Assembly (NCBI GenBank): GCA_019636445.1 | Contig: JAHBXO010000011.1 | Coordinates: forward strand, 39,997 to 103,996 | Source of the DNA: Gemmataceae bacterium | GTDB lineage: Bacteria > Planctomycetota > Planctomycetia > Gemmatales > Gemmataceae | Length of the DNA: 64,000 nucleotides | Direction: 5' to 3' | Shown here: positions 1-64,000 of the stretch, one piece after another | Layout of the letters: each line of letters starts with the position of its first letter | How positions within the stretch are numbered: the first letter of the stretch is position 1 | Notes under the pieces: generated by a model | What the model saw: the letters and a program-made list of their open reading frames with translations, nothing else | Told to the model about the DNA's origin: nothing | Database searches by the model: none | Program-made: the position numbers and the translations under genes

Positions 1-91
1 CGACGCGTTCGACGGCGCCGGCGAAGACCCACGGATGCCGGCCATAGAAGGGTTGGGCGCGTTTCGTCTTCAAGATCACGGATGCGAGCAT
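1..91 (-). CDS. Class I SAM-dependent rRNA methyltransferase, RlmI-like (5' fragment, truncated by window edge)
   Basis: Minus strand from ATG at 91 reads MLASVILKTKRAQPFYGRHPWVFAGAVERV; the RHPWVF PUA-domain start is typical of the RlmI family. Not in the ORF track (too short). Confidence 0.7.
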   Translation of the reverse strand, partial: MLASVILKTKRAQPFYGRHPWVFAGAVERV

Positions 92-114
92 TTGAACCAA
101 TGCGGAGGAGGAAA

Positions 115-543
115 TTAAACGCCCTGTTGGACGCCGCGGAGGTAGGCGAGGCCGCGTTCGATCGGCGAAGCGGCGGAGCGGGCGGCCACGATGGCCCGGA
201 TGCGGTGCAGCAGTTCCGCCTTGTTGATCGGCTTCGTCAGGAAATCGTCGGTCCCCACTTCAACGGCTCGCTCAACGTCGGTCGCGCGATCGAGCGCCGT
301 CACCATCAGCACCCCGATATCCTTGGTGGCCCCGTCGGCGCGCAGGCGTTTGCAGACCTCGAATCCGCTGAGCTTGGGCATCATGATGTCCAGCAACACG
401 ACGTCGGCGGGCCAATCCTTCGCCAGTTGCAGCGTCTGCTCGCCGTTCATGGCGATGCGCGTTTCGAGGCCGCTGCCATCGAGGTGCGCCTCCAGCAACT
501 CCGCGTTCGCCTGATTGTCGTCCGCGATCAAGATCCGCGTCAT
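115..543 (-). CDS. Single-domain response regulator (receiver)
   Basis: MTRILIADDN, VLLDIMMP (phospho-Asp), VLMVTA, FLTKP are canonical REC motifs; no output domain. Confidence 0.9.
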   Translation of the reverse strand: MTRILIADDNQANAELLEAHLDGSGLETRIAMNGEQTLQLAKDWPADVVLLDIMMPKLSGFEVCKRLRADGATKDIGVLMVTALDRATDVERAVEVGTDDFLTKPINKAELLHRIRAIVAARSAASPIERGLAYLRGVQQGV

Positions 544-686
544 GGCGGCCCCCCGCGCCGGTTCGGCACGAGCATTGTATAGAAGCCGTGAATCGGCCGA
601 CGGGGCCGAACCCAAACGCCCAAAACGATTGGAGAAACCGGAGAAAGTGGGTCGATGAGAAGAGGAGGTCCCGCGCGGAGTGCCGG

Positions 687-1490
687 ATGTTCGTCGATCG
701 CCCCTCGCTGGCTCGGATTGTCCGGCACATCGTCGCAATCGTCGAGCAGACCCCGGTGAAATCCGATCCGTTCCCGCACGCCTTTTTCGAGGGGATTTTC
801 CCCCAGGATCTTTACCACTCCGCGCTGACCGCGTGGCCGGCGGAAGAGGCCTTCGCCGCCGCCAGTCGCCGTCACCACGTCAACGAGTACGGCGACAGCA
901 CCCGTCGCCGCTTGAATCTCGTCGAGAAATCGCTCGCCGACCTGCCACACGGCCCGCGCCGCATCTGGACGACACTCCGCGCCGCCGTCGGATCGCCAGA
1001 GGTGAAACGCGCGGTGTTCGAGAAACTCGGCAGCGGTCTCGCCCGCCGGTTCGGCACGTCACCCGCCGACGCGGCCGCGGTCCCCGCCTTCCCGCGCGGC
1101 ACGCTCTACTGCGAAAAACAAGGCTATCGCATTGCCCCGCATCCCGATACGCGCGAAAAGATCGTCACGATGCAGTTCGCGTTCCCATCCGACGACCGCA
1201 TGAAGCACGTCGGCACGGAGTTCTACTCCCGCAGCGTCAATCCGCTTCACTGGCTGCGCGAGCCGCGCGGGTTCCTCATCCGCGAAGCCATGCCGTTCCT
1301 GCCCAATTGCGCCTACGCGTTCTCCGTTCTCAACACCATCGGCCTCAAAAGCTGGCATGGCCGATGTAAGATCGATGCGATCGACGGCGACCGCAATTCC
1401 CTTCTACACATCTGGTACGCCACGCCGGACGACTCGCACTCGGAACTGGAGGGCTACCTCGCTCCGGCACCCCTCTGCCGCGCGGCCTGA
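687..1490 (+). CDS. 2OG-Fe(II) oxygenase superfamily protein
   Basis: HxD (IAPHPD) plus distal His (SWHG); start uncertain (588 or 687). Confidence 0.7.
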   Translation: MFVDRPSLARIVRHIVAIVEQTPVKSDPFPHAFFEGIFPQDLYHSALTAWPAEEAFAAASRRHHVNEYGDSTRRRLNLVEKSLADLPHGPRRIWTTLRAAVGSPEVKRAVFEKLGSGLARRFGTSPADAAAVPAFPRGTLYCEKQGYRIAPHPDTREKIVTMQFAFPSDDRMKHVGTEFYSRSVNPLHWLREPRGFLIREAMPFLPNCAYAFSVLNTIGLKSWHGRCKIDAIDGDRNSLLHIWYATPDDSHSELEGYLAPAPLCRAA

Positions 1491-1726
1491 CAAGCCAATC
1501 GCGATCTCGAAAGCCAGGAAATTCAAACGGTCGAAATGAATTCGTTTCTTTCGCGTTCGTAGTCGCGGGCTTTCGTGATGGCGTCTCGCGTTGGGGAATT
1601 CGTGCCGGTTTTTTCGATTTTTCGGGTGGCGACAATCGTAGCAGTTATGGAAGATATGCGGATTGAAACGCCGCAAGGAGGAGGCTCGGCTCCGCGGTGC
1701 CATTGACACGAGCCAGGAGCCGCACC

Positions 1727-4462
1727 GTGACGAATCCCGAACGGAATGCCCGGAACCGTTTCCGCCCTCGCGTCACTCCACTGGAAGACCGCACGACGCC
1801 GGCCGCGGCGATCGCGCTCTCGAATAACACCTTGTTTGCCTTCGATACCGGCACGCCGGGCAATATTCCGGCAGGGATCGGTGTCACGGGGCTGGGCACG
1901 GGCGAGAATCTCGTCGGGATCGACTTCCGGCCCCAGAACGGTCAGCTGTACGGACTCACTTCCAACGGCGCCGGCGGCGTACGGCTCTACGCCATCAGCC
2001 CCGACACCGGAATCGCCGTGCCCCTCACACCCGCACCCGTCCAGTTCGACGACGGCGGCGGAAGCCCGGTCCCGATCGCCGGCACGAATTTCGGTTTCGA
2101 CTTCAATCCCCTCGCCGACCGCGTCCGCGTGGTCACCGATGCCGGCATCAATTTCCGCATCAACCCGAACACCGGGTTCATCATTGACGGCTCCACAAAC
2201 GACCCCGGCGTCAACGCCGACGGTGCGGTCAACGGCGGCACCACGACGCTCGACGGCACGGCCTACACCAATAACGCACCGAACGCCACCGCAACCACGC
2301 AATACACGCTCGACTCGTCCACCAACAAGCTCTTCACCCAGAATCCGCCGAACGACGGCACCCAGAAGAACGCCGTCGCCGTCACCCTTGGCGCCAGCGT
2401 CCTCGACTTCACCGCCGTCAACGGCTTCGACATCCCGTCGGGCGTGAACGTGGCCACCTCCGGAGACCTGGCGACCGGCAACGGCTTCGCCGTCCTCACC
2501 ACCACCGGCGGCCCGTCGCTCTACACGATCAACTTGAATACCGGACAGGCGAATCTGGTCGGTGCGCTCGGCATCGCCGGCGGGCCGCCAATCCAGGGCT
2601 TCACCGTCCAGCCGAACGACGGCGCGGCGGGCATTCCGTTCGTCGGCGTTGCCGGGAACAGCGTCGTCCGGTTCAGCTCCAAATCCGCCACGACCGTCGT
2701 CGCCGTGCCGATCCCTTCGGGCTTGAGCCTCGGGGAAGCGGTCGTCGGGCTGGATCGCCGGCCGGCGACCGGACAGTATTTCGCACTTGTCCACAACAGC
2801 GCGGCCGGCACGGTGCGCATCGCGCTCGTCGACCCGCAGACCGCAGCCCTCACGAATGTCGGCGGCGGAGTGCCCGTCGCCCTCGTGAACGCCGCCGGTT
2901 CCCCGATCACTTTCCCGGCCGGTACATCCTTCGGCATCGACTTCAACCCGACCGTCGACAAACTCCGCGTCGTCGCCAGCACCGGCATCAACTTCCGCAT
3001 CGATCCGACGACCGGCGCCGCGCTCGACGGCAACGCCACCTTCGCCGGCACCCAACCTGACGCCGCACTCAACAGCGGCGCGACCGCCGGCACCGGAACT
3101 GCCTACACGAACTCTTTCCACAAGGCGACCGTCACCACCCAGTACACGCTCGACGCGGTGACGAACAGCCTCTTTGTGCAGAACCCGCCGAACGACGGCG
3201 TCCTGGTCGGCGGGCTGCCGATCACCGTCGCCGGCACCGCCATCGACTTCACCGACGCGAACGCCTTCGACATCCCCTCGAACGTCCGCGTGACGGCGTC
3301 CGGCAGCACGGCCACCGGTCTCGCCTATGCCGCCCTCACCGTCGCCGGCGACACTTCCCTCTACAGCATCAACCTCGCCACCGGCGCTGCCACCAAACTC
3401 GGCCCCATCGGCATCGGTACCACGCCGCTCGTCGGCCTCGTCGCCTCCGAAACCGCCACCTCCAACGCCGGGCTGACCGGTACCTCCGACTACGGCCTCG
3501 GCTCCGATGTCGGCGTCGCCAGCATGACCAAGCTCCTCGCCGCCGACGGAACCCTCAACCAGACCGCCCAGCCCTACGGCACCTTCACCGGCGGCGTCCG
3601 CGTCGCCACGGGCGACTTCAACGGCGACGGCATTATCGATCTCGTCGTCGGCTCCGGACCTGGAATGGTCACCAACGTCACCATCCTCGACGGCAAGACC
3701 GACGGCATCATTGTCAGCTTCTCGCCCTTCGAAGCTTCCTTCACCGGCGGCGTCTTCGTTGCCGCCGGCGATCTCACCGGCGACGGCGCCCCGGAACTCG
3801 TCGTTACCCCGGACCAGGGTGGCGGACCTCGCGTCCGCGTCTTCCGGTCCGGGAACATCGGCGACGTCCTCGCCGACTTCCTCGGCATCGCCGACCTCCG
3901 CTTCCGCGGCGGCGCCCGGCCCGCGATCGGCGACGTGAACGGCGACGGCATCGGCGACCTCGGCGTCGCCGCCGGATTTGGTGGCGGGCCTCGCGTCGCG
4001 GTCTTCGACGGCACCACCCTTCCCGGCAACGAACCCGTCCGACTCTTCAACGATTTCTTCGCCTTCGAGAATACGCTGCGCAATGGCGTCTTCCTCGCCC
4101 TCGGCGACATCGACGGCGACGGCAAGGCCGACGTCATCGCCGGCGGCGGCCCCGGCGGCGGGCCGCGCGTCACCGTGTTCAACGGGAACCTGCTCGTTAC
4201 CTCCGGCGGCGCGACCGTCACCCCGCTCGCCAACTTCTTCGCCTACGACGATACGAACCGCAGCGGCGTCCGCCTCGCCGTCAAGGACCTCGATGGCGAT
4301 ACGCTCGCCGATCTCGTCACCGGCAACGGCCCCGGCGTGACGAACCGCGTGAAGTTCTTCGCCGGCAGCGCCATCAAGGCCGCCGCCGTCGGGGCCACCC
4401 CGCCGTCCTTCAACGAATTCGATCCGCTCTTCGGCAGCACCAACGGCGTCTTCGTGGGGTGA
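1727..4462 (+). CDS. Extracellular protein: two DUF4394-like domains plus C-terminal FG-GAP repeats, planctomycete export motif
   Basis: GTG start after GGAG; N-terminal PLEDRTTPA; two copies of the GIDFRP/GLDRRP...FDFNP...AYTN...QNPPNDG unit; repeats such as GDFNGDG, GDLTGDG, GDVNGDG, GDIDGDG. Confidence 0.8.
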   Translation: MTNPERNARNRFRPRVTPLEDRTTPAAAIALSNNTLFAFDTGTPGNIPAGIGVTGLGTGENLVGIDFRPQNGQLYGLTSNGAGGVRLYAISPDTGIAVPLTPAPVQFDDGGGSPVPIAGTNFGFDFNPLADRVRVVTDAGINFRINPNTGFIIDGSTNDPGVNADGAVNGGTTTLDGTAYTNNAPNATATTQYTLDSSTNKLFTQNPPNDGTQKNAVAVTLGASVLDFTAVNGFDIPSGVNVATSGDLATGNGFAVLTTTGGPSLYTINLNTGQANLVGALGIAGGPPIQGFTVQPNDGAAGIPFVGVAGNSVVRFSSKSATTVVAVPIPSGLSLGEAVVGLDRRPATGQYFALVHNSAAGTVRIALVDPQTAALTNVGGGVPVALVNAAGSPITFPAGTSFGIDFNPTVDKLRVVASTGINFRIDPTTGAALDGNATFAGTQPDAALNSGATAGTGTAYTNSFHKATVTTQYTLDAVTNSLFVQNPPNDGVLVGGLPITVAGTAIDFTDANAFDIPSNVRVTASGSTATGLAYAALTVAGDTSLYSINLATGAATKLGPIGIGTTPLVGLVASETATSNAGLTGTSDYGLGSDVGVASMTKLLAADGTLNQTAQPYGTFTGGVRVATGDFNGDGIIDLVVGSGPGMVTNVTILDGKTDGIIVSFSPFEASFTGGVFVAAGDLTGDGAPELVVTPDQGGGPRVRVFRSGNIGDVLADFLGIADLRFRGGARPAIGDVNGDGIGDLGVAAGFGGGPRVAVFDGTTLPGNEPVRLFNDFFAFENTLRNGVFLALGDIDGDGKADVIAGGGPGGGPRVTVFNGNLLVTSGGATVTPLANFFAYDDTNRSGVRLAVKDLDGDTLADLVTGNGPGVTNRVKFFAGSAIKAAAVGATPPSFNEFDPLFGSTNGVFVG

Positions 4463-4559
4463 CGATTTCCGAAAGTATCTCGCCTTGGCATCGAATTTGA
4501 TGGGGTTTCCAAACGCCTCCGGACGCGAATACACTGGCTTCGCTCCCGGAGGTTGCAGC

Positions 4560-5960
4560 GTGTCCGAATCGTACGATCTCGTGGTCATTGGCGCCGGTCC
4601 AGCGGGCGAGTCGGCCGCGGTCACCGCGGCGCTGCTCGGGAAGCGCGTCGCGGTGGTTGAGAAGGCGGCGCAGCCCGGCGGTGCCGCCGTCAACACCGGC
4701 ACCGTTCCCAGCAAGACGCTGCGCGAAACCGCCCTCGCACTCTCCGGCCTCCGATCCCGCAACCTCCATGGCGTCGACCTTTCCCTCCGACGCGGCACCA
4801 CCGTCGATGATCTCGTCCGCCACGAACGCACCGTGCGCACCGGCGAACAAACCCGGATTCGCGAGTCCTTCGCCCATCATGGCATCACTCTGATTCCTGG
4901 ACGCGGCGAATTCGACGACCCAAACACCGTGCGCGTCCATACCGCCGACGGGTCGTCGCGCCCGATCCGCGGCGAGTCAATCGTGATCGCCATCGGCAGC
5001 GTCCCCGTGCGGCCGCCCGGCATCCCCTTCGATCACGCGCGCATCCACGATTCGGACGAACTGCTGGACATCCACGAGATGCCCGAGTCGATCGCCGTCG
5101 TCGGTGCCGGCGTGATCGGCAGTGAATACGCGTGCATGTTCGCGTCGCTCGGCGTGCCGACGTACCTCGTCGACGGCCGCGACCGCTTGCTGCCGTTCCT
5201 GGACGCGGAACTCTCGGCCGCGCTGCTCGTGGAAATGGAACGGCTCGGCGTACGTTTCGTCTGGAAAGAGAACGTCGTCTCCTGCCCCGATCCCGGCGAG
5301 GGCAAAGTGCGGCTGACGCTCTCCAGCGGGACGCGGCTGGAAGTCGACCACGCGCTGATCTGCGCGGGCCGGATGTGCCGCACGCCGGAGTTGAAGCTCG
5401 ATCGCGCCGGCATCACGACCTGCGAAAAGGGGCGGATCCCGGTGAACGCCCAGTTCCAAACCGTGGTGCCGCACATCTACGCGGTCGGGGATGTGATCGG
5501 ATTCCCCGCGCTGGCGTCCACGAGTGCCGAGCAGGGTCGTGCGGCCGTCTCGCACCGGTACGACTGCGAATTCGGCAACTGCCCCGTGGCGACCGTGCTG
5601 CCAAGCGGCATCTATACCATTCCCGAACTCAGTTCCGCCGGCGCGACCGAGGAGGAATTGAAGAAACAGAACGTCGACTACGTCGTCGGCCGTGCCCGCT
5701 ACGAGGACGTACCCCGCGGCAAGATCATCGGCGACAAGACGGGATTCCTCAAACTCCTGTTCGACCGCGCCAGTCGCAAGCTGTTGGGCGTCCACGTTAT
5801 CGGCGAACTCGCGACGGAAGTGGTCCACATTGGCGTCGTGACCCTGATGGCCGAGGGCCGCGCAGAACTACTGCTCCGGACCTGCTTCAACTATCCGACG
5901 CTGGGAGAACTCTACAAGCACGCCACGCTCGACGCCGTGAACACCGCGTGGCGAACCTGA
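4560..5960 (+). CDS. sthA: Soluble pyridine nucleotide transhydrogenase
   Basis: GAGPAG FAD site; GTVPSKTLRE without the redox CxxxxC of dihydrolipoamide dehydrogenase; GAGVIG; C-terminal FNYPTLGELYK; GGAGG upstream of GTG 4560. Confidence 0.8.
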   Translation: MSESYDLVVIGAGPAGESAAVTAALLGKRVAVVEKAAQPGGAAVNTGTVPSKTLRETALALSGLRSRNLHGVDLSLRRGTTVDDLVRHERTVRTGEQTRIRESFAHHGITLIPGRGEFDDPNTVRVHTADGSSRPIRGESIVIAIGSVPVRPPGIPFDHARIHDSDELLDIHEMPESIAVVGAGVIGSEYACMFASLGVPTYLVDGRDRLLPFLDAELSAALLVEMERLGVRFVWKENVVSCPDPGEGKVRLTLSSGTRLEVDHALICAGRMCRTPELKLDRAGITTCEKGRIPVNAQFQTVVPHIYAVGDVIGFPALASTSAEQGRAAVSHRYDCEFGNCPVATVLPSGIYTIPELSSAGATEEELKKQNVDYVVGRARYEDVPRGKIIGDKTGFLKLLFDRASRKLLGVHVIGELATEVVHIGVVTLMAEGRAELLLRTCFNYPTLGELYKHATLDAVNTAWRT

Positions 5961-6038
5961 CGGCGCTTCTCATTTTTCCTTCCATTTGACGGCTACAATA
6001 ATTTCCTCTCACTCCCACACCTGCTGGAACCCTTCGAC

Positions 6039-7895
6039 ATGAAACGATTGCTGGCCGCGTTCGCGGTCGTCGCGTTCGGCTCGGCGAGCCACGCCGCTTC
6101 GCCGGAAGCCGTTCTCGAACGGATGAAAAAAGACATCTTCTACCTCGCTGGCGAGGAATGCGCCGGGCGCGGCGTCGGCACCCCCGGCATCGACAAGGCC
6201 GCCGATCACATCGCCGCCTCGTTCAAGGCCTCCGGCCTCGAACCCGGATTCAAGGACGGCTACTTCCAGCCCTTCAGCTTCCCCGGCCGCAGCCGCCTTG
6301 GCTCCCCCAACAAGGTCATCCTCGCCCTCAAGGACAAGGACGCCGCCGAACTCAAAGTCTCCGAGGAATTCTCCGTTCTCGGCACCTCCGCCAACGGCAC
6401 ATTCAAGGCCGAACTCGTCTTCGCCGGCTACGGGTTGTCCATTGCCGCCGACAAGGTCAAGTACGACGACTACGCCGGCCTCGACGTGAAGGGCAAGATC
6501 GTCGTCGTGCTTCGCAAGACCCCCAAGGCCGAGCAGAAGGACAACCCCTTCGTCGGCCCGCTCGAAGATGCGGCCGCGCTCGTCGCCAAGATCGAACTGG
6601 CCGCGAAGAAGGAAGCCGCCGGCATCGTGTTCGTCAACGACCAGACCTACGGCAAGCAGGGCGACGCCCTCATGGATCTGCGCCGCTCCGGCGGCGCGAC
6701 CGCAAAGTTCCCGGTCTTGCAGATCAAGCGCGCCGTGTTGGAGAAGATGATCGCCAGCCAGGGGAAAAAACTGGACGAGATCGAGAAGGCGATCGACAAG
6801 GACATCAAGCCGATGTCGATGATCCTTGCGGGTTGTTCGCTCGACGGCACGGTGACGATCAATCGCGAACCGATCCACGCGAAGAACGTCGTGGGCGTGC
6901 TGCCCGGCTCCGGTCCGCTCGCGGACGAGACGATCGTGATCGGCGCGCACTACGACCACCTCGGCACAAGCAGTCAGGGCAGCCTCGGCGGCGCGGCCGC
7001 GGCCGGAAAGGTCCACTACGGCGCCGACGACAACGCCTCCGGCACCACCGGCCTGCTCGAACTCGCGCGCCGATTCGGCGACATGAAGAACCGCTACGGC
7101 CGCCGGATCGTCTTTGTCGCCTTCTCCGGCGAGGAGATGGGCCTCCACGGCTCGAAATACTACGCCGACCACCCGGTCACGCCGGTCGAGAAGACCGTCT
7201 TCATGCTGAACATGGACATGATCGGCCGCGCCGCCACGGTCGAGGAGATGGGTAAGAAGAAGTTGCGCGTCATCGCCAGCGGTGTCGGATCGAGCGACTC
7301 GTTTTCCAAACTCGTCGACGCGGTGAACGCCAAGGTCGACTTCAAGCTGATGAAGACCGAACCCGGCACCGGGCCGAGCGACCACCAGTCGTTCTACTTG
7401 AAGAAGATCCCGGTCCTGTTCATCCACACCGGCACGCACAAGGACTATCACCGCCCGACCGACACGCCGGATAAGGCCGAGATCGTGGGGATGACGAAGA
7501 TTGCGGATTTCTGCGAGGCGATCGCGGCGCACATCGCGGTGCTGCCGGAGCGGCCGAACTACCTCGTAACGAAGGGCCGCTGGTCCGACCCGACCGACAC
7601 CAGTCCGCGGCAGATGATGAACATGCCAAGACTGGGGCTGATGCCGGGCAACTACGAAGATGAAGCCGACAAGGGCGTGCTGGTGGAAGATGTCATCCCC
7701 GGCGGCGCGGCCGAGGCGGGCGGCGTGAAGGCCGGCGACTTCGTCATCAACATCGCTGGTACGCCGGTGAAGAATATCGACGATTACATGAAGGCGCTCG
7801 CCGCCCAGAAGCCGAACGTCGAGATCGAGATCACCGTCATGCGGAAGGCAGAGAAAAAGCAGCTGAAGGTCACGCCGAAGGGCGCCGGCCGATAG
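6039..7895 (+). CDS. Secreted M28 family metallopeptidase with PA and PDZ domains
   Basis: Signal peptide; GAHYDH, GADDNASG, SGEEMG, NMDMIG, SDH, YHRPTD; C-terminal PDZ (RLGLMPG...VIPGGAAEAGGVKAGD). Confidence 0.9.
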   Translation: MKRLLAAFAVVAFGSASHAASPEAVLERMKKDIFYLAGEECAGRGVGTPGIDKAADHIAASFKASGLEPGFKDGYFQPFSFPGRSRLGSPNKVILALKDKDAAELKVSEEFSVLGTSANGTFKAELVFAGYGLSIAADKVKYDDYAGLDVKGKIVVVLRKTPKAEQKDNPFVGPLEDAAALVAKIELAAKKEAAGIVFVNDQTYGKQGDALMDLRRSGGATAKFPVLQIKRAVLEKMIASQGKKLDEIEKAIDKDIKPMSMILAGCSLDGTVTINREPIHAKNVVGVLPGSGPLADETIVIGAHYDHLGTSSQGSLGGAAAAGKVHYGADDNASGTTGLLELARRFGDMKNRYGRRIVFVAFSGEEMGLHGSKYYADHPVTPVEKTVFMLNMDMIGRAATVEEMGKKKLRVIASGVGSSDSFSKLVDAVNAKVDFKLMKTEPGTGPSDHQSFYLKKIPVLFIHTGTHKDYHRPTDTPDKAEIVGMTKIADFCEAIAAHIAVLPERPNYLVTKGRWSDPTDTSPRQMMNMPRLGLMPGNYEDEADKGVLVEDVIPGGAAEAGGVKAGDFVINIAGTPVKNIDDYMKALAAQKPNVEIEITVMRKAEKKQLKVTPKGAGR

Positions 7896-7903
7896 GAGTC
7901 CCT

Positions 7904-7931
7904 GTCGGGCCTCGAAGACTGCCCGACCTAC
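7904..7931 (-). repeat. GTAG-type REP-like hairpin between convergent genes
   Basis: Minus strand reads GTAG-GTCGGGC-N10-GCCCGAC; may also act as a terminator. Confidence 0.5.
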
Positions 7932-7977
7932 GGTTTTGGCCGAACTCCGAACGGCGAGGCGAAAGCCTCGCCGTTCG

Positions 7978-8967
7978 TCATTTCCGCCCCATCCGGTTCC
8001 AAACGTAGAGTTCGGATGTCATCTTCATGACGTAAAGTGCGTCGGACTTCGGCTCGTAGTCGAGCCAAGTCAACGGCGAGACACCTTTCAACTCTTTCGG
8101 GATCGAATGTGGGGCCGACCAGGTCGCGCCGCCGTCAGCGCTCTCGACGATCCCTTTCCCGGTCAGCACGAACAAATGCTTTTCATTCTTGCCGGAGACC
8201 GGCCCGAGCCGGCCGTCCTTCAACTCGCAGACTTTCGTCCAGGTCGCGCCCATGTCGGTCGTCTTGACGAGTTGGCCATCCGTGAGCCAATAAAGCGCTC
8301 CAGCGTGCCAGCGCGGCGGCCATTGCATCGTGAAATCGGCGACGGGCTGGAAGCTCTTGCCGCCGTCCGTCGTACGAACGATGCCGCCCTTCGGCCGGTC
8401 CCTGGTCTTCGCGAGTGCGACGACGGCCGTGTTCGCGTCGAACACCCAAGCCGGACCGTGGTCCTTGCCGAGTTCATCGAAGCTCAGCCCGCCGTCGCGC
8501 GAGCGGAGGAGTTGCCCGCCCGATTCGTGCTTGAACGCGAGGAGGAACTTCATCTCCGGGTCGGTCCAGTCGGCCGCGCACCAGTCGACGTGGACGCTCG
8601 CCTTGTCGAAGATCCGCCACTCGCCCGCGTCGGTCGTCGTCACAGCGATCGGTCCGCCGTAGACAGTGGCCATGAGGAGACGCCTGGTATTGCCGGTCGG
8701 ATCGAACATCAGGCAGCCGGGCGTTTCGGTGCGGCCTTTGAGCGCGGTGCCAAACCGTTCCCAGGTCGCGCCGCCGTCGGACGATCGGAACACGCCGCGA
8801 TCGCTGACGTTCACGTAGACCTGTCCGGTCGCGCGGTCGACGGCGACGCCACACAAGCCGCCGTAACCGGGCTTTTCCCGCTTTAGCAGTTCCTCGGTCA
8901 GCGGCTTCCAGTCCTGTGCGCCGGCAGTGACGGGCAGCAACGCAAGGGCGAGAATCGCGAATCGCAT
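7978..8967 (-). CDS. Secreted BNR/Asp-box repeat beta-propeller protein
   Basis: Signal peptide MRFAILALALLPVTAGA; repeated Asp boxes (RSSDGGATW, RSRDGGLSF, RTTDGGKSF, KTTDMGATW, SADGGATW). Confidence 0.75.
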   Translation of the reverse strand: MRFAILALALLPVTAGAQDWKPLTEELLKREKPGYGGLCGVAVDRATGQVYVNVSDRGVFRSSDGGATWERFGTALKGRTETPGCLMFDPTGNTRRLLMATVYGGPIAVTTTDAGEWRIFDKASVHVDWCAADWTDPEMKFLLAFKHESGGQLLRSRDGGLSFDELGKDHGPAWVFDANTAVVALAKTRDRPKGGIVRTTDGGKSFQPVADFTMQWPPRWHAGALYWLTDGQLVKTTDMGATWTKVCELKDGRLGPVSGKNEKHLFVLTGKGIVESADGGATWSAPHSIPKELKGVSPLTWLDYEPKSDALYVMKMTSELYVWNRMGRK

Positions 8968-8980
8968 GGAGAGGCTCCGT

Positions 8981-10228
8981 TTATTTGTCGGTTCCAACGC
9001 AGAAGAGCCACTTGCGGCCCTTGAGAATCAGCTTGCCATCGGCGATGGCGGGGGACGCGGGTCCGCCGTCGCCGAGGTCGTTCGTCGAGAGGATTTCCAA
9101 TTTCTCCCCGGCCTTCACGACGTAGCTCTTTCCGGCGCTTGCAAAGTAGACGCGCCCGTTCGGCGTGGCGACCGGACTGGCGGACGCGCTCACGCCGGGC
9201 AGACGCTCGGTGTAAACGACCTCGCCCGTCGATACTCGAATGCACGCGAGCACGTCCGGGTTACTCAGCCGGTAGAGGAAGTCTCCGGAAGCGACGGGCG
9301 AACCGTAACCCTCCTTCACGGTTTTGATCGTCCATTTGCGGTGGGTCTTCGCCACATCGCCCATTCCCGTGGGATCGACGGCGAGCCCCGGCCCGCCGCG
9401 ACCGCTGTCGCAGTAGACGAGGCCGCCCGCGAACACCGGCGATACCGTGTCGCCCTTTGCATCGCACGTCCAGAGGATCTCGCCCGTGCGCGGGTCCAGC
9501 CCCTGCAAGGCGTTCGATGCCGACACGAGCAGTTGGGGCTTCCCGCCGATGGTTGCGAGTGTCGGCGTGCTGTGCGCGAAGCCGACCTTCGGACGCTTTT
9601 GCTCCCACTTCGGTTCGCCCGTCGCCCGGTCAAACGCGAGGATGCGCGACTCGCGGTCCAACTGGTCGCATTGCAGAATGACGGTCTTCTCGAAGAGCAC
9701 GGGACTGGCGGCGAAGGCGACGTCGAACTTGTGCGGCACGATCTCCTTGCGCCAGCGGATCGCGCCGGTATGATCGAGAGCCGCGAGCACCGACGACCCG
9801 AACGCGACATACACGCGCTCGGCGTCGACCGCCGGCGTCGGGGCCGTGTACCCGCCGCGCAGGTCGCCAAACTGCCACGGCCCAGCCGGTACCGGCACGT
9901 TCCAGAGTTCCTTCCCGTCCGAGAGCCGGTAGCAGGCGACGCGATGTTCCGGCTTCTTCGTGTTGTCCGGCTTGCCGGACCAGTGGCTCGCCGTCACGTA
10001 GACGCGATCGCGAAAGACCACCGGGCTGGACTGGTTCTGGTCCTGCCCCGCGCCCGCCTCGACACCGGGTAGCGGCACCTTCCAGAGGACGTTCGTGTTC
10101 TCCTTCCCGCCCCACACGATCGGCAGTTTGGCATCCTCCGTCTGCCCTTGTCCCGTCGGACCGCGCCACCCCGGCCAGTCCGCCGCCAGGGAGCCGATGA
10201 CGAGCAGAAGTAAATAGCAGCGGTTCAT
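8981..10228 (-). CDS. PQQ-binding-like beta-propeller repeat protein
   Basis: ADWPGWRG start, SSPVV, SPV...W repeats typical of the planctomycete family. Confidence 0.85.
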   Translation of the reverse strand: MNRCYLLLLVIGSLAADWPGWRGPTGQGQTEDAKLPIVWGGKENTNVLWKVPLPGVEAGAGQDQNQSSPVVFRDRVYVTASHWSGKPDNTKKPEHRVACYRLSDGKELWNVPVPAGPWQFGDLRGGYTAPTPAVDAERVYVAFGSSVLAALDHTGAIRWRKEIVPHKFDVAFAASPVLFEKTVILQCDQLDRESRILAFDRATGEPKWEQKRPKVGFAHSTPTLATIGGKPQLLVSASNALQGLDPRTGEILWTCDAKGDTVSPVFAGGLVYCDSGRGGPGLAVDPTGMGDVAKTHRKWTIKTVKEGYGSPVASGDFLYRLSNPDVLACIRVSTGEVVYTERLPGVSASASPVATPNGRVYFASAGKSYVVKAGEKLEILSTNDLGDGGPASPAIADGKLILKGRKWLFCVGTDK

Positions 10229-10260
10229 GCGGTGCCTTCGGAAAGAGCGAATCGGCGGCG

Positions 10261-11649
10261 TCAACTCCACAGGCCCGTGATCGGGGTACCTTCGCTGATC
10301 GCGGACGGGCGGTTTGTACTATCGAGAAAGTGACCGGCGGGATCGATGCCGAGGGCGTGGTAAAGCGTCGCGGTGAGATCCAACGGCGAGACGGGCTTGT
10401 CACTCGGGTACGCGCCGATCCGGTCGGACGATCCATAGGCGGCACCCGGTACCACGCCCGCGCCGGCGAACATCACGGAATAGCAGCCGCCCCAGTGCTT
10501 CCGCCCCGGCGACGACCCGGCGAAATTCTTCTCGATCGCCACCTTCGGCGCCCGGCCGAACTCGCCGAGCGCGATGACGAGTGTCGTTTCGAGAAGCCCG
10601 CGCACGCGGAGGTCTTCCAGCAGCACGCTCATCGTGGCGTCGAAGCGCGGCAGGAGGTGCGTCTTCATCGCATCGAAGATGTCGTTGTGCGTGTCCCACC
10701 CGTACGCTTCGGTGTCGTGCGGGAGGTCGTCCTGGCCGCGGATGTTGGCGTTGAAGAAGGCGGTCACCCACGGGACGCCGGCCTCGACGAGGCGGCGGGC
10801 GAGCAGGCACGCCTGGCCAGAGCGATGCCGGCCGTAGCGGTCGCGCACCGCCCCCGGTTCGCGGGCGAGGTCGAATGCCGCCCGTGCCGGGGCCGAGCGA
10901 AGGATGCCGAACGCTTCGCCCGCCAGGCCGTCGCGGTCCGCGAGAGAGGGGTAGCGATTCGCGTCCAGCTTGCCGAGGAGCGCCGAGCGGTCCGCGAGGC
11001 GTTCCACGGAGATATCGGCATGGTGTTCGAGGCCGCCGGTGAGCAAGCGTTCGTCGGTCGGGTCGCCGACGAGGTGCGGGTCGAACCCGCGGCCGAGGAA
11101 TCCTCCGAACAGGCCGGGGGCGATCTTCTCCGGGATGAGCAGCGGGCCGTTGACATGGACGGCCGTATACGGGATGCGCGTGGCAGGTCGGACCCGCTTG
11201 ACGATGGCACCAGCGGATGGAAAATCGGTCGGCTTCGGTTCGGGGTTCGACGACTTGCGGGCGTGGAACTTGCCGGTGAGGGACGCGTAGATGGCGGAGC
11301 CGTGGTCGAGGTCGTCGTGACTCACGCTGCGGACGAGGGAGAACCGATGCGCGAGCGCGGCGAGCTTCGGCAGGTGTTCGCAGAATCGCAGTCCCGGGAT
11401 CGTCGTGGGAATGCTTCCGAACGCACCGCGGATCTCCTCCGGCGCGGCCGGCTTCGGGTCGTAGGTTTCGAACTGGCTTTGCCCGCCACTGGCGAAGACG
11501 ATCAACACCGACTTCGCCCGGCCGAAGCCGTCGGATCGCGTCGCGGCCCGCGCCGTCCCCGCCGTCAGGAGCGCCGGCAAGCCGAGGCGCAGCAACTCCC
11601 GCCGCGTGGGGGCGGCACCAAACGCACCGGGAACGGCGACGAAGGACAT
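10261..11649 (-). CDS. DUF1501 domain protein
   Basis: Twin-Arg-like TRRELL; GGQSQFETYDPKP, RRLVEAGV, GWDTH, GEFGRAP, GRKHW, DLTATLYHALGID. Confidence 0.9.
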   Translation of the reverse strand: MSFVAVPGAFGAAPTRRELLRLGLPALLTAGTARAATRSDGFGRAKSVLIVFASGGQSQFETYDPKPAAPEEIRGAFGSIPTTIPGLRFCEHLPKLAALAHRFSLVRSVSHDDLDHGSAIYASLTGKFHARKSSNPEPKPTDFPSAGAIVKRVRPATRIPYTAVHVNGPLLIPEKIAPGLFGGFLGRGFDPHLVGDPTDERLLTGGLEHHADISVERLADRSALLGKLDANRYPSLADRDGLAGEAFGILRSAPARAAFDLAREPGAVRDRYGRHRSGQACLLARRLVEAGVPWVTAFFNANIRGQDDLPHDTEAYGWDTHNDIFDAMKTHLLPRFDATMSVLLEDLRVRGLLETTLVIALGEFGRAPKVAIEKNFAGSSPGRKHWGGCYSVMFAGAGVVPGAAYGSSDRIGAYPSDKPVSPLDLTATLYHALGIDPAGHFLDSTNRPSAISEGTPITGLWS

Positions 11650-11745
11650 GCAGAAAGTTTACCCGATGCGCGGCCCATCGGGCAAGCGCCGGCGATCGAT
11701 TGAAATCGTAGGGTATCGGCGGCGTCCTGGATGCGGAGGTGCGAA

Positions 11746-12624
11746 GTGGGCGAAACGGAACCCTCGACCGATTGGGCAACCCTGACGTACGACGGGGACG
11801 TCGTCGCCGAAGCGTGGACCATGCCGGACGGGGACGCGTCGACCGTCGTGTTCCTCGTGCCCCGCGCCCGGCTCAAGCTCTCCGAAGGCCGCATGCCGGT
11901 CACCATTGACATTCTGTTGCAAGCCGCCGGCATTTCCTCCGTCGACATCGACTCGTGGCGGCTCGGCGACGATTCCCTCGCCGGACATGCCGATTCGGAT
12001 CTGACTTTCCCGTTGCCGCTTCCGACGGAGGACGACGACCAACTCACGATCCATGTCCGATTGAAGCCGCCCCCGGCCGACGGTGGCGTGGAGGACATCC
12101 CGCTGGAGAAATGGCAGGCTCTGGACCTGCTATGGAAGGCGATCTTGAGCCTGGAATCGGCGATCGACACGGCGCGGATGGGCATGGAGAGCCTGCGGAA
12201 CGAGATGGATTCGGCGTTCAAGCGGCCGCTGGCGGTAGAGGAGAAGTTGAACGCGCTGCAGGCCGACGTGGCGCAGTGGACGAAGGCGAAGAGCCGGGTG
12301 CATCATGCGCTGCCGAAAGTTCGGGAGTTCATTCATCGCGCCACGTGGTCGCAGACCGTGGCGGAGCGGAAGGCGCTCGAGGAGATCGTGAAGTCGCACG
12401 TGGAGCCGCGCGTGCCGGTCGCCGGCGTGGACCGGATCCGCGAGCGTCTGGAGCATTTGCAGAAGGACCGGCAGGTGCTGCTGGCGACGGGGAACGCGGT
12501 GCACCAGGAGTGCCGGGGCATCCTCGGCGAGATTCAGCGGGCGACGAGTTCGCTGCAGCGGAACGCGGCCGAGCGGGCGAAGCAGAAACGCAGCGCCGGC
12601 CGCGAGAAGGGGAAACACTTCTGA
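11746..12624 (+). CDS. Hypothetical protein with helical/coiled-coil C-terminal half
   Basis: Long ORF with high-GC coding bias; GGAGGT before GTG 11746; family not recognised. Confidence 0.65.
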   Translation: MGETEPSTDWATLTYDGDVVAEAWTMPDGDASTVVFLVPRARLKLSEGRMPVTIDILLQAAGISSVDIDSWRLGDDSLAGHADSDLTFPLPLPTEDDDQLTIHVRLKPPPADGGVEDIPLEKWQALDLLWKAILSLESAIDTARMGMESLRNEMDSAFKRPLAVEEKLNALQADVAQWTKAKSRVHHALPKVREFIHRATWSQTVAERKALEEIVKSHVEPRVPVAGVDRIRERLEHLQKDRQVLLATGNAVHQECRGILGEIQRATSSLQRNAAERAKQKRSAGREKGKHF

Positions 12625-12634
12625 CCGTCGGCCG

Positions 12635-13546
12635 TCACTTCAACAACCATTCCAGTAGCGCTTTCTGAGCGTGCAACCGGTTCTCGGCCTCGTCGAAGAC
12701 GACGCTCTGCGGGCCGTCGACCACCTCGTCCGTGATTTCCTCACCGCGATGCGCCGGCAGGCAGTGCAGCACCTTGCAGTGTTTCGGCGCGGCGGCGAGC
12801 AGCTTCGCGTTCACCTGGAAACCGGCGAACTTCCGCAGGCGTTCCTCGCGTTCGGCCTCCTGGCCCATGCTCGTCCAGACATCGGTGTAGATGACGTCGG
12901 CGTGGGCGACGGCGGCGAGCGGATCGTGGAGTTCCGTCAGCGCGTCCGGAGACACGCGGGCGGCGAAGTCTTTCTTGAATGGCTCGTCGAAGGCGTAGCC
13001 CTTCGGACAGGCGAGGACTGTGCGGCCTCCGAGGCGCCCCACGGCGACGGCAAGCGAACGGGCGACGTTGTTGCCGTCGCCGATGAACGCGACGGTCTTG
13101 CCGGCGACGGTGCCGAGATGCTCCTGGATCGTGAGCACGTCGGCGAGCGCCTGGCAGGGGTGCGACCAGTCCGAGAGGCCGTTGATGATGGGAACGCTGG
13201 CGTGGGCGGCGATCCCCTCGAGCGTGGAGTGCTTGAAGACTCGGAAGACCATGGCGTCGACGAAGCGGCTCATGGTGCGACTGAAGTCGGCAAGTGTTTC
13301 GCGCCAGCCAAGGCCGATCTCGTTGCCCGGCAGGAACAGGCTCGTGCCGCCGAGTTGGGCGACACCGGCTTCGAAGCTCACCCGCGTGCGCAGCGACGGC
13401 TTCTCGAAGATCAGCGCGACGACCTTGCCGGCGAGCGCATTCGTCGGAATGCCGCGCCGGCGGGCTTCCTTCAGGCGCGCGGCCTCGGCCAGCAGGTGCC
13501 GGACTTCGTCCGCGGTCAGGTCGATCAGATTCAGGAAGTGACGCAT
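12635..13546 (-). CDS. argF: Ornithine carbamoyltransferase
   Basis: FEKPSLRTRVSFE, HPCQAL, DVWTSMG, HCLPAHRG. Confidence 0.95.
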   Translation of the reverse strand: MRHFLNLIDLTADEVRHLLAEAARLKEARRRGIPTNALAGKVVALIFEKPSLRTRVSFEAGVAQLGGTSLFLPGNEIGLGWRETLADFSRTMSRFVDAMVFRVFKHSTLEGIAAHASVPIINGLSDWSHPCQALADVLTIQEHLGTVAGKTVAFIGDGNNVARSLAVAVGRLGGRTVLACPKGYAFDEPFKKDFAARVSPDALTELHDPLAAVAHADVIYTDVWTSMGQEAEREERLRKFAGFQVNAKLLAAAPKHCKVLHCLPAHRGEEITDEVVDGPQSVVFDEAENRLHAQKALLEWLLK

Positions 13547-13616
13547 GCGCGGCACCTTCAAGAGGGAAAGCCCGCGGACCGGAATCCGCGGGCTTTGGAG
13601 GATAAACGAACGCGGC

Positions 13617-14825
13617 TTAGCCTGCGCTCGCGAGCAGCACGTCCCGCAGGATCGCACAGCCGTCGTCGATTTGCTGCGCGTCGATGTTCACGGCCGGGAG
13701 CAACCGGAGCACGGTCTTGTGCGTGCAGTTGATGAGCAGTCCGCGTTTCAAGCACGCCTCGACGATCGGTCCGCCGTCGATGGAAAGTTGCGCGCCGATC
13801 ATCGCGCCCTTCACGCGGATCTCCTGGATCAACGGCGATTCGGCCTTGAGAGCGGTCAGATGCGCCCGGAAGCGCTCGCCAACCTGCATCGCGCGATCGA
13901 GGAGATTCTCCTCTTCGAACGTGGCGATGGTGGCAAGGGCCGCGGCGCAGGCGATCGGATTGCCCCCGAACGTCGCGGCGTGCGTGCCGGGCTTGAGCTT
14001 CTCGGCGACTTCCGGCTTGGCGATGACGCCGCCGAGGGCGACCCCGCCGCCGATCGCCTTCGCCAGCGTCACGACGTCCGGCACGATCTTCCAGTGCTGG
14101 TGGGCGAACCACGCCCCGGTGCGGCCCATGCCGGTCTGGACTTCGTCGAGCATGAGGAGCATGCCCTTGCGGTCGCAAAGCTCACGAAGGCCTTCAAGGA
14201 AGCCCGGCGGTGCGAGGTTCACGCCGCCTTCGCCCTGGATCGGTTCGAGGAGGATCGCGGCGGTCTCGTCGTCGACGAGTTTCGTGGTGGCGTCGAGATC
14301 GCCCCACGGAGCATAGAGGAATCCGGGGAGCATCGGTTCGCAGCCGGCGTGGTACTTCGGCTGCGCCGTCGCCGTCAGCGAGCCGTAGGTCCGGCCGTGG
14401 AAGCTATTCGTGAACGTGACGATCTTGTACTTGCCCTTCGGCTTGCCGTTGAGTCGGGCGAGTTTTATCGCCGCCTCGTTCGCTTCGGTGCCGCTGTTGC
14501 AGAAGAAGCACTGGCCGCCCCAGCCGGTCCGCGTGCTCAGCGCTTCGCCGAGCAACGCCTGCGGCTCCGTGTACCAGGTGTTCGGCACGTGAATTAGCGT
14601 CGCCACCTGATCCTGCACCGCCTTGACGACCTTCGGCGGGCAGTGGCCGAGCACACCGCACCCCCAGCCGGGGAAGAAGTCGAGGTAGCGGTTGCCTTCG
14701 GCGTCCCAGATCCACGAACCTTCGCCGCGGACGAGCGCGACCGGGTAGCGCGTGTAGTTCCCGATCACGTACTGCTTCGCGCGGGCGATGATGTCTTGCG
14801 AACTGAGGGTGGCCGTCGCGGTCAT
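13617..14825 (-). CDS. argD: Acetylornithine aminotransferase
   Basis: Class III PLP motifs NSGTEANEAA, FHGRT, EPIQGEGG, DEVQTG, LAKAIGGG; lies between argB and argF. Confidence 0.9.
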   Translation of the reverse strand: MTATATLSSQDIIARAKQYVIGNYTRYPVALVRGEGSWIWDAEGNRYLDFFPGWGCGVLGHCPPKVVKAVQDQVATLIHVPNTWYTEPQALLGEALSTRTGWGGQCFFCNSGTEANEAAIKLARLNGKPKGKYKIVTFTNSFHGRTYGSLTATAQPKYHAGCEPMLPGFLYAPWGDLDATTKLVDDETAAILLEPIQGEGGVNLAPPGFLEGLRELCDRKGMLLMLDEVQTGMGRTGAWFAHQHWKIVPDVVTLAKAIGGGVALGGVIAKPEVAEKLKPGTHAATFGGNPIACAAALATIATFEEENLLDRAMQVGERFRAHLTALKAESPLIQEIRVKGAMIGAQLSIDGGPIVEACLKRGLLINCTHKTVLRLLPAVNIDAQQIDDGCAILRDVLLASAG

Positions 14826-14847
14826 GGGTGGTTGGATTTCTCCGGTT

Positions 14848-15705
14848 TCAGGGAACGATCTCGGTGCCGGCGATCGGTTCGCCGGCGAAGTCCGCGAGCA
14901 ATCCGTGCGGGACGCGCCCGTCGAGGATCACGGCTCGTTCGGCACCGGCGGCGAGCGCCTCGAAGCAGGCTTCCACCTTCGGAATCATGCCGCCATCGAT
15001 GACGCCCGTTTCAATCAACCGCCGGGACTCCGCTACGGACAGCGAATCGATCCGCGAGTTCGCATCATTTTTGTCGCGGAGGATGCCGGGCGTGTCGGTG
15101 AGGAAAATCACCGCCTCCGTATCGAAGGCTCCCGCGACGGCGCTGGCGACCGTGTCGGCGTTCACGTTCAGCCAGCCGTTCTCATCGCGGCAGAGCGACG
15201 GGATTACCGGGGTGATCGCGTTCTCGACGAATTCGAGCAACGCGCCGTCGTTCACGGCGGTCGGCTGGCCGACGAAACCGAGATCGATCGGCGAGCCGTC
15301 CTCGCCGGCGAGAACCAGGCGCTTACCGGAGACGGGAAACGCATCCGCGTCGCGGAAACCGTTCGCGCGGCCGCCGAGTTCGTTGATCTGCCGGGCGATG
15401 TCGAGGTTCAGTTCGCCCAGCACGCGCACCACGATTTCCAGCGTCGCCGCGTCGGTGTAGCGCCGGCCCGCGACCTTCTTCGGCACGAGGCCTGCCGCCG
15501 CCATGGCGCGATCGATCGGCTTGCCGCCGCCGTGGACGAGGAGGAGTTGCACGCCGAGGGTTTGCAGGGCGACGACCGACTCAAGCGTCGCCGTTGTGGC
15601 GGCCGGATCCTCCATCGCGCTGCCGCCAAGTTTCACCACGAGCGCGCGGCCACGAAGCGCCCGCGAACGGGCCGTGGCCATCAGGAGACTTGCAATTCGA
15701 TCCAC
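14848..15705 (-). CDS. argB: Acetylglutamate kinase
   Basis: VVKLGGSAM, VHGGGK, GRRYTD, NVNAD, GGMIPKV; start uncertain (GTG 15705 or ATG 15681). Confidence 0.9.
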   Translation of the reverse strand: MDRIASLLMATARSRALRGRALVVKLGGSAMEDPAATTATLESVVALQTLGVQLLLVHGGGKPIDRAMAAAGLVPKKVAGRRYTDAATLEIVVRVLGELNLDIARQINELGGRANGFRDADAFPVSGKRLVLAGEDGSPIDLGFVGQPTAVNDGALLEFVENAITPVIPSLCRDENGWLNVNADTVASAVAGAFDTEAVIFLTDTPGILRDKNDANSRIDSLSVAESRRLIETGVIDGGMIPKVEACFEALAAGAERAVILDGRVPHGLLADFAGEPIAGTEIVP

Positions 15706-15820
15706 GTCCGGCGATCCCGAGGGGGATTTGCCAAAAGGAGAATCGTATGCGAACAACCCAAGGATCGGCAAGGACGCGCGGGGAAACTCTTTTGAGTATG
15801 AATCCAGCGCGGCGTCGAAT

Positions 15821-16789
15821 TCACTCCTTGGGCCACACCAGCCGGCCGGGCGTCGTCGTGCGGATGCTGTAGAGCGTCCCTCCGCCCGTGATGTAGAGCG
15901 TCTTGCGGTCGGCGCCGCCGAACGCACAGTTAGTCACCTCGTCCCTCGGAACCGGAAGGAATCTCACCAGCATTCCATCTGGCGAGAAGACATAGATGCC
16001 GCCTTTCACATCCGTTGCCGGTTCGGCCGGCGGGTTCGGCTTGTTCAGCCCGCCCGCGACGTAGAGCCGGCCCTCCACGTCCTGCTTCAGCCCGTCCGGC
16101 CCGCGGCCAAGTTTCCAATCGTGCAAGAGTTTCTTCGAGGCGACGTCCACGGTGCCGTCGGCCTTCAGGTCGAAGCGCCAGAGCTTGCGGGCGCCTCCCA
16201 TGTCATTGTTATTGTCCGCCACGAAGAGGTACTTGTCGTCGGCCGAGACGAGTACGCCGTTGGCTCGATCGACTTCGCGGCCAAGGATACGCGAGACTTT
16301 GCCGTCCGGGTCGATGCGGTAGACGCCTTCGATGGTGTTGCCGTTCTCGTCGCGTTGCTGCATGTCGTCGCGCGGGCCGTATCGAGGGTCTGAGAAGTAG
16401 ATGCGGTTCTTCGAATCGATGGTGATGTCGTTCGGCTGGTTGTACTTCTTGCCGCCGAAGGAGTCGGTGAGGACGGTGACTTTGCCATCGGAATTGGTGC
16501 GCGTCACGCGGCGCTTCACCGGCTCGCAGGCGAGCAGCTTGCCGTCGCGATCCCAGAGCAGGCCGTTGGTGCCGGCGTCCTTGCGGAAGATTTCGGACTT
16601 GCCGTCGGGCGTGAGGCGGTTGATGTGCCCGCGCCCGCTGGAGAAGATACCGAGCTTCGGATGCCACGCCGGCCCCTCGCCGCCGGAATCGCCTTCGGCT
16701 TCGACTTTGAGCTTGGCGTTCGGCTCGAAGACCGGTTCGGCCGCAACGGCGGGGGCGGCGAAAATCAGCATGAAGAACATAGTTCGCAT
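15821..16789 (-). CDS. SMP-30/gluconolactonase/LRE family protein
   Basis: GEGPAW, PNDITID, ANGVLVS, PDGLKQD, TNCAFGG; signal peptide. Confidence 0.9.
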   Translation of the reverse strand: MRTMFFMLIFAAPAVAAEPVFEPNAKLKVEAEGDSGGEGPAWHPKLGIFSSGRGHINRLTPDGKSEIFRKDAGTNGLLWDRDGKLLACEPVKRRVTRTNSDGKVTVLTDSFGGKKYNQPNDITIDSKNRIYFSDPRYGPRDDMQQRDENGNTIEGVYRIDPDGKVSRILGREVDRANGVLVSADDKYLFVADNNNDMGGARKLWRFDLKADGTVDVASKKLLHDWKLGRGPDGLKQDVEGRLYVAGGLNKPNPPAEPATDVKGGIYVFSPDGMLVRFLPVPRDEVTNCAFGGADRKTLYITGGGTLYSIRTTTPGRLVWPKE

Positions 16790-16819
16790 AGGAGCTCCGA
16801 GTTCCATTGACTGTCGGAT

Positions 16820-16899
16820 CTCACAACTCACTCCTCACTCCTCACGACTCACAACTCAATTCTGAGAAGAGTCATGATTTCCGAGTTGTGAGTTATGAG
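16820..16899. repeat. Intergenic heptamer tandem repeat (CTCAnnn x6) with inverted copies (TTRTGAG x2)
   Basis: ctcacaa ctcactc ctcactc ctcacga ctcacaa ctcaatt at 16820-16861; ttgtgag ttatgag at 16886-16899. Confidence 0.75.
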
Positions 16900-16919
16900 C
16901 CGAAAACGTACCGTTCGAA

Positions 16920-18245
16920 TTACCCCTTCACCGTCGGGTGGTTCTCGATCGGCATGCCGGTGATCAGCCGAGCCGCCCTATTGCGAGTCACGTAGTTGAA
17001 GAACCACTGGAACATCACAAGGGCGCGGTTTTCGAAACGGGCCAGGTACAGGATGTGGATGAACAACCAGGTTAGCCACGCGATGAAGCCGGCGTATTTC
17101 AACCGCCCAACCTCGACGACGGCGCGGCCGCGGCCGATCGTCGCCATGCTCCCCTTGTCCCAGTAACTAAACGCTGCCCGGACCGGCTTGCCGCGCACGC
17201 GCCGGTCGATCACGTCCGCCACGTAGTGCCCCTGCTGCATCGCCACCGGGGCGACGCCGGGCAGCGGCTTTCCTTCTGCGGTCTTCAAACTCATCATGTC
17301 GCCGATGACGAAACATTCCGGGAACCCCGGGATCGAGCAATCCGGGGCCACGCTCACGCGGCCGCCGCGATCCACCTCCGCCGTCGCTCCGAGCCGTTCG
17401 ACGAGTTTCCGCCCCAAGCCGGACGCCTTTACGCCGGCGGCCCAGACAATCGTCTTCGTCTCGACTCGACGGGTTTCCTTGTTCGCATCGAACGTGACCT
17501 CGACGAAATCGGGCGTGACGGCGGTCACGTGGCAATCGAGCCAGTATTCAACGCCGAGCGATTTGAGCGACTTCGCCGCCTTCGCCGAGAGCGATTCGTG
17601 GAACATTGGCAACACGCGCGTCTGGCCTTCAATCAGCAGAACGCGGCATTCGGTCGGGTCGATGGCGCGGAAATCCTTCCGCATCGTGATGTGCGCCAGC
17701 TCGGCGATGGCACCGGCCATCTCCACGCCCGTCGGACCTCCACCGACGACAGCGAACGTCATCAGTTGCTTCCGCTTCTCCGGATCCGGTTCGCGCTCGG
17801 CGGCCTCGAAAGCCGAGAGAACGTTGCGCCGGATCTCCGTCGCGTCCTCGATGGACTTCAAGCCCGGAGCGATCGGTTCCCACTCGGAGTCCTTGCCGAA
17901 GTAGTGATGCGTCGAACCGGCTGCGATCACGAGGATGTCGTACGGCGATCGGCCGCCGTCGGTGAAGATTACTTCCTTCGTGGCCGCGTCGAAGTCGGCG
18001 ACTTCGCCGAGCCAGACGCGGGCGTTCTTCTGGCGCTTGAGAATGCCACGGAGCGGCGCGGCGATGTTCGCGGGTGAAAGACCGCCGGTGGCGACCTGGT
18101 AGAGCAGCGGCTGGAAGAGGTGGAAGTTCCGGCGGTCGACGAGCGTGACATCGACGGGCGAGTTGCGGAGGCCCATCGCGCAGTAGAGGCCGCCGAAGCC
18201 GCCGCCGACGATCACGACGCGAGGACGCGGGGCATCGACGGGCAT
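16920..18245 (-). CDS. ndh: Type II NADH dehydrogenase (NAD(P)/FAD-dependent oxidoreductase)
   Basis: GGGFGG, FQPLLYQVATG, VGGGPTGVEMAG, PVAMQQG, DKGSMATIGR. Confidence 0.9.
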   Translation of the reverse strand: MPVDAPRPRVVIVGGGFGGLYCAMGLRNSPVDVTLVDRRNFHLFQPLLYQVATGGLSPANIAAPLRGILKRQKNARVWLGEVADFDAATKEVIFTDGGRSPYDILVIAAGSTHHYFGKDSEWEPIAPGLKSIEDATEIRRNVLSAFEAAEREPDPEKRKQLMTFAVVGGGPTGVEMAGAIAELAHITMRKDFRAIDPTECRVLLIEGQTRVLPMFHESLSAKAAKSLKSLGVEYWLDCHVTAVTPDFVEVTFDANKETRRVETKTIVWAAGVKASGLGRKLVERLGATAEVDRGGRVSVAPDCSIPGFPECFVIGDMMSLKTAEGKPLPGVAPVAMQQGHYVADVIDRRVRGKPVRAAFSYWDKGSMATIGRGRAVVEVGRLKYAGFIAWLTWLFIHILYLARFENRALVMFQWFFNYVTRNRAARLITGMPIENHPTVKG

Positions 18246-19495
18246 GGTTCGACCTCTCGCGGAAAGGGACGAGAGTCTATCTTATGGCCGGCGCGCGACC
18301 GGCTCAGGAACGCGAGCGCGAGCACCGCCGGCGAGACCCAGATGAATTGCTGCATCGGCGTTTCGAGATGGCCCGTGAAGGCCCGATTGAGCCACGGCGA
18401 GACGGTCGAGAAGACCGTCATGATCGCGAGGCCGCCGAACCAGAGCGGTCGGTTTCCCGGATTCCGAAGAATCGAAACCGTCGCGGCGACGACGGGCACA
18501 AGCAGCACGACGAGGTCGAACATCCATGCGCCGTAGGCCGTGAACAAGACCGAGACGAGGACGAGCTTCGGCAGTTCGTCGGTCCAGTTCCAAGTGCTAC
18601 GATTCTTGAGCCAGTAGACGACCACACCGATCGATGCGATTACGAGCGGCACGAACTGGATCGCGAAGACGTTTGGATTCACGGCCCTCCGCAGCCAGTA
18701 CGCCACGAGCGGTTGCTTCCAATCCTTCGGAGAAGTGTTGATCGATGTCGACGATTGCCAACCGGCGTTCGAATAGTGGGAGTACACTTCGGGGTTCAAC
18801 AGCCACGCCGTTCCGGCGGCGAGCAGCACGGCCAGCGCACCGCCCAGAAGCGTACGCCGGGCCGACTTCGAAACGATCGCGTCCAGCAGCAGGACGAGTC
18901 CGACGGCGAACAGGAGGTGCGGTTTGATCGCGAGCAGGGCCGCAAAGAGGCCCGCCACGAACGGCTTCGATTCGCGATACCGCAGGAAGCCGGCAAGGCC
19001 GAGCAGGAGCAACCCACCGATCTGGCCCCACCAGAAGATGAAGACGGAGGGACCAAAGCCGAGCGCAAGCAGCCACGCGACCCAGAGCCGGTCCGCAGGA
19101 CCGTCGAACGATTTCCAGAGCCAAGTGACGGACAATAGCAGGGCGACGAGTTGGACGGCCAGGAAGGTCAAATGAGCCGCACCGGAAGACAACCACCCGA
19201 GCGGCGCGACGAGCGCCACGACCCACGGCGGGTTCCACATCATCGTCACGTTCGCCAGGTCCGGCTGCCCCAACGCCGCGGCCTGCAACGGCTTCAGTTG
19301 CGCCGCATCATAGGGATTCCCGCCGGCCAGATTCACCCTCGCGGCGGACCAGTATTGCACGAAATCCTTGTTGGGCAGAGAGGTCGGATGCTCCGTCACG
19401 AACCGCGCGCACCAGACCAATCCGGCAAGCGCAGCCACGCCGCCGAGCACGACGATCCACGGGCGCGTACGAGGTGGTTCGACTTCCGGATTCAT
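18212..19495 (-). CDS. GT87/DUF2029 family membrane glycosyltransferase
   Basis: DFVQYWSAAR, GGNPYD, WNPPW, GQI, LAIKPHL; about 10 hydrophobic helices; 3' end overlaps the ndh start by 34 nt. Confidence 0.75.
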   Translation of the reverse strand: MNPEVEPPRTRPWIVVLGGVAALAGLVWCARFVTEHPTSLPNKDFVQYWSAARVNLAGGNPYDAAQLKPLQAAALGQPDLANVTMMWNPPWVVALVAPLGWLSSGAAHLTFLAVQLVALLLSVTWLWKSFDGPADRLWVAWLLALGFGPSVFIFWWGQIGGLLLLGLAGFLRYRESKPFVAGLFAALLAIKPHLLFAVGLVLLLDAIVSKSARRTLLGGALAVLLAAGTAWLLNPEVYSHYSNAGWQSSTSINTSPKDWKQPLVAYWLRRAVNPNVFAIQFVPLVIASIGVVVYWLKNRSTWNWTDELPKLVLVSVLFTAYGAWMFDLVVLLVPVVAATVSILRNPGNRPLWFGGLAIMTVFSTVSPWLNRAFTGHLETPMQQFIWVSPAVLALAFLSRSRAGHKIDSRPFPREVEPCPSMPRVLAS

Positions 19496-19503
19496 GCCGG
19501 AGT

Positions 19504-20703
19504 CTAGAACGCGGATTGATACACGGTCAAAATTTCATCCCGCGTCGGATAGCGCGGATTCACACGCATGAGCCGGGAAATGGCGAATGCCTTGTCGGCG
19601 AAGCCTGGCAGCATGTCCGCGGTCACGCCGAGATCCCGCAATCGGGCCGGAATTCCGATGTCGGCGGCGAGCTTTTCGACCGCTTCGACGGCGGCATTCG
19701 CGAGGAACGTGCGATCGGCCGAGGCGGGCATATCGCCGAGGATGAAGGGGATCTTCACGAAGACCTCCTTCCGGGCGGCGAGATTGTAGCGCATGACGTG
19801 GGGCAGCAAGAGGCCGTTGCCGGCCCCATGCGACACGTGGACCGCACCGCCGACCGGGTACTCCATCGCGTGGACGAGCGCGACTCCGGCGTTCGAGAAC
19901 GCCAGCCCGCCGAGCGTCGCCGCGAGCGCCATCCCCTCGCGGGCTTCGAGGTCGTTGCCGTCCTTCACGGCGCGGCGAAGGAACTGGCCGACGAGTTCGA
20001 TGCACTTCGCCGCCATCAGGTCGGCCATCGGGTTCTTGCCCTGATAGACCGACGCGCCGCCGGGCCGCTTCAGAAACTCCGCATGGTCCACGGCCGTGAT
20101 CGCTTCGATGGCGTGGACGAGCGCGTCGATGCCGGAATCGGCCGTCACCTTCGGCGGGCAGGAGAGTGTCAACAACGGATCGACGATGGCGACCTTCGGC
20201 CGCAGATGCTGGCTCAGGCTGCTCACCTTGATCTTGTTAGCGGTATCGGTGAACACGGCCGCGGCCGAGACTTCGCTGCCCGTGCCGGCGGTCGTCGGTA
20301 CGCAGACGATCGGCGTCACCGGACCGGGGACGCGGGAATCTCCGGTGTAGTCGGTCGGTTCGCCGCCGTGGGCGAGCACGATGGCCACGAGCTTCGCGGC
20401 GTCCATGTTGCTGCCGCCGCCAAGGCCGAGCACCGCGTCCGGCCGGAACGGTTCCGCGGCCGCCCGCGCGTCCCGAATCACCTCCAGCGACGGTTCCGGT
20501 TCGCCGCCGTCGAAGATCTCCAGTTCGACGCCGGCCGCGAGAAGCGGCTGCTTGACCTTCTCGACGATGCCGGCCCGCGCCAGGATGCGATCCGTCACGA
20601 CGAACACGCGGCGCCAGTTCCAGGAGCGGGCGATGTCGCCAAGCTTCGCCACGGACTCGTTGCCGAAATGCAGCGCGCCGGCCGAATGGAAGTTCCAAAT
20701 CAT
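19504..20703 (-). CDS. Iron-containing alcohol dehydrogenase, hydroxyacid-oxoacid transhydrogenase-like
   Basis: GLGGGSNMD, PTTAGTGSEV, DALVHAIE, LVHAMEY, HGAGN; contains the SVYQGKNP insert seen in the HOT subgroup. Confidence 0.85.
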   Translation of the reverse strand: MIWNFHSAGALHFGNESVAKLGDIARSWNWRRVFVVTDRILARAGIVEKVKQPLLAAGVELEIFDGGEPEPSLEVIRDARAAAEPFRPDAVLGLGGGSNMDAAKLVAIVLAHGGEPTDYTGDSRVPGPVTPIVCVPTTAGTGSEVSAAAVFTDTANKIKVSSLSQHLRPKVAIVDPLLTLSCPPKVTADSGIDALVHAIEAITAVDHAEFLKRPGGASVYQGKNPMADLMAAKCIELVGQFLRRAVKDGNDLEAREGMALAATLGGLAFSNAGVALVHAMEYPVGGAVHVSHGAGNGLLLPHVMRYNLAARKEVFVKIPFILGDMPASADRTFLANAAVEAVEKLAADIGIPARLRDLGVTADMLPGFADKAFAISRLMRVNPRYPTRDEILTVYQSAF

Positions 20704-20708
20704 GGGAG

Positions 20709-20796
20709 AATTGCGGAATGCGGAGTTCGGATTTCGGAATGAAGATAAACTACACAGTGGTTTGAATTCCGCATTCCGAATTCCGCATTCCGCAAT
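20709..20796. repeat. Palindrome of heptamer tandem repeats (AATGCGG-like / CATTCCG-like)
   Basis: aattgcgg aatgcgg agttcgg atttcgg at 20709-20737 versus aattccg cattccg aattccg cattccg caat at 20765-20796. Confidence 0.75.
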
Positions 20797-20800
20797 CGTC

Positions 20801-21322
20801 ATGAAGATCGGCATCCTCACCATCTCGGACCGCGCCAGCCGCGGCGAGTACGAAGACAAGGGCGGCCCCGCGATCCTCGCGTGCCTGCGCGAGATGCTCG
20901 CGTGCGAATGGGAACCGGTGACGCGGATCATCCCGGACGAGTCGAACACCATCGAACTGAACTTGAAGGAACTGTGTGATGTCGAGGAATGCTGCCTCGT
21001 GGTGACGACGGGCGGCACCGGTCCGGCGCCGCGCGACGTGACACCCGAGGCGACGGAAGCCGTGTGCGAGAAGATGCTGCCCGGCTTCGGCGAACTAATG
21101 CGGCATGAATCGCTGAAAGTCGTGCCGACGGCGATTCTCTCGCGGCAGACGGCCGGCATTCGCGGGCAGTCGCTCATCGTCAACCTGCCTGGCAAGCCCT
21201 CGGCGATCCGCGATTGCCTGATGGCGGTGATGCCGGCGATCCCGTACTGCGTCGACCTGATCGGCGGGCCTTACCTGACGACGAACGAAATCGTCGTGAA
21301 GGCGTTTCGACCGAAGTCGTGA
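20801..21322 (+). CDS. mog: Molybdopterin adenylyltransferase
   Basis: MKIGILTISDRASRGEYED, TTGGTGPAPRDVTPEAT, LSRQTAG, NLPGKP. Confidence 0.95.
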   Translation: MKIGILTISDRASRGEYEDKGGPAILACLREMLACEWEPVTRIIPDESNTIELNLKELCDVEECCLVVTTGGTGPAPRDVTPEATEAVCEKMLPGFGELMRHESLKVVPTAILSRQTAGIRGQSLIVNLPGKPSAIRDCLMAVMPAIPYCVDLIGGPYLTTNEIVVKAFRPKS

Positions 21323-21324
21323 TT

Positions 21325-21455
21325 CCCTTTTGCATTTTGCATTTTGCATTGTTCCGATCATTTCTTGGCAACGATCGCGAACCGTTGCCGGAAAACGAAG
21401 TCCATTGATCGGACCAATTCAAAATTCAAAATGCAAAATGAAAAATGCAAAAGGG
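21325..21455. repeat. Palindrome of heptamer tandem repeats (TTTTGCA x3 / ATGCAAA-like x5) with nested inner stems
   Basis: ttttgca x3 at 21328-21348; attcaaa attcaaa atgcaaa atgaaaa atgcaaa at 21417-21451; inner pairs tccgatca/tgatcgga and ggcaacg/cgttgcc. Confidence 0.8.
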
Positions 21456-21504
21456 TCCGACCGCAATATATTCACTGCGATTCGGAATCGGAGGTGCCCC
21501 GCCG

Positions 21505-23058
21505 TTGAAGAAGCTCGCCATCGCGTTTCTCCTCCTCCTCTGCACATCCCTCCCCGCCCAGGACAAGAAACCGTTCCGCTGGGGAACCGACCCCACCGGC
21601 GGCGCGCCCTTCGTCTACCAGGACGACGACGGCAAATACATCGGCTTCGAAGTTGAACTCGCCGCTTATCTCGCGAAGAAACTCGACCGCGAACCGAAGA
21701 TGGTCGCCGGCGATTGGTCCAATCTTCCCCAGCAGCTCAACAAGTCGCCGGATGTCGAAGGCGGCATCGACGTCGTCCTGAACGGCTACGAACTCCAGGA
21801 AGACCTCGCCGGCAAGTACCTTCCGACGCGGCCGTACTACGTCTTCCGCGTCGTCCTCATGACCCGCAAGGACAATCCCGCCATCCGTGGCTGGAGCGAC
21901 CTTTACCAGCGCGGTGGAGAACGGAAGACCGTCGGCGTCCTCGGCGGCACCGTCGCGCAAGAATATCTCGAGAAGACATTCCAGAAACAGATCGAGCTTC
22001 TTTCGAATCCAGACGTGGCCAACGTCATCAAACTGGTCCGCGACAAGCGACTCGACGCCACCGTGCAGGACAGCCCGGCCGCAACGTACTTCCTCAAGGA
22101 ATACCCGGAGCTCGCCGCCGTCGGCGAACCGGTCCGCCCGGGGTTTTACGTCATCTACTGCCGCCAGGACGACAAGGAACTGGTGGCGAAACTCGACGCC
22201 GCCATCGCCGATGGCATCAAGGATGGCACGCTGCAGAAGATCTACGAGAAGTACGGACTTTGGACCGACGACCAGGAACGTCTTCTCTACTGGCAAAGCC
22301 AGCCGTGGCCGCCGCCCTTTCACCCGGAAGCCGAAGGGAAAGGTGAAGAAAAGAAGGACGCGCCCAGCCCGCTGCCGCGCCTTTCGCGCGAGCTGGCCGA
22401 GGCGGCGTGGGTGACCATCAAGCTCTCGTTCCTGTCGTTCCCGATCGCGATGGCCATCGGCCTCGCCGTCGGCGTCGGCCGCGTCTACGGACCGCGCTGG
22501 GTGCGTGTCCCCTTCACGCTATACGTCGAAGTGATCCGAGGGACTCCGCTGCTCCTCCAGTTGTTCATCATCTATTACCTGATCCCCGATCTTCTGGCGC
22601 GTTCGGGTATCGGCTTCCTCGGCGATCTCGGTCGCGCGCTCACGCCCATGGTGGCCGGAGTACTCGGCCTCGCCATCAACTACTCCGCCTACGAAGCCGA
22701 GAACTACCGCGCCGGCTTGCTCGCCATACCGAAAGGCCAGATGGAAGCCGCGCAGGCGCTCGGGATGTCCCGCTTCGCCGCCATCTGGCACGTCATCGTC
22801 CCGCAGGCGATCCGCATCGTGATCCCGCCGGTGACGAACGACTTCATCGCCTTGTTCAAAGACACCTCCGCCTGCTCCATCATTCTCGTGGTGGAACTGA
22901 CGCGAAAGTACAACGAGCTGTTCAACTTCAACCGGAATCTGATCGTCGAACTCGCGTTCCTGACGGCCGGGCTGTACCTGCTGATGAGCTATCCGCTTTC
23001 GATCGTCGCCCGCCGGCTCGAACACCGCCTCGCCAGCCTGAAAGGCGGTGCGGCATGA
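21505..23058 (+). CDS. Polar amino acid ABC transporter, fused substrate-binding and permease domains
   Basis: SBP_bac_3 features (IGFEVELA, LNGYE) followed by permease motifs RGTPLLLQLF, YSAYEAE, KGQMEAAQALG, KDTS; TTG 21505 after GGAGGT. Confidence 0.9.
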   Translation: MKKLAIAFLLLLCTSLPAQDKKPFRWGTDPTGGAPFVYQDDDGKYIGFEVELAAYLAKKLDREPKMVAGDWSNLPQQLNKSPDVEGGIDVVLNGYELQEDLAGKYLPTRPYYVFRVVLMTRKDNPAIRGWSDLYQRGGERKTVGVLGGTVAQEYLEKTFQKQIELLSNPDVANVIKLVRDKRLDATVQDSPAATYFLKEYPELAAVGEPVRPGFYVIYCRQDDKELVAKLDAAIADGIKDGTLQKIYEKYGLWTDDQERLLYWQSQPWPPPFHPEAEGKGEEKKDAPSPLPRLSRELAEAAWVTIKLSFLSFPIAMAIGLAVGVGRVYGPRWVRVPFTLYVEVIRGTPLLLQLFIIYYLIPDLLARSGIGFLGDLGRALTPMVAGVLGLAINYSAYEAENYRAGLLAIPKGQMEAAQALGMSRFAAIWHVIVPQAIRIVIPPVTNDFIALFKDTSACSIILVVELTRKYNELFNFNRNLIVELAFLTAGLYLLMSYPLSIVARRLEHRLASLKGGAA

Positions 23059-23750
23059 TCTCCGTCACCAGCCTCACGAAGTTCCATGGCACGCACCGCA
23101 TCCTAAACGCCGTTTCGCTCACGGTGAACAAGGGCGAAGTCACCGCCCTCGTCGGGCCGTCCGGCGGCGGGAAGAGCACCCTGCTCCGCTGTATCAACGG
23201 CCTCGAGACGTTCCAGTCCGGCGAAGTCGACGTCGTCGGCCAGAAGCTCGCCGGCGGAAAACCATTCGATCCGAAGTCGCTTCAGAAACTGCGTCAGAAG
23301 GTCGGCATGGTCTTCCAGCAGTTTCACCTGTTCCCGCACATGACGGCTCTTGAGAACGTCATGAGCGGCCCACGCTACGCTCTGGGGAAGAGCCGCGCCG
23401 AGGCGGAGCCGCTGGCGCGGAAACTCCTCGAACGGGTCGGGTTGAAGGAGAAGGCCGATTCGAAACCGGCGAATCTCTCCGGCGGCCAGCAACAACGGGT
23501 TGCGATCGCCCGCACTCTTGCGGTTCAACCGGTGGCGATCCTCTTCGACGAACCGACGAGCGCCCTGGACCCCGCGATGGCGACGGAAGTCCTCGCCGTG
23601 ATGCGGGACCTCGCCGCCGAGGGGCAGACGATGATCGTCGTCACGCACGACATGGACTTCGCCGAGCGCGCCACCGTCGTGCACCGGATGAAGGCCGGCG
23701 AAATCGTGAAATCCGGCCCGCCCAACGAAGTCTTGAAGGACCACTCATGA
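23055..23750 (+). CDS. Polar amino acid ABC transporter ATPase (GlnQ-like)
   Basis: GPSGGGKS, LSGGQQQR, FDEPTSALD, VTH; ATGA overlap with the permease gene. Confidence 0.92.
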   Translation: MISVTSLTKFHGTHRILNAVSLTVNKGEVTALVGPSGGGKSTLLRCINGLETFQSGEVDVVGQKLAGGKPFDPKSLQKLRQKVGMVFQQFHLFPHMTALENVMSGPRYALGKSRAEAEPLARKLLERVGLKEKADSKPANLSGGQQQRVAIARTLAVQPVAILFDEPTSALDPAMATEVLAVMRDLAAEGQTMIVVTHDMDFAERATVVHRMKAGEIVKSGPPNEVLKDHS

Positions 23751-24607
23751 GCACCCAACTGATCCGCGTCGGCCACTCTCCGGACCCGGACGACGCCTTC
23801 ATGTTCCACGCCCTTGCGAACGACAAGATCCCGACGGGGAACCTGCGGTTCACCCACGAACTGCAGGACATCGAGACGCTCAACCGCCGGGCGCTCAAGG
23901 GCGAACTCGAAGTGACGGCCGTGAGCATTCACGCGCTGTCGAAGCTGTTGGACAAGTACGCCCTGCTGCCCAGCGGGTGCAGCATGGGGGACAAGTACGG
24001 CCCGATGGTCGTGGCGAAAAAGGCGATCGCGCTCGCCGATCTGCCGACTACCCGGATCGCGGTGCCGGGCACGATGACCACTGCGTTCCTAGCTTTGAAT
24101 CTGCTGCTCGAAGATCTGAAGCCGGGGTCGTCGAAGACGTTGCAGTACGAAGTCGTGCCGTTCGATCAGATTCTCGATCACGTCGCGGCCGGGAAGGCCG
24201 AAGCGGGGTTGATCATTCACGAAGGCCAGCTCACGTTCCAGAATCAGGGGCTTCAACTGGTCGTCGATCTCGGCGTCTGGTGGCAGGAGAAGACGGGTCT
24301 GCCGCTGCCGCTCGGTGGGAACGTCGTCCGCCGCGACCTCGGCGACACGACGATTCGCGAGATCAGCCGGCTGTTGAAGGAGTCCATTCAATATGGGCTG
24401 AATCACCGCAAAGAAGCCCTTGGCCACGCCCTGAATTACGCCCGCGACATGGACGTGAACCTCGCCGACAAGTTTGTCGGGATGTACGTCAATGACTGGA
24501 CGCTGGACTACGGCCCCCGCGGCCGCGAAGCCGTGCGACGATTGCTGGCCGAAGGGCACAAGGCCGGGCTGATACCGAACCCCGTGGACGTGCAATTCGT
24601 GGAGTGA
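23747..24607 (+). CDS. mqnD: 1,4-dihydroxy-6-naphthoate synthase (futalosine menaquinone pathway)
   Basis: GHSPDPDDAFMFHAL, DIETLN, GDKYGP, IHEGQLT, LPLPLGG, MYVN. Confidence 0.85.
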   Translation: MSTQLIRVGHSPDPDDAFMFHALANDKIPTGNLRFTHELQDIETLNRRALKGELEVTAVSIHALSKLLDKYALLPSGCSMGDKYGPMVVAKKAIALADLPTTRIAVPGTMTTAFLALNLLLEDLKPGSSKTLQYEVVPFDQILDHVAAGKAEAGLIIHEGQLTFQNQGLQLVVDLGVWWQEKTGLPLPLGGNVVRRDLGDTTIREISRLLKESIQYGLNHRKEALGHALNYARDMDVNLADKFVGMYVNDWTLDYGPRGREAVRRLLAEGHKAGLIPNPVDVQFVE

Positions 24608-26208
24608 GCAAAATGATCCGTTCGACGATCGCGATCGTCTTGGCCGGGCTGTGCGCGACCGTGGCATCGGCCGCGCCCGCCAAGCCGAACGTCCTGCTCA
24701 TTCTTGCGGACGACCTCGGATTCTCCGACCTCAGCTGCTACGGCGGCGAGATTGAAACACCGAACCTCGACGCCCTCGCGAACAACGGACTGCGTTTCAC
24801 ACAAGCGTACAACACGGCCCGTTGTTGGCCGACGCGCGCGGCCATCCTCACCGGCTACTACTCCCAGCAGACCCGCCGCGACGCCGTGCCGGGAATCGTG
24901 AGTGGCGCCCGCGGCACGCGCCCCGACTGGGCCAAACTGCTGCCGGACCTGCTCAGGGCCCACGGCTACCGCTCCTACCACTCCGGCAAGTGGCACATCG
25001 ACGGGTTGCCGCTCGGCAACGGCTTCGAGCGATCTTACAGCCTCAATGACCACGACCGCCACTTCGCTCCCAAGAACCATACCCTCGACGACAAAAAGCT
25101 CCCCGCCACCGATCCGAAGGCTGGCTACTACTCCAGCACGGCGATCGCGAACTACGCCATCGAACAGTTGAAGGGACATTTCACCGATCATTCCGCCAAA
25201 CCGTTCTTCAGCTTCGTCGCCTTCACCGCCCCGCACTTTCCCGTGCAGGCACCGGCCGAGGACGTAGCCAAGTACCGCAAGCGCTACCTCGCCGGGTGGG
25301 ACGCCCTCCGGGACGCTCGCTGGAAGCGCCAGGGCGAACTGCAACTGGGCAAGTCGCTGTCTCCAATCGAGCGTGACCTCGGCCCACCCTACGCTTTCCC
25401 TGATGCCATCAAGAAGTTGGGGCCGAACGAAGTGAACCGCCCACTGGCGTGGGAGTCGCTCACGGCCAAACAAAAGGCGTTCCAGGCGGACAAGATGGCG
25501 GTCCACGCCGCAATGGTCGACCGGATGGACCGCGAGATCGGGCGCATCCTCGACACATTGAAGGCCGCGAAGGCGTTCGAGGACACGCTCGTCGTCTTCC
25601 TGTCGGACAACGGCGCGAGCGCCGAGATGATGGTCCGCGGCGACGGGCACGACCCGCATGCCGAGTGTGGCACCGGGGCAACATTCCTGAGCATCGGGCC
25701 GGGCTGGTCGAGTCTGTGCAACACGCCGTTCCGTCGGCACAAGACGTGGGTGCACGAGGGTGGCATCCACACGCCGTTCGTCGCGCACTGGCCGAAGGGG
25801 ATCGCGGCGAAAGGCGAATTGCGCACCACACCGGTGCACGTCGTGGACTTCGTGCCAACGGTGCTGGAACTGGCGGCGGGCAAGGCCGAGCCGGGTGCCG
25901 GCGCACCGGCGTTCGCCGGCCGCAGCCTCGCGCCGGCATTCGCGAAGGATGTCCCTGTCTCGCGGCCGTCGCTCTGGTGGCAGCACGAAGGGAACCGCGC
26001 CTATCGCGTCGGCGATTGGAAGATCGTCGCGGCTGGGAAGGACGCCCCCTGGGAACTGTACGACATGAAGGTCGATCCGACGGAGACGACGAACCTCGCC
26101 GAAAAGCAACCGGAGAAGACCAAGGAACTCGCAGCCGCGTGGCAGAAAGAGACGGACGCGATCGTCTCGCTCGCGAAGAAGGGCGCCCCGGCGACGCCCA
26201 AGAAGTAA
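24604..26208 (+). CDS. Arylsulfatase (Cys-type)
   Basis: [23 protein letters not shown] formylglycine motif, GKWH, SDNG, WELYD; signal peptide. Confidence 0.92.
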
Positions 26209-26224
26209 TCCCTATTCTGTCGGC

Positions 26225-27052
26225 ATGATCCCGCGCAAAGAAATCCTCGCCCGTCTCCGCGCCCAGGTCCTCGCCGGCAAGCCGATCATCGGCGGCGGCG
26301 CCGGCACCGGCCTCTCCGCCAAGTGCGGCGAACTCGGCGGTCTCGACCTCATCATCATCTACAACTCCGGTCGGTTCCGTATGGCCGGACGCGGATCCCT
26401 CTCCGGCATGATGCCCTATGGGGACGCCAACCAGATCGTCATGGACATGGCGCGGGAAGTTCTGCCGATCGTGCAGGATACGCCCGTCCTCGCCGGGGTC
26501 TGCGGCACCGACCCGTTCCGCATCATGAAGCGCTTCTTGCTGGACGTTCGCGACGCCGGGTTCAGCGGCGTGCAGAACTTCCCGACCGTCGGTCTGATTG
26601 ACGGTCAGTTCCGTCAGAACCTCGAAGAAACGGGCATGGGATTCGACCTCGAAGTCGAGATGATCGCCGCGGCACACGAATTGGACCTGCTCACCTGCCC
26701 GTACGTCTTCAACGAGCGGGAGGCGGAGCAGATGGCGGCCGCCGGCGCGGACGTGCTCATCCCGCACATGGGGCTGACGACGAAAGGGACGATCGGCGCG
26801 AAAACCGCCCTGACATTGGAGGAAAGCGCGAAGCGCGTGCAGGCAATGGCGGACGCGGCCAAGGCGGTCAACCCGGAGATTTTCGTCCTCTGCCACGGCG
26901 GACCGATCTCGGAGCCGGAGGATGTGAAGGTCATCCTTTCGCGAACCCAGGGCATCGTCGGGTTTTTCGGAGCCAGTTCGATCGAGCGCCTGCCGACGGA
27001 GGTCGCCATACGCGATTGCGTGAAGTCCTTTAAGCATCTTTCTCTGGTTTGA
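26225..27052 (+). CDS. PEP hydrolase-like TIM-barrel signal transduction protein
   Basis: [50 protein letters not shown]. Confidence 0.85.
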
Positions 27053-27235
27053 GCTTTTTTTGCGTTGTGATTTTGCCGGATCGCCACAACCGCCACAATC
27101 GGCACGCTACTTGCTGCAACTCTTACCGATAGCGCGATTGCCGCGCAAGTCCGCGCCGGCTATAAATTAGTGAGATCGAGTGGCCGACCGGATACCCCGC
27201 ACGGAAGCGCGCCCGAAGATTGACGAGGGCGTTAC

Positions 27236-27841
27236 ATGCTCACCGTCGGAGCGTACCGGTTCAAACCGGCCGAATCGCCCGCCGAGTTGGAGCAAGTCCA
27301 TCGCCTGAATTACCGGACGTTCGTGCGGGAAATCCCGCAACACGACGATCCCGGCACCGGCCAGCTCGTCGACTCCTACCACGAAAAAAACCAGTACCTG
27401 ATTTGCCTCAAGGATGGCGAATTGGTCGGCATGGTGTCGTGGAACGATCGACCGCCCTTCTCGGTGGAGAAGCGGCTGCCGGATCGGCAGGTTCTGGCGA
27501 CCGAGGGTGTCAAACCGGTGGAAATCCGGCTCCTCGCCGTCGTTCCGGAGGAACGGTCCTCCCCGGTCATGGCGGGGTTGGTTTGGAGTCTGTATCAAGC
27601 GTCCGCCTCGCACGGCTGGACGCACTTCGTGATCTCGGGCGTGGTGGAGCAGTTGGATCTGTACCGCCATCTGGGGTTCGAGGAATTGGGTCCCCCCGTA
27701 GGCACGGGACGGGCGAGTTTCGTCCCAATGTGGCTGCCGGTCGACAAGCTGGAACGGACCATGCGGCGGCCGATGGAATTATGGCAAAAGCGATTGGACC
27801 GCCAGCGGACGCGTGGTCCATCTTCGGAGGCCTGGAGTTGA
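27236..27841 (+). CDS. GNAT-fold acyltransferase (FeeM/LuxI-like)
   Basis: RLNYRTFVREIPQH, EIRLLAV, VISG, LYRHLGF; stop overlaps the next ATG (TGATG). Confidence 0.7.
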   Translation: MLTVGAYRFKPAESPAELEQVHRLNYRTFVREIPQHDDPGTGQLVDSYHEKNQYLICLKDGELVGMVSWNDRPPFSVEKRLPDRQVLATEGVKPVEIRLLAVVPEERSSPVMAGLVWSLYQASASHGWTHFVISGVVEQLDLYRHLGFEELGPPVGTGRASFVPMWLPVDKLERTMRRPMELWQKRLDRQRTRGPSSEAWS

Positions 27842-28965
27842 TGATTCGCACTGCAAAGCCCCCCAAGGCCGCACTGCGGGCCGTGCATGCCGACTGGCCC
27901 CGCGCGGATGCGCCGCGCGGAACCGTCTGCCTCCTGCCCGGCCCGGTGGCCATCGCCCCGCGCGTCACGGCCGCGTTCCACGAACCGCTGGTCTATCACC
28001 GGTCCGAGGAATTCGTGCCCCTCTTCGAGGGAGTGCGCGCCAAACTCTCCAGTCTGGTCGGCGGCAAACCGGTCGGCATGTTCATCGGCAGCGGAACGCT
28101 CGCCAACGACGCCGTCGCCGCCACCCTCGCGGCCGATCCGGCGCGCGATAACGGCCTGATTCTCACCGCCGGTGAATTCGGCGATCGGCTCCTTCGCCAA
28201 GCCAACAACTGGAAACTGTCCCCGAAGGTCCTCACCTGGAACTGGGGCCGCGCCTGGCAACTCGACGAAGTCGAAGCCGCCATGCGCGTCATGCCCGCCG
28301 GCGGTTGGGTCTGGGGTGCCCACCACGAAACCAGCACGGGCGTCCTCAACGACCTTCCCGGCCTCGTCCGGATCGCCCGCAAGTACGGTCACCGCGTCTG
28401 CGTCGATTGCGTCAGTAGCCTCGCCACCGTGCCCGTCGACCTCGACGGCGTCTACCTCGCCACCGGTGCCAGCGGCAAAGCGATCGGAAGCTACGCCGGC
28501 GTTGCCTTCGTCTTCGCCAACCCCGCCGATCTCGCCCACCTCGAAACCACCCGTATCCCGACCTACCTCGATGTCGCCGCGACCGTCTCGACCGTCGGAC
28601 CACGCTTCACGGCCCCGTCGCCGATGATCAAGGCACTCGACGTGGCGCTTGACACCCTCAGTACGCCCGAACGCCGTGCGGCCCGCTACAAGCAAATCGC
28701 CGAACTCGGCGGATACGTTCGATCCCGGCTCCGCGACGCCGGTTATGTTCCGCTCGCGCCGGACGCGGTCGCCAGCCCGGCGATCGTCACGTTCGCACCG
28801 CCCGGTGAAGTCTCGAGCGCGGCGTTCGTCTCGATGTGCGGTGCCTGGGGCTACCAGATCGCCGGGCAGAGCGGCTATCTCGCGGAACGTCGGCTTGTTC
28901 AATTGGCCGTCATGGGCCACGTGACCCGCGCGGATCTGGAGCCATTGCTCGATCGACTTGGATAA
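27841..28965 (+). CDS. Class V PLP-dependent enzyme (AGAT/PhnW-like fold)
   Basis: LLPGPV, HRSEEF, GSGTLAND, GEFGDR, HHETSTGVLND, VDCVSS, SGKAIGS (PLP Lys); GGAG before ATG 27841. Confidence 0.85.
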   Translation: MIRTAKPPKAALRAVHADWPRADAPRGTVCLLPGPVAIAPRVTAAFHEPLVYHRSEEFVPLFEGVRAKLSSLVGGKPVGMFIGSGTLANDAVAATLAADPARDNGLILTAGEFGDRLLRQANNWKLSPKVLTWNWGRAWQLDEVEAAMRVMPAGGWVWGAHHETSTGVLNDLPGLVRIARKYGHRVCVDCVSSLATVPVDLDGVYLATGASGKAIGSYAGVAFVFANPADLAHLETTRIPTYLDVAATVSTVGPRFTAPSPMIKALDVALDTLSTPERRAARYKQIAELGGYVRSRLRDAGYVPLAPDAVASPAIVTFAPPGEVSSAAFVSMCGAWGYQIAGQSGYLAERRLVQLAVMGHVTRADLEPLLDRLG

Positions 28966-30003
28966 TTACGATTTCTCACCATCGCGCGGCAGGCTCGCCA
29001 GCAGCCGCCGCACGATCTCGTCGGGCGAAACCCCCTCGGACTCGGCCCCGTAGTTGGTAATTACCCGGTGCCGCAGGACCGGCGGGGCAACCGCCTTCAC
29101 GTCGTCGATCGCCACGTAGGTTCGACCGTAGAGAAGCGCCCGCGCCTTCGCGGCCAGGATCAGGCTTTGCCCGGCCCGCGGGCCGGCCCCCCAGGCCACA
29201 TACTTTTTCACGAACTCGGGCGCCGGGGTGCCCGCCTCCGCCGGCCGCGTGGAACGCACCAACCGCGCCGCGTAACGCATGACGTGCTCCGCCGCCGGCA
29301 CCTGCAAGACCAGTTCCTGCATCGCCAGCAATTCCGGACCCGAAATCACACGATCCAGCCGCGGCTTCCCCGGCGAGGTCGTCGCCTCGATGATGCGGAA
29401 CTCCTCGTTCTCGTCCGGGTAGCCTACGCGGATGTCGAACATGAAACGGTCCTGCTGCGCCTCCGGCAGCGGGTAGGTCCCTTCCTGTTCGATCGGGTTC
29501 TGCGTCGCGAGGACAAAGAACGGATCGGGCAGCTTGTGCCGCTGCCCCGCGACCGTCACCTGCCGCTCCTGCATCGCCTCCAGGAGCGCCGCCTGCGTCT
29601 TCGGCGGCGTCCGGTTGATCTCGTCCGCCAGCACGATGTTCGCGAACACCGGCCCGTGGACGAAGCGGAACGCCCGGCCGCCGGTGCTCTTGTCCTCCTG
29701 CAAAATGTCCGTGCCCGTAATGTCCGACGGCATCAGGTCCGGAGTGAACTGGATCCGGCTGAACGTCAGGTTCATCCCGTCCGCCAGCGTGCGCACCATC
29801 AGCGTCTTGGCGAGACCCGGCACGCCCACGAGCAGGCAGTGCCCACGCGCGAGGATCGCCAGTACGAGTTGTTCCAGCACATCGGACTGGCCGACGACCG
29901 CCTTGCCGCACTCGGCGAGCAGTCGCCGGACGGAATCCCGCAGGCGTTCGGCCGAGGCGAGCACGTCGGTTTCGAGCGCGATCGGCTCGGATTCGTTCGT
30001 CAT
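28966..30003 (-). CDS. MoxR family AAA+ ATPase
   Basis: GVPGLAKT, RIQFTPDLMPSD, DEINRTPPKTQAALLEAMQE, ATQNPIE, EAQQDRF. Confidence 0.93.
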   Translation of the reverse strand: MTNESEPIALETDVLASAERLRDSVRRLLAECGKAVVGQSDVLEQLVLAILARGHCLLVGVPGLAKTLMVRTLADGMNLTFSRIQFTPDLMPSDITGTDILQEDKSTGGRAFRFVHGPVFANIVLADEINRTPPKTQAALLEAMQERQVTVAGQRHKLPDPFFVLATQNPIEQEGTYPLPEAQQDRFMFDIRVGYPDENEEFRIIEATTSPGKPRLDRVISGPELLAMQELVLQVPAAEHVMRYAARLVRSTRPAEAGTPAPEFVKKYVAWGAGPRAGQSLILAAKARALLYGRTYVAIDDVKAVAPPVLRHRVITNYGAESEGVSPDEIVRRLLASLPRDGEKS

Positions 30004-30022
30004 CGTTGCGTTCCGCGAAGGG

Positions 30023-33000
30023 TCATCGGGTGAATCGGTGGAGTTCGCCGCCGGCGGCCATGTGGACGGCTTCCGGATCGAGCGACACGGCGGCCGCGCC
30101 GGTGGCGCGGAGTTCCAGCCGCTGTTGTACGTCGCCGGTGACGGGATCGACGAGCCGGATTGGTACGACGCGATCGAGCGAGCCGTGCCAGGCGGTGCCC
30201 AGCAACCCGGGCATCCGGCGCAGGTGCGGGAACCGTGCGAACGAACCAAGCGGGTCGACCGACTCGCGGGCGACGGCCTCGGCGGCGTAGACGAGCAGCC
30301 GATCGCGCACGGCGGCCACGCGCCAGCGGGCCGGCGGATCGAGCGGTCGCGACCATGCCGCGCGGCCGGTGTCCCTTCGAAACGCGACGAGCAACTCCCG
30401 CGTCGCCACAAGCAGGTGGTTCCGATCGATCGCGAGGGACTCGGCGTCGAATGCGGTGCCCGTGATCAGCGCCGGCGAAGTCCAGGCGCGTTTGCCGTCG
30501 CGCGGATCGAGACACTCGATCTCGCTCCCGTGATTGCGGCGCACGATCACGTACAGCCGTTGTTCCAATTTGCGGACTTCGGCCGGTTCGCCGGTCAGGC
30601 TCGACTCGGAGCCGAGCACGGCCGTCCAGTCGACGCGTCCGTCGGTGCGAAGCCGCGCGATCCGGTTCGGACCGTCGACCAGCGCGATCGCGTCGCCGTC
30701 GAGCGCCGCCGGCGGACCACGCCAGGGACGGTCGATCGTCGGATCTTCTCGAAGGTGAGCACCATAGCGAGTGTCGAGCAGCCAGCGCGTACCGTCGGAC
30801 CGTTGCGCGACGATCCGATCGCCGAAGCATGCCAACCCGACGAACGCGGGCATCGATTCGATCGCGTATGCAAGTTCCCGGCGTTCGTTCTTCGCATTGA
30901 GAACCCAGGCGATCGCGCCAGTGGAGCGATGAAGCGCGACGAGCGTATGCCCGCCGGATTGCACCAGAACTCCGGCGGGCAACGGCGCGACCGTGCGGAT
31001 GTCGGCGATATCGCGCCTCCACTGGCTTTGGCCCGAAACGGGATCGACGAGCGAAATCGTACTTTCGTTGAAGAGTAGGACCCGCTTCTCGAGCCAACGG
31101 ACAGCGCTCGCGTCGTCCATCGGCAAGCGGATCGATCCGCCGTTCGCGTCGACACATTCCACGACCGTGCCTGCACGGCGAATCAACCGCACGACGCCGT
31201 CGACGACGTGCGGCGTTTCCAGATTGACGGTGGGCAGCGGGGATTTCGCCGAGATCCGTTCGAGCTTTGTCGGTGAACCGAGCGAGGGCGGGATCGGCTC
31301 GAGTGGCGGCGCGGCTGAGGGCTGACCCGCCGGCAACGGATCCGCTTTGCCGAGCACGAGCGGCGGCGGCGTGGGCGGTTCCTTCGGAATGGAATCGAGG
31401 ACGTAGCCGCGCAGTTCGTTCGGCGCGGCGACGAGCAGCGTTCCGTTCGCGAAGGCGAGGTTGCCGTGTGGCCCGCGGACGGGTTGGGCGGCGACGGTGC
31501 CATCGGCGAGGCGGAGACAATAGAGGGCAGTGGCCGTCGGCCAGAGAATGTGGTCGTCCGCCAGTAGCCCGCGGCCGAACGTCGGGAGGAATGGATCGTC
31601 GTGGTTGCGCCAGCCGCGGGGAAAATCGCAGGAGCCGGTGGTGGTGTCGTAGGCGCGGAGTCCGCGTTGGGGACCGGCGATTGCGGCGACGACCTTGCCA
31701 TTGGCCGCGCCGATCAGATGGTCGAACAGGATCGGTCCGTCGCTCCAGAGCAACGCACCGGTTTCGGCATCGAAGGCGAAGAGGTGGTCGGCGTCGTTGG
31801 GCGCGACGAAGACGCGACCATCGGCGGCGACGGGGGGCGAAAGGTCGCGGTGGCGTCCATCGGCGGGATAGCGACGGATGCGCGGATAGCGATAGGCCCA
31901 TGCGGGCTTGCCGGTCCGGGTGTTGACGGCGGCAACGACGCCGGAGTGGGAGCAGAAAACGACATTCCGACCGGCGAGCGTGAGCAGTTCGTGCCGGGTG
32001 CGCGATTCGGCCGCGCCGGTTTCGCACACATCAACGATCCATGCGGGTCGGTCGGCCTCGCCGCGGTAGCAGGCGATGGCGTGGATCGTGCGGCCGGCAT
32101 CGGAGCGGACGAATGCGGCATAGAGTTCGCCCCCGGCGATCACCGGCGCGCCCTCCCAGGACGCGGGTACGCCTTCGGGCACGGGGGGGAATCGCTGCCA
32201 GAGGATCGTGGCCGGGGCCGCGTCGGTCGATGGTGCGAGGGCCACAAGCACGCTCGGCCGCGGGTTCGGCGCGTCGCCGTCCTCCGCCACCGGGAAGATC
32301 ATGGGTTCGCCGACACGGAGTACGAGACGACCGTCGGCGGCGGCGAGCGTGTAATCGGCATCGACGGGCGAAGGCACGCCGAGGGCGGACGCGGGAACAC
32401 GCGGCAGTGCGATGCGAGTCGGATCGAACGCGAGACGCATGGCACCGGTTTGCGGATCGACCGCGAAGACGCGACCGGCATCGGCGAGATAGGCGGTTCC
32501 GTTCAAGATCACCGGATGGAACGCAAGCGACTTGACCGGTCCGACGCTGGGCGGTCGACCGGCCAGACCGCGCCAACCCGGCACTGCGCGGGGGATTGGC
32601 GTCGTCCAGGTCGGCCGCGCCGGCCAGTGTTTGGGAATGGATGCCCCAGTTCGCCCGTCCCGTGATGGCGAACCCCCGAGCGCCGACCAATCCTCGCCTG
32701 CTTCGATCCGATGCTCCGCCGGTCGCGCGTTCGCCAGTGCGGTGAGTATTTCGAGGTATGGTCCGGTCCGTCCGGCCACGCGGCCTTCCGCGCCGGGGTA
32801 TCGCTTTTCGAATGACTCCAGCATCGCCCCGGCGGCGTGGCGGTCGCCGCGGAGAATCGTCGCGGCCAGAATTCTTGCTTCGATGTCCGCCGGTTTCGCA
32901 CGGGGCGAGGGATACTTCCCTTCGGAATCGGGCAGGAGTTTGCGCCAGTATTGTTCAGCCACGCCGAACTCGCCGCGCTCGAACGCCAACTCGGCCAACA

Positions 33001-33421
33001 GCAGGATCGCGTCTTCGGCTGGCCGGCTGACCGCGTAGCGGTCCAGAAGTTGCCGCAGGAGTTCGGGATCGCGTCGTTCCCGGCCACGCGCCAACAGGCG
33101 CGACGCTGGTTCCTCGACTCGATCGCGATAGCGTTTCAGCGCGGCGTCCGGCAGCGTGGCGAGGAAGCGATGGACATAGTGCCGCGCCGACGAGAACTGT
33201 TTGCCGTCCGCCGTCACAAGGTCGTCACCGGAGTCGTCAGCGATTCGCAACAGTTCATCGAGCGCGTCGGCGGTCTGGCCCGCCCGGATCTTCTGCTCCG
33301 CCTCGGCGAGCCGTTTGCGCGTCGTGGTCGATTCCCCGCGCACGTTGGCGGAATCCGGCCCGTCAGCGGCCCACGCCGACCCGACCGCGAACACCAGGGC
33401 CAGCGCAACGGAACGGATCAC
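30023..33421 (-). CDS. Large secreted TPR-like plus PQQ-like beta-propeller protein
   Basis: GTG start with signal peptide (VIRSVALALVFAVGSAWAA); helical N-terminus, WSALGGSPSRDG, repeated propeller W motifs. Confidence 0.7.
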   Translation of the reverse strand: MIRSVALALVFAVGSAWAADGPDSANVRGESTTTRKRLAEAEQKIRAGQTADALDELLRIADDSGDDLVTADGKQFSSARHYVHRFLATLPDAALKRYRDRVEEPASRLLARGRERRDPELLRQLLDRYAVSRPAEDAILLLAELAFERGEFGVAEQYWRKLLPDSEGKYPSPRAKPADIEARILAATILRGDRHAAGAMLESFEKRYPGAEGRVAGRTGPYLEILTALANARPAEHRIEAGEDWSALGGSPSRDGRTGASIPKHWPARPTWTTPIPRAVPGWRGLAGRPPSVGPVKSLAFHPVILNGTAYLADAGRVFAVDPQTGAMRLAFDPTRIALPRVPASALGVPSPVDADYTLAAADGRLVLRVGEPMIFPVAEDGDAPNPRPSVLVALAPSTDAAPATILWQRFPPVPEGVPASWEGAPVIAGGELYAAFVRSDAGRTIHAIACYRGEADRPAWIVDVCETGAAESRTRHELLTLAGRNVVFCSHSGVVAAVNTRTGKPAWAYRYPRIRRYPADGRHRDLSPPVAADGRVFVAPNDADHLFAFDAETGALLWSDGPILFDHLIGAANGKVVAAIAGPQRGLRAYDTTTGSCDFPRGWRNHDDPFLPTFGRGLLADDHILWPTATALYCLRLADGTVAAQPVRGPHGNLAFANGTLLVAAPNELRGYVLDSIPKEPPTPPPLVLGKADPLPAGQPSAAPPLEPIPPSLGSPTKLERISAKSPLPTVNLETPHVVDGVVRLIRRAGTVVECVDANGGSIRLPMDDASAVRWLEKRVLLFNESTISLVDPVSGQSQWRRDIADIRTVAPLPAGVLVQSGGHTLVALHRSTGAIAWVLNAKNERRELAYAIESMPAFVGLACFGDRIVAQRSDGTRWLLDTRYGAHLREDPTIDRPWRGPPAALDGDAIALVDGPNRIARLRTDGRVDWTAVLGSESSLTGEPAEVRKLEQRLYVIVRRNHGSEIECLDPRDGKRAWTSPALITGTAFDAESLAIDRNHLLVATRELLVAFRRDTGRAAWSRPLDPPARWRVAAVRDRLLVYAAEAVARESVDPLGSFARFPHLRRMPGLLGTAWHGSLDRVVPIRLVDPVTGDVQQRLELRATGAAAVSLDPEAVHMAAGGELHRFTR

Positions 33422-34443
33422 GGCAGGGGGATCTCCTTGAGCCGGAACTTCACGGGGAATTCGACGAGCGGTGCCGGGGCCTCGTACACGACTTTCCAAC
33501 CCTCCCGGTTCGACAAGTCGGCTGCCTTGAACGCGTAGCGGTACGCCGCGCGGACCGTGCGGCCGACCGCGCCAGCGTCCTGGTTTTCCGGCTCGGCGAC
33601 GACGCGGCCGTTCGGCGCCAAAAGTCGCAGGGCGTTTCGGTTCGTCCACGATTCGAAGCTTTCGAACACCGGCGGATCCGCCGGGTACACGACGACCAGC
33701 GACAACTCCCATACCTCGTCCCGTTTCTTGACCGGTTGCAGCGTCGCCTTCACGCCGTCGAGTTCCACCGTGGCGGGGAGTTTCGTCAGGTCGGCGAACT
33801 CGAAGGCGAGCATCTTCGGGCTCGCGGTTACGGTGAATTCGCCGTCGAAGGCGGCGATGGACTTGGCGGGTCGGGCGAGGCCGTCAATTCGAACGTCGGC
33901 GACGTGCGAGTAGCCGGCGACGGCGCCTTTCACCGACGCTGTCTTCACGGTGAGTGCCGTGCCGCGGTCATCGACTGCGCGGGAGACACGCGGCTGTGCA
34001 TCAATGCGGAAGACGGGAAATCGCGGCTCCCAGTGGACGTCCAGCGCGAGCGAGTACGACACTTCCCCGGTTGCTCCGTCGAGTTTCGCGGAGACCCCCT
34101 GCACCGCCACGCGGAACGCGCCGTCCAAACTCGCGGCCGTTTTGGCCGGCCCTTTCGCGAAGGAAATCGACCGGTTCGCCCCGTTCACGATGAGTCGCGT
34201 ACCGGTCTGATCGGCAAGCGATTCCAAGGAACTCCAAAATGTGGCGGCGGCGGGGGGAGTGAACTGGGAGGCCGGATTGAGTGTTCCAGCCTGGATTTTC
34301 AAGCCGGTTTGCTTTTCGATCCGGTCGAACAGCGCGGCGGCGGTCTTTGTACCGTCGAGTTTCAATCGTGTGGGTGATATCGGCTGTGCCGACGCCCACG
34401 GTGACACGATCAGAAGTATGAGAACGCTCGTGCGGTAGGTCAT
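33418..34443 (-). CDS. Secreted hypothetical protein
   Basis: Signal peptide; WEPRFPVFRI segment; GTGA overlap with the downstream gene. Confidence 0.65.
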   Translation of the reverse strand: MTYRTSVLILLIVSPWASAQPISPTRLKLDGTKTAAALFDRIEKQTGLKIQAGTLNPASQFTPPAAATFWSSLESLADQTGTRLIVNGANRSISFAKGPAKTAASLDGAFRVAVQGVSAKLDGATGEVSYSLALDVHWEPRFPVFRIDAQPRVSRAVDDRGTALTVKTASVKGAVAGYSHVADVRIDGLARPAKSIAAFDGEFTVTASPKMLAFEFADLTKLPATVELDGVKATLQPVKKRDEVWELSLVVVYPADPPVFESFESWTNRNALRLLAPNGRVVAEPENQDAGAVGRTVRAAYRYAFKAADLSNREGWKVVYEAPAPLVEFPVKFRLKEIPLP

Positions 34444-34611
34444 GGGACGGCCGGGTGAGTCGCCGCCGGTTCATCTCGCATCGTATGGACGGCGGGAAAC
34501 AGCTATCCTATCCTATCAGTGTATTTGCGAATCATCAGCGGACCTCGCCAGACACGCTCGCGTTGAAGACTTTCGCCGCCTATCGGCCTGCCGCTCCCCT
34601 GGGGTGACTCG

Positions 34612-37410
<2,799 letters not shown>

Positions 37411-37476
37411 TGCCATTGTCGCTTGTGCGATTGGGAGGCGTGCGTATCGTAGAGATAAGAGCATTTGGAGATCGCC

Positions 37477-37734
37477 ATGATCCAGTCCTACGCGGCGACC
37501 TTGTTGAACGGCCAGATTCAGTGGGGCAGCGGAGGGCCGCCCGCGGTGCCCCCGAACGTCGGCGTGCCGGTACAAGTGACGATCGGTTTCGGCCGTCGCG
37601 CCAGCGACGGCCCGGCCATGGCCGCCGCATTGGAACAGATCGCGTCCCACGGCGGCGCGGCCGAGTTCGGCGATCCCGTGGCGTGGCAGGCTGCGACGCG
37701 AACCGATCGACCGCTCCCGGGGCGAGAGGAATGA
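37477..37734 (+). CDS. Putative antitoxin
   Basis: Small ORF after GGAG, ATGA overlap with the PIN gene; C-terminal DPVAWQ...DRPLPGRE. Confidence 0.6.
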   Translation: MIQSYAATLLNGQIQWGSGGPPAVPPNVGVPVQVTIGFGRRASDGPAMAAALEQIASHGGAAEFGDPVAWQAATRTDRPLPGREE

Positions 37735-38108
37735 TCTTCGACAGCAATCTCGTGATACTCGGCGCACGCCCCGATTATCCGGGATTGCTTCGCCTGATGC
37801 GATCGCTGGCCCCCGCCGTATCCGCCGTGACCGTGATCGAAGTACTCGGTTATCACAAACTCTCGTCGGAGACCAAAAGCGGATTCGAGGCGTTTTTCCG
37901 ATCCACCGATGTCCTGCCGATTACCGAACCCGTGGTCGGTCGCGCCGTCGCGTTGCGCCAGGCCCGAAAGATGACGCTGGGCGACGCGATCGTCGCGGCC
38001 ACCGCGCTCGAATACGATCCGGTGCTGTACACTCACAATCCCAAGGATTTTCACGGAATCGCGGGTTTGACGGTGATCGACCCCGTCGCGTCTGGCGATT
38101 CGCCGTGA
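37731..38108 (+). CDS. vapC: PIN-domain (VapC-like) toxin
   Basis: IFDSNLVI, TVIEVL, TLGDAIVAATAL, THNPKDF: the PIN acidic residues. Confidence 0.85.
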   Translation: MIFDSNLVILGARPDYPGLLRLMRSLAPAVSAVTVIEVLGYHKLSSETKSGFEAFFRSTDVLPITEPVVGRAVALRQARKMTLGDAIVAATALEYDPVLYTHNPKDFHGIAGLTVIDPVASGDSP

Positions 38109-38138
38109 TCGAATGTTTCTTTTTGCAAAGGTTCCTCG

Positions 38139-39746
38139 ATGGAATTCCGTCTCCCTCCGCTCGGTGAAGGCATTGACTCGGCCACGGTCGTCGGCGTGCT
38201 GGTGAAGGCCGGCGATGCCGTGAAGCCGGGCCAGAACGTGCTCGCCGTCGAGACAGACAAGGCGGCAATGGAAGTGGCGGTGGAATCGGCCGGGGCCGTC
38301 GGGCAGGTTCACGTCAAGGTCGGCGACAAGCTGCCGGTCGGCGGTCTGGTGCTGACCCTCTCCGGCGCAGGGGCCGCACCCGCTTCACCGCCGGCCGCCG
38401 CTCCGGCACCGAAAGTCGAAACACCCGCCCCAGCTCCCACCGCGTCATCCGCAACCGGTTCCGTCGAATTCAAGCTGCCGGCGCTCGGGGAAGGGATCGA
38501 CGCAGCCACGGTCGTTGGCGTGTTGGTGAAGGCCGGCGACGCGGTGAAAGCCGGGCAGAACGTCCTCGCCGTTGAGACCGACAAGGCCGCCGTCGAAGTG
38601 CCAGTCGAGTTCGCGGGTACAGTCGATGCCGTTCACGTGAAGGTCGGCGACAAGATCCCGGTCGGGAAGGCCGTGTTAACGCTTCGCGCGATGGGAGCCG
38701 CACCGGTATCGACATCGGCCCCAGCCGCCGCGGCTTCGCCCGTTGCTTCCGTTCCCTCCGCCAATGGTTCGCCGAAAGTCGCCGCCCCCGCCGCCGTGGC
38801 AACCGCTCCCGCGAAGAAGGACCTCACCCCCGCCGGCCCGGCCACGCGCAAGCTGGCCCGAGAACTGGGAGTCGCTCTGGCCGAGGTCAAGCCCACGGGT
38901 CGCGGTGGCCGCGTGACGCTCGACGACGTGAAGGGCTTCGTGAAGGCCGAACGGACCGCGAAGAAGCCCGGCGGCGGGAGCATGTCCGGCGGCACCGTCG
39001 CCGACAGCTTCGCACACCCGGCCCTGCCCGACTTCGCCAAGTTCGGCGAGATCGAGAAGAAGGCCGTCTCGAACATCCGCATGGCCATCGCGCGGAACCT
39101 CACCGTCGCGGTTCGCACGATGCCGACGGTGACGCAGAACGACATCGCCGACATCACCGACCTCGAGGCCGGCCGCAAGCGGATCGTCGAGAACCTGCCG
39201 AAGGGTGCCCCGAAGATCACCTGGACCGTGCTGGCCGTGAAGGCGGTCGTCGCCGTGCTGAAGGAGTTCCCGCACTTCAACAGCAGCTTCGACATGAACC
39301 ACCAGGAACTGATCCTGAAGAAGTACTTCAACATCGGCATCGCCGTGGACACCGAGCGAGGCCTCGTCGTGCCGGTCATCAAGGACGCGGACAAGAAATC
39401 CATCCGCGACATCGCCGTGGACGTGGCGACGATCGCCGACAAGGCCCGCACCGGCAAGCTGACCATCGACGAGATGCGCGGCGGCACCTTCACGATCACG
39501 AATCTCGGCGGCATCGGCGGAACGAGCTTCACGCCGATCGTGAACTACCCCGAAGTGGCGATCCTCGGCCTGTCGAAATCGACGATGCAGCCCGTGGTGA
39601 AGGACGGCGCGATCGTGCCGCGGCTGATGATGCCGATGTCGTTGACGTACGACCACCGCGTCATCGACGGCGCCGACGGGGCGCGGTTCACCTCGCGGCT
39701 GGCTCAATTGTTCAGCGATCCGATCCGATTGCTGATGGAGAGTTGA
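38139..39746 (+). CDS. aceF: Dihydrolipoamide acetyltransferase E2 with two lipoyl domains
   Basis: Two ETDKA lipoyl motifs, E3-binding GPATRKLARELG, GTFTITNLGGIG, DHRVIDGA. Confidence 0.95.
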   Translation: MEFRLPPLGEGIDSATVVGVLVKAGDAVKPGQNVLAVETDKAAMEVAVESAGAVGQVHVKVGDKLPVGGLVLTLSGAGAAPASPPAAAPAPKVETPAPAPTASSATGSVEFKLPALGEGIDAATVVGVLVKAGDAVKAGQNVLAVETDKAAVEVPVEFAGTVDAVHVKVGDKIPVGKAVLTLRAMGAAPVSTSAPAAAASPVASVPSANGSPKVAAPAAVATAPAKKDLTPAGPATRKLARELGVALAEVKPTGRGGRVTLDDVKGFVKAERTAKKPGGGSMSGGTVADSFAHPALPDFAKFGEIEKKAVSNIRMAIARNLTVAVRTMPTVTQNDIADITDLEAGRKRIVENLPKGAPKITWTVLAVKAVVAVLKEFPHFNSSFDMNHQELILKKYFNIGIAVDTERGLVVPVIKDADKKSIRDIAVDVATIADKARTGKLTIDEMRGGTFTITNLGGIGGTSFTPIVNYPEVAILGLSKSTMQPVVKDGAIVPRLMMPMSLTYDHRVIDGADGARFTSRLAQLFSDPIRLLMES

Positions 39747-39837
39747 TACTACTCGACGAGCACGTCCTGATCAGCCCTCGACGGTCGCGAATTTGCCATA
39801 AGTCGTTACCGGGCCAGTATGGTTCCGGAATTGTTGA

Positions 39838-39877
39838 GTGGGTCCGCGGAGGGGTGGCGCAGGCGCGGCGGACCCAC
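39838..39877. repeat. REP-like inverted repeat
   Basis: GTGGGTCCGC-N20-GCGGACCCAC, perfect 10-bp stem between aceF and pyrD. Confidence 0.55.
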
Positions 39878-39895
39878 GCATGAGAATTGAAATCC

Positions 39896-40885
39896 ATGTA
39901 CTCGCTGCTCCGGCCGTTGCTCTTTTCGCTGAACGCTGAGACTGCCCACAACCTCGCCCTGCGTTCCACGTCCCTTCTCTCCCGGCTGACACCGCTCGCG
40001 AAGCTTCTCCACTCGGTCGTCGCCCCGTTCGATCCCGTGACGGTCGCCGGCCTGACCTTTCCGAACCGCGTCGGACTTGCGGGCGGCATGGACAAGAACG
40101 GCGTCGCGCCGGCGGCGTGGTGGGCGTTCGGATTCGGGTTCGTCGAACTCGGCACCGTCACGCCGCGACCGCAGGCCGGCAACGACAAACCCCGCATGTG
40201 GCGGGACGTGAAGCGGCGGGCGCTGTTCAATCGCATGGGCTTCAACAACGACGGCGCCGACGCCGTGGCCGCACGGCTCGCGAAGCTGAAGTTCCGCCCG
40301 CCGTTCCCAATCGGCGTCAGCATTGGCAAGAACAAGGACACGCCGAACGAGCGGGCCGAGGACGACTACCGGATCGCCGGAGAGAAGCTGGCCCCGCACG
40401 CGGACTTCCTCACGATCAATGTCAGTTCGCCGAACACGGCCGGCCTGCGGGCGCTCCAGACGGCCGAGGCGATGGGTGGGATCGTGAAGGCGGTGAAGAG
40501 CGTCTGCGGGTCGAAGCCGCTGTTCGTAAAGTTCGCCCCGGAGTTGACCGGCGATGAGTTGAAGGCGGTGCTGGACGCGTGCCTCGCGGCCGGAGCGACG
40601 GGGATCATCGGCACGAACACGCTCGCGGCCACGTCGCCGACGGGGCTGCCGTGCGGCGAGAGCGGGCGGCCTCTGAAGAGCATCGCGTGTGAACGGGTCC
40701 GGGAAATTCGCCAGCACATCGGCCGCGGCGTTCCGCTGATCGGCGTCGGCGGCATCGAGGACGGCGACTCGGCCCGCGCGATGCTCGCCGCCGGCGCGGA
40801 CCTGACCCAGATCTACAGCGCGCTCGTCTTCCAGGGGCCGTTCCTGGCCGCGCGGCTCGCGCGGGACTTGAAGCGATCTCGTTGA
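39896..40885 (+). CDS. pyrD: Dihydroorotate dehydrogenase (quinone), class 2
   Basis: GLAGGMDKN, GTVTPRPQAGN, NRMGFNN, NVSSPNT, GVGGI, QIYSA. Confidence 0.93.
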   Translation: MYSLLRPLLFSLNAETAHNLALRSTSLLSRLTPLAKLLHSVVAPFDPVTVAGLTFPNRVGLAGGMDKNGVAPAAWWAFGFGFVELGTVTPRPQAGNDKPRMWRDVKRRALFNRMGFNNDGADAVAARLAKLKFRPPFPIGVSIGKNKDTPNERAEDDYRIAGEKLAPHADFLTINVSSPNTAGLRALQTAEAMGGIVKAVKSVCGSKPLFVKFAPELTGDELKAVLDACLAAGATGIIGTNTLAATSPTGLPCGESGRPLKSIACERVREIRQHIGRGVPLIGVGGIEDGDSARAMLAAGADLTQIYSALVFQGPFLAARLARDLKRSR

Positions 40886-40886
40886 G

Positions 40887-41435
40887 TCAATGATTTTTCG
40901 TTGCCACGAACAACACGGGCGAAGTCGGCGATTCGCCGCCGGGGATCTCCTCGACGGCGAACTCCTTCATCGAATTCAATTTCTCCCGCACCGCGTCCGT
41001 CTCCTCCGTACCGCCGGGGTGCCCGCGATAGCCGATCACGGTGAGCACCCCACCGGGCACGAGGATGCTCGCGGCCGCCGCGATCGCGGGGATGGTAGAC
41101 TCACGCCGCGTCGTGACGGTCTTGTCCCCGCCCGGCAGGTAGCCGAGGTTGAAGCAGACGACTCGCACCGAGCCGGTCACGAACTCCGCAATCTTGCGGT
41201 GGTCGTCGAAATACAGTCTGGCATCCAGGAACCCCGCGTCGTCGAGTCGTTGCCGGGCGGCGAAGAGCGCATCGGGCTGCACGTCGAAGCCGATCACGCG
41301 GCCGGTCGGGCCGACGAGCCGGGCAAGTACGAGCGTGTCGTGCCCGTTGCCGACGGTGGCGTCCACGGCCGTGTCGCCGGGCCGGAGCACCGCCCGCCAG
41401 CGTTCGTGTGCAAGCTCCGTGAGGCGAATCATCAT
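40887..41435 (-). CDS. SAM-dependent methyltransferase, MnmM/YtqB (putative rRNA methylase) family
   Basis: AVDATVGNGHDT, VIGFDVQ, DDH, FNLGYLPGGDK, YRGHPGG. Confidence 0.85.
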   Translation of the reverse strand: MMIRLTELAHERWRAVLRPGDTAVDATVGNGHDTLVLARLVGPTGRVIGFDVQPDALFAARQRLDDAGFLDARLYFDDHRKIAEFVTGSVRVVCFNLGYLPGGDKTVTTRRESTIPAIAAAASILVPGGVLTVIGYRGHPGGTEETDAVREKLNSMKEFAVEEIPGGESPTSPVLFVATKNH

Positions 41436-41527
41436 CGTGTCCCGTCGGAAAACGGTTCCGCCGCCACCGCGCCACCCTTCCGCGGAAAGACTCCCGATTT
41501 CCGTTACCGTACTGGCCCGCAAACGAC

Positions 41528-42568
41528 TTACGTCGATTCCGACGGCGGGGCGAGACCCGCATCGGCGTCGATCGTCCCCGTGTTGGATAATCCGTTCGCC
41601 AGTTGTTCCGCGAAATACGGTGCCTGAAGCGAACCCTTCGATCCAAGGCCATTGAACAACGCTAGCGAATTCCATCGCGGATGCCGGCCGATGGTCGGTT
41701 TGCGATCGTCCAGGATCGGCCGGACGCCGGCGACGTGATCGACCACTTCGAACGGCACCTGCAGGAATTCCCGCAATCGCGTTTCGATCTCGGCGCGTCC
41801 GGCGGCGGTCGGCGTGGTGTCGAGACGGTTGCGGTCGTACGTCGAACCGGCCCGATAGATATCACCCGATTCGCGGACGATCCAGACGCCCCGGTTGACA
41901 ATACGATCTTCATTCAATCCGGGAATGCGCAGCATCAGCATCTCGCCCTTCGCCGGCGCGAACGGCAGCGGATCGAAGAGCGGATTCGCCCGCCCCGCCG
42001 CCCCCTGGCAGAAGACCGCGACGCGATACGCTTCGTTCCACTCCGGCACGCGCAGATGGTCCGAGCCGACTGCAAGCGTCGTCGGATCGATCCGAGCGAC
42101 CCGAACCCGCTCGCCGAAGAACGCGTGCGAGGCGCGCAGGTATTCGGCAACGTGGAGCTGCCGCGCGTCCGGCAACTCGAACCCGCCGAGCGGAGCCGCG
42201 AACCGCGATTTATCGAGATGGAGAGCGCCCGTTGTCACGCCGAAGGTCCCGGCCTTGCGTGTGAAGCGATCCCGTTCGAGTTCGTTCTGGAACAGACGCA
42301 CCATCGGCCGGCGTACGAAGAGCGAGCGATTCAATTCCACTTCCACTTTCGTGTAGAAACGCTCGGCCGCGGCGAGGAAGGTTGCGTAGTTCCACGAGAG
42401 CGCGAGCCGCTGGCCGGTGATCGGGTTCACGAAGCCCGCCGCGACGCGGGATGCCGAAGATGGATCGCCGGAATCGACCAGCACGAATGGCTGCCCGCGG
42501 AAATGCAGCGTCCACGCGAGTGTCGTGCCGGCGAGGCCGCCGCCGACGATCAGCACCGGGGCGCTCAC
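41528..42568 (-). CDS. FAD-dependent oxidoreductase, DAO/glycine oxidase/MnmC1-like
   Basis: IVGGGLAG, SASRVAAG, AKGEML, GSTY, AGVRP, FNGLGSKGSL; GTGA overlap with the upstream gene. Confidence 0.85.
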   Translation of the reverse strand: MSAPVLIVGGGLAGTTLAWTLHFRGQPFVLVDSGDPSSASRVAAGFVNPITGQRLALSWNYATFLAAAERFYTKVEVELNRSLFVRRPMVRLFQNELERDRFTRKAGTFGVTTGALHLDKSRFAAPLGGFELPDARQLHVAEYLRASHAFFGERVRVARIDPTTLAVGSDHLRVPEWNEAYRVAVFCQGAAGRANPLFDPLPFAPAKGEMLMLRIPGLNEDRIVNRGVWIVRESGDIYRAGSTYDRNRLDTTPTAAGRAEIETRLREFLQVPFEVVDHVAGVRPILDDRKPTIGRHPRWNSLALFNGLGSKGSLQAPYFAEQLANGLSNTGTIDADAGLAPPSEST

Positions 42569-45500
42569 CGGCCCACCGGCCGCGTATTCCAGGTCCGGTC
42601 GTATTCGTCCTGGCCGTTCGGCGCCTTCGACCGGTCCCGTGCGCCGTCGGGGTAGCTCGCCATCGCGCGGAACGGCAGCGGGTGGATATCGCCCGTCGTC
42701 GCCGTGAAAGGGGCCGAGTCCTTGCAGTAGCCATGTGAGCGCAGGACGAACGAGCGGACGGTTCCGTTCGGTGGCGGGGGAAGCGTCGCGTCGAATTCGA
42801 CTTCGACCTCGTCGCCGGGGCCGAGGATGGCGAAATGGTCGTCGGTCGTTGTCAGCAATTTGGTCACGTCGCCGAGCTTCGTGAGCTTGCCGCGCCACTT
42901 CGTGTAGGCGACGCGCTCGAGCGTGGCGTCGTCGTACGCGGCCGGGCCGGAGCCGCGGCGAATCTCCTTCGCGAAGCCCCGACGCGCGAGGGTCGCCTTC
43001 GCGACCACCATCTTCTGGAAATTCGGCTCGCCCGACTCCGCGACGCCGAGGCGGATCTGATCCCAGAAGACGTGCATGTTCGTCCGGATGCGGAGCTTCA
43101 ACCGCTTGGAGCCCGCCAGCCCCGTCACCGGCGAAGTCATCGTGCGCGGCAGGCCGGCGGGGAAGCCGATCTCGCCGACCGGTTGCCACGGGCCGTCGCC
43201 GACTTTCTTCTCCAGCGTCGGGGCCAGCGGCGTCACGCCCGCCTGCGTCGCGGCGAAGAGCGTCTCCGGATAGGCGTAGTCGGTCCAGCCGGAGAGCACG
43301 AGGAACAGGTTCGAATCCTTCGGAATGGTTTCGAGTTGATCGCCGAAATTGAGTTCGACCGTGTGCTCCTCCGCGAGTCCGAGCCAGAGCCGGCGGGCAA
43401 ACGTATCCACGAATTGTCCATCCCGTTCCTTCAATGTCGCCGTCACGTCGCGGCCGCGATGGTCTCTCGCACTCGCCGGAGAGTACCAGGAGCGGAACGC
43501 CAGCAGCTTCTGCGTCGGCGGCGATGCCCCGGCCGCGAACCGTTCGTCCGGATACACCTCCACGCCGGCCGGGTGATCGACCGCGTCCAGCCGCAGCGAA
43601 TCGAGATAGAGGATCTCGTTCATCGGCTCAGCAAGTTTGAGCCGATATTTCCCGTCCTTCGGCTTCAACTGGTCGGCCTCGATCTTCACGCTCTCCTCGG
43701 GTCGCGGGGGCCGCGTGCCGCCGGTGGCGTTCAGCTCGCCCATCGTCCCCTCGCCGAGCAGGTCGGTCACGTAGCGGTACTTCTCGCCGTCCCACGTGAA
43801 GAGCACCGGACACGAATCGGGCCGGCGGTCGGTCTCGCGCACGAGGCGCAGTTCGCACGTCGGCAGGTTCACCTCAGCCTGCGGGATCATGTCGGGCCAG
43901 GCGATCCGGAGCGCATCCGCGGAATTGTTCGGACCGACGCCGAAGTCGAGCGGCACGAGCGACTGCCCGAGGCCGGCGGAGCGCGTGGTGTTCTCGATGA
44001 GGGTCGAACGGGTACCGGCGAGCATGGTCGCCTTCGCGCCGAAGCCATCGCGGTTCGTGCGCGCGACCTGCGCCTGGCGCACGCCGGTGAGCTGGACTTT
44101 CAGCCCCTTGTTCCCGTTGCCGGCGTTGCGGAGGAACTTCAAGCCGTCCGGTGCCCAGCCGATCACGTCGTTGTCGCAGTCGCCGTCGAAGTCCCCGGCC
44201 GCGACGGCGATCAGGTCGGCGAGGTCGCCGAACGGATTGGCAGCCGTCTTCAAAGATCCCTCGCCGCGCACGAGGACCGGCTTGCGATCCGCCGACAGTC
44301 CGACGATGTCGGTGCGGCCGTCGTGGTCGAGGTCGATCGCCTGCGCTTGCAGGAGAATCGGCAGATCGGCGACGAGAGTCTTGAATCGCCCCTTCGTGTC
44401 GGTGCCGACGCGGTCGTCGGTCGTCACGAACGCGAGCGTCTTCTCCGGTGAGATCAGGACGAGATCGGATTGCCCGTCGGCGTTGACGTCGATCGTCGTT
44501 CCGCCTGTCCAGAACGCGCGTTCATCGACTATCTCCGAACCGCGACGGAACCGGAGCAGGCGATCGTTCAAAATCACGACGGGTGGCTTGCCGTCTTCGA
44601 GCGCGATGATGTCCACATCGCCGTCGGCATCGACATCGGTTAGGAGGAATCCATCGACCCGACCAGCCACGGTGAAGGCCGGATGCTCGAACGGCTGGAA
44701 CTTGGCGGAAAGGGGCTTCGCCTCACCCGGCGGGCCGGGCGGGGCTTCGCCGACGTTGAGGAAAACGAGAACGCCGCCCTGTTGCTTGACGAGCAACAAA
44801 TCCAGGTCGCCGTCCTGATCGATGTCGATCCACGCGGCCGACAGGAACGAACCGGCGGCCTTGTCCAACCCGGCGTCCTTCGTCACGTCCGCGAACTTCC
44901 CGTCGACGTTACGAAGCAACCTCACGCCGGTCGGGGACGTCAGCGCGAGGTCGGGTGTGCCGGAGTTGTCGAAGTCGGCGACGGCGCAGCCGTGGCTCGC
45001 ATGCCCGGCAAGTCCGGCATCGGTCGATACGTCCGTGAACGATCCGCCGTCGTTGCGGAGCAGAAGGTCGCCACGCTTTCCGTCGCGAATCACGGCGAAG
45101 AGCAGCAGCAGGTCGAGCTTGCCGTCGCCGTTGTAATCGAGGCGGACCATCGTGCCGCCGAACCGCTCGCGCACGGCCTTCGCGTCGCCATCCACGGTCG
45201 CGGCCCATTTCGTGTTCGTGGCGAGTTTGACGGCGAGTTCGGCCGGTTCGAACTTCGGCAGCGGGGAAAGGCCCGGCGGCGGGAGTATCGCGCCGATCGG
45301 CGCGCCGTAGCGGCCGAGCTTCGTCGGCTTCACTTCCGCGTTCCTCGCCCAGAGGCCGGCCTTCAGCGCGTCGTTCTCGGCATGCAGCTTCTTCCGCGTC
45401 TCCGGGTCGTCTGTGAGGCTGTGGTTCGCAATGCTGAAGCGTGCCGACGTAAGGTACGGGTCGAGCGCCACGGCCTTCTCGAAGAACTCCTTCGCCTGCG

Positions 45501-46026
45501 GGGAGTCGGCCGAGTCCGATGTGGTCATCGCGCGGAAGTACCAGGCGTAGGCATCTTGCGGGTCGACCTCCGTCACCTTCGCGAAGTGCGGGTTCGCGAG
45601 GTCCGGCTCGGCGCGGTAGTGATGAATGATGCCGAGGCCGAACTGCGCGTGGGCGTTCCCCGGCTCGGCGGTTGCAATCTCGCTGAAGAGCGCTTTCGCC
45701 TTGTCGATCTTCGGGTCCTCGGCCGTGTAGAGCAGGGCGAGCGCGAGGTGGATCTTCGCGGTTGTCCAGTTCGGCGCGAGTCGCAGGGCTTCGGTGAATT
45801 CCTTCCGGGCCTTCTCGTAGCCGGTCTCGCCGTCGTCCTGTTTCGTGTCGAACTGTTCGAGATACCCGACACCACGCGCGTTCGCGGCGGCGGCGGCTTC
45901 CGGGACATTTCCGGCCGTGTCTTTCCGATTGTTGAGCAACCAGATGCCCGCACCGATCAGGGCCAGCGCCAGAAGAACTGAAATCGCGATCCCGGCTCGT
46001 GATTTTTTCGGAGCAGCGTCGGCCAT
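42565..46026 (-). CDS. Membrane-anchored TPR plus FG-GAP/VCBS plus ASPIC/UnbV protein with unknown C-terminal domain
   Basis: N-terminal TM, TPRs (ALRLAPNW, AQFGLG, AWYFRA), DYNGDG/DIDQDGD/DLDHDG repeats, TNRDGFGAK...LDFGVG, then CPVLFTWDGEKYRYVTDLLG. Confidence 0.8.
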   Translation of the reverse strand: MADAAPKKSRAGIAISVLLALALIGAGIWLLNNRKDTAGNVPEAAAAANARGVGYLEQFDTKQDDGETGYEKARKEFTEALRLAPNWTTAKIHLALALLYTAEDPKIDKAKALFSEIATAEPGNAHAQFGLGIIHHYRAEPDLANPHFAKVTEVDPQDAYAWYFRAMTTSDSADSPQAKEFFEKAVALDPYLTSARFSIANHSLTDDPETRKKLHAENDALKAGLWARNAEVKPTKLGRYGAPIGAILPPPGLSPLPKFEPAELAVKLATNTKWAATVDGDAKAVRERFGGTMVRLDYNGDGKLDLLLLFAVIRDGKRGDLLLRNDGGSFTDVSTDAGLAGHASHGCAVADFDNSGTPDLALTSPTGVRLLRNVDGKFADVTKDAGLDKAAGSFLSAAWIDIDQDGDLDLLLVKQQGGVLVFLNVGEAPPGPPGEAKPLSAKFQPFEHPAFTVAGRVDGFLLTDVDADGDVDIIALEDGKPPVVILNDRLLRFRRGSEIVDERAFWTGGTTIDVNADGQSDLVLISPEKTLAFVTTDDRVGTDTKGRFKTLVADLPILLQAQAIDLDHDGRTDIVGLSADRKPVLVRGEGSLKTAANPFGDLADLIAVAAGDFDGDCDNDVIGWAPDGLKFLRNAGNGNKGLKVQLTGVRQAQVARTNRDGFGAKATMLAGTRSTLIENTTRSAGLGQSLVPLDFGVGPNNSADALRIAWPDMIPQAEVNLPTCELRLVRETDRRPDSCPVLFTWDGEKYRYVTDLLGEGTMGELNATGGTRPPRPEESVKIEADQLKPKDGKYRLKLAEPMNEILYLDSLRLDAVDHPAGVEVYPDERFAAGASPPTQKLLAFRSWYSPASARDHRGRDVTATLKERDGQFVDTFARRLWLGLAEEHTVELNFGDQLETIPKDSNLFLVLSGWTDYAYPETLFAATQAGVTPLAPTLEKKVGDGPWQPVGEIGFPAGLPRTMTSPVTGLAGSKRLKLRIRTNMHVFWDQIRLGVAESGEPNFQKMVVAKATLARRGFAKEIRRGSGPAAYDDATLERVAYTKWRGKLTKLGDVTKLLTTTDDHFAILGPGDEVEVEFDATLPPPPNGTVRSFVLRSHGYCKDSAPFTATTGDIHPLPFRAMASYPDGARDRSKAPNGQDEYDRTWNTRPVGR

Positions 46027-46029
46027 CGA

Positions 46030-47913
46030 TTACTTCGAAGCCGGCGTCGCGGCCGGTTCGCCTTGCTTGAGGAGATAGGTCTTGCCCGCCGCCAGGTCGG
46101 TCCAGTCCTGCGTGCCGCCGTCCTTGCCGGGCCAGCGCACCGTCAGCTTGTCGATCTTCGCAGAGGTTCCCAATCCAACCGTGACGGTCGATTCGCTCTG
46201 GCTCAGGTAGCCGCGGGCACCGGCCACCTCGCGCTTCAGCGTCTTCCCGTCCACCACGATCGTCAGCTCGGCGCCGATCGCGGAGCGGTTCGCCTTCACG
46301 CCTTCCAACTGAAGGCGGACGAAGTTCTGACCGAGTTTCTGATCGTTCCGCAACAGCCGCGCCTCGCCGCCGTTGCCGACGAGAACGATGTCGAGGTCGC
46401 CGTCGCCGTCGTAATCGAGGTAGGCGCAGCCACGGCCGACGAGCGGCTTCACGAGGTCCGGCCCGCATTTCTCGGGCGGCACGAGTTCGTACACGGTCTT
46501 TTCGTCGGCCGTGTTCCAGTAAAGCTGCGCCGCCTGCTCGTACGCCTGCCCGCCCTGGATCTTCGCGATCTCCGGTTCGATGTGCCCGTTCGCGACGAAG
46601 AGGTCCAGTCGGCCGTCGAGGTCGGCGTCGAAGGCGAAGGCGCCGAACTTCAGCGGCTTGCGGCTCGGCGCCACGAGGCCGACGGCGAGCGTGGTGTCGG
46701 TGAAGCGCACCTTGCCGTCGCGCGTCGTGCGGTTCAGGAACGTCGCCGGTTCGTCGGCGAAGTTGGCGACGAGGATGGCGGACTTGCCGGGGCGGTACTC
46801 GAACCAGTCGATGCCCATGCCGCCGCGGGCCTTGCCTTCGTCCGGGTAGGCGGCGCCGGCATCGACGCCGATTTCCTGGAACATGCGCGTGCCGTTCGGC
46901 CCGGGCTGGTTGTGGAAGAAGAAGTTCCGCACCGTGTCGTTGGCGACGACGATGTCGGGCCAGCCGTCGCCGTCGGCGTCGCAGGCGCAGACGCCGAGCG
47001 ATTTGCCGACGTTGCGGAGGCGGTCGCCGCGGCCGATGCCTTCCGCTTCGCGTACTTCGATGCCGGCCTTCGCACTGACGTCTTCGAACTTCGTGCCGTC
47101 GACGTTGCGGAAGAGCCAGCACTGGCTGCCGTTGTACTCCTTCGGCTGCGCGAACGAGCGGCCGACGCCGGTGGCCGTGCTGCTGATGGCGAGGTCCACG
47201 GCCGGGGACCACGAAACGTACGACGTGACGAAGAGGTCCAGTTTGCCGTCGCCGTCGTAGTCGAGGAACGTCGCGGACGCGCCGACGGGGATTGGTTTGT
47301 CGAGTTTGAGGAACTCGTCCCACGTGGCTTTCGGCCAGTCGCCGGAACCGCCGACGCCGGCGGTGTCGGTGATGTCCTTGAACGCCTTGCCGGCTTCGTT
47401 GTGGAAGAGGTGGTGCCGGCCGACGCAGCTCACGAAGAGGTCCGGGTAGCCGTCGTTGTCGATGTCGCCGACGGCCGCGCCCATGCCGTACATCGGCTTC
47501 GTGAAGCCGTGCTTCGCGGAGACATCCTCGAAGGTGCCGTCGCCCTTGTTGCGATAGAGCTTCGGCAGCGCGTTCGGGTTGTCGGCCTCGCGGCCGGGCC
47601 ACGGGCAGGAGTTCACGAAGAAGAGATCGGGCTTGCCGTCGCGATCGAAGTCGAGCACCGCGACGCCGCCGCCCATCGTTTCGGGGATGAGCTTCCTGCC
47701 GGCCATCCCGTTCTCGTGCCGGAACGCGATGCCTGCCGCCTTCGTCACGTCCGTGAAGCGGAGTTCGGGCACGTCGATCTTCGCCCGCGCCTTCGTCTCG
47801 TTCAGCTCAGGATCCTTGTGGGCTGGCAGGGGTTTCCCGAAATAGACATAGGCGAAAAAACCGCCGACTCCGAGCAGGAGCACGATGGCAATGATCGGCA
47901 AGGCACGTTGCAT
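46030..47913 (-). CDS. CRTAC1 family protein (FG-GAP repeats plus ASPIC/UnbV)
   Basis: FTDVT..AGI.F.H, ETMGGGVAVLDFDRDG, GMGAAVGD, NRSAIGA, GYLSQS...VGLG. Confidence 0.9.
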   Translation of the reverse strand: MQRALPIIAIVLLLGVGGFFAYVYFGKPLPAHKDPELNETKARAKIDVPELRFTDVTKAAGIAFRHENGMAGRKLIPETMGGGVAVLDFDRDGKPDLFFVNSCPWPGREADNPNALPKLYRNKGDGTFEDVSAKHGFTKPMYGMGAAVGDIDNDGYPDLFVSCVGRHHLFHNEAGKAFKDITDTAGVGGSGDWPKATWDEFLKLDKPIPVGASATFLDYDGDGKLDLFVTSYVSWSPAVDLAISSTATGVGRSFAQPKEYNGSQCWLFRNVDGTKFEDVSAKAGIEVREAEGIGRGDRLRNVGKSLGVCACDADGDGWPDIVVANDTVRNFFFHNQPGPNGTRMFQEIGVDAGAAYPDEGKARGGMGIDWFEYRPGKSAILVANFADEPATFLNRTTRDGKVRFTDTTLAVGLVAPSRKPLKFGAFAFDADLDGRLDLFVANGHIEPEIAKIQGGQAYEQAAQLYWNTADEKTVYELVPPEKCGPDLVKPLVGRGCAYLDYDGDGDLDIVLVGNGGEARLLRNDQKLGQNFVRLQLEGVKANRSAIGAELTIVVDGKTLKREVAGARGYLSQSESTVTVGLGTSAKIDKLTVRWPGKDGGTQDWTDLAAGKTYLLKQGEPAATPASK

Positions 47914-47957
47914 GGGGAGGGTCCGTTCTGTTCGAAGTAGACGGGGTCGATGGCGTT

Positions 47958-50900
47958 TTAGCGCCCGCCGCTCGTCGTGCCGTCGGTCAGTTCGCCGGTC
48001 TTGAGGATGCGCTGTTTCTGGTCGGTCGTCGTCGGGTAGATCACGCGATCGCGGGCGGCGTAGTTGGCGGCGGGGTTCTTCTGGCCGTAGATCTGCCGGG
48101 CGGTCGAGCGAGCGATCTCGTCCGGTTTGTAGATCAGGTGGAACTCGCGGTGCATCGCGGCGAGCACGGCCGCGACCGCCTCGCGAATCTCCGGATCCTT
48201 ATCGTCGAACGCCGGTCGCACGGTCTTGTACAGCGCCCGCATCGCCGGGATCTTCGGCGACTCCAGACTCGGCGGAAGCTTGCTCGCACCCGACAGCGCC
48301 AGCAGCAGCGCCCGCGCCGACGCGAACCGGCGCTCCTTCGGCGCTCCCGTCTCCGCCAGTTCCGCCGCCGCATAACTCGAATCGTGGATCGTCGGCGGTT
48401 TGTCCGTCTTCATGTCCGGCAGGTTCTTCTCGCTCGCCAGCGCGTCGAACGCTTGCCGGAGCTGGTCGTGCGCCTGCACATCCTCCTTGTCGAAGACCAG
48501 CACGCGCTCGGCCGAGCGGATGGATGCGGTAACGAACTGCCGCCATGCGTCGCTGCCTTCAGTCTCGAACTGCCGGCGTTTGAACTGCCGGTTCGCCAGC
48601 AGGTTCCAGATGACGTAATCCTTCTCGAAGTTGAACGACCGATCCTTTGGCGCGTTCTTCGGGTCGAGAATGCGCTCGAGGTCTTCGATGGCGCGGTCGA
48701 GGTCTTCGGGCTTCGTGGCGTTCTCACTATTGACGACGGCGCTCAGCCACGCGACGGTCCACCAGGGCGGGGCGGGCTGGGCCTTCTTGGCCAGTTCCAG
48801 TTCCTTCGCGGCTTCGTCCAGCCGTCCCTCGTCGATGTAGACGCGGGCCAGGTTCACGTGCCCCTGCCCAACGGCATCCGGCACGTCCAGCGTCGTCATC
48901 TTGCGGAACGCCGCTTCGGCCTGACGGAAGTGCCCGCGCTTGTTGCCGGGTCCGCCTTCGATCAGGTGCGCGATGCCGTAGTCGTTCCAGCGCTGCCAGC
49001 CGGCCTTGATCGGCGACACCTGCTCCGGCACCTTCTCCGCCACGCCCTTCACCGGCAGCGTCACCTTGTCCTCGCAGAGGTCCACCACCATGAGCTTCGG
49101 CATCGGCCGGCCGATCGCCTTCGACACGAAGTCCATGTATTCCTGATCGAACTTCCGGTACCGGACGCGCACGTGGAGTTCCACCGGGCCCGTCACGTCC
49201 TTCGGCACGTCCAGCCGGTAGCGCACGATCGCCGCGGCACCGGGCGGGATCTGCTTGTCGTAGAACGGCGTGAAGATGTCCTGCGGGTTCCGCCGGTTGA
49301 TGCGATTCCCGTTGCGGTCCAGCATGTGGACGTTGACGTAGTGCGCCCAGCGGTCCACCTCGCCGGAGTCATCCGGCCCGGCCATGCCCCCATTGCGGGC
49401 AATCTCCTTGCCTCCGGCCGTCGCGCGGAAGTCCACCCAGATCTCGTTCGAGTCCACCGTCCCCTGGCTGAAGTGGTGGCCGATCAGGAGGGCGCGCACG
49501 ATCGTTTCGATCGTGTAGGTCTGCCCCGGTTCGAGCACGGGCAAGGCCGGCCTCACGACCAGCAGTTTCTCCGCCTCCGTCGTCAGGCCCGCCTTCACAC
49601 CAAAGATGTCCACGCGCAGTACCTTGTCCTTCCCGCCGGGATCACGCCCCTTCAGGAAATCGACATGCTCCTGGATGGTCTTGTCGAAGCCCTCGGAGAG
49701 GTGCTTGTAGCGCGGGTCGTCCTTGAGTATCTGCATGAGACCGGTGTTCGAGCCGGGGAAGCGGTGGTTGTGGTTCTTCGGCTTGCCGGAACCGTCGAAG
49801 TTCTTCGCTCCGAAGTTCACCGAGAGATCGACGATCTCTTCCAGATTCATGTGGCATTCGGCGCAGCTCTGGAACGCCTTGGGCGGGTAATAGAAGCTGC
49901 GCGAGCCGTGGCCGGAGGCGCCGGAGAGCAGGAACGAATCGTGGTGGTTCTGCCCGCGGAGGAAGTCCTTGTAGTGGTTCAGTTCGATCGGCAGCGAGAC
50001 CTTGTGGCAGGTCGAGCAGAACTCCGTCGTGCGATGGAAATCCTTGAGGAAGGTCTTCTTGTGCACGTCGGGCTTCGCCTTGATCATCTGATTGCTGAGG
50101 CTGCGGAGCGATGCGTTCTCGCTGAAGGCGAAGGGGTAGTGGGCCGGAGACTCGATGGTGTAGGCACCGTTACCGGTCGTGTCGTGGACGTGCGTGATGG
50201 AGTGGCAGGCGACGCAGGTGATGCCGGCGTGCGCCGTCGGGTGCTTCTCCATGTCGAACTTCGGATCGTCGAAGGCGCCGCTGAAAAACGGGACGGGGTC
50301 GTGGCAGCCGGCGCACCAGCGACTGGCCTGCACGGTGCCGTCGCGGCGTTCGGAGTACTCGCGCGTCTCCTTCACGCTGGCGAGGTACGCCGGGTTGTTG
50401 AACGAGCTGAACTTGTGCGCGGAGTGCAAGTGGTCGTCGTAGATTTCCTTGTGGCACTGCATGCAATAGGTGTCACTCATCAGCGATTCGGCCGGAATGA
50501 ACTTGCCATCGGCCGTGCGCGACGACGACGGATGGAAGTATTTTTCCCCTTCCTTGGGTCCTTCGGTGAACCAGGTGTGCGGGGCGAGGCTGTGCAGTGC
50601 GAGCATGCCGCCGACGAAGGCGACGACGCCGAGCGCCCAGAGCTTGGCGAAGCGCCAGCGGATGGCGGGGCCCTTGCGCCGGTGCGCGACGTAGACGAAG
50701 ACGGAGGCGACGGGGAGGACGACATGCAGCCAATAGACGGTGCTGCGGGAGATCGTGCCGGTCGGCAGTTGTGGGAGTCCGTCGATCTGGAAGAGCGCCA
50801 GACCCGTCACGCCGATCAGGAGACCGATGGCGAAGAGCCAAAGTCCCCGATTGATGGCGGCCTTGTTCGAGAGCTTGCTCCCTTTGCGATAATGCCAAAG

Positions 50901-51185
50901 CCCGAAGATGACGAAGGGGACCATGACAGCGATGCCGACGGCGCCGTGCGCGAGGAACATCCAGAGCGTGAACGTGGTGCTGTAGGTGATACCGCGGGCG
51001 CGGTTGATCCAGTCGAAGAGGCTGACGGCGCCGAGGTACGCGCCGCTCGCGCCGAGGATCGCCACGGACGAGAAGACGAGGAACAGCAACACCCACAGGG
51101 TGGAGTTGAGCGTCTCGGGGGGAACCCACTTCTTGCGGGGCGGCCGCGGGACCGGCTGAGCCGGAACGGGATCGGGAGAGTTCAT
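47958..51185 (-). CDS. Membrane-anchored pentaheme c-type cytochrome (c-554-like) with C-terminal TPR region
   Basis: Five CxxCH (CMQCH, CAGCH, CVACH, CSTCH, CAECH); about 5 N-terminal TM helices with His residues; C-terminal TPR/HEAT-like helices. Confidence 0.88.
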   Translation of the reverse strand: MNSPDPVPAQPVPRPPRKKWVPPETLNSTLWVLLFLVFSSVAILGASGAYLGAVSLFDWINRARGITYSTTFTLWMFLAHGAVGIAVMVPFVIFGLWHYRKGSKLSNKAAINRGLWLFAIGLLIGVTGLALFQIDGLPQLPTGTISRSTVYWLHVVLPVASVFVYVAHRRKGPAIRWRFAKLWALGVVAFVGGMLALHSLAPHTWFTEGPKEGEKYFHPSSSRTADGKFIPAESLMSDTYCMQCHKEIYDDHLHSAHKFSSFNNPAYLASVKETREYSERRDGTVQASRWCAGCHDPVPFFSGAFDDPKFDMEKHPTAHAGITCVACHSITHVHDTTGNGAYTIESPAHYPFAFSENASLRSLSNQMIKAKPDVHKKTFLKDFHRTTEFCSTCHKVSLPIELNHYKDFLRGQNHHDSFLLSGASGHGSRSFYYPPKAFQSCAECHMNLEEIVDLSVNFGAKNFDGSGKPKNHNHRFPGSNTGLMQILKDDPRYKHLSEGFDKTIQEHVDFLKGRDPGGKDKVLRVDIFGVKAGLTTEAEKLLVVRPALPVLEPGQTYTIETIVRALLIGHHFSQGTVDSNEIWVDFRATAGGKEIARNGGMAGPDDSGEVDRWAHYVNVHMLDRNGNRINRRNPQDIFTPFYDKQIPPGAAAIVRYRLDVPKDVTGPVELHVRVRYRKFDQEYMDFVSKAIGRPMPKLMVVDLCEDKVTLPVKGVAEKVPEQVSPIKAGWQRWNDYGIAHLIEGGPGNKRGHFRQAEAAFRKMTTLDVPDAVGQGHVNLARVYIDEGRLDEAAKELELAKKAQPAPPWWTVAWLSAVVNSENATKPEDLDRAIEDLERILDPKNAPKDRSFNFEKDYVIWNLLANRQFKRRQFETEGSDAWRQFVTASIRSAERVLVFDKEDVQAHDQLRQAFDALASEKNLPDMKTDKPPTIHDSSYAAAELAETGAPKERRFASARALLLALSGASKLPPSLESPKIPAMRALYKTVRPAFDDKDPEIREAVAAVLAAMHREFHLIYKPDEIARSTARQIYGQKNPAANYAARDRVIYPTTTDQKQRILKTGELTDGTTSGGR

Positions 51186-51321
51186 GGGATCGGATCCGTT
51201 CGGTATGTGAAAGGGAATCCAACCGACGGGATAACCAAACGCCGGAACGGACCGCCCAGCGGGCGTTCGCCAGCAATTATGATAGTTTGGCTTCCAAGTT
51301 CGGCCGGCGCGCACGGGGCCA

Positions 51322-51678
51322 TCAGCGGCCGCGCGGCGGATGGAACGGAACGGACGAGATGGAGATCGGGAGTTGGAACGAATCGGACAATGGGGGCTTC
51401 GACGGCGTATCGAATACGGTCGGTGATTGTGTGGTCGTCATGGCCCAATCGTTTGGCGATCTCGGCGTCGAAGTAGATGGCGCGGGAATCGGAGAATCGG
51501 ACGGCGACGCCGAACAATTCGGCCCCTGACACGGCTTCGCGGGAGTATCCGTCTCGGAATGGTTCAACGTGAGCATCGGCTCGCCACACCCGGCTCGCGC
51601 GTCCGACGACGACAACGCGAGCGCGATCAGCGCGATCGCGGGCATCAGACGAAACGGATTCGGGAGAGATCGAATCAT
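51322..51678 (-). CDS. Small secreted Cys-containing protein ending in FHPPR (candidate regulatory leader)
   Basis: Signal peptide ending DARA, GCG and CQGPNC, Pro/Ser-rich linker, C-terminal PFHPPRGR; directly upstream of the cytochrome operon. Confidence 0.65.
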   Translation of the reverse strand: MIRSLPNPFRLMPAIALIALALSSSDARAGCGEPMLTLNHSETDTPAKPCQGPNCSASPSDSPIPAPSTSTPRSPNDWAMTTTQSPTVFDTPSKPPLSDSFQLPISISSVPFHPPRGR

Positions 51679-51758
51679 GTGCGACGCAAGTGAATCGTTC
51701 GATCCTTCATGGTAGCCCGCAACGTAGTGGTAGCAATCTAATTTTTTCGAGGCCGCCG

Positions 51759-52748
51759 ATGTCGCTCCGTTACCTCGCCGCCGCGTGCCAGATCGATCGG
51801 CCCAATCCGAAACACCGGTCGGAGATCGCGGGGCGAACGTCGATCATGTTGACAATGGCCGAACGCGCCATCGTTGGCTATCGACCGTTCGGCGACGTTC
51901 GCCTGATCGCGTTTCCGGAGTTCGGCCACGCCGCCCCTGTTTACGAAACCGCCGGCGAACTCCTCGACAAACTCGCCGTGCCGATCCCGAACGAACACAC
52001 CGACCGATACGTCGAGTTCTGCAAACGCTATCGCTGCTACATCCAGACCGGTAGTTTCCTGGAATCCGATACGCGGTTCCCCGGCCACGTGTTCAATACC
52101 ACGTGCCTGATTTCGGCCGACGGCATCCTCTACAAGTACCGCAAGGTGAACCCATGGATTCCGTGGGAAGTCCACACCAGCCCGCACGACATCCCGGACT
52201 TCCCGGATCCACTCTTCCCGGTCGCGGACACCGAGATCGGCCGCATCGGCGCGGCCATCTGCTACGACTGGCTGTTCCCCGAGGCGATCCGCGAGTTGGC
52301 GCTGGGCGGGGCGGAAGTGCTCGTGCGCGTCTCGGCATACATGGACCCGTGGGGAGCGACACCGCCGATGGACTGGTGGACGGTGGTGAACCGCTGCCGG
52401 GCGATCGAAAACCTTGCCTACGTCGTGGCGTCCAATCAGGCGGCGAGCTTGGACAACTATCCGCCGTTCTCGTGGCCGGGCGGGAGCATGATCGTGGATT
52501 ACGACGGCCGGATTCTGGCGCAAGCCGACCCGGGGCCGGGCGAGAAGATCGTTGTCGCGGGGATCGACATCGCCGCGTTGCGAGCCGAACGCGAGCGCCG
52601 CGCCGGCCACCACATGCTCGGCCACCTGCGGACGGAGGCGTATCCACGGCAGCGACGGCCGGTCTACCCGCAAACCGGGCAGGTGCCGACGCTGGCGGAC
52701 AACGAAACGGCGATCGGCAAGGGCAAGACCGCGTTCGATGGCCGCTAG
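51759..52748 (+). CDS. Nitrilase/carbon-nitrogen hydrolase family protein
   Basis: Catalytic triad E (FPEF), K (YRKV), C (ICYD). Confidence 0.88.
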   Translation: MSLRYLAAACQIDRPNPKHRSEIAGRTSIMLTMAERAIVGYRPFGDVRLIAFPEFGHAAPVYETAGELLDKLAVPIPNEHTDRYVEFCKRYRCYIQTGSFLESDTRFPGHVFNTTCLISADGILYKYRKVNPWIPWEVHTSPHDIPDFPDPLFPVADTEIGRIGAAICYDWLFPEAIRELALGGAEVLVRVSAYMDPWGATPPMDWWTVVNRCRAIENLAYVVASNQAASLDNYPPFSWPGGSMIVDYDGRILAQADPGPGEKIVVAGIDIAALRAERERRAGHHMLGHLRTEAYPRQRRPVYPQTGQVPTLADNETAIGKGKTAFDGR

Positions 52749-52761
52749 GGTCGTCGCGAGT

Positions 52762-55116
52762 TCAACTGCCCTTCCATTTCCAATCGCGAATCTCCGGCAG
52801 GTCCTCGCCGACCTCCGCGATGTACGCCTTGTGCTCGGCCCGCTTGCGCAGCAATAGCTCGGCGACTTTGCCGGCGCTGGCCGCCAAGCCCGGCACGCGG
52901 GTGATGACGTCCAACGCCAGCTTGTAGCGGTCCAAGTCGTTCATCACCACCATGTCGAACGGCGTCGACGTCGTACCCTCTTCCTTGTAGCCGCGGACGT
53001 GAAGGTTCCCGTGGTTCCTTCTTCGGTAGGTGAGGCGGTGGATCAGCCACGGGTAGCCATGGAACGCGAAGATAATCGGTTTGTCCGTCGTGAAGAGGGC
53101 GTCGAACTCGGCGTCGGGCAAGCCGTGCGGGTGCTCGCTCGGCGATTGCAGTTTCATTAGGTCCACAATGTTGACGAGTCGCACCTTCACGTTCGGCAGG
53201 TGTTCGCGGAGGAATTCAACCGCCGCGAGCGACTCGAGCGTCGGTACGTCTCCGCAGCACGCAAGAACCACGTCCGGCTCACCGGAACTGCTTGCCCACT
53301 CCCAGACTCCGATGCCGGCGGCACAGTGTTTCTCGGCCGCGTCCACATCCAGCCATTGCGGCGCCGGCTGTTTCCCGGCTACGACCACGTTGACGTAATT
53401 CTTGCTCTTCAAACAATGCTGCGTCACGCTCAGCAGCGTGTTCGCATCGGGCGGCAAATAGACGCGGATCACGTTCGACTTCTTGTTGACGACATGATCG
53501 ATGAATCCGGGGTCCTGATGGCTGAAGCCGTTGTGGTCCTGCCGCCAGACGTGGGACGTCAGCAGGTAGTTCAACGACGCGATCGGCTTGCGCCAGGGAA
53601 TCTCGTGACAGACCTTCAACCACTTCGCGTGCTGGTTGAACATGCTGTCGATGATGTGGATGAACGCCTCGTAGCAGTTGAAGAACCCGTGCCGTCCCGT
53701 GAGGAGGTAGCCTTCGAGCCATCCTTGGCACTGGTGCTCGCTGAGGACTTCGAGCACACGGCCGTCGGGCGACGTCAGGTCCGCGTTCGGCGGGACGGGG
53801 TCGACATAACATCGCTTCGTCACTTCGAAGACATCCTGCCAGCGGTTGGACGCGTTCTCGTCCGGGCTGACGATGCGGAAGTTTTTCGCATCCATGTTCA
53901 ACTTCATCACGTCGCGCAGATACTTGCCCTGGATGCGGGTGCTCTCCAGTTCGACGGCACCCGGATTCGGCACGGTCACGGCGTAATCTCGCCAGTTCGG
54001 CAACTTCAACTCTTGCAGGAGCAATCCGCCGTTGGCGTGCGGGTTCGCGCCCATCCGGCGATTCCCCGTTGGCGCGAGCGCCGCCAACTCCGGCTTCAAC
54101 GATCCGGAGTCGTCGAACAGTTCCTCCGGCCGATAGCTCTTCAGCCAGCCCTCGAGAACTTTCACGTGTTCCGGCTTGCGAGCGTCCCCCATCGGAACCT
54201 GGTGCGACCGCCACGAATTCTCCACGATCTTCCCATCGATTTCGCGCGGGCAGGTCCACCCTTTCGGCGAACGCAGCACGATCATTGGCCAGCGCGGCCG
54301 GCCGGAGAATCCCTTCGTGCGAGCCTGATGCCAGATGTCGCGGATGCGCTTCACGACGATGTCCATCGCTTGCGCCATGAGTTGATGCATCGTCGCGGGG
54401 TCGGAGCCTTCGACGAAATACGGCTCGTAGCCGTAGCCGATCATCAGCGATTTCAACTCCTCGTGCGGCATCAGCGAGAGCAGCGTCGGGTTGGCGATCT
54501 TGTAGCCGTTGAGGTGCAGGATCGGCAGCACCGCGCCGTCACGGACCGGGTTGAGGAATTTGTTCCCGTGCCAGCCGGTGGCGAGCGGACCGGTCTCGGC
54601 CTCGCCGTCACCGATCACGGTCGCGGCAATCAGGTCCGGGTTGTCGAAGATGGCTCCGAACGCGTGCGAGAGCGCGTAGCCCAGTTCGCCACCCTCGTGC
54701 ATCGATCCGGGTGTCTCCGGCGCCGCGTGGGACGGGATCCCGCCCGGAAAGCTGAACTGCTTGAAGAGCGTCTTCAGGCCGGCGAGATCCTTCGATACGT
54801 TTGGATAAACCTCGGTGTATGTCCCTTCGAGGTAGGTGTTCGCGACCATGCCCGGCCCGCCGTGCCCTGGTCCGCAGATGTAGAGGATGTTCAAGTCGTC
54901 CCGCTTAATGACCCGGTTGAGGTGGGCATAGATGAAGTTCAAGCCGGGCGTCGTGCCCCAGTGGCCGAGGAGCCGGGGCTTGATGTGGTCGCGCGTCAAC
55001 GGTTGTCGGAGAAGCGGATTATCGAAGAGGTAGATCTGTCCGACGGAGAGATAATTCGCCGCCCGCCAGTAGGCATCAATGCGTTCAAGTTCCGTCGGGT
55101 TCAGTGGTCCGTTCAT
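52762..55116 (-). CDS. xfp: Phosphoketolase (XFP)
   Basis: [54 protein letters not shown]. Confidence 0.96.
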
Positions 55117-56189
55117 GGGGCGTCTCCGAGAAGGGCTGCGGTGTGGCGGGCGATGACCGATTCTTCGTCCGTGGGCAGTTGGTAGATCTCAACCGTACTG
55201 TCGGAGGCGTGCAATAGCCGTTCCGATTTCGCGTTGGCATTCGAATCGAGGCGTGCCCCGAGCCAGGCGAGACGGTCGCAGATTCGCTGACGCACGGGCG
55301 CGGAGTGCTCGCCGATGCCGGCGGTGAATACGATCGCATCCAGCCCGTTGAGAACAGTCGCGGCGGCCGCGATTTCCTTGGCGACGCAACGGCAGAAGAG
55401 TTCGACGGCTTCCGCGGCTTCTGGTTCTTTGGCACTCAACAAGATGCGCATGTCCGAGCTGATGCCCGAGACCCCGAGCAGACCGGATTGGTGTCCGAGC
55501 ACGCGTTCCACGACATTCAGACTACCTTCGATTTTTATGAGTTGAATCACGACGCCGGGGTCGAGTCGGTCGGACCTCGCAGACATGAGCAGCCCGTCGA
55601 GCGGCGTGTAGCCCATGGTCGTCGTAAGGCTCGTCCGGTCGAGCATTCCACACAAACTCGCCCCATTGCCCAGGTGACAGACGACGGTTTTGCCGCTCGC
55701 GGCCGCTGGTGAGACCGCAGGCAGTTGGCCCGCGATCGACTCGTACGAAAGACCGTGGAAGCCGTAACGACGAATGCCTTGGCGGTAGTAACGGCGCGGA
55801 ATACCGAACATCCGCTCCATTAGCGGGAGTGTCGCGTGGAACGCCGTGTCGAAGCAGGCGACCTGGGGCACACCGGGGCAAAGCCGTTGGACGGCGCGAA
55901 TGCCAGCGATCGCGCCGGGCAGGTGCAGCGGGGCGAGCGGTTCGAGGCGCTCCAGATTGGTGAATGTTTCGGCATCGATCCAGACTGGAGCGGTGAAGTC
56001 GTCGCCGCCGTGGACGAGTCGGTGCCCTATGGCATCGAACCGAGCCGTTTGCGATTCAAGGATCGCCTCCACGGTGGCATCGATGTCGGTCGACTCGACG
56101 GTCGCGCCCGCGACGCGGCGGTCGCCGTCGAACCTCGCCCATTTGACGGTCGACGAGCCGGCGTTCAGAACCAGGATGGAGCGCGACAT
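55113..56189 (-). CDS. ackA: Acetate kinase
   Basis: [48 protein letters not shown]; ATGA overlap with xfp. Confidence 0.93.
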
Positions 56190-56218
56190 GGACGGCCCCG
56201 GCGATCTGGAAAATGAAC

Positions 56219-56252
56219 AACCCCTGCGATCCGATGGCGGATCGCAGGGGTT
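56219..56252. terminator. Perfect 15-bp hairpin (terminator or REP-like) after the barrel gene
   Basis: AACCCCTGCGATCCG-ATGG-CGGATCGCAGGGGTT; followed on the minus strand by the T-rich GTTCATTTT. Confidence 0.6.
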
Positions 56253-56301
56253 ATTGTAGTCCACAGGCCGAGCGATTGCAGACTCGCGTGTCCGAATTCG
56301 A

Positions 56302-58194
56302 TCAGTACTGCAGCACGACTTCCATGAAGAGCGAGCCGAGCGGGTTGACCGAGTCGTCCTGGCGGTTGTAGAGCTGGCGGAAGCCGCCGCCGGGAACGAA
56401 CACGGACGCACCGCTGAGGATGATGACGTTGTTGTTCAGCACGGGCCGCCATTCAAACAGCGTGCTGAAGTCCGCACCGATATCGCGGTCGATCTTGTTC
56501 TGATAGACGAACTGCTCGAGGACGGCGGTCTTGTTGAACCACATGAAGTTGGCGTTGTTGACGACGCGGAATCGCGGCGTGATGTCGGCGTCGAACCCGA
56601 AGTTGATGAGTTCGAGGCCGGGGTTCACGAAGTTCGTCTGGCCCTGGATCTTGCTGGAACGAAGGCCGTTGAACAACGAGTTCCGCTGGACCAGTTGCAC
56701 CCCGAAGAGCGGCAGGTTCTGGCGGTTGTAGAAGCTGCCTTCGCCGGCGAAGACGGTGTTGTCCAAGATGGAGTCGAAGCCGGTGGCGCGGCCGTTGGAA
56801 ACATTGCTATCGCCGGACGCCCACAAGCCCGACACGCGGAAGCGTGCCCAGTCGCGGTCGTAGGAGAGTTCCAGAGCCGCCATCTGGGCGCTGATCGACT
56901 GGGGTTTGCCGGCGAGCGGGTTCTTGCTGTCTCGGCCCAAGGCCCAGTAGAAGGCGTGCGAGACGTTGAAACGGTCGATGTGGCCGTCGCCCGCGAAGCC
57001 GAGATAGGCGACTTCGACGCGGTGGGGCTGGAAGATCCCCGTGGGGTCCGGCCGCACAAGGAATCGGTTGCGGTCGAACAGCGTATCCGGTCCATCGTTG
57101 TTGTAATGCACGCTGCCTTGCAGGGTGTAGCCGGGGAAGATGAAGTCCTGGCGGTAGTAGTTCGCGATGAGGATGTTCTGATCGCGGTCCTCCATCGTAT
57201 TGAGGCCGCTGTTCGTTTCCTTTTCGAGCTGGCGGAAGAATGCGAGGTTGTACTGGTCCCGGTTGCCGTTGCGCGTCCCGAAGAGGCGGACGCCGCGGTT
57301 GGTGTCGCTGAAGATGAAGCCGCGGAAGTCGGAGCTGAACGGCTGGTTACCGGCCCGGATCGACATGAAGTCGTATTCCGGGCTGGTGTCCGCGATCTTG
57401 ATTTCCCCGAACGCCTCCTGGAGCGCGAACCACGAGCGGCCCCGCTGGGTGCCCTTGCGCACGTCGGGGCTGACGACGGCCAACTCGTCCACGTCGATGA
57501 AGTTCGCATTGAACGCCGGCGTGATCTTCACGCGCCAGTCCATCGGCTTGAACGCGGCCGTGTCGCCGTGGAACAAGTCGAACGACATCGTGAACAGTTG
57601 CGAATACAGGAACTGGTTCGGCCGGCCGAAGTTCTCGAACTGGAACGGCCGCGCCGTGGATTCGAACGGCGTCGTCGCCGTCGGAATCTGACGACCTTCG
57701 AACAGCGAGATGCTCGTCGCGGTCATGTTCAGGAACGTGTGCTGCCCGTAGATCGGGTAGTCGCCCTTCAGCACGTTCAGGTTGTACGGGTCGATGGCGC
57801 GACCGAGACGGTAGGCCGAATCGGCGATCCACTTGCGGCTGTTGCCGTAGCGGTCCCATTCCGGGAAGCCGAGGCGCCAGCGGTCCTCGACCGTGACGAA
57901 CTCGGCGTTCGACCCGCTGCGCGGAATCACCGTGCTGGGCCCGGCGAAGCCGAGCGGTGGATCGAACGGCGGCGCGGTGAGCACGTCGGTGGCGCTCACG
58001 GGCACGACTTCCATCCCGTCGCCCGGCTTCGGTTCGAGCGTCCGCTCGGACGGATCGCGCGGCAGCGGGCGGGTCGGGTCGTCCAATTGCACCTTCACCG
58101 GTGCGGGCGCAGGCGGCGATTGCGCCGACGCGGTGGCGGCTCCGACCAACACGGCCGCGGCGGATAGCAACCGGATTCGGGTCAACAGTCTCAT
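56302..58194 (-). CDS. Predicted outer-membrane beta-barrel protein of unknown function
   Basis: Signal peptide, Pro-rich linker, many amphipathic aromatic-rich strands, C-terminal FMEVVLQY. Confidence 0.65.
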   Translation of the reverse strand: MRLLTRIRLLSAAAVLVGAATASAQSPPAPAPVKVQLDDPTRPLPRDPSERTLEPKPGDGMEVVPVSATDVLTAPPFDPPLGFAGPSTVIPRSGSNAEFVTVEDRWRLGFPEWDRYGNSRKWIADSAYRLGRAIDPYNLNVLKGDYPIYGQHTFLNMTATSISLFEGRQIPTATTPFESTARPFQFENFGRPNQFLYSQLFTMSFDLFHGDTAAFKPMDWRVKITPAFNANFIDVDELAVVSPDVRKGTQRGRSWFALQEAFGEIKIADTSPEYDFMSIRAGNQPFSSDFRGFIFSDTNRGVRLFGTRNGNRDQYNLAFFRQLEKETNSGLNTMEDRDQNILIANYYRQDFIFPGYTLQGSVHYNNDGPDTLFDRNRFLVRPDPTGIFQPHRVEVAYLGFAGDGHIDRFNVSHAFYWALGRDSKNPLAGKPQSISAQMAALELSYDRDWARFRVSGLWASGDSNVSNGRATGFDSILDNTVFAGEGSFYNRQNLPLFGVQLVQRNSLFNGLRSSKIQGQTNFVNPGLELINFGFDADITPRFRVVNNANFMWFNKTAVLEQFVYQNKIDRDIGADFSTLFEWRPVLNNNVIILSGASVFVPGGGFRQLYNRQDDSVNPLGSLFMEVVLQY

Positions 58195-58486
58195 CGCGTT
58201 CTCCCGCGCTCGCCCGCCGGTCGATCGCAGCGGTGGGTCCCCCGCTCCGACCTTCATGCGAATGGCGATCTTCGGGGAAGTATCGGCCTTCGCCGCGCCG
58301 AACATGAGGAAAGCAACGATTCTTCGCGTCGGGCAATTTGGGCAATCTGCAGGCTTGCCCAGCCCACCCAGACACTCGCCGGCTCTCGCGAACTGAAACC
58401 ATTTACGACATTCCTTGCGATTTCCCCTGACGATTTTGCCGATTGTACGGGGAAGAGGGATTCGACGGCCTCACGGACGGGAGCGG

Positions 58487-60877
58487 ATGATGAACACGAT
58501 CAACGAGCCGACGGCGCGACGCATTCGCCTGCTGGTCGAGGCGCTCGAACGCCGCGAGCAGCCGGCCGTGCTGGCCACCTTGAACGGCGGTGTGCTGGAC
58601 GTGACCGGCGACGCCGCCGACAACCGAATCAACGTCTTCCGTCAGGGGACGGAAATCGTCGTCACCGAACAGGGTCTCGAGATCGGCCGCTTCGCCGCGG
58701 CCGCCATCACCAACGGTATCCGCATGGAAGGCGGTGCCGGCGACGACGTGCTCAAGATCGACCCGCACGTCTTCATCAACGCCACGCTCAGCGGTGGCGA
58801 TGGCGACGACCGGATCAGCGGCGGCGGGGCCATCAACGTCATCAACGGCGGCAATGGCAACGACGTCCTCAAGGGCGGTCTTGGCGCCAACACCTTCGAC
58901 GGCGGCGCCGGCCTGAACAACATCTACCGCGTCGGTCGCAACGACACCGTCGCCGCGGGCAACCCGAACACGCAGTTCATCCGCGAGAGCGTCATCCCGC
59001 CATCGACGACTTCGCTCGGCCAACCGCAGGAGACGCTCACCGCGGCGGAAGTGGAAACGCTCCTCCAGCGGGCGAGCGCCGCCTCGGCGTCCAACGACGC
59101 CATCATCGCCATCCTCGACCGCAACGGCCGCATCCTCGGCGTGCGCGTCGAAGCCGGCGTCGACCCCGCCATCGCCGGCAACAACGCGAACCTCGTCTTC
59201 GCCATCGACGGTGCCGTCGCCAAGGCCCGCACCGGTGCCTTCTTCGGCAACAACGCCGGACCGCTGACTTCGCGTACCATCCAGAACATCTCCGAAAGCA
59301 CCATCACCCAGCGCGAAGTCGAATCGAACCCGAACATCACCGACCCGAATTCCACCGTTCGCGGGCCCGGCTTCATCGCCAACGTCACCACCGGCGGCCA
59401 CTTCCCGCACAACATCGCCTTCACGCCGCAGGTCGACCTCTTCCAGATCGAACACACCAACCGCGACGGTACCTTCCACGTCGGACCCGACGGCATCAAG
59501 GGCACCATCGACGATGTCCTGCTCCAGCAGCGCTTCGACCTGCCCGACGCATTCGTGCCCGCAGGACAGGAACTCTTCCCGCCTGATTCCTTCGGCTTCG
59601 AATCCGGCATGCTCCCCGGCGCCCAGGGCCGCGGCATCGCCACGCTCCCCGGCGGCATCCCCATCCTCAAAAAAGGTCAGGTCGTCGGCGGCATCGGCGT
59701 CTTCTTCCCCGGAAAGACCGGCTACGCCACCGAAGAGAATTCCTCGCTGAGCAACACCTTCGACCCGACCAAACCCGACCGCACGCTCGAAGCCGAATGG
59801 ATCGCCTTCGCCGCGCTCGGCGGCGAACCGGGACCGATCGGCGGCGTCGCTCTCCCGTCCCAGATCACGCCCCTGACGGCAATCAAAGATCTGCTGGACC
59901 AGCTCAACCTCAACAGCATCTACCTCGTCGGCATCAATCTCGAGATCTTCGGCCCCGGCATTCCCGAAGAAGGGATTCGAACGCTGCAGCAAATCGGTTC
60001 GGTCGTCGGCCGCGGCGACCCGAACGGCGGCGTGAACATGGCTGTCGACGCCGACGCCAACAACGACGGAAACGCCAACGACCCCGTCATCTTCCGCGAC
60101 GGCCTCCGCGTGCCCGAAGGCTGGCTCGTCACCCCGCACAACGGCGCCGACATTACCGCCGCCGAAGTCGAGGACATCATCAACCGCGGCATCACCCAGG
60201 CCATGGCCACCCGCGCCGCCATCCGCCTCCCGCTCGGCAGTCGTTCCGGTATGGTCTTCGCCGTCTCCGACATCAACGGCGAGATCGTCGGCCTCTACCG
60301 CATGCCCGACGCCACGATCTTCTCCATCGATGTCGCCGTCGCGAAGGCGCGCAACGTCGGCTACTACGCCGATGCCAGTTCCCTCCAGGCCATCGACCAG
60401 ATCCCGGGCATTCCCGCCGGCACGGCCCTGACCAACCGCAGCTTCCGTTACCTCGGCGAGCCACGCTTCCCGCTCGGCATCGACGGCACCCCGCCCGGGC
60501 CGTTCTCCCAACTCAACGACGACCTCGGCATCGACCCGCTCACCGGCCTGCAGGTCGGCCCCCGCGCCCCGGCCTCGCAGTTCCAGTCCGTCGTCGGCTT
60601 CGACTCCTTCAACCCCGGCACCAACTTCCGGGACCCCAACAACATCACCCGCCAGAACGGGATCGTCTTCTTCCCCGGCAGCGCCCCGCTCTACAAGAAC
60701 GGCCGGCTCGTCGGCGGCTTCGGCGTCTCCGGCGACGGTGTCGACCAGGACGACGTGGTGACGGATGCCGGCCAGCGCAACTTCGGCGTGCCGCTGACCG
60801 TCAACCGGATCGACCAACTCTTCGTCCGTGGCGTCCGCGTGCCGTACCAGAAGAACCTCCGCAACCCGCTGGGGTGA
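58487..60877 (+). CDS. Extracellular protein with RTX-like repeats and two GlcG/HbpS (heme-binding-like) domains
   Basis: LLVEALERREQPA export motif; GGAGDD/GGDGDD/GGNGND repeats; two A(V)AKAR...(L/F)PG.P......VGG(I/F)GV units. Confidence 0.75.
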   Translation: MMNTINEPTARRIRLLVEALERREQPAVLATLNGGVLDVTGDAADNRINVFRQGTEIVVTEQGLEIGRFAAAAITNGIRMEGGAGDDVLKIDPHVFINATLSGGDGDDRISGGGAINVINGGNGNDVLKGGLGANTFDGGAGLNNIYRVGRNDTVAAGNPNTQFIRESVIPPSTTSLGQPQETLTAAEVETLLQRASAASASNDAIIAILDRNGRILGVRVEAGVDPAIAGNNANLVFAIDGAVAKARTGAFFGNNAGPLTSRTIQNISESTITQREVESNPNITDPNSTVRGPGFIANVTTGGHFPHNIAFTPQVDLFQIEHTNRDGTFHVGPDGIKGTIDDVLLQQRFDLPDAFVPAGQELFPPDSFGFESGMLPGAQGRGIATLPGGIPILKKGQVVGGIGVFFPGKTGYATEENSSLSNTFDPTKPDRTLEAEWIAFAALGGEPGPIGGVALPSQITPLTAIKDLLDQLNLNSIYLVGINLEIFGPGIPEEGIRTLQQIGSVVGRGDPNGGVNMAVDADANNDGNANDPVIFRDGLRVPEGWLVTPHNGADITAAEVEDIINRGITQAMATRAAIRLPLGSRSGMVFAVSDINGEIVGLYRMPDATIFSIDVAVAKARNVGYYADASSLQAIDQIPGIPAGTALTNRSFRYLGEPRFPLGIDGTPPGPFSQLNDDLGIDPLTGLQVGPRAPASQFQSVVGFDSFNPGTNFRDPNNITRQNGIVFFPGSAPLYKNGRLVGGFGVSGDGVDQDDVVTDAGQRNFGVPLTVNRIDQLFVRGVRVPYQKNLRNPLG

Positions 60878-61111
60878 TGCGAGCGCCATCGGAAGGGCGG
60901 TCGGACAAAAAACGGACGGCTCCGTCGCGGCGAATTCGCCACGACGGAGCCGGTTCTTTTCCAGATCGAAGATCGCCCTCGCCGCCCGTTCGGCCACCTC
61001 CGGGTCGGGGTGTGCGAGTTGGACCCGATAGACGAGCATGGCCGCGAAAGCCGAATCGTGCGGCGTGCGGCGGTCTGTTCGATGAGCGGCGGTCGGTGTG
61101 GCGGTGAGCAT
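60878..61111 (-). CDS. Possible small hypothetical gene whose frame lacks a stop until 58403
   Basis: GGAG 6-7 nt before ATG 61111; MLTATPTAAH...AARAIFDLEKNRLRR reads as protein-like; frame then runs antisense through the GlcG gene. Confidence 0.35.
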
Positions 61112-61241
61112 GGAATCACTCCGAAAGCCCAGTCGGCCGAAGCGTTCGCGATGAGTGGACAAAAGTCAAGTAAAATGAAAATGAGGCCATTCGGAGGGAG
61201 GGTATCACGATTGTTGGCGGCGAAAGCGTTTCGTCCGCGTG

Positions 61242-61468
61242 TCTTCAGTCCGAAGGACTGGGAGTGCATAGCCCAGGGCGAGGAGGCTTTGCGACGACGC
61301 CCTGGGTAGCGAGCGAAAAAATCCACAGCCCGAAGGGCTGAGACAAGACGCTTCTCGGCCGGGAATCTGTCGCAGTCCTTCAGACTGCATGCGGTGTCGA
61401 TTGTGACCCAGGGCGTCGCCGAAGCGGCTCGCCCTGGGCTAAGCACTCCCAGTCCTTCGGACTGAAGA
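61242..61468. repeat. REPIN/MITE-like long inverted-repeat element
   Basis: Arms tcttcagtccgaaggactgggagtgc...agcccagggcg...cgccctggg and their reverse complement; internal CAGYCC...GGRCTG-type palindromes at 61246, 61326, 61373, 61450. Confidence 0.75.
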
Positions 61469-61685
61469 GGGCCAACCGTGTCGACAAAGGTTCCGCCAAC
61501 AAATGGGATGCTGACGCCGCGCCGTTCGCCGGGAATCGGTTTCGTCGTTGCATCCGCCGCGAACGACGGTGAGAATGGGGAGCGTCGAGGCCATCGCGTG
61601 TCCCCGGTGGGAGAAGCAGGCGAGATCGTCTCATCTAGCCGGAGTCGCTAGATGCTCGGTTTCGTACGGCGGAAGGACTTCGTGG

Positions 61686-61967
61686 GTGTCAGCGTTGCGA
61701 GACTTCCGATATGTAGCTTGGTTTCTCAACCTGATCGCAAGGCCTGAAGATCAGGACCGCGAATGGTGCGCCTGCTTTTATGTCGCGGCGGATGATGGAA
61801 ACGAGGCGCAGGCGTGGGGCGACAAGTTGGCAGTCGACTATGCTCGACGCAGCGGGGGTCGCGAGGCGTTCATCCGCTCATACCTCGATCCAGTACCGTG
61901 GAACATCGGTAAAGATGCGCGGGTGGTCGCCGGGAAGCCTGTGAGTGATGAGGAAATTGGCTGGTAG
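61686..61967 (+). CDS. Small hypothetical protein
   Basis: Protein-like ORF (FRYVAWF...WCACF...AQAWGD...SDEEIGW); start uncertain (61686 or 61695). Confidence 0.5.
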   Translation: MSALRDFRYVAWFLNLIARPEDQDREWCACFYVAADDGNEAQAWGDKLAVDYARRSGGREAFIRSYLDPVPWNIGKDARVVAGKPVSDEEIGW

Positions 61968-62049
61968 CAAGGCCACACAGAATCAGTGGAGAGAACAGGC
62001 CAGAACCCGCACTCAATCGGGATACGAGCCTGCAACACGCTCCCGCCCC

Positions 62050-64000
62050 TCAGTTCACCGTCTTGCGGATGTAGTCCCACACGCGGCCGCGGAGTTGCTC
62101 GGGCATCGCGTCGATCTCCTTCTCGTCGAGCCGGCCGTCCTTGTTCGTGTCGTACGGGTCGAGGCCGGCCTTGAAGCGAGCCGGGATCTCGATGCCGTTC
62201 TTCGGGATCATCGGCTTCTCGTCGCTCTTGAACGGCTCCGCCGATTCCGACTTCGCATCCACGACGTATTCGACATAGCCAAGGTGCATCTCGTCGAAGG
62301 TCTGCGGGCCCCACTTCACGAGCTTCTTCGGGTCGGGGTTGGCCGGGTTCTTATCGCTGTTGTCGTACCAGACGGTGAAGCGGAGCGTCGAGCCTTTGGC
62401 GATCGTTACCGGTTCGGCGAACTGGTAGCGGAGCTGCCAGTTGAAATCGTAGCGCGGGATGTCCATGAGCATGGTCGTCGTCTTGCCGTCGGGCGAAATC
62501 AGCTCGTAGCGACAGGCCTTGCCGCGGACGTGCATGTGGGGCATGAGGCCGCGGACGGAGATTTCCATCGGCACCTTCAGGTTCGCCACTTCCTTGTGGT
62601 TGCCGTCGCCCGGCGGGATGCGGATGCCGGGCTGCATGACGGCGCCGACCTTCACGATGTGCTTGGGCGGCTCCTTCGCGAAGCGGAAGGCGATGGTGGT
62701 GCGGTCGTCGACCGCCTCGCCGAACGGGGTGTAATGCATCTGGAAGCGCAGGGTCGCTCCCTTCGGCAGCTTGCGGGCGTAGCCGGGTTCGAAGACGAGG
62801 TGGTCGTTGCCCGGCACGTACGCGGCGAAGTACCCCTCGCGCTCATCGGCGACGTTCGGGTTCACGGCCGCGCGGCCCGGCAGGAAGCGGCCGAGGCCGG
62901 CCTTCGGAATCACGTGGACGAGCACGTGGTGCACCGCCGCCTTCGCCGAGGGTTTGATCTCGTAGGCTTCGACCCACTTGTCCTCGTCGAGGTTCGTCTC
63001 GATGGTCACGTTCTGATACGGCATCGTGCCCGTCGCCGGAACGGAGACCGCCTTCGTCATCTGGAAGACCGCGTCCGGCTTGCCGATCTGCCAATCCTTC
63101 GGCCACGCGATCGGCTTCGGCGCGTCGGCCTCGCTTCCCTTTGCGAGGTCCGACTTCAACCACGCGAGGAAGTCGGCCTTGTCGGCGGCGGAGAGGGAGC
63201 GGTCGTTGAGGAAGTGCGAGTGTTCGCCGGCCTTCGGCGCCGCCGCGTACCAGGGCGGCATCGTGCCATTCTCCAGTACCTGCCGGAGGCTCCCCTTCTG
63301 CGAAACGATATCGTCGTAGGATTCGAGCGCGAACGGGCCGACGCCGTCCTTGCGGTGGCACGACTGGCAGTTCGCCTGCACGATCCGCGAGATGCGGTTC
63401 GAGAACGTGACCGTGGCCGGCTTCGCGGGATCGAGGTCGAGCGGGCAGCCGGGGGCGGTGGTCGCGGCGATGGCGGGCGTCTTGCCGGCGAGGAGCGCGT
63501 CAAGCGTGTCAGTGAGGTAATTGTGCTTCGGTGCTGGGAGCGAATAGCCGAGGCCGTACTGGTCGTCCACGGCACCGCGATAGACGACGGTGCGGGCCGA
63601 GTCGAGGACGATGACTTCCGTCGTCTTCGTCGCGCCGACCGCTCGGGCGACACCTTCCGCGTCGACGGCGTAGCGGGACGCGAATGCGTGCTTCGGCCGG
63701 TCGCCCTTCGTCGCATTCACAAACAGGAATGCGACGCCCTTGGCGCTGTAGTCCTTCTCTATCTTCGCGAGCGTCGGGGCGTATTTCCTTGAGAGCGGGC
63801 AGGTGGAATTGGTGAGGGCGACGACGAGGTACGGACTCTTGGCGAACTCCGAGAGCTTGCCACTTTTTCCGGCGGAGTCGGTGAAGGCGGCATCCTCGAC
63901 GAAGCGGCCGATGCCGCCATCTCGCGCGGCCAGCGGCTTCGGGGCTTCGGTAATGGAATCCGCCGCGGAGACGGCTGCGGCGGAGAGGATGAGAAGGGCA
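62050..64000 (-). CDS. Redoxin plus cytochrome c plus Cu monooxygenase-like plus EF-hand fusion protein (5' end truncated by window)
   Basis: The frame stays open to 64000 (signal peptide, TCPLS redoxin, YRGAVDDQY); CQSCH; VHHVL, PHMHVRG, DEMHLG; DTNKDGRLDEKE. Confidence 0.85.
   Translation of the reverse strand, partial: ALLILSAAAVSAADSITEAPKPLAARDGGIGRFVEDAAFTDSAGKSGKLSEFAKSPYLVVALTNSTCPLSRKYAPTLAKIEKDYSAKGVAFLFVNATKGDRPKHAFASRYAVDAEGVARAVGATKTTEVIVLDSARTVVYRGAVDDQYGLGYSLPAPKHNYLTDTLDALLAGKTPAIAATTAPGCPLDLDPAKPATVTFSNRISRIVQANCQSCHRKDGVGPFALESYDDIVSQKGSLRQVLENGTMPPWYAAAPKAGEHSHFLNDRSLSAADKADFLAWLKSDLAKGSEADAPKPIAWPKDWQIGKPDAVFQMTKAVSVPATGTMPYQNVTIETNLDEDKWVEAYEIKPSAKAAVHHVLVHVIPKAGLGRFLPGRAAVNPNVADEREGYFAAYVPGNDHLVFEPGYARKLPKGATLRFQMHYTPFGEAVDDRTTIAFRFAKEPPKHIVKVGAVMQPGIRIPPGDGNHKEVANLKVPMEISVRGLMPHMHVRGKACRYELISPDGKTTTMLMDIPRYDFNWQLRYQFAEPVTIAKGSTLRFTVWYDNSDKNPANPDPKKLVKWGPQTFDEMHLGYVEYVVDAKSESAEPFKSDEKPMIPKNGIEIPARFKAGLDPYDTNKDGRLDEKEIDAMPEQLRGRVWDYIRKTVN

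Follow-up and report, generated by a model that had tools for sequence, protein, structure and literature searches.

What do three tightly packed genes on a planctomycete contig build in the cell envelope, and which of them belong together? The locus lies in a window of 64,000 nt from a Gemmataceae bacterium (GCA_019636445.1, contig JAHBXO010000011.1, forward-strand positions 39,997-103,996), which is the whole stretch of DNA that we analysed and in which all coordinates below are counted. On its minus strand, a cytochrome gene (47958..51185, ATG start, 1075 aa) is followed by a CRTAC1-like gene (46030..47913, 627 aa) and then by a giant TPR/FG-GAP gene (42565..46026, 1153 aa), with intergenic gaps of 44 nt and 3 nt that agree exactly with those in the original prediction for this DNA. 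That prediction had described all three products as membrane-anchored, and so they appear: the cytochrome has five TM helices and each propeller protein one N-terminal hydrophobic helix. It had seen these three genes and missed two others, a divergently oriented CN-hydrolase and an upstream leader ORF with a Cys/PPR signature. Metatranscriptome contigs were of low depth only, and none bridges the gene junctions. We found no published description of a cytochrome-CRTAC1 module in the literature. Our preferred answer, to which we give roughly even confidence, is that the locus is an instance of a widespread, undescribed two-gene envelope redox module, formed by a dihaem-b/pentahaem-c cytochrome and a CRTAC1 propeller.

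The cytochrome is an inner-membrane protein and is present as a single copy in its own genome. In its AlphaFold2 model (pLDDT 86.7, pTM 0.84), five TM helices lead into a pentahaem c domain, which is followed by a beta-sandwich and a TPR/alpha-solenoid. The TM domain (residues 28-198, 50592..51104, minus strand) consists of helices at residues 28-60, 71-102, 108-131, 145-170 and 177-198, all modelled with high confidence, in line with the earlier count of about five. The two His pairs noticed at the outset fall on TM2 (H80/H98, AHG...WHY, codons 50946-50948 and 50892-50894) and TM4 (H154/H168, LHV...AHR, codons 50724-50726 and 50682-50684), also on the minus strand. The original prediction had staked its case on the conservation of these residues, and they are kept: among 45 diverse homologues, down to 27% identity, H80 and H154 are found in 45/45 and H98 and H168 in 42/45, and all four are invariant in alignments of 28, 43 and 59 sequences. 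The N-terminus and the loops at residues 99-107 and 169-176 are rich in K/R, which fits an N-in, C-out topology as read from the sequence, and these charged loops put the haem c domain on the periplasmic side.

The cytochrome b of bc1/b6f complexes, FdnI and NarI each carry two His pairs on a couple of parallel helices within a four-helix bundle. The window's TM domain likewise carries its pairs on the second and fourth helices, one near each face, and the 14-residue spacing on TM4 also occurs in FdnI and cytochrome b. It differs from these proteins in the 18-residue spacing on TM2, which is atypical for dihaem cytochrome b (usually 13-14 residues), in a fifth helix that leads into a c-type haem domain and in showing no detectable sequence relation to known cytochrome b families. 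Four retained histidines at matching depths are the classical bis-His dihaem signature, and H80, H98, H154 and H168 are most likely the ligands of two b-type haems, as candidates drawn from sequence.

The TM domain has no match in Pfam, NCBIfam or the PDB, and a PF01292 profile search of the bacterium's own genome returned nothing. The lack of any cytochrome b match, together with the unusual TM2 spacing, favours an alternative that we nevertheless consider unlikely, in which the domain serves only to anchor the protein, or to bind metals or ions, and the pentahaem part uses soluble periplasmic carriers, with no wiring to the quinone pool. Profile-profile tests of the domain with hhalign yielded no match either, which would count for the same alternative, but two genuine cytochrome b families, compared as a control, gave none either, so this negative is uninformative. 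Moreover, five conserved helices are more than a simple anchor needs, and the four histidines have survived very deep divergence, sitting at corresponding depths on two helices that run parallel within a four-helix core. Because the histidines are conserved and the genes co-occur (see below), a cytochrome b-like interface feeding a periplasmic pentahaem domain is a reasonable reading.

The pentahaem c domain (49626..50480, minus strand) scores 25.2 bits with PF13435 (Cytochrome_C554; cut-off 20.8). Its motifs CMQCH (50451-50465), CAGCH (50301-50315), CVACH (50202-50216), CSTCH (50004-50018) and CAECH (49851-49865) lie exactly where they had first been placed, and all five are 100% conserved in the homologue alignments. 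Outside the CxxCH motifs only four histidines of the periplasmic part are invariant (H257, H375, H474 and H570); H414 is retained in 33/45 and M446 in 43/45 diverse homologues. Besides PF13435, the sole sequence-level relative of the haem domain is the low-potential pentahaem c552 of Thermochromatium tepidum (5ZE8; E = 0.0049 with the single sequence and 2.9e-4 with a profile, over ~107 residues). Both proteins have five CxxCH haems, but the similarity spans only about two haem motifs, and the c552 and c554 proteins are soluble, without the membrane domain, beta-sandwich, TPR or propeller partner.

The beta-sandwich (residues 523-710, 49056..49619, minus strand), delimited from the AlphaFold2 secondary structure, holds the invariant H570. 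It has no Pfam match and no family assignment, and is retained in TPR-less relatives of ~720 aa. The C-terminal TPR/alpha-solenoid (residues 729-1063, 47997..49001, minus strand) was recognised by Pfam and by Foldseek, whose matches are exclusively TPR proteins; the TPRs originally proposed score weakly with Pfam in the window's protein and strongly in its homologues. The most distant relatives that still form the cytochrome-CRTAC1 pair lack this domain, which thus falls outside the minimal core.

Which neighbours travel with the cytochrome? It has more than 5700 homologues, in 538 clusters at 50% identity (E <= 1e-30). In 39/50 loci with enough flank, the next gene downstream, in the same orientation, is a CRTAC1 orthologue, and so it is in 20/20 further loci whose cytochromes share just 24-32% identity with the window's, TPR-less forms included. 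Among 301 Planctomycetota genomes, 82 have the cytochrome, 71 the CRTAC1 orthologue and 69 both, leaving 13 with the cytochrome alone and 2 with the CRTAC1 orthologue alone (odds ratio ~576, Fisher p = 8e-52, uncorrected for phylogeny). The two genes are adjacent in 57/68 genomes, and the 6/6 non-adjacent genomes that we tested hold a CRTAC1 copy elsewhere at orthologue level (47-59% identity). Several of the 13 cytochrome-positive genomes without a strong CRTAC1 match have the most distant cytochrome matches or assemblies that are at most 90% complete. The cytochrome and one particular bacterial CRTAC1 relative are thus nearly always co-inherited.

CRTAC1-like genes are numerous across the phylum, with about four further paralogues in the bacterium's own genome, and such abundance, together with that of TPR genes in planctomycetes, could in principle bring these genes together by coincidence. 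We regard this as vanishingly improbable. The adjacency is restricted to partners that form their own orthologous clade in the tree, apart from the other CRTAC1 paralogues, and it holds across Planctomycetota, Verrucomicrobiota and MAGs labelled Gammaproteobacteria. Chance is contradicted by the synteny, by the orthologue retention and by the odds ratio alike, and the arrangement is far beyond what it would produce. From these phyletic and adjacency counts, the conserved core is the cytochrome-CRTAC1 pair. The co-occurrence in other genomes that had been predicted for all three genes is accordingly borne out for this pair, and the giant accompanies it in only about half of the loci.

The 627-aa partner carries FG-GAP repeats and a UnbV_ASPIC domain (Pfam, FG-GAP_3 103.7 bits and UnbV_ASPIC 64.6 bits) and matches murine CRTAC1 (9etn, E = 2.4e-13). 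An FG-GAP Ca propeller with UnbV_ASPIC is common to vertebrate CRTAC1/ASPIC, the partner and the middle of the giant, but the bacterial partners lack the EGF tail, are genetically tied to a cytochrome and are tethered to the membrane, a TM anchor or lipobox lying ~41-42 aa ahead of the propeller in 38/43. Neither propeller of the locus contains a CxxCH motif, a conserved Cys pair or a known redox-cofactor motif; both bear Ca-type DxDxDG motifs only. They are therefore likelier to be partners that bind or convert a substrate, or scaffolds, than to accept electrons, and for the same reason any redox or catalytic function ascribed to them is conjecture.

Propellers without a cofactor motif would also suit a pair that is no enzyme at all, in which the cytochrome would sense redox state, O2 or NO and relay this to a Ca-binding propeller, or would stabilise that propeller, the propeller itself being adhesive or structural in the envelope. 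There is a precedent in the cytochrome c TfcP, which is reported to support the Ca-binding propeller protein PilY1 (PMC8833165), and TPR domains are platforms for protein-protein contacts. We hold this sensing or stabilising role, and with it the adhesive or structural propeller, to be improbable: five c haems and a probable transmembrane b pair make a longer wire than a sensor needs, genes for pili or adhesins show no consistent linkage in the loci examined, and the tight linkage to a cytoplasmic amidase-like enzyme fits metabolism better than adhesion.

This enzyme is a CN-hydrolase of the nitrilase superfamily, encoded divergently from the cytochrome (51690..52748, plus strand; PF00795, 126 bits), with its true start probably at an ATG near 51759. 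It stays under every cut-off of the NCBIfam equivalogs; its nearest PDB entry is the formamidase 5g3o (E = 1.4e-23), and it is formamidase/aliphatic-amidase-like. It adjoins the cytochrome in 19 loci, the adjacency being found in Gemmataceae, and its orthologues occur in 39/301 genomes, 35/39 of them cytochrome-positive (p = 1e-18, Fisher, uncorrected for phylogeny). Since many cytochrome-positive lineages lack it, it stands outside the universal core. In the preferred reading it is functionally linked to the module from the cytoplasm.

The giant is a frequent accessory, present within 10 kb of the cytochrome in 16/30 loci; in Gemmataceae it follows the cytochrome, whereas Pirellulaceae and others have it upstream. 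The whole protein, modelled by AlphaFold2 at pLDDT 79.4, consists of a TM anchor, TPRs, a CRTAC1-like propeller and a C-terminal beta domain of ~420 aa. Its TPR and FG-GAP assignments hold in Pfam, while the UnbV domain once ascribed to it stays under the cut-off (19.2 vs 23.4), although the fold matches CRTAC1: the top Foldseek match is murine 9etn (E = 3e-16). The C-terminal domain (residues 735-1153, 42568-43824, minus strand) is unassigned to any family. It has 923 homologues; 120/120 of the matches listed contain FG-GAP, usually with TPR and UnbV, and no precomputed Pfam annotation covers the domain in these 120. Another Foldseek match, the FG-GAP lectin PVL (4up4, E = 5.7e-6), raises the idea that the module acts on polymers or glycans, the propellers binding polysaccharide of the envelope or from outside, in the manner of FG-GAP lectins and propellers of the PL11 type, while the cytochrome gives or takes electrons for oxidative processing. 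This seems to us more doubtful still than a sensing role, as the PVL hit is a generic propeller match and genes for carbohydrate-active enzymes, TonB receptors or sugar transporters are not conserved neighbours of the pair in the 85 loci examined.

Upstream of the cytochrome lies a small exported leader ORF (118 aa; 51322..51678, minus strand) with a signal peptide, the motifs GCGEP and PCQGPNC and a C-terminal FHPPRGR. Ten other loci have an ORF of the same type, which precedes the cytochrome by 97-260 nt. Measured from the second Cys motif to PP, the interval is 62-64 aa in 8/8 leaders with PCx(2-4)C, including the window's, and 54-55 aa in the three leaders whose motif is the single-Cys variant [SP]C[HT]D. 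The spacer to the cytochrome (136 nt; 51186..51321, minus strand) contains a terminator-like hairpin at 51240-51261, but its fold is no more stable than that of shuffled sequence (z = 0.03), so a structural switch is unsupported by energy alone.

We propose this ORF as a candidate regulatory leader by analogy with CutF and CruR, which are exported copper-sensing leader peptides (the mechanism has been described for CutF; PMC9973294). Like them, it has a Sec-type signal peptide, Cys motifs and a Pro-rich, positively charged C-terminal end, and leaders of this type also keep a set distance between Cys motif and C-terminal end. Unlike CutF, to which they have no sequence homology, they carry [GS]CG[DE]Y and PCxGPxC instead of CxxxC, space Cys and end by ~63 aa instead of 45 and precede a cytochrome and a propeller instead of a known metal-homeostasis gene; the fold of the window's spacer is unexceptional. 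Such a leader would probably control expression of the module.

How might the parts work together? In the preferred reading, the TM2 and TM4 His pairs, one near each membrane face, most likely ligate two b-type haems, through which electrons would cross the membrane, coming from or going to a quinone site or a donor in the cytoplasm. Fused to this membrane part are a periplasmic wire of five c haems, a beta-sandwich and, for most lineages, a platform of TPRs. The Ca beta-propeller of the CRTAC1 partner, tethered in the same membrane ~40 residues off, would most likely be the substrate-binding or catalytic subunit served by this wire, perhaps in a physical complex with it, and the giant an accessory scaffold or second propeller subunit.

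The closest analogue of the cytochrome is CbcL of Geobacter sulfurreducens, a quinone oxidoreductase that combines a membrane domain with two b haems and a periplasmic domain with nine haems in one fusion protein (PMC9129911). Like CbcL and the CbcBA/ImcH type, the window's protein unites in a single polypeptide a polytopic membrane domain, here with candidate His ligands of two b haems, and a multihaem c domain in the periplasm, and we infer a similar role as an electron gate between membrane and periplasm. CbcL differs in its membrane part, which has six HydC/FdnI-type helices (PF01292), against five without a Pfam or PDB match here, and in nine c haems that feed the soluble PpcA, against five; the window's cytochrome adds the beta-sandwich, the TPR and a near-constant CRTAC1 partner. 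A CRTAC1-family FG-GAP gene also lies among c-type haem proteins, some with a c554 domain, in hydrazine synthase-like clusters of non-anammox bacteria, between the alpha-like and beta-gamma-like haem subunits (PMC12758564), but those haem proteins are soluble HZS homologues from other lineages with no b/c membrane fusion. The pairing of the window's cytochrome with CRTAC1 points to an undescribed envelope redox machine.

The three open reading frames are closely packed on the minus strand, with measured intergenic gaps of 44 and 3 nt: the cytochrome (P0004, 47958-51185, 1075 aa), a CRTAC1-like propeller protein (P0002, 46030-47913, 627 aa) and a giant TPR/FG-GAP protein (P0003, 42565-46026, 1153 aa). 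The original prediction had described this packing together with five CxxCH motifs in the cytochrome, and both were reproduced, motif positions included. The cytochrome frame also offers a GTG upstream of the ATG at 51185; we take the ATG as the start because sequence context and homologs favor it. None of the three proteins receives a name from NCBIfam, and public annotations call the cytochrome either 'tetratricopeptide repeat protein' or 'multiheme c-type cytochrome'. The source organism, a Gemmataceae planctomycete, occurs in activated-sludge and wastewater metagenomes. Metatranscriptome contigs from sludge and bioreactor samples cover all three genes at low depth, and some of these 'RNA' libraries may contain DNA; at this depth, no metatranscriptome contig spans the gene junctions of the cluster. 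Terminator and promoter scans returned no more sites than in shuffled sequence. Immediately 3' of P0003, on the same strand, lie a DAO-family FAD oxidoreductase, whose GTG start overlaps the P0003 stop codon (GTGA), and then a YtqB/rRNA_methylase-type methyltransferase (40887-42568). Both were considered as parts of the module and rejected, as they occupy this position only in the two closest relatives (L001 and L002).

The conserved unit is the pair formed by the cytochrome and P0002. We compared 65 loci around cytochrome homologs, drawn from species-representative genomes of Gemmataceae, Pirellulaceae, other Planctomycetota and Verrucomicrobiota and from metagenome-assembled genomes (MAGs) labeled Gammaproteobacteria. 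A P0002 ortholog lies directly downstream on the same strand in 39 of the 50 loci that have at least 2.2 kb of downstream sequence. A CRTAC1-like gene is likewise found directly 3' of distant cytochromes (24-32% identity, including TPR-less forms of ~720 aa) in 20/20 loci. We then sampled 301 genomes evenly across the Planctomycetota. With P0002 orthologs defined by E <= 1e-85, the cytochrome is present in 82 genomes and the P0002 ortholog in 71: both occur in 69, CRTAC1 alone in 2 and the cytochrome alone in 13 (odds ratio 576; Fisher p = 8e-52, with no phylogenetic correction). In 57/68 genomes, no more than 2.5 kb separates the pair, several of the exceptions being at contig ends. The co-occurrence implied by the original prediction thus holds for the cytochrome and its CRTAC1 partner. 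Where no CRTAC1 gene adjoins the cytochrome, an ortholog-level copy (47-59% identity, compared with 32-38% for paralogs) was found elsewhere in 6/6 genomes. The unlinked ortholog in the genome of locus L017 is split over two overlapping frames (G323:C1:182376-184176), as a result of either a frameshift or an assembly error.

The CRTAC1 phylogeny, which we read only qualitatively, agrees with this picture. It includes 80 copies, 58 of them directly downstream of a cytochrome; the adjacent copies form one well-supported clade whose sub-clades mirror those of the cytochrome, and the truly unlinked paralogs form a separate clade. A P0003-type gene is less constant, being present within 10 kb of the cytochrome in 16 of the 30 loci with flanks on both sides, and the conserved core is therefore the cytochrome-CRTAC1 pair. 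The original interpretation is thus supported in part: the envelope redox module is real and conserved, and the three-gene core originally put forward shrinks to two genes with P0003 as an accessory. Roughly one Planctomycetota species in four has the cytochrome, which is also present in Verrucomicrobiota and in some MAGs labeled Gammaproteobacteria. Cultured strains that encode it include Zavarzinella formosa DSM 19928, Tuwongella immobilis and Pirellula staleyi DSM 6068. One compared locus, L001 (CAYVRB010000017.1), encodes a cytochrome 94% identical to that of the window and was deposited as 'uncultured Alcaligenaceae bacterium'; the content of its contig is planctomycete (Gemmataceae), and the bin label is therefore probably wrong.

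The architecture of the cytochrome was modeled with AlphaFold2 from an alignment of 43 homologs (pLDDT 86.7, pTM 0.84). The model has five TM helices (residues 28-60, 71-102, 108-131, 145-170 and 177-198), a heme domain (residues about 200-520), a beta-sandwich (523-710) and an alpha-solenoid (729-1063). Lys and Arg are plentiful at the N-terminus and in two loops (99-107 and 169-176), which suggests an N-in, C-out topology that would place the c-heme domain in the periplasm. Pfam returns weak TPR matches, and a Foldseek search of the whole model against the PDB recovered TPR proteins only. The minimal form of the cytochrome consists of the TM domain, the pentaheme domain and the beta-sandwich.

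Two histidine pairs in the TM region had been singled out as a possible quinol interface, and they are retained across deep divergence. H80, H98, H154 and H168 are 97% conserved among 59 locus-derived sequences and invariant both in a 43-sequence alignment and in a 28-sequence alignment of the TM region only; among 45 representatives reaching down to 27% identity, the counts are 45/45 for H80 and H154 and 42/45 for H98 and H168. In the model, TM2 and TM4 each carry one histidine nine residues in from the periplasmic end (H80 and H154) and one at the cytoplasmic end (H98 and H168). Diheme transmembrane cytochromes b, as a functional class, are recognized by bis-His pairs conserved on two TM helices, with a pair close to either face of the membrane, and the cytochrome shows this feature. 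As judged from sequence and model, the arrangement is the classical one for two bis-His b hemes in a four-helix core, and it is from this pattern that we infer heme b itself. On TM4 the histidines are 14 residues apart, as they are in FdnI and cytochrome b; on TM2 they are 18 apart, which is unusual.

No described family accounts for this membrane domain. For the TM domain, Pfam gave no match in the cytochrome at E up to 10 and none in any of the 45 homologs; NCBIfam and PDB sequences gave none, and the TM profile retrieved only chance-level matches from the PDB. A six-frame search of the genome for the HydC/FdnI-type PF01292 and for DUF4405 (PF14358) found no match, and the same search of 10 same-genus genomes found none except two PF01292 matches in one of them (G311). 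When hhalign compared the TM profile with Ni_hydr_CYTB and cytochrome b, each represented by a thin alignment drawn from relatives' genomes, probabilities stayed <1%; the positive control between those two families failed as well, so this comparison carries no weight. The NapC/NirT family has no Pfam match in the cytochrome; the 45 homologs match 56 families in all, and the 25 that recur most often do not include it. Members of the NapC/NirT/NrfH/CymA group combine a single N-terminal TM helix with a tetraheme domain, whereas the cytochrome described here has five TM helices and five hemes. By these comparisons, its membrane domain seems to stand outside every described family.

In the heme domain, residues 241-329 of the 1075-aa cytochrome match the c554-type domain PF13435 with 25.2 bits (cut-off 20.8), as do 42/45 diverse homologs (best E 1.9e-10). 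The c554 family carries four hemes, one of them five-coordinate, whereas this protein has five CxxCH motifs. Among solved structures, the only relative of the heme domain is a pentaheme protein, T. tepidum c552 (5ZE8), and the E-values are marginal. Only four histidines outside the motifs are invariant in the periplasmic part across 45 homologs (H257, H375, H474 and H570, the last a residue of the beta-sandwich); 12/45 have E, Q, D or T in place of H414, and 43/45 retain M446. Four invariant histidines for five hemes are compatible with one heme without a fixed sixth ligand, so that the sixth position of one c heme may vary or stand open.

The partner P0002 is a CRTAC1-type protein, with an FG-GAP calcium propeller and a UnbV_ASPIC domain (FG-GAP_3, 103.7 bits; UnbV_ASPIC, 64.6 bits; murine CRTAC1 structure 9etn at E = 2.4e-13). 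It always carries a hydrophobic anchor or, in some lineages, a lipobox, and in 38/43 partners this lies 41-42 residues before the propeller, which is thus tethered close to the membrane at a constant distance. P0003 combines TPRs with FG-GAP_3 (94.4 bits) and a UnbV match of 19.2 bits that falls below the cut-off of 23.4. Its AlphaFold2 model (pLDDT 79.4) comprises a TM helix, a TPR region, a propeller whose best Foldseek match is again 9etn (E = 3e-16, TM-score 0.64), and a terminal beta-rich domain. This C-terminal domain of ~420 aa (42568-43824, minus strand; residues 735-1153) has no Pfam or PDB assignment and displays the invariant motifs SCP...W.G and G..KD. We found 923 homologs of it; all 120 listed have a preceding FG-GAP propeller, usually with TPR and UnbV, and in none of these 120 does the domain itself bear a Pfam annotation. 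In Gemmataceae, P0003-type genes follow the pair downstream; those of Pirellulaceae and the gammaproteobacterial MAGs lie upstream of it. No redox-cofactor motif was found in the propellers of P0002 and P0003, and the propeller is therefore read as a substrate-binding or catalytic partner or a scaffold, not as an electron acceptor.

Other genes recur around the pair in particular lineages. In Pirellulaceae, a secreted six-bladed NHL/SGL propeller is encoded between the P0003-type gene and the cytochrome (L039, L043, L046, L050, L052, L053, L061 and L062; for instance L061:9108-9986). A clade of cytochromes without an adjacent CRTAC1 gene is adjoined by a convergent SMP-30/gluconolactonase-type (SGL) propeller (L042:5936-6967; also L045, L048 and L065). 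Association with the cytochrome may thus extend to other calcium propellers. In five verrucomicrobial loci (L028, L031, L034, L041 and L060), the pair is preceded by genes for a LytS-type histidine kinase and a LytTR response regulator (for instance L041:6477-7565 and L034:2970-3731), and these loci have a second, divergent CRTAC1 copy besides the pair.

Beside the operon, on the plus strand, a divergent gene encodes a CN-hydrolase (51690-52748; PF00795, 126 bits). Its nearest kin are formamidases and aliphatic amidases, and it scores far below the equivalog cut-offs of both profiles for these enzymes (NF009803, 103.9 vs 406 bits; NF009802, 74.1 vs 427 bits); by sequence, it belongs to the nitrilase superfamily outside every named equivalog. 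There are 19 loci with an ortholog of 63-92% identity beside the cytochrome, namely in Gemmataceae (including some without an adjacent CRTAC1), in L001 and in two gammaproteobacterial MAGs, where the hydrolase is the first gene of the operon. Orthologs at 58-70% identity, spread across classes of the phylum, were detected in 39/301 Planctomycetota genomes, and 35 of these 39 also encode the cytochrome, often on another contig (p = 1e-18). The hydrolase is better conserved than the cytochrome itself. The link is one-way, as many cytochrome-positive lineages do without the hydrolase.

Between the hydrolase and the cytochrome lies a leader ORF of 118 aa (51322-51678, minus strand) with a signal peptide, the Cys motifs GCGEP and PCQGPNC, and a C-terminal FHPPRGR. 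It has no Pfam match. In 10 other loci, representing several families, an ORF of this type likewise precedes the cytochrome, at a distance of 97-260 nt. All eight ORFs with PCx(2-4)C, that of the window included, have 62-64 residues separating the second Cys motif from the PP, and the three with a single-Cys variant have 54-55; the sequence between the two elements is not conserved. The spacer (51186-51321) contains a terminator-like hairpin at 51240-51261, and its fold energy equals that of shuffled sequence (z = 0.03). CutF-type exported sensor leaders, in which a stem-loop also shields the start of the downstream gene, provide a system for comparison (PMC9973294). Like them, the ORF has a signal peptide, a Cys motif and a C-terminal Pro-rich stalling-like motif, and by this analogy it is a candidate exported sensor leader of the CutF type.

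How might the pair work? The closest known design is that of CbcL, a quinone oxidoreductase in which a diheme b membrane domain is fused to a periplasmic multiheme domain (PMC9129911). The cytochrome shares this layout of an inner-membrane b/c fusion; it differs in that the membrane domain of CbcL is of the HydC/FdnI type (PF01292), to which the present protein has no match. We read it as a membrane cytochrome of the b/c kind with an unprecedented, obligate CRTAC1 partner. The position of one His pair at the cytoplasmic face implies that electrons would cross the membrane, and it favors a quinone site, or else an electron donor, on that side. By analogy with formate dehydrogenase-N, the reaction could be electrogenic. 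The CRTAC1 propeller would bind the substrate, take part in catalysis or serve as a scaffold. Clues to function come solely from the amidase link and the Cys/PPR leader, the former hinting at a small nitrogen compound and the latter at metal or redox control. Heme b, quinone coupling, a complex and a substrate of the module are put forward here as deductions. A fuller proposal, which we consider improbable as a whole and offer as speculation, is that the pair is an unrecognized, widespread respiratory-type oxidoreductase in which the CRTAC1 propeller binds or converts the substrate, five c hemes and two TM b hemes carry electrons to or from the quinone pool, possibly electrogenically, and the amidase ties the reaction to small-nitrogen metabolism.

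Literature searches on CRTAC1/UnbV with multiheme proteins or cytochromes, and on Planctomycetota TPR proteins with multihemes, found no description of the module. The nearest published statement concerns a CRTAC1-family gene located between hydrazine-synthase-like heme subunits in non-anammox bacteria (PMC12758564).

The pairing gives the CRTAC1 family a precise and testable context, in which a dedicated membrane cytochrome is inherited almost invariably together with its CRTAC1 partner. Bacteria of soil, freshwater and wastewater have many proteins of this family, to which a human biomarker protein also belongs; we know of no member whose biochemical function has been established. The carriers of the module are environmentally dominant and poorly studied bacteria. 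If the pair is a quinone-coupled enzyme, it would represent an unrecognized branch of their respiratory or detoxifying electron-transfer chains. Should the respiratory-type oxidoreductase prove true, it would provide the first biochemical function for the CRTAC1 family and a lead for the vertebrate protein.
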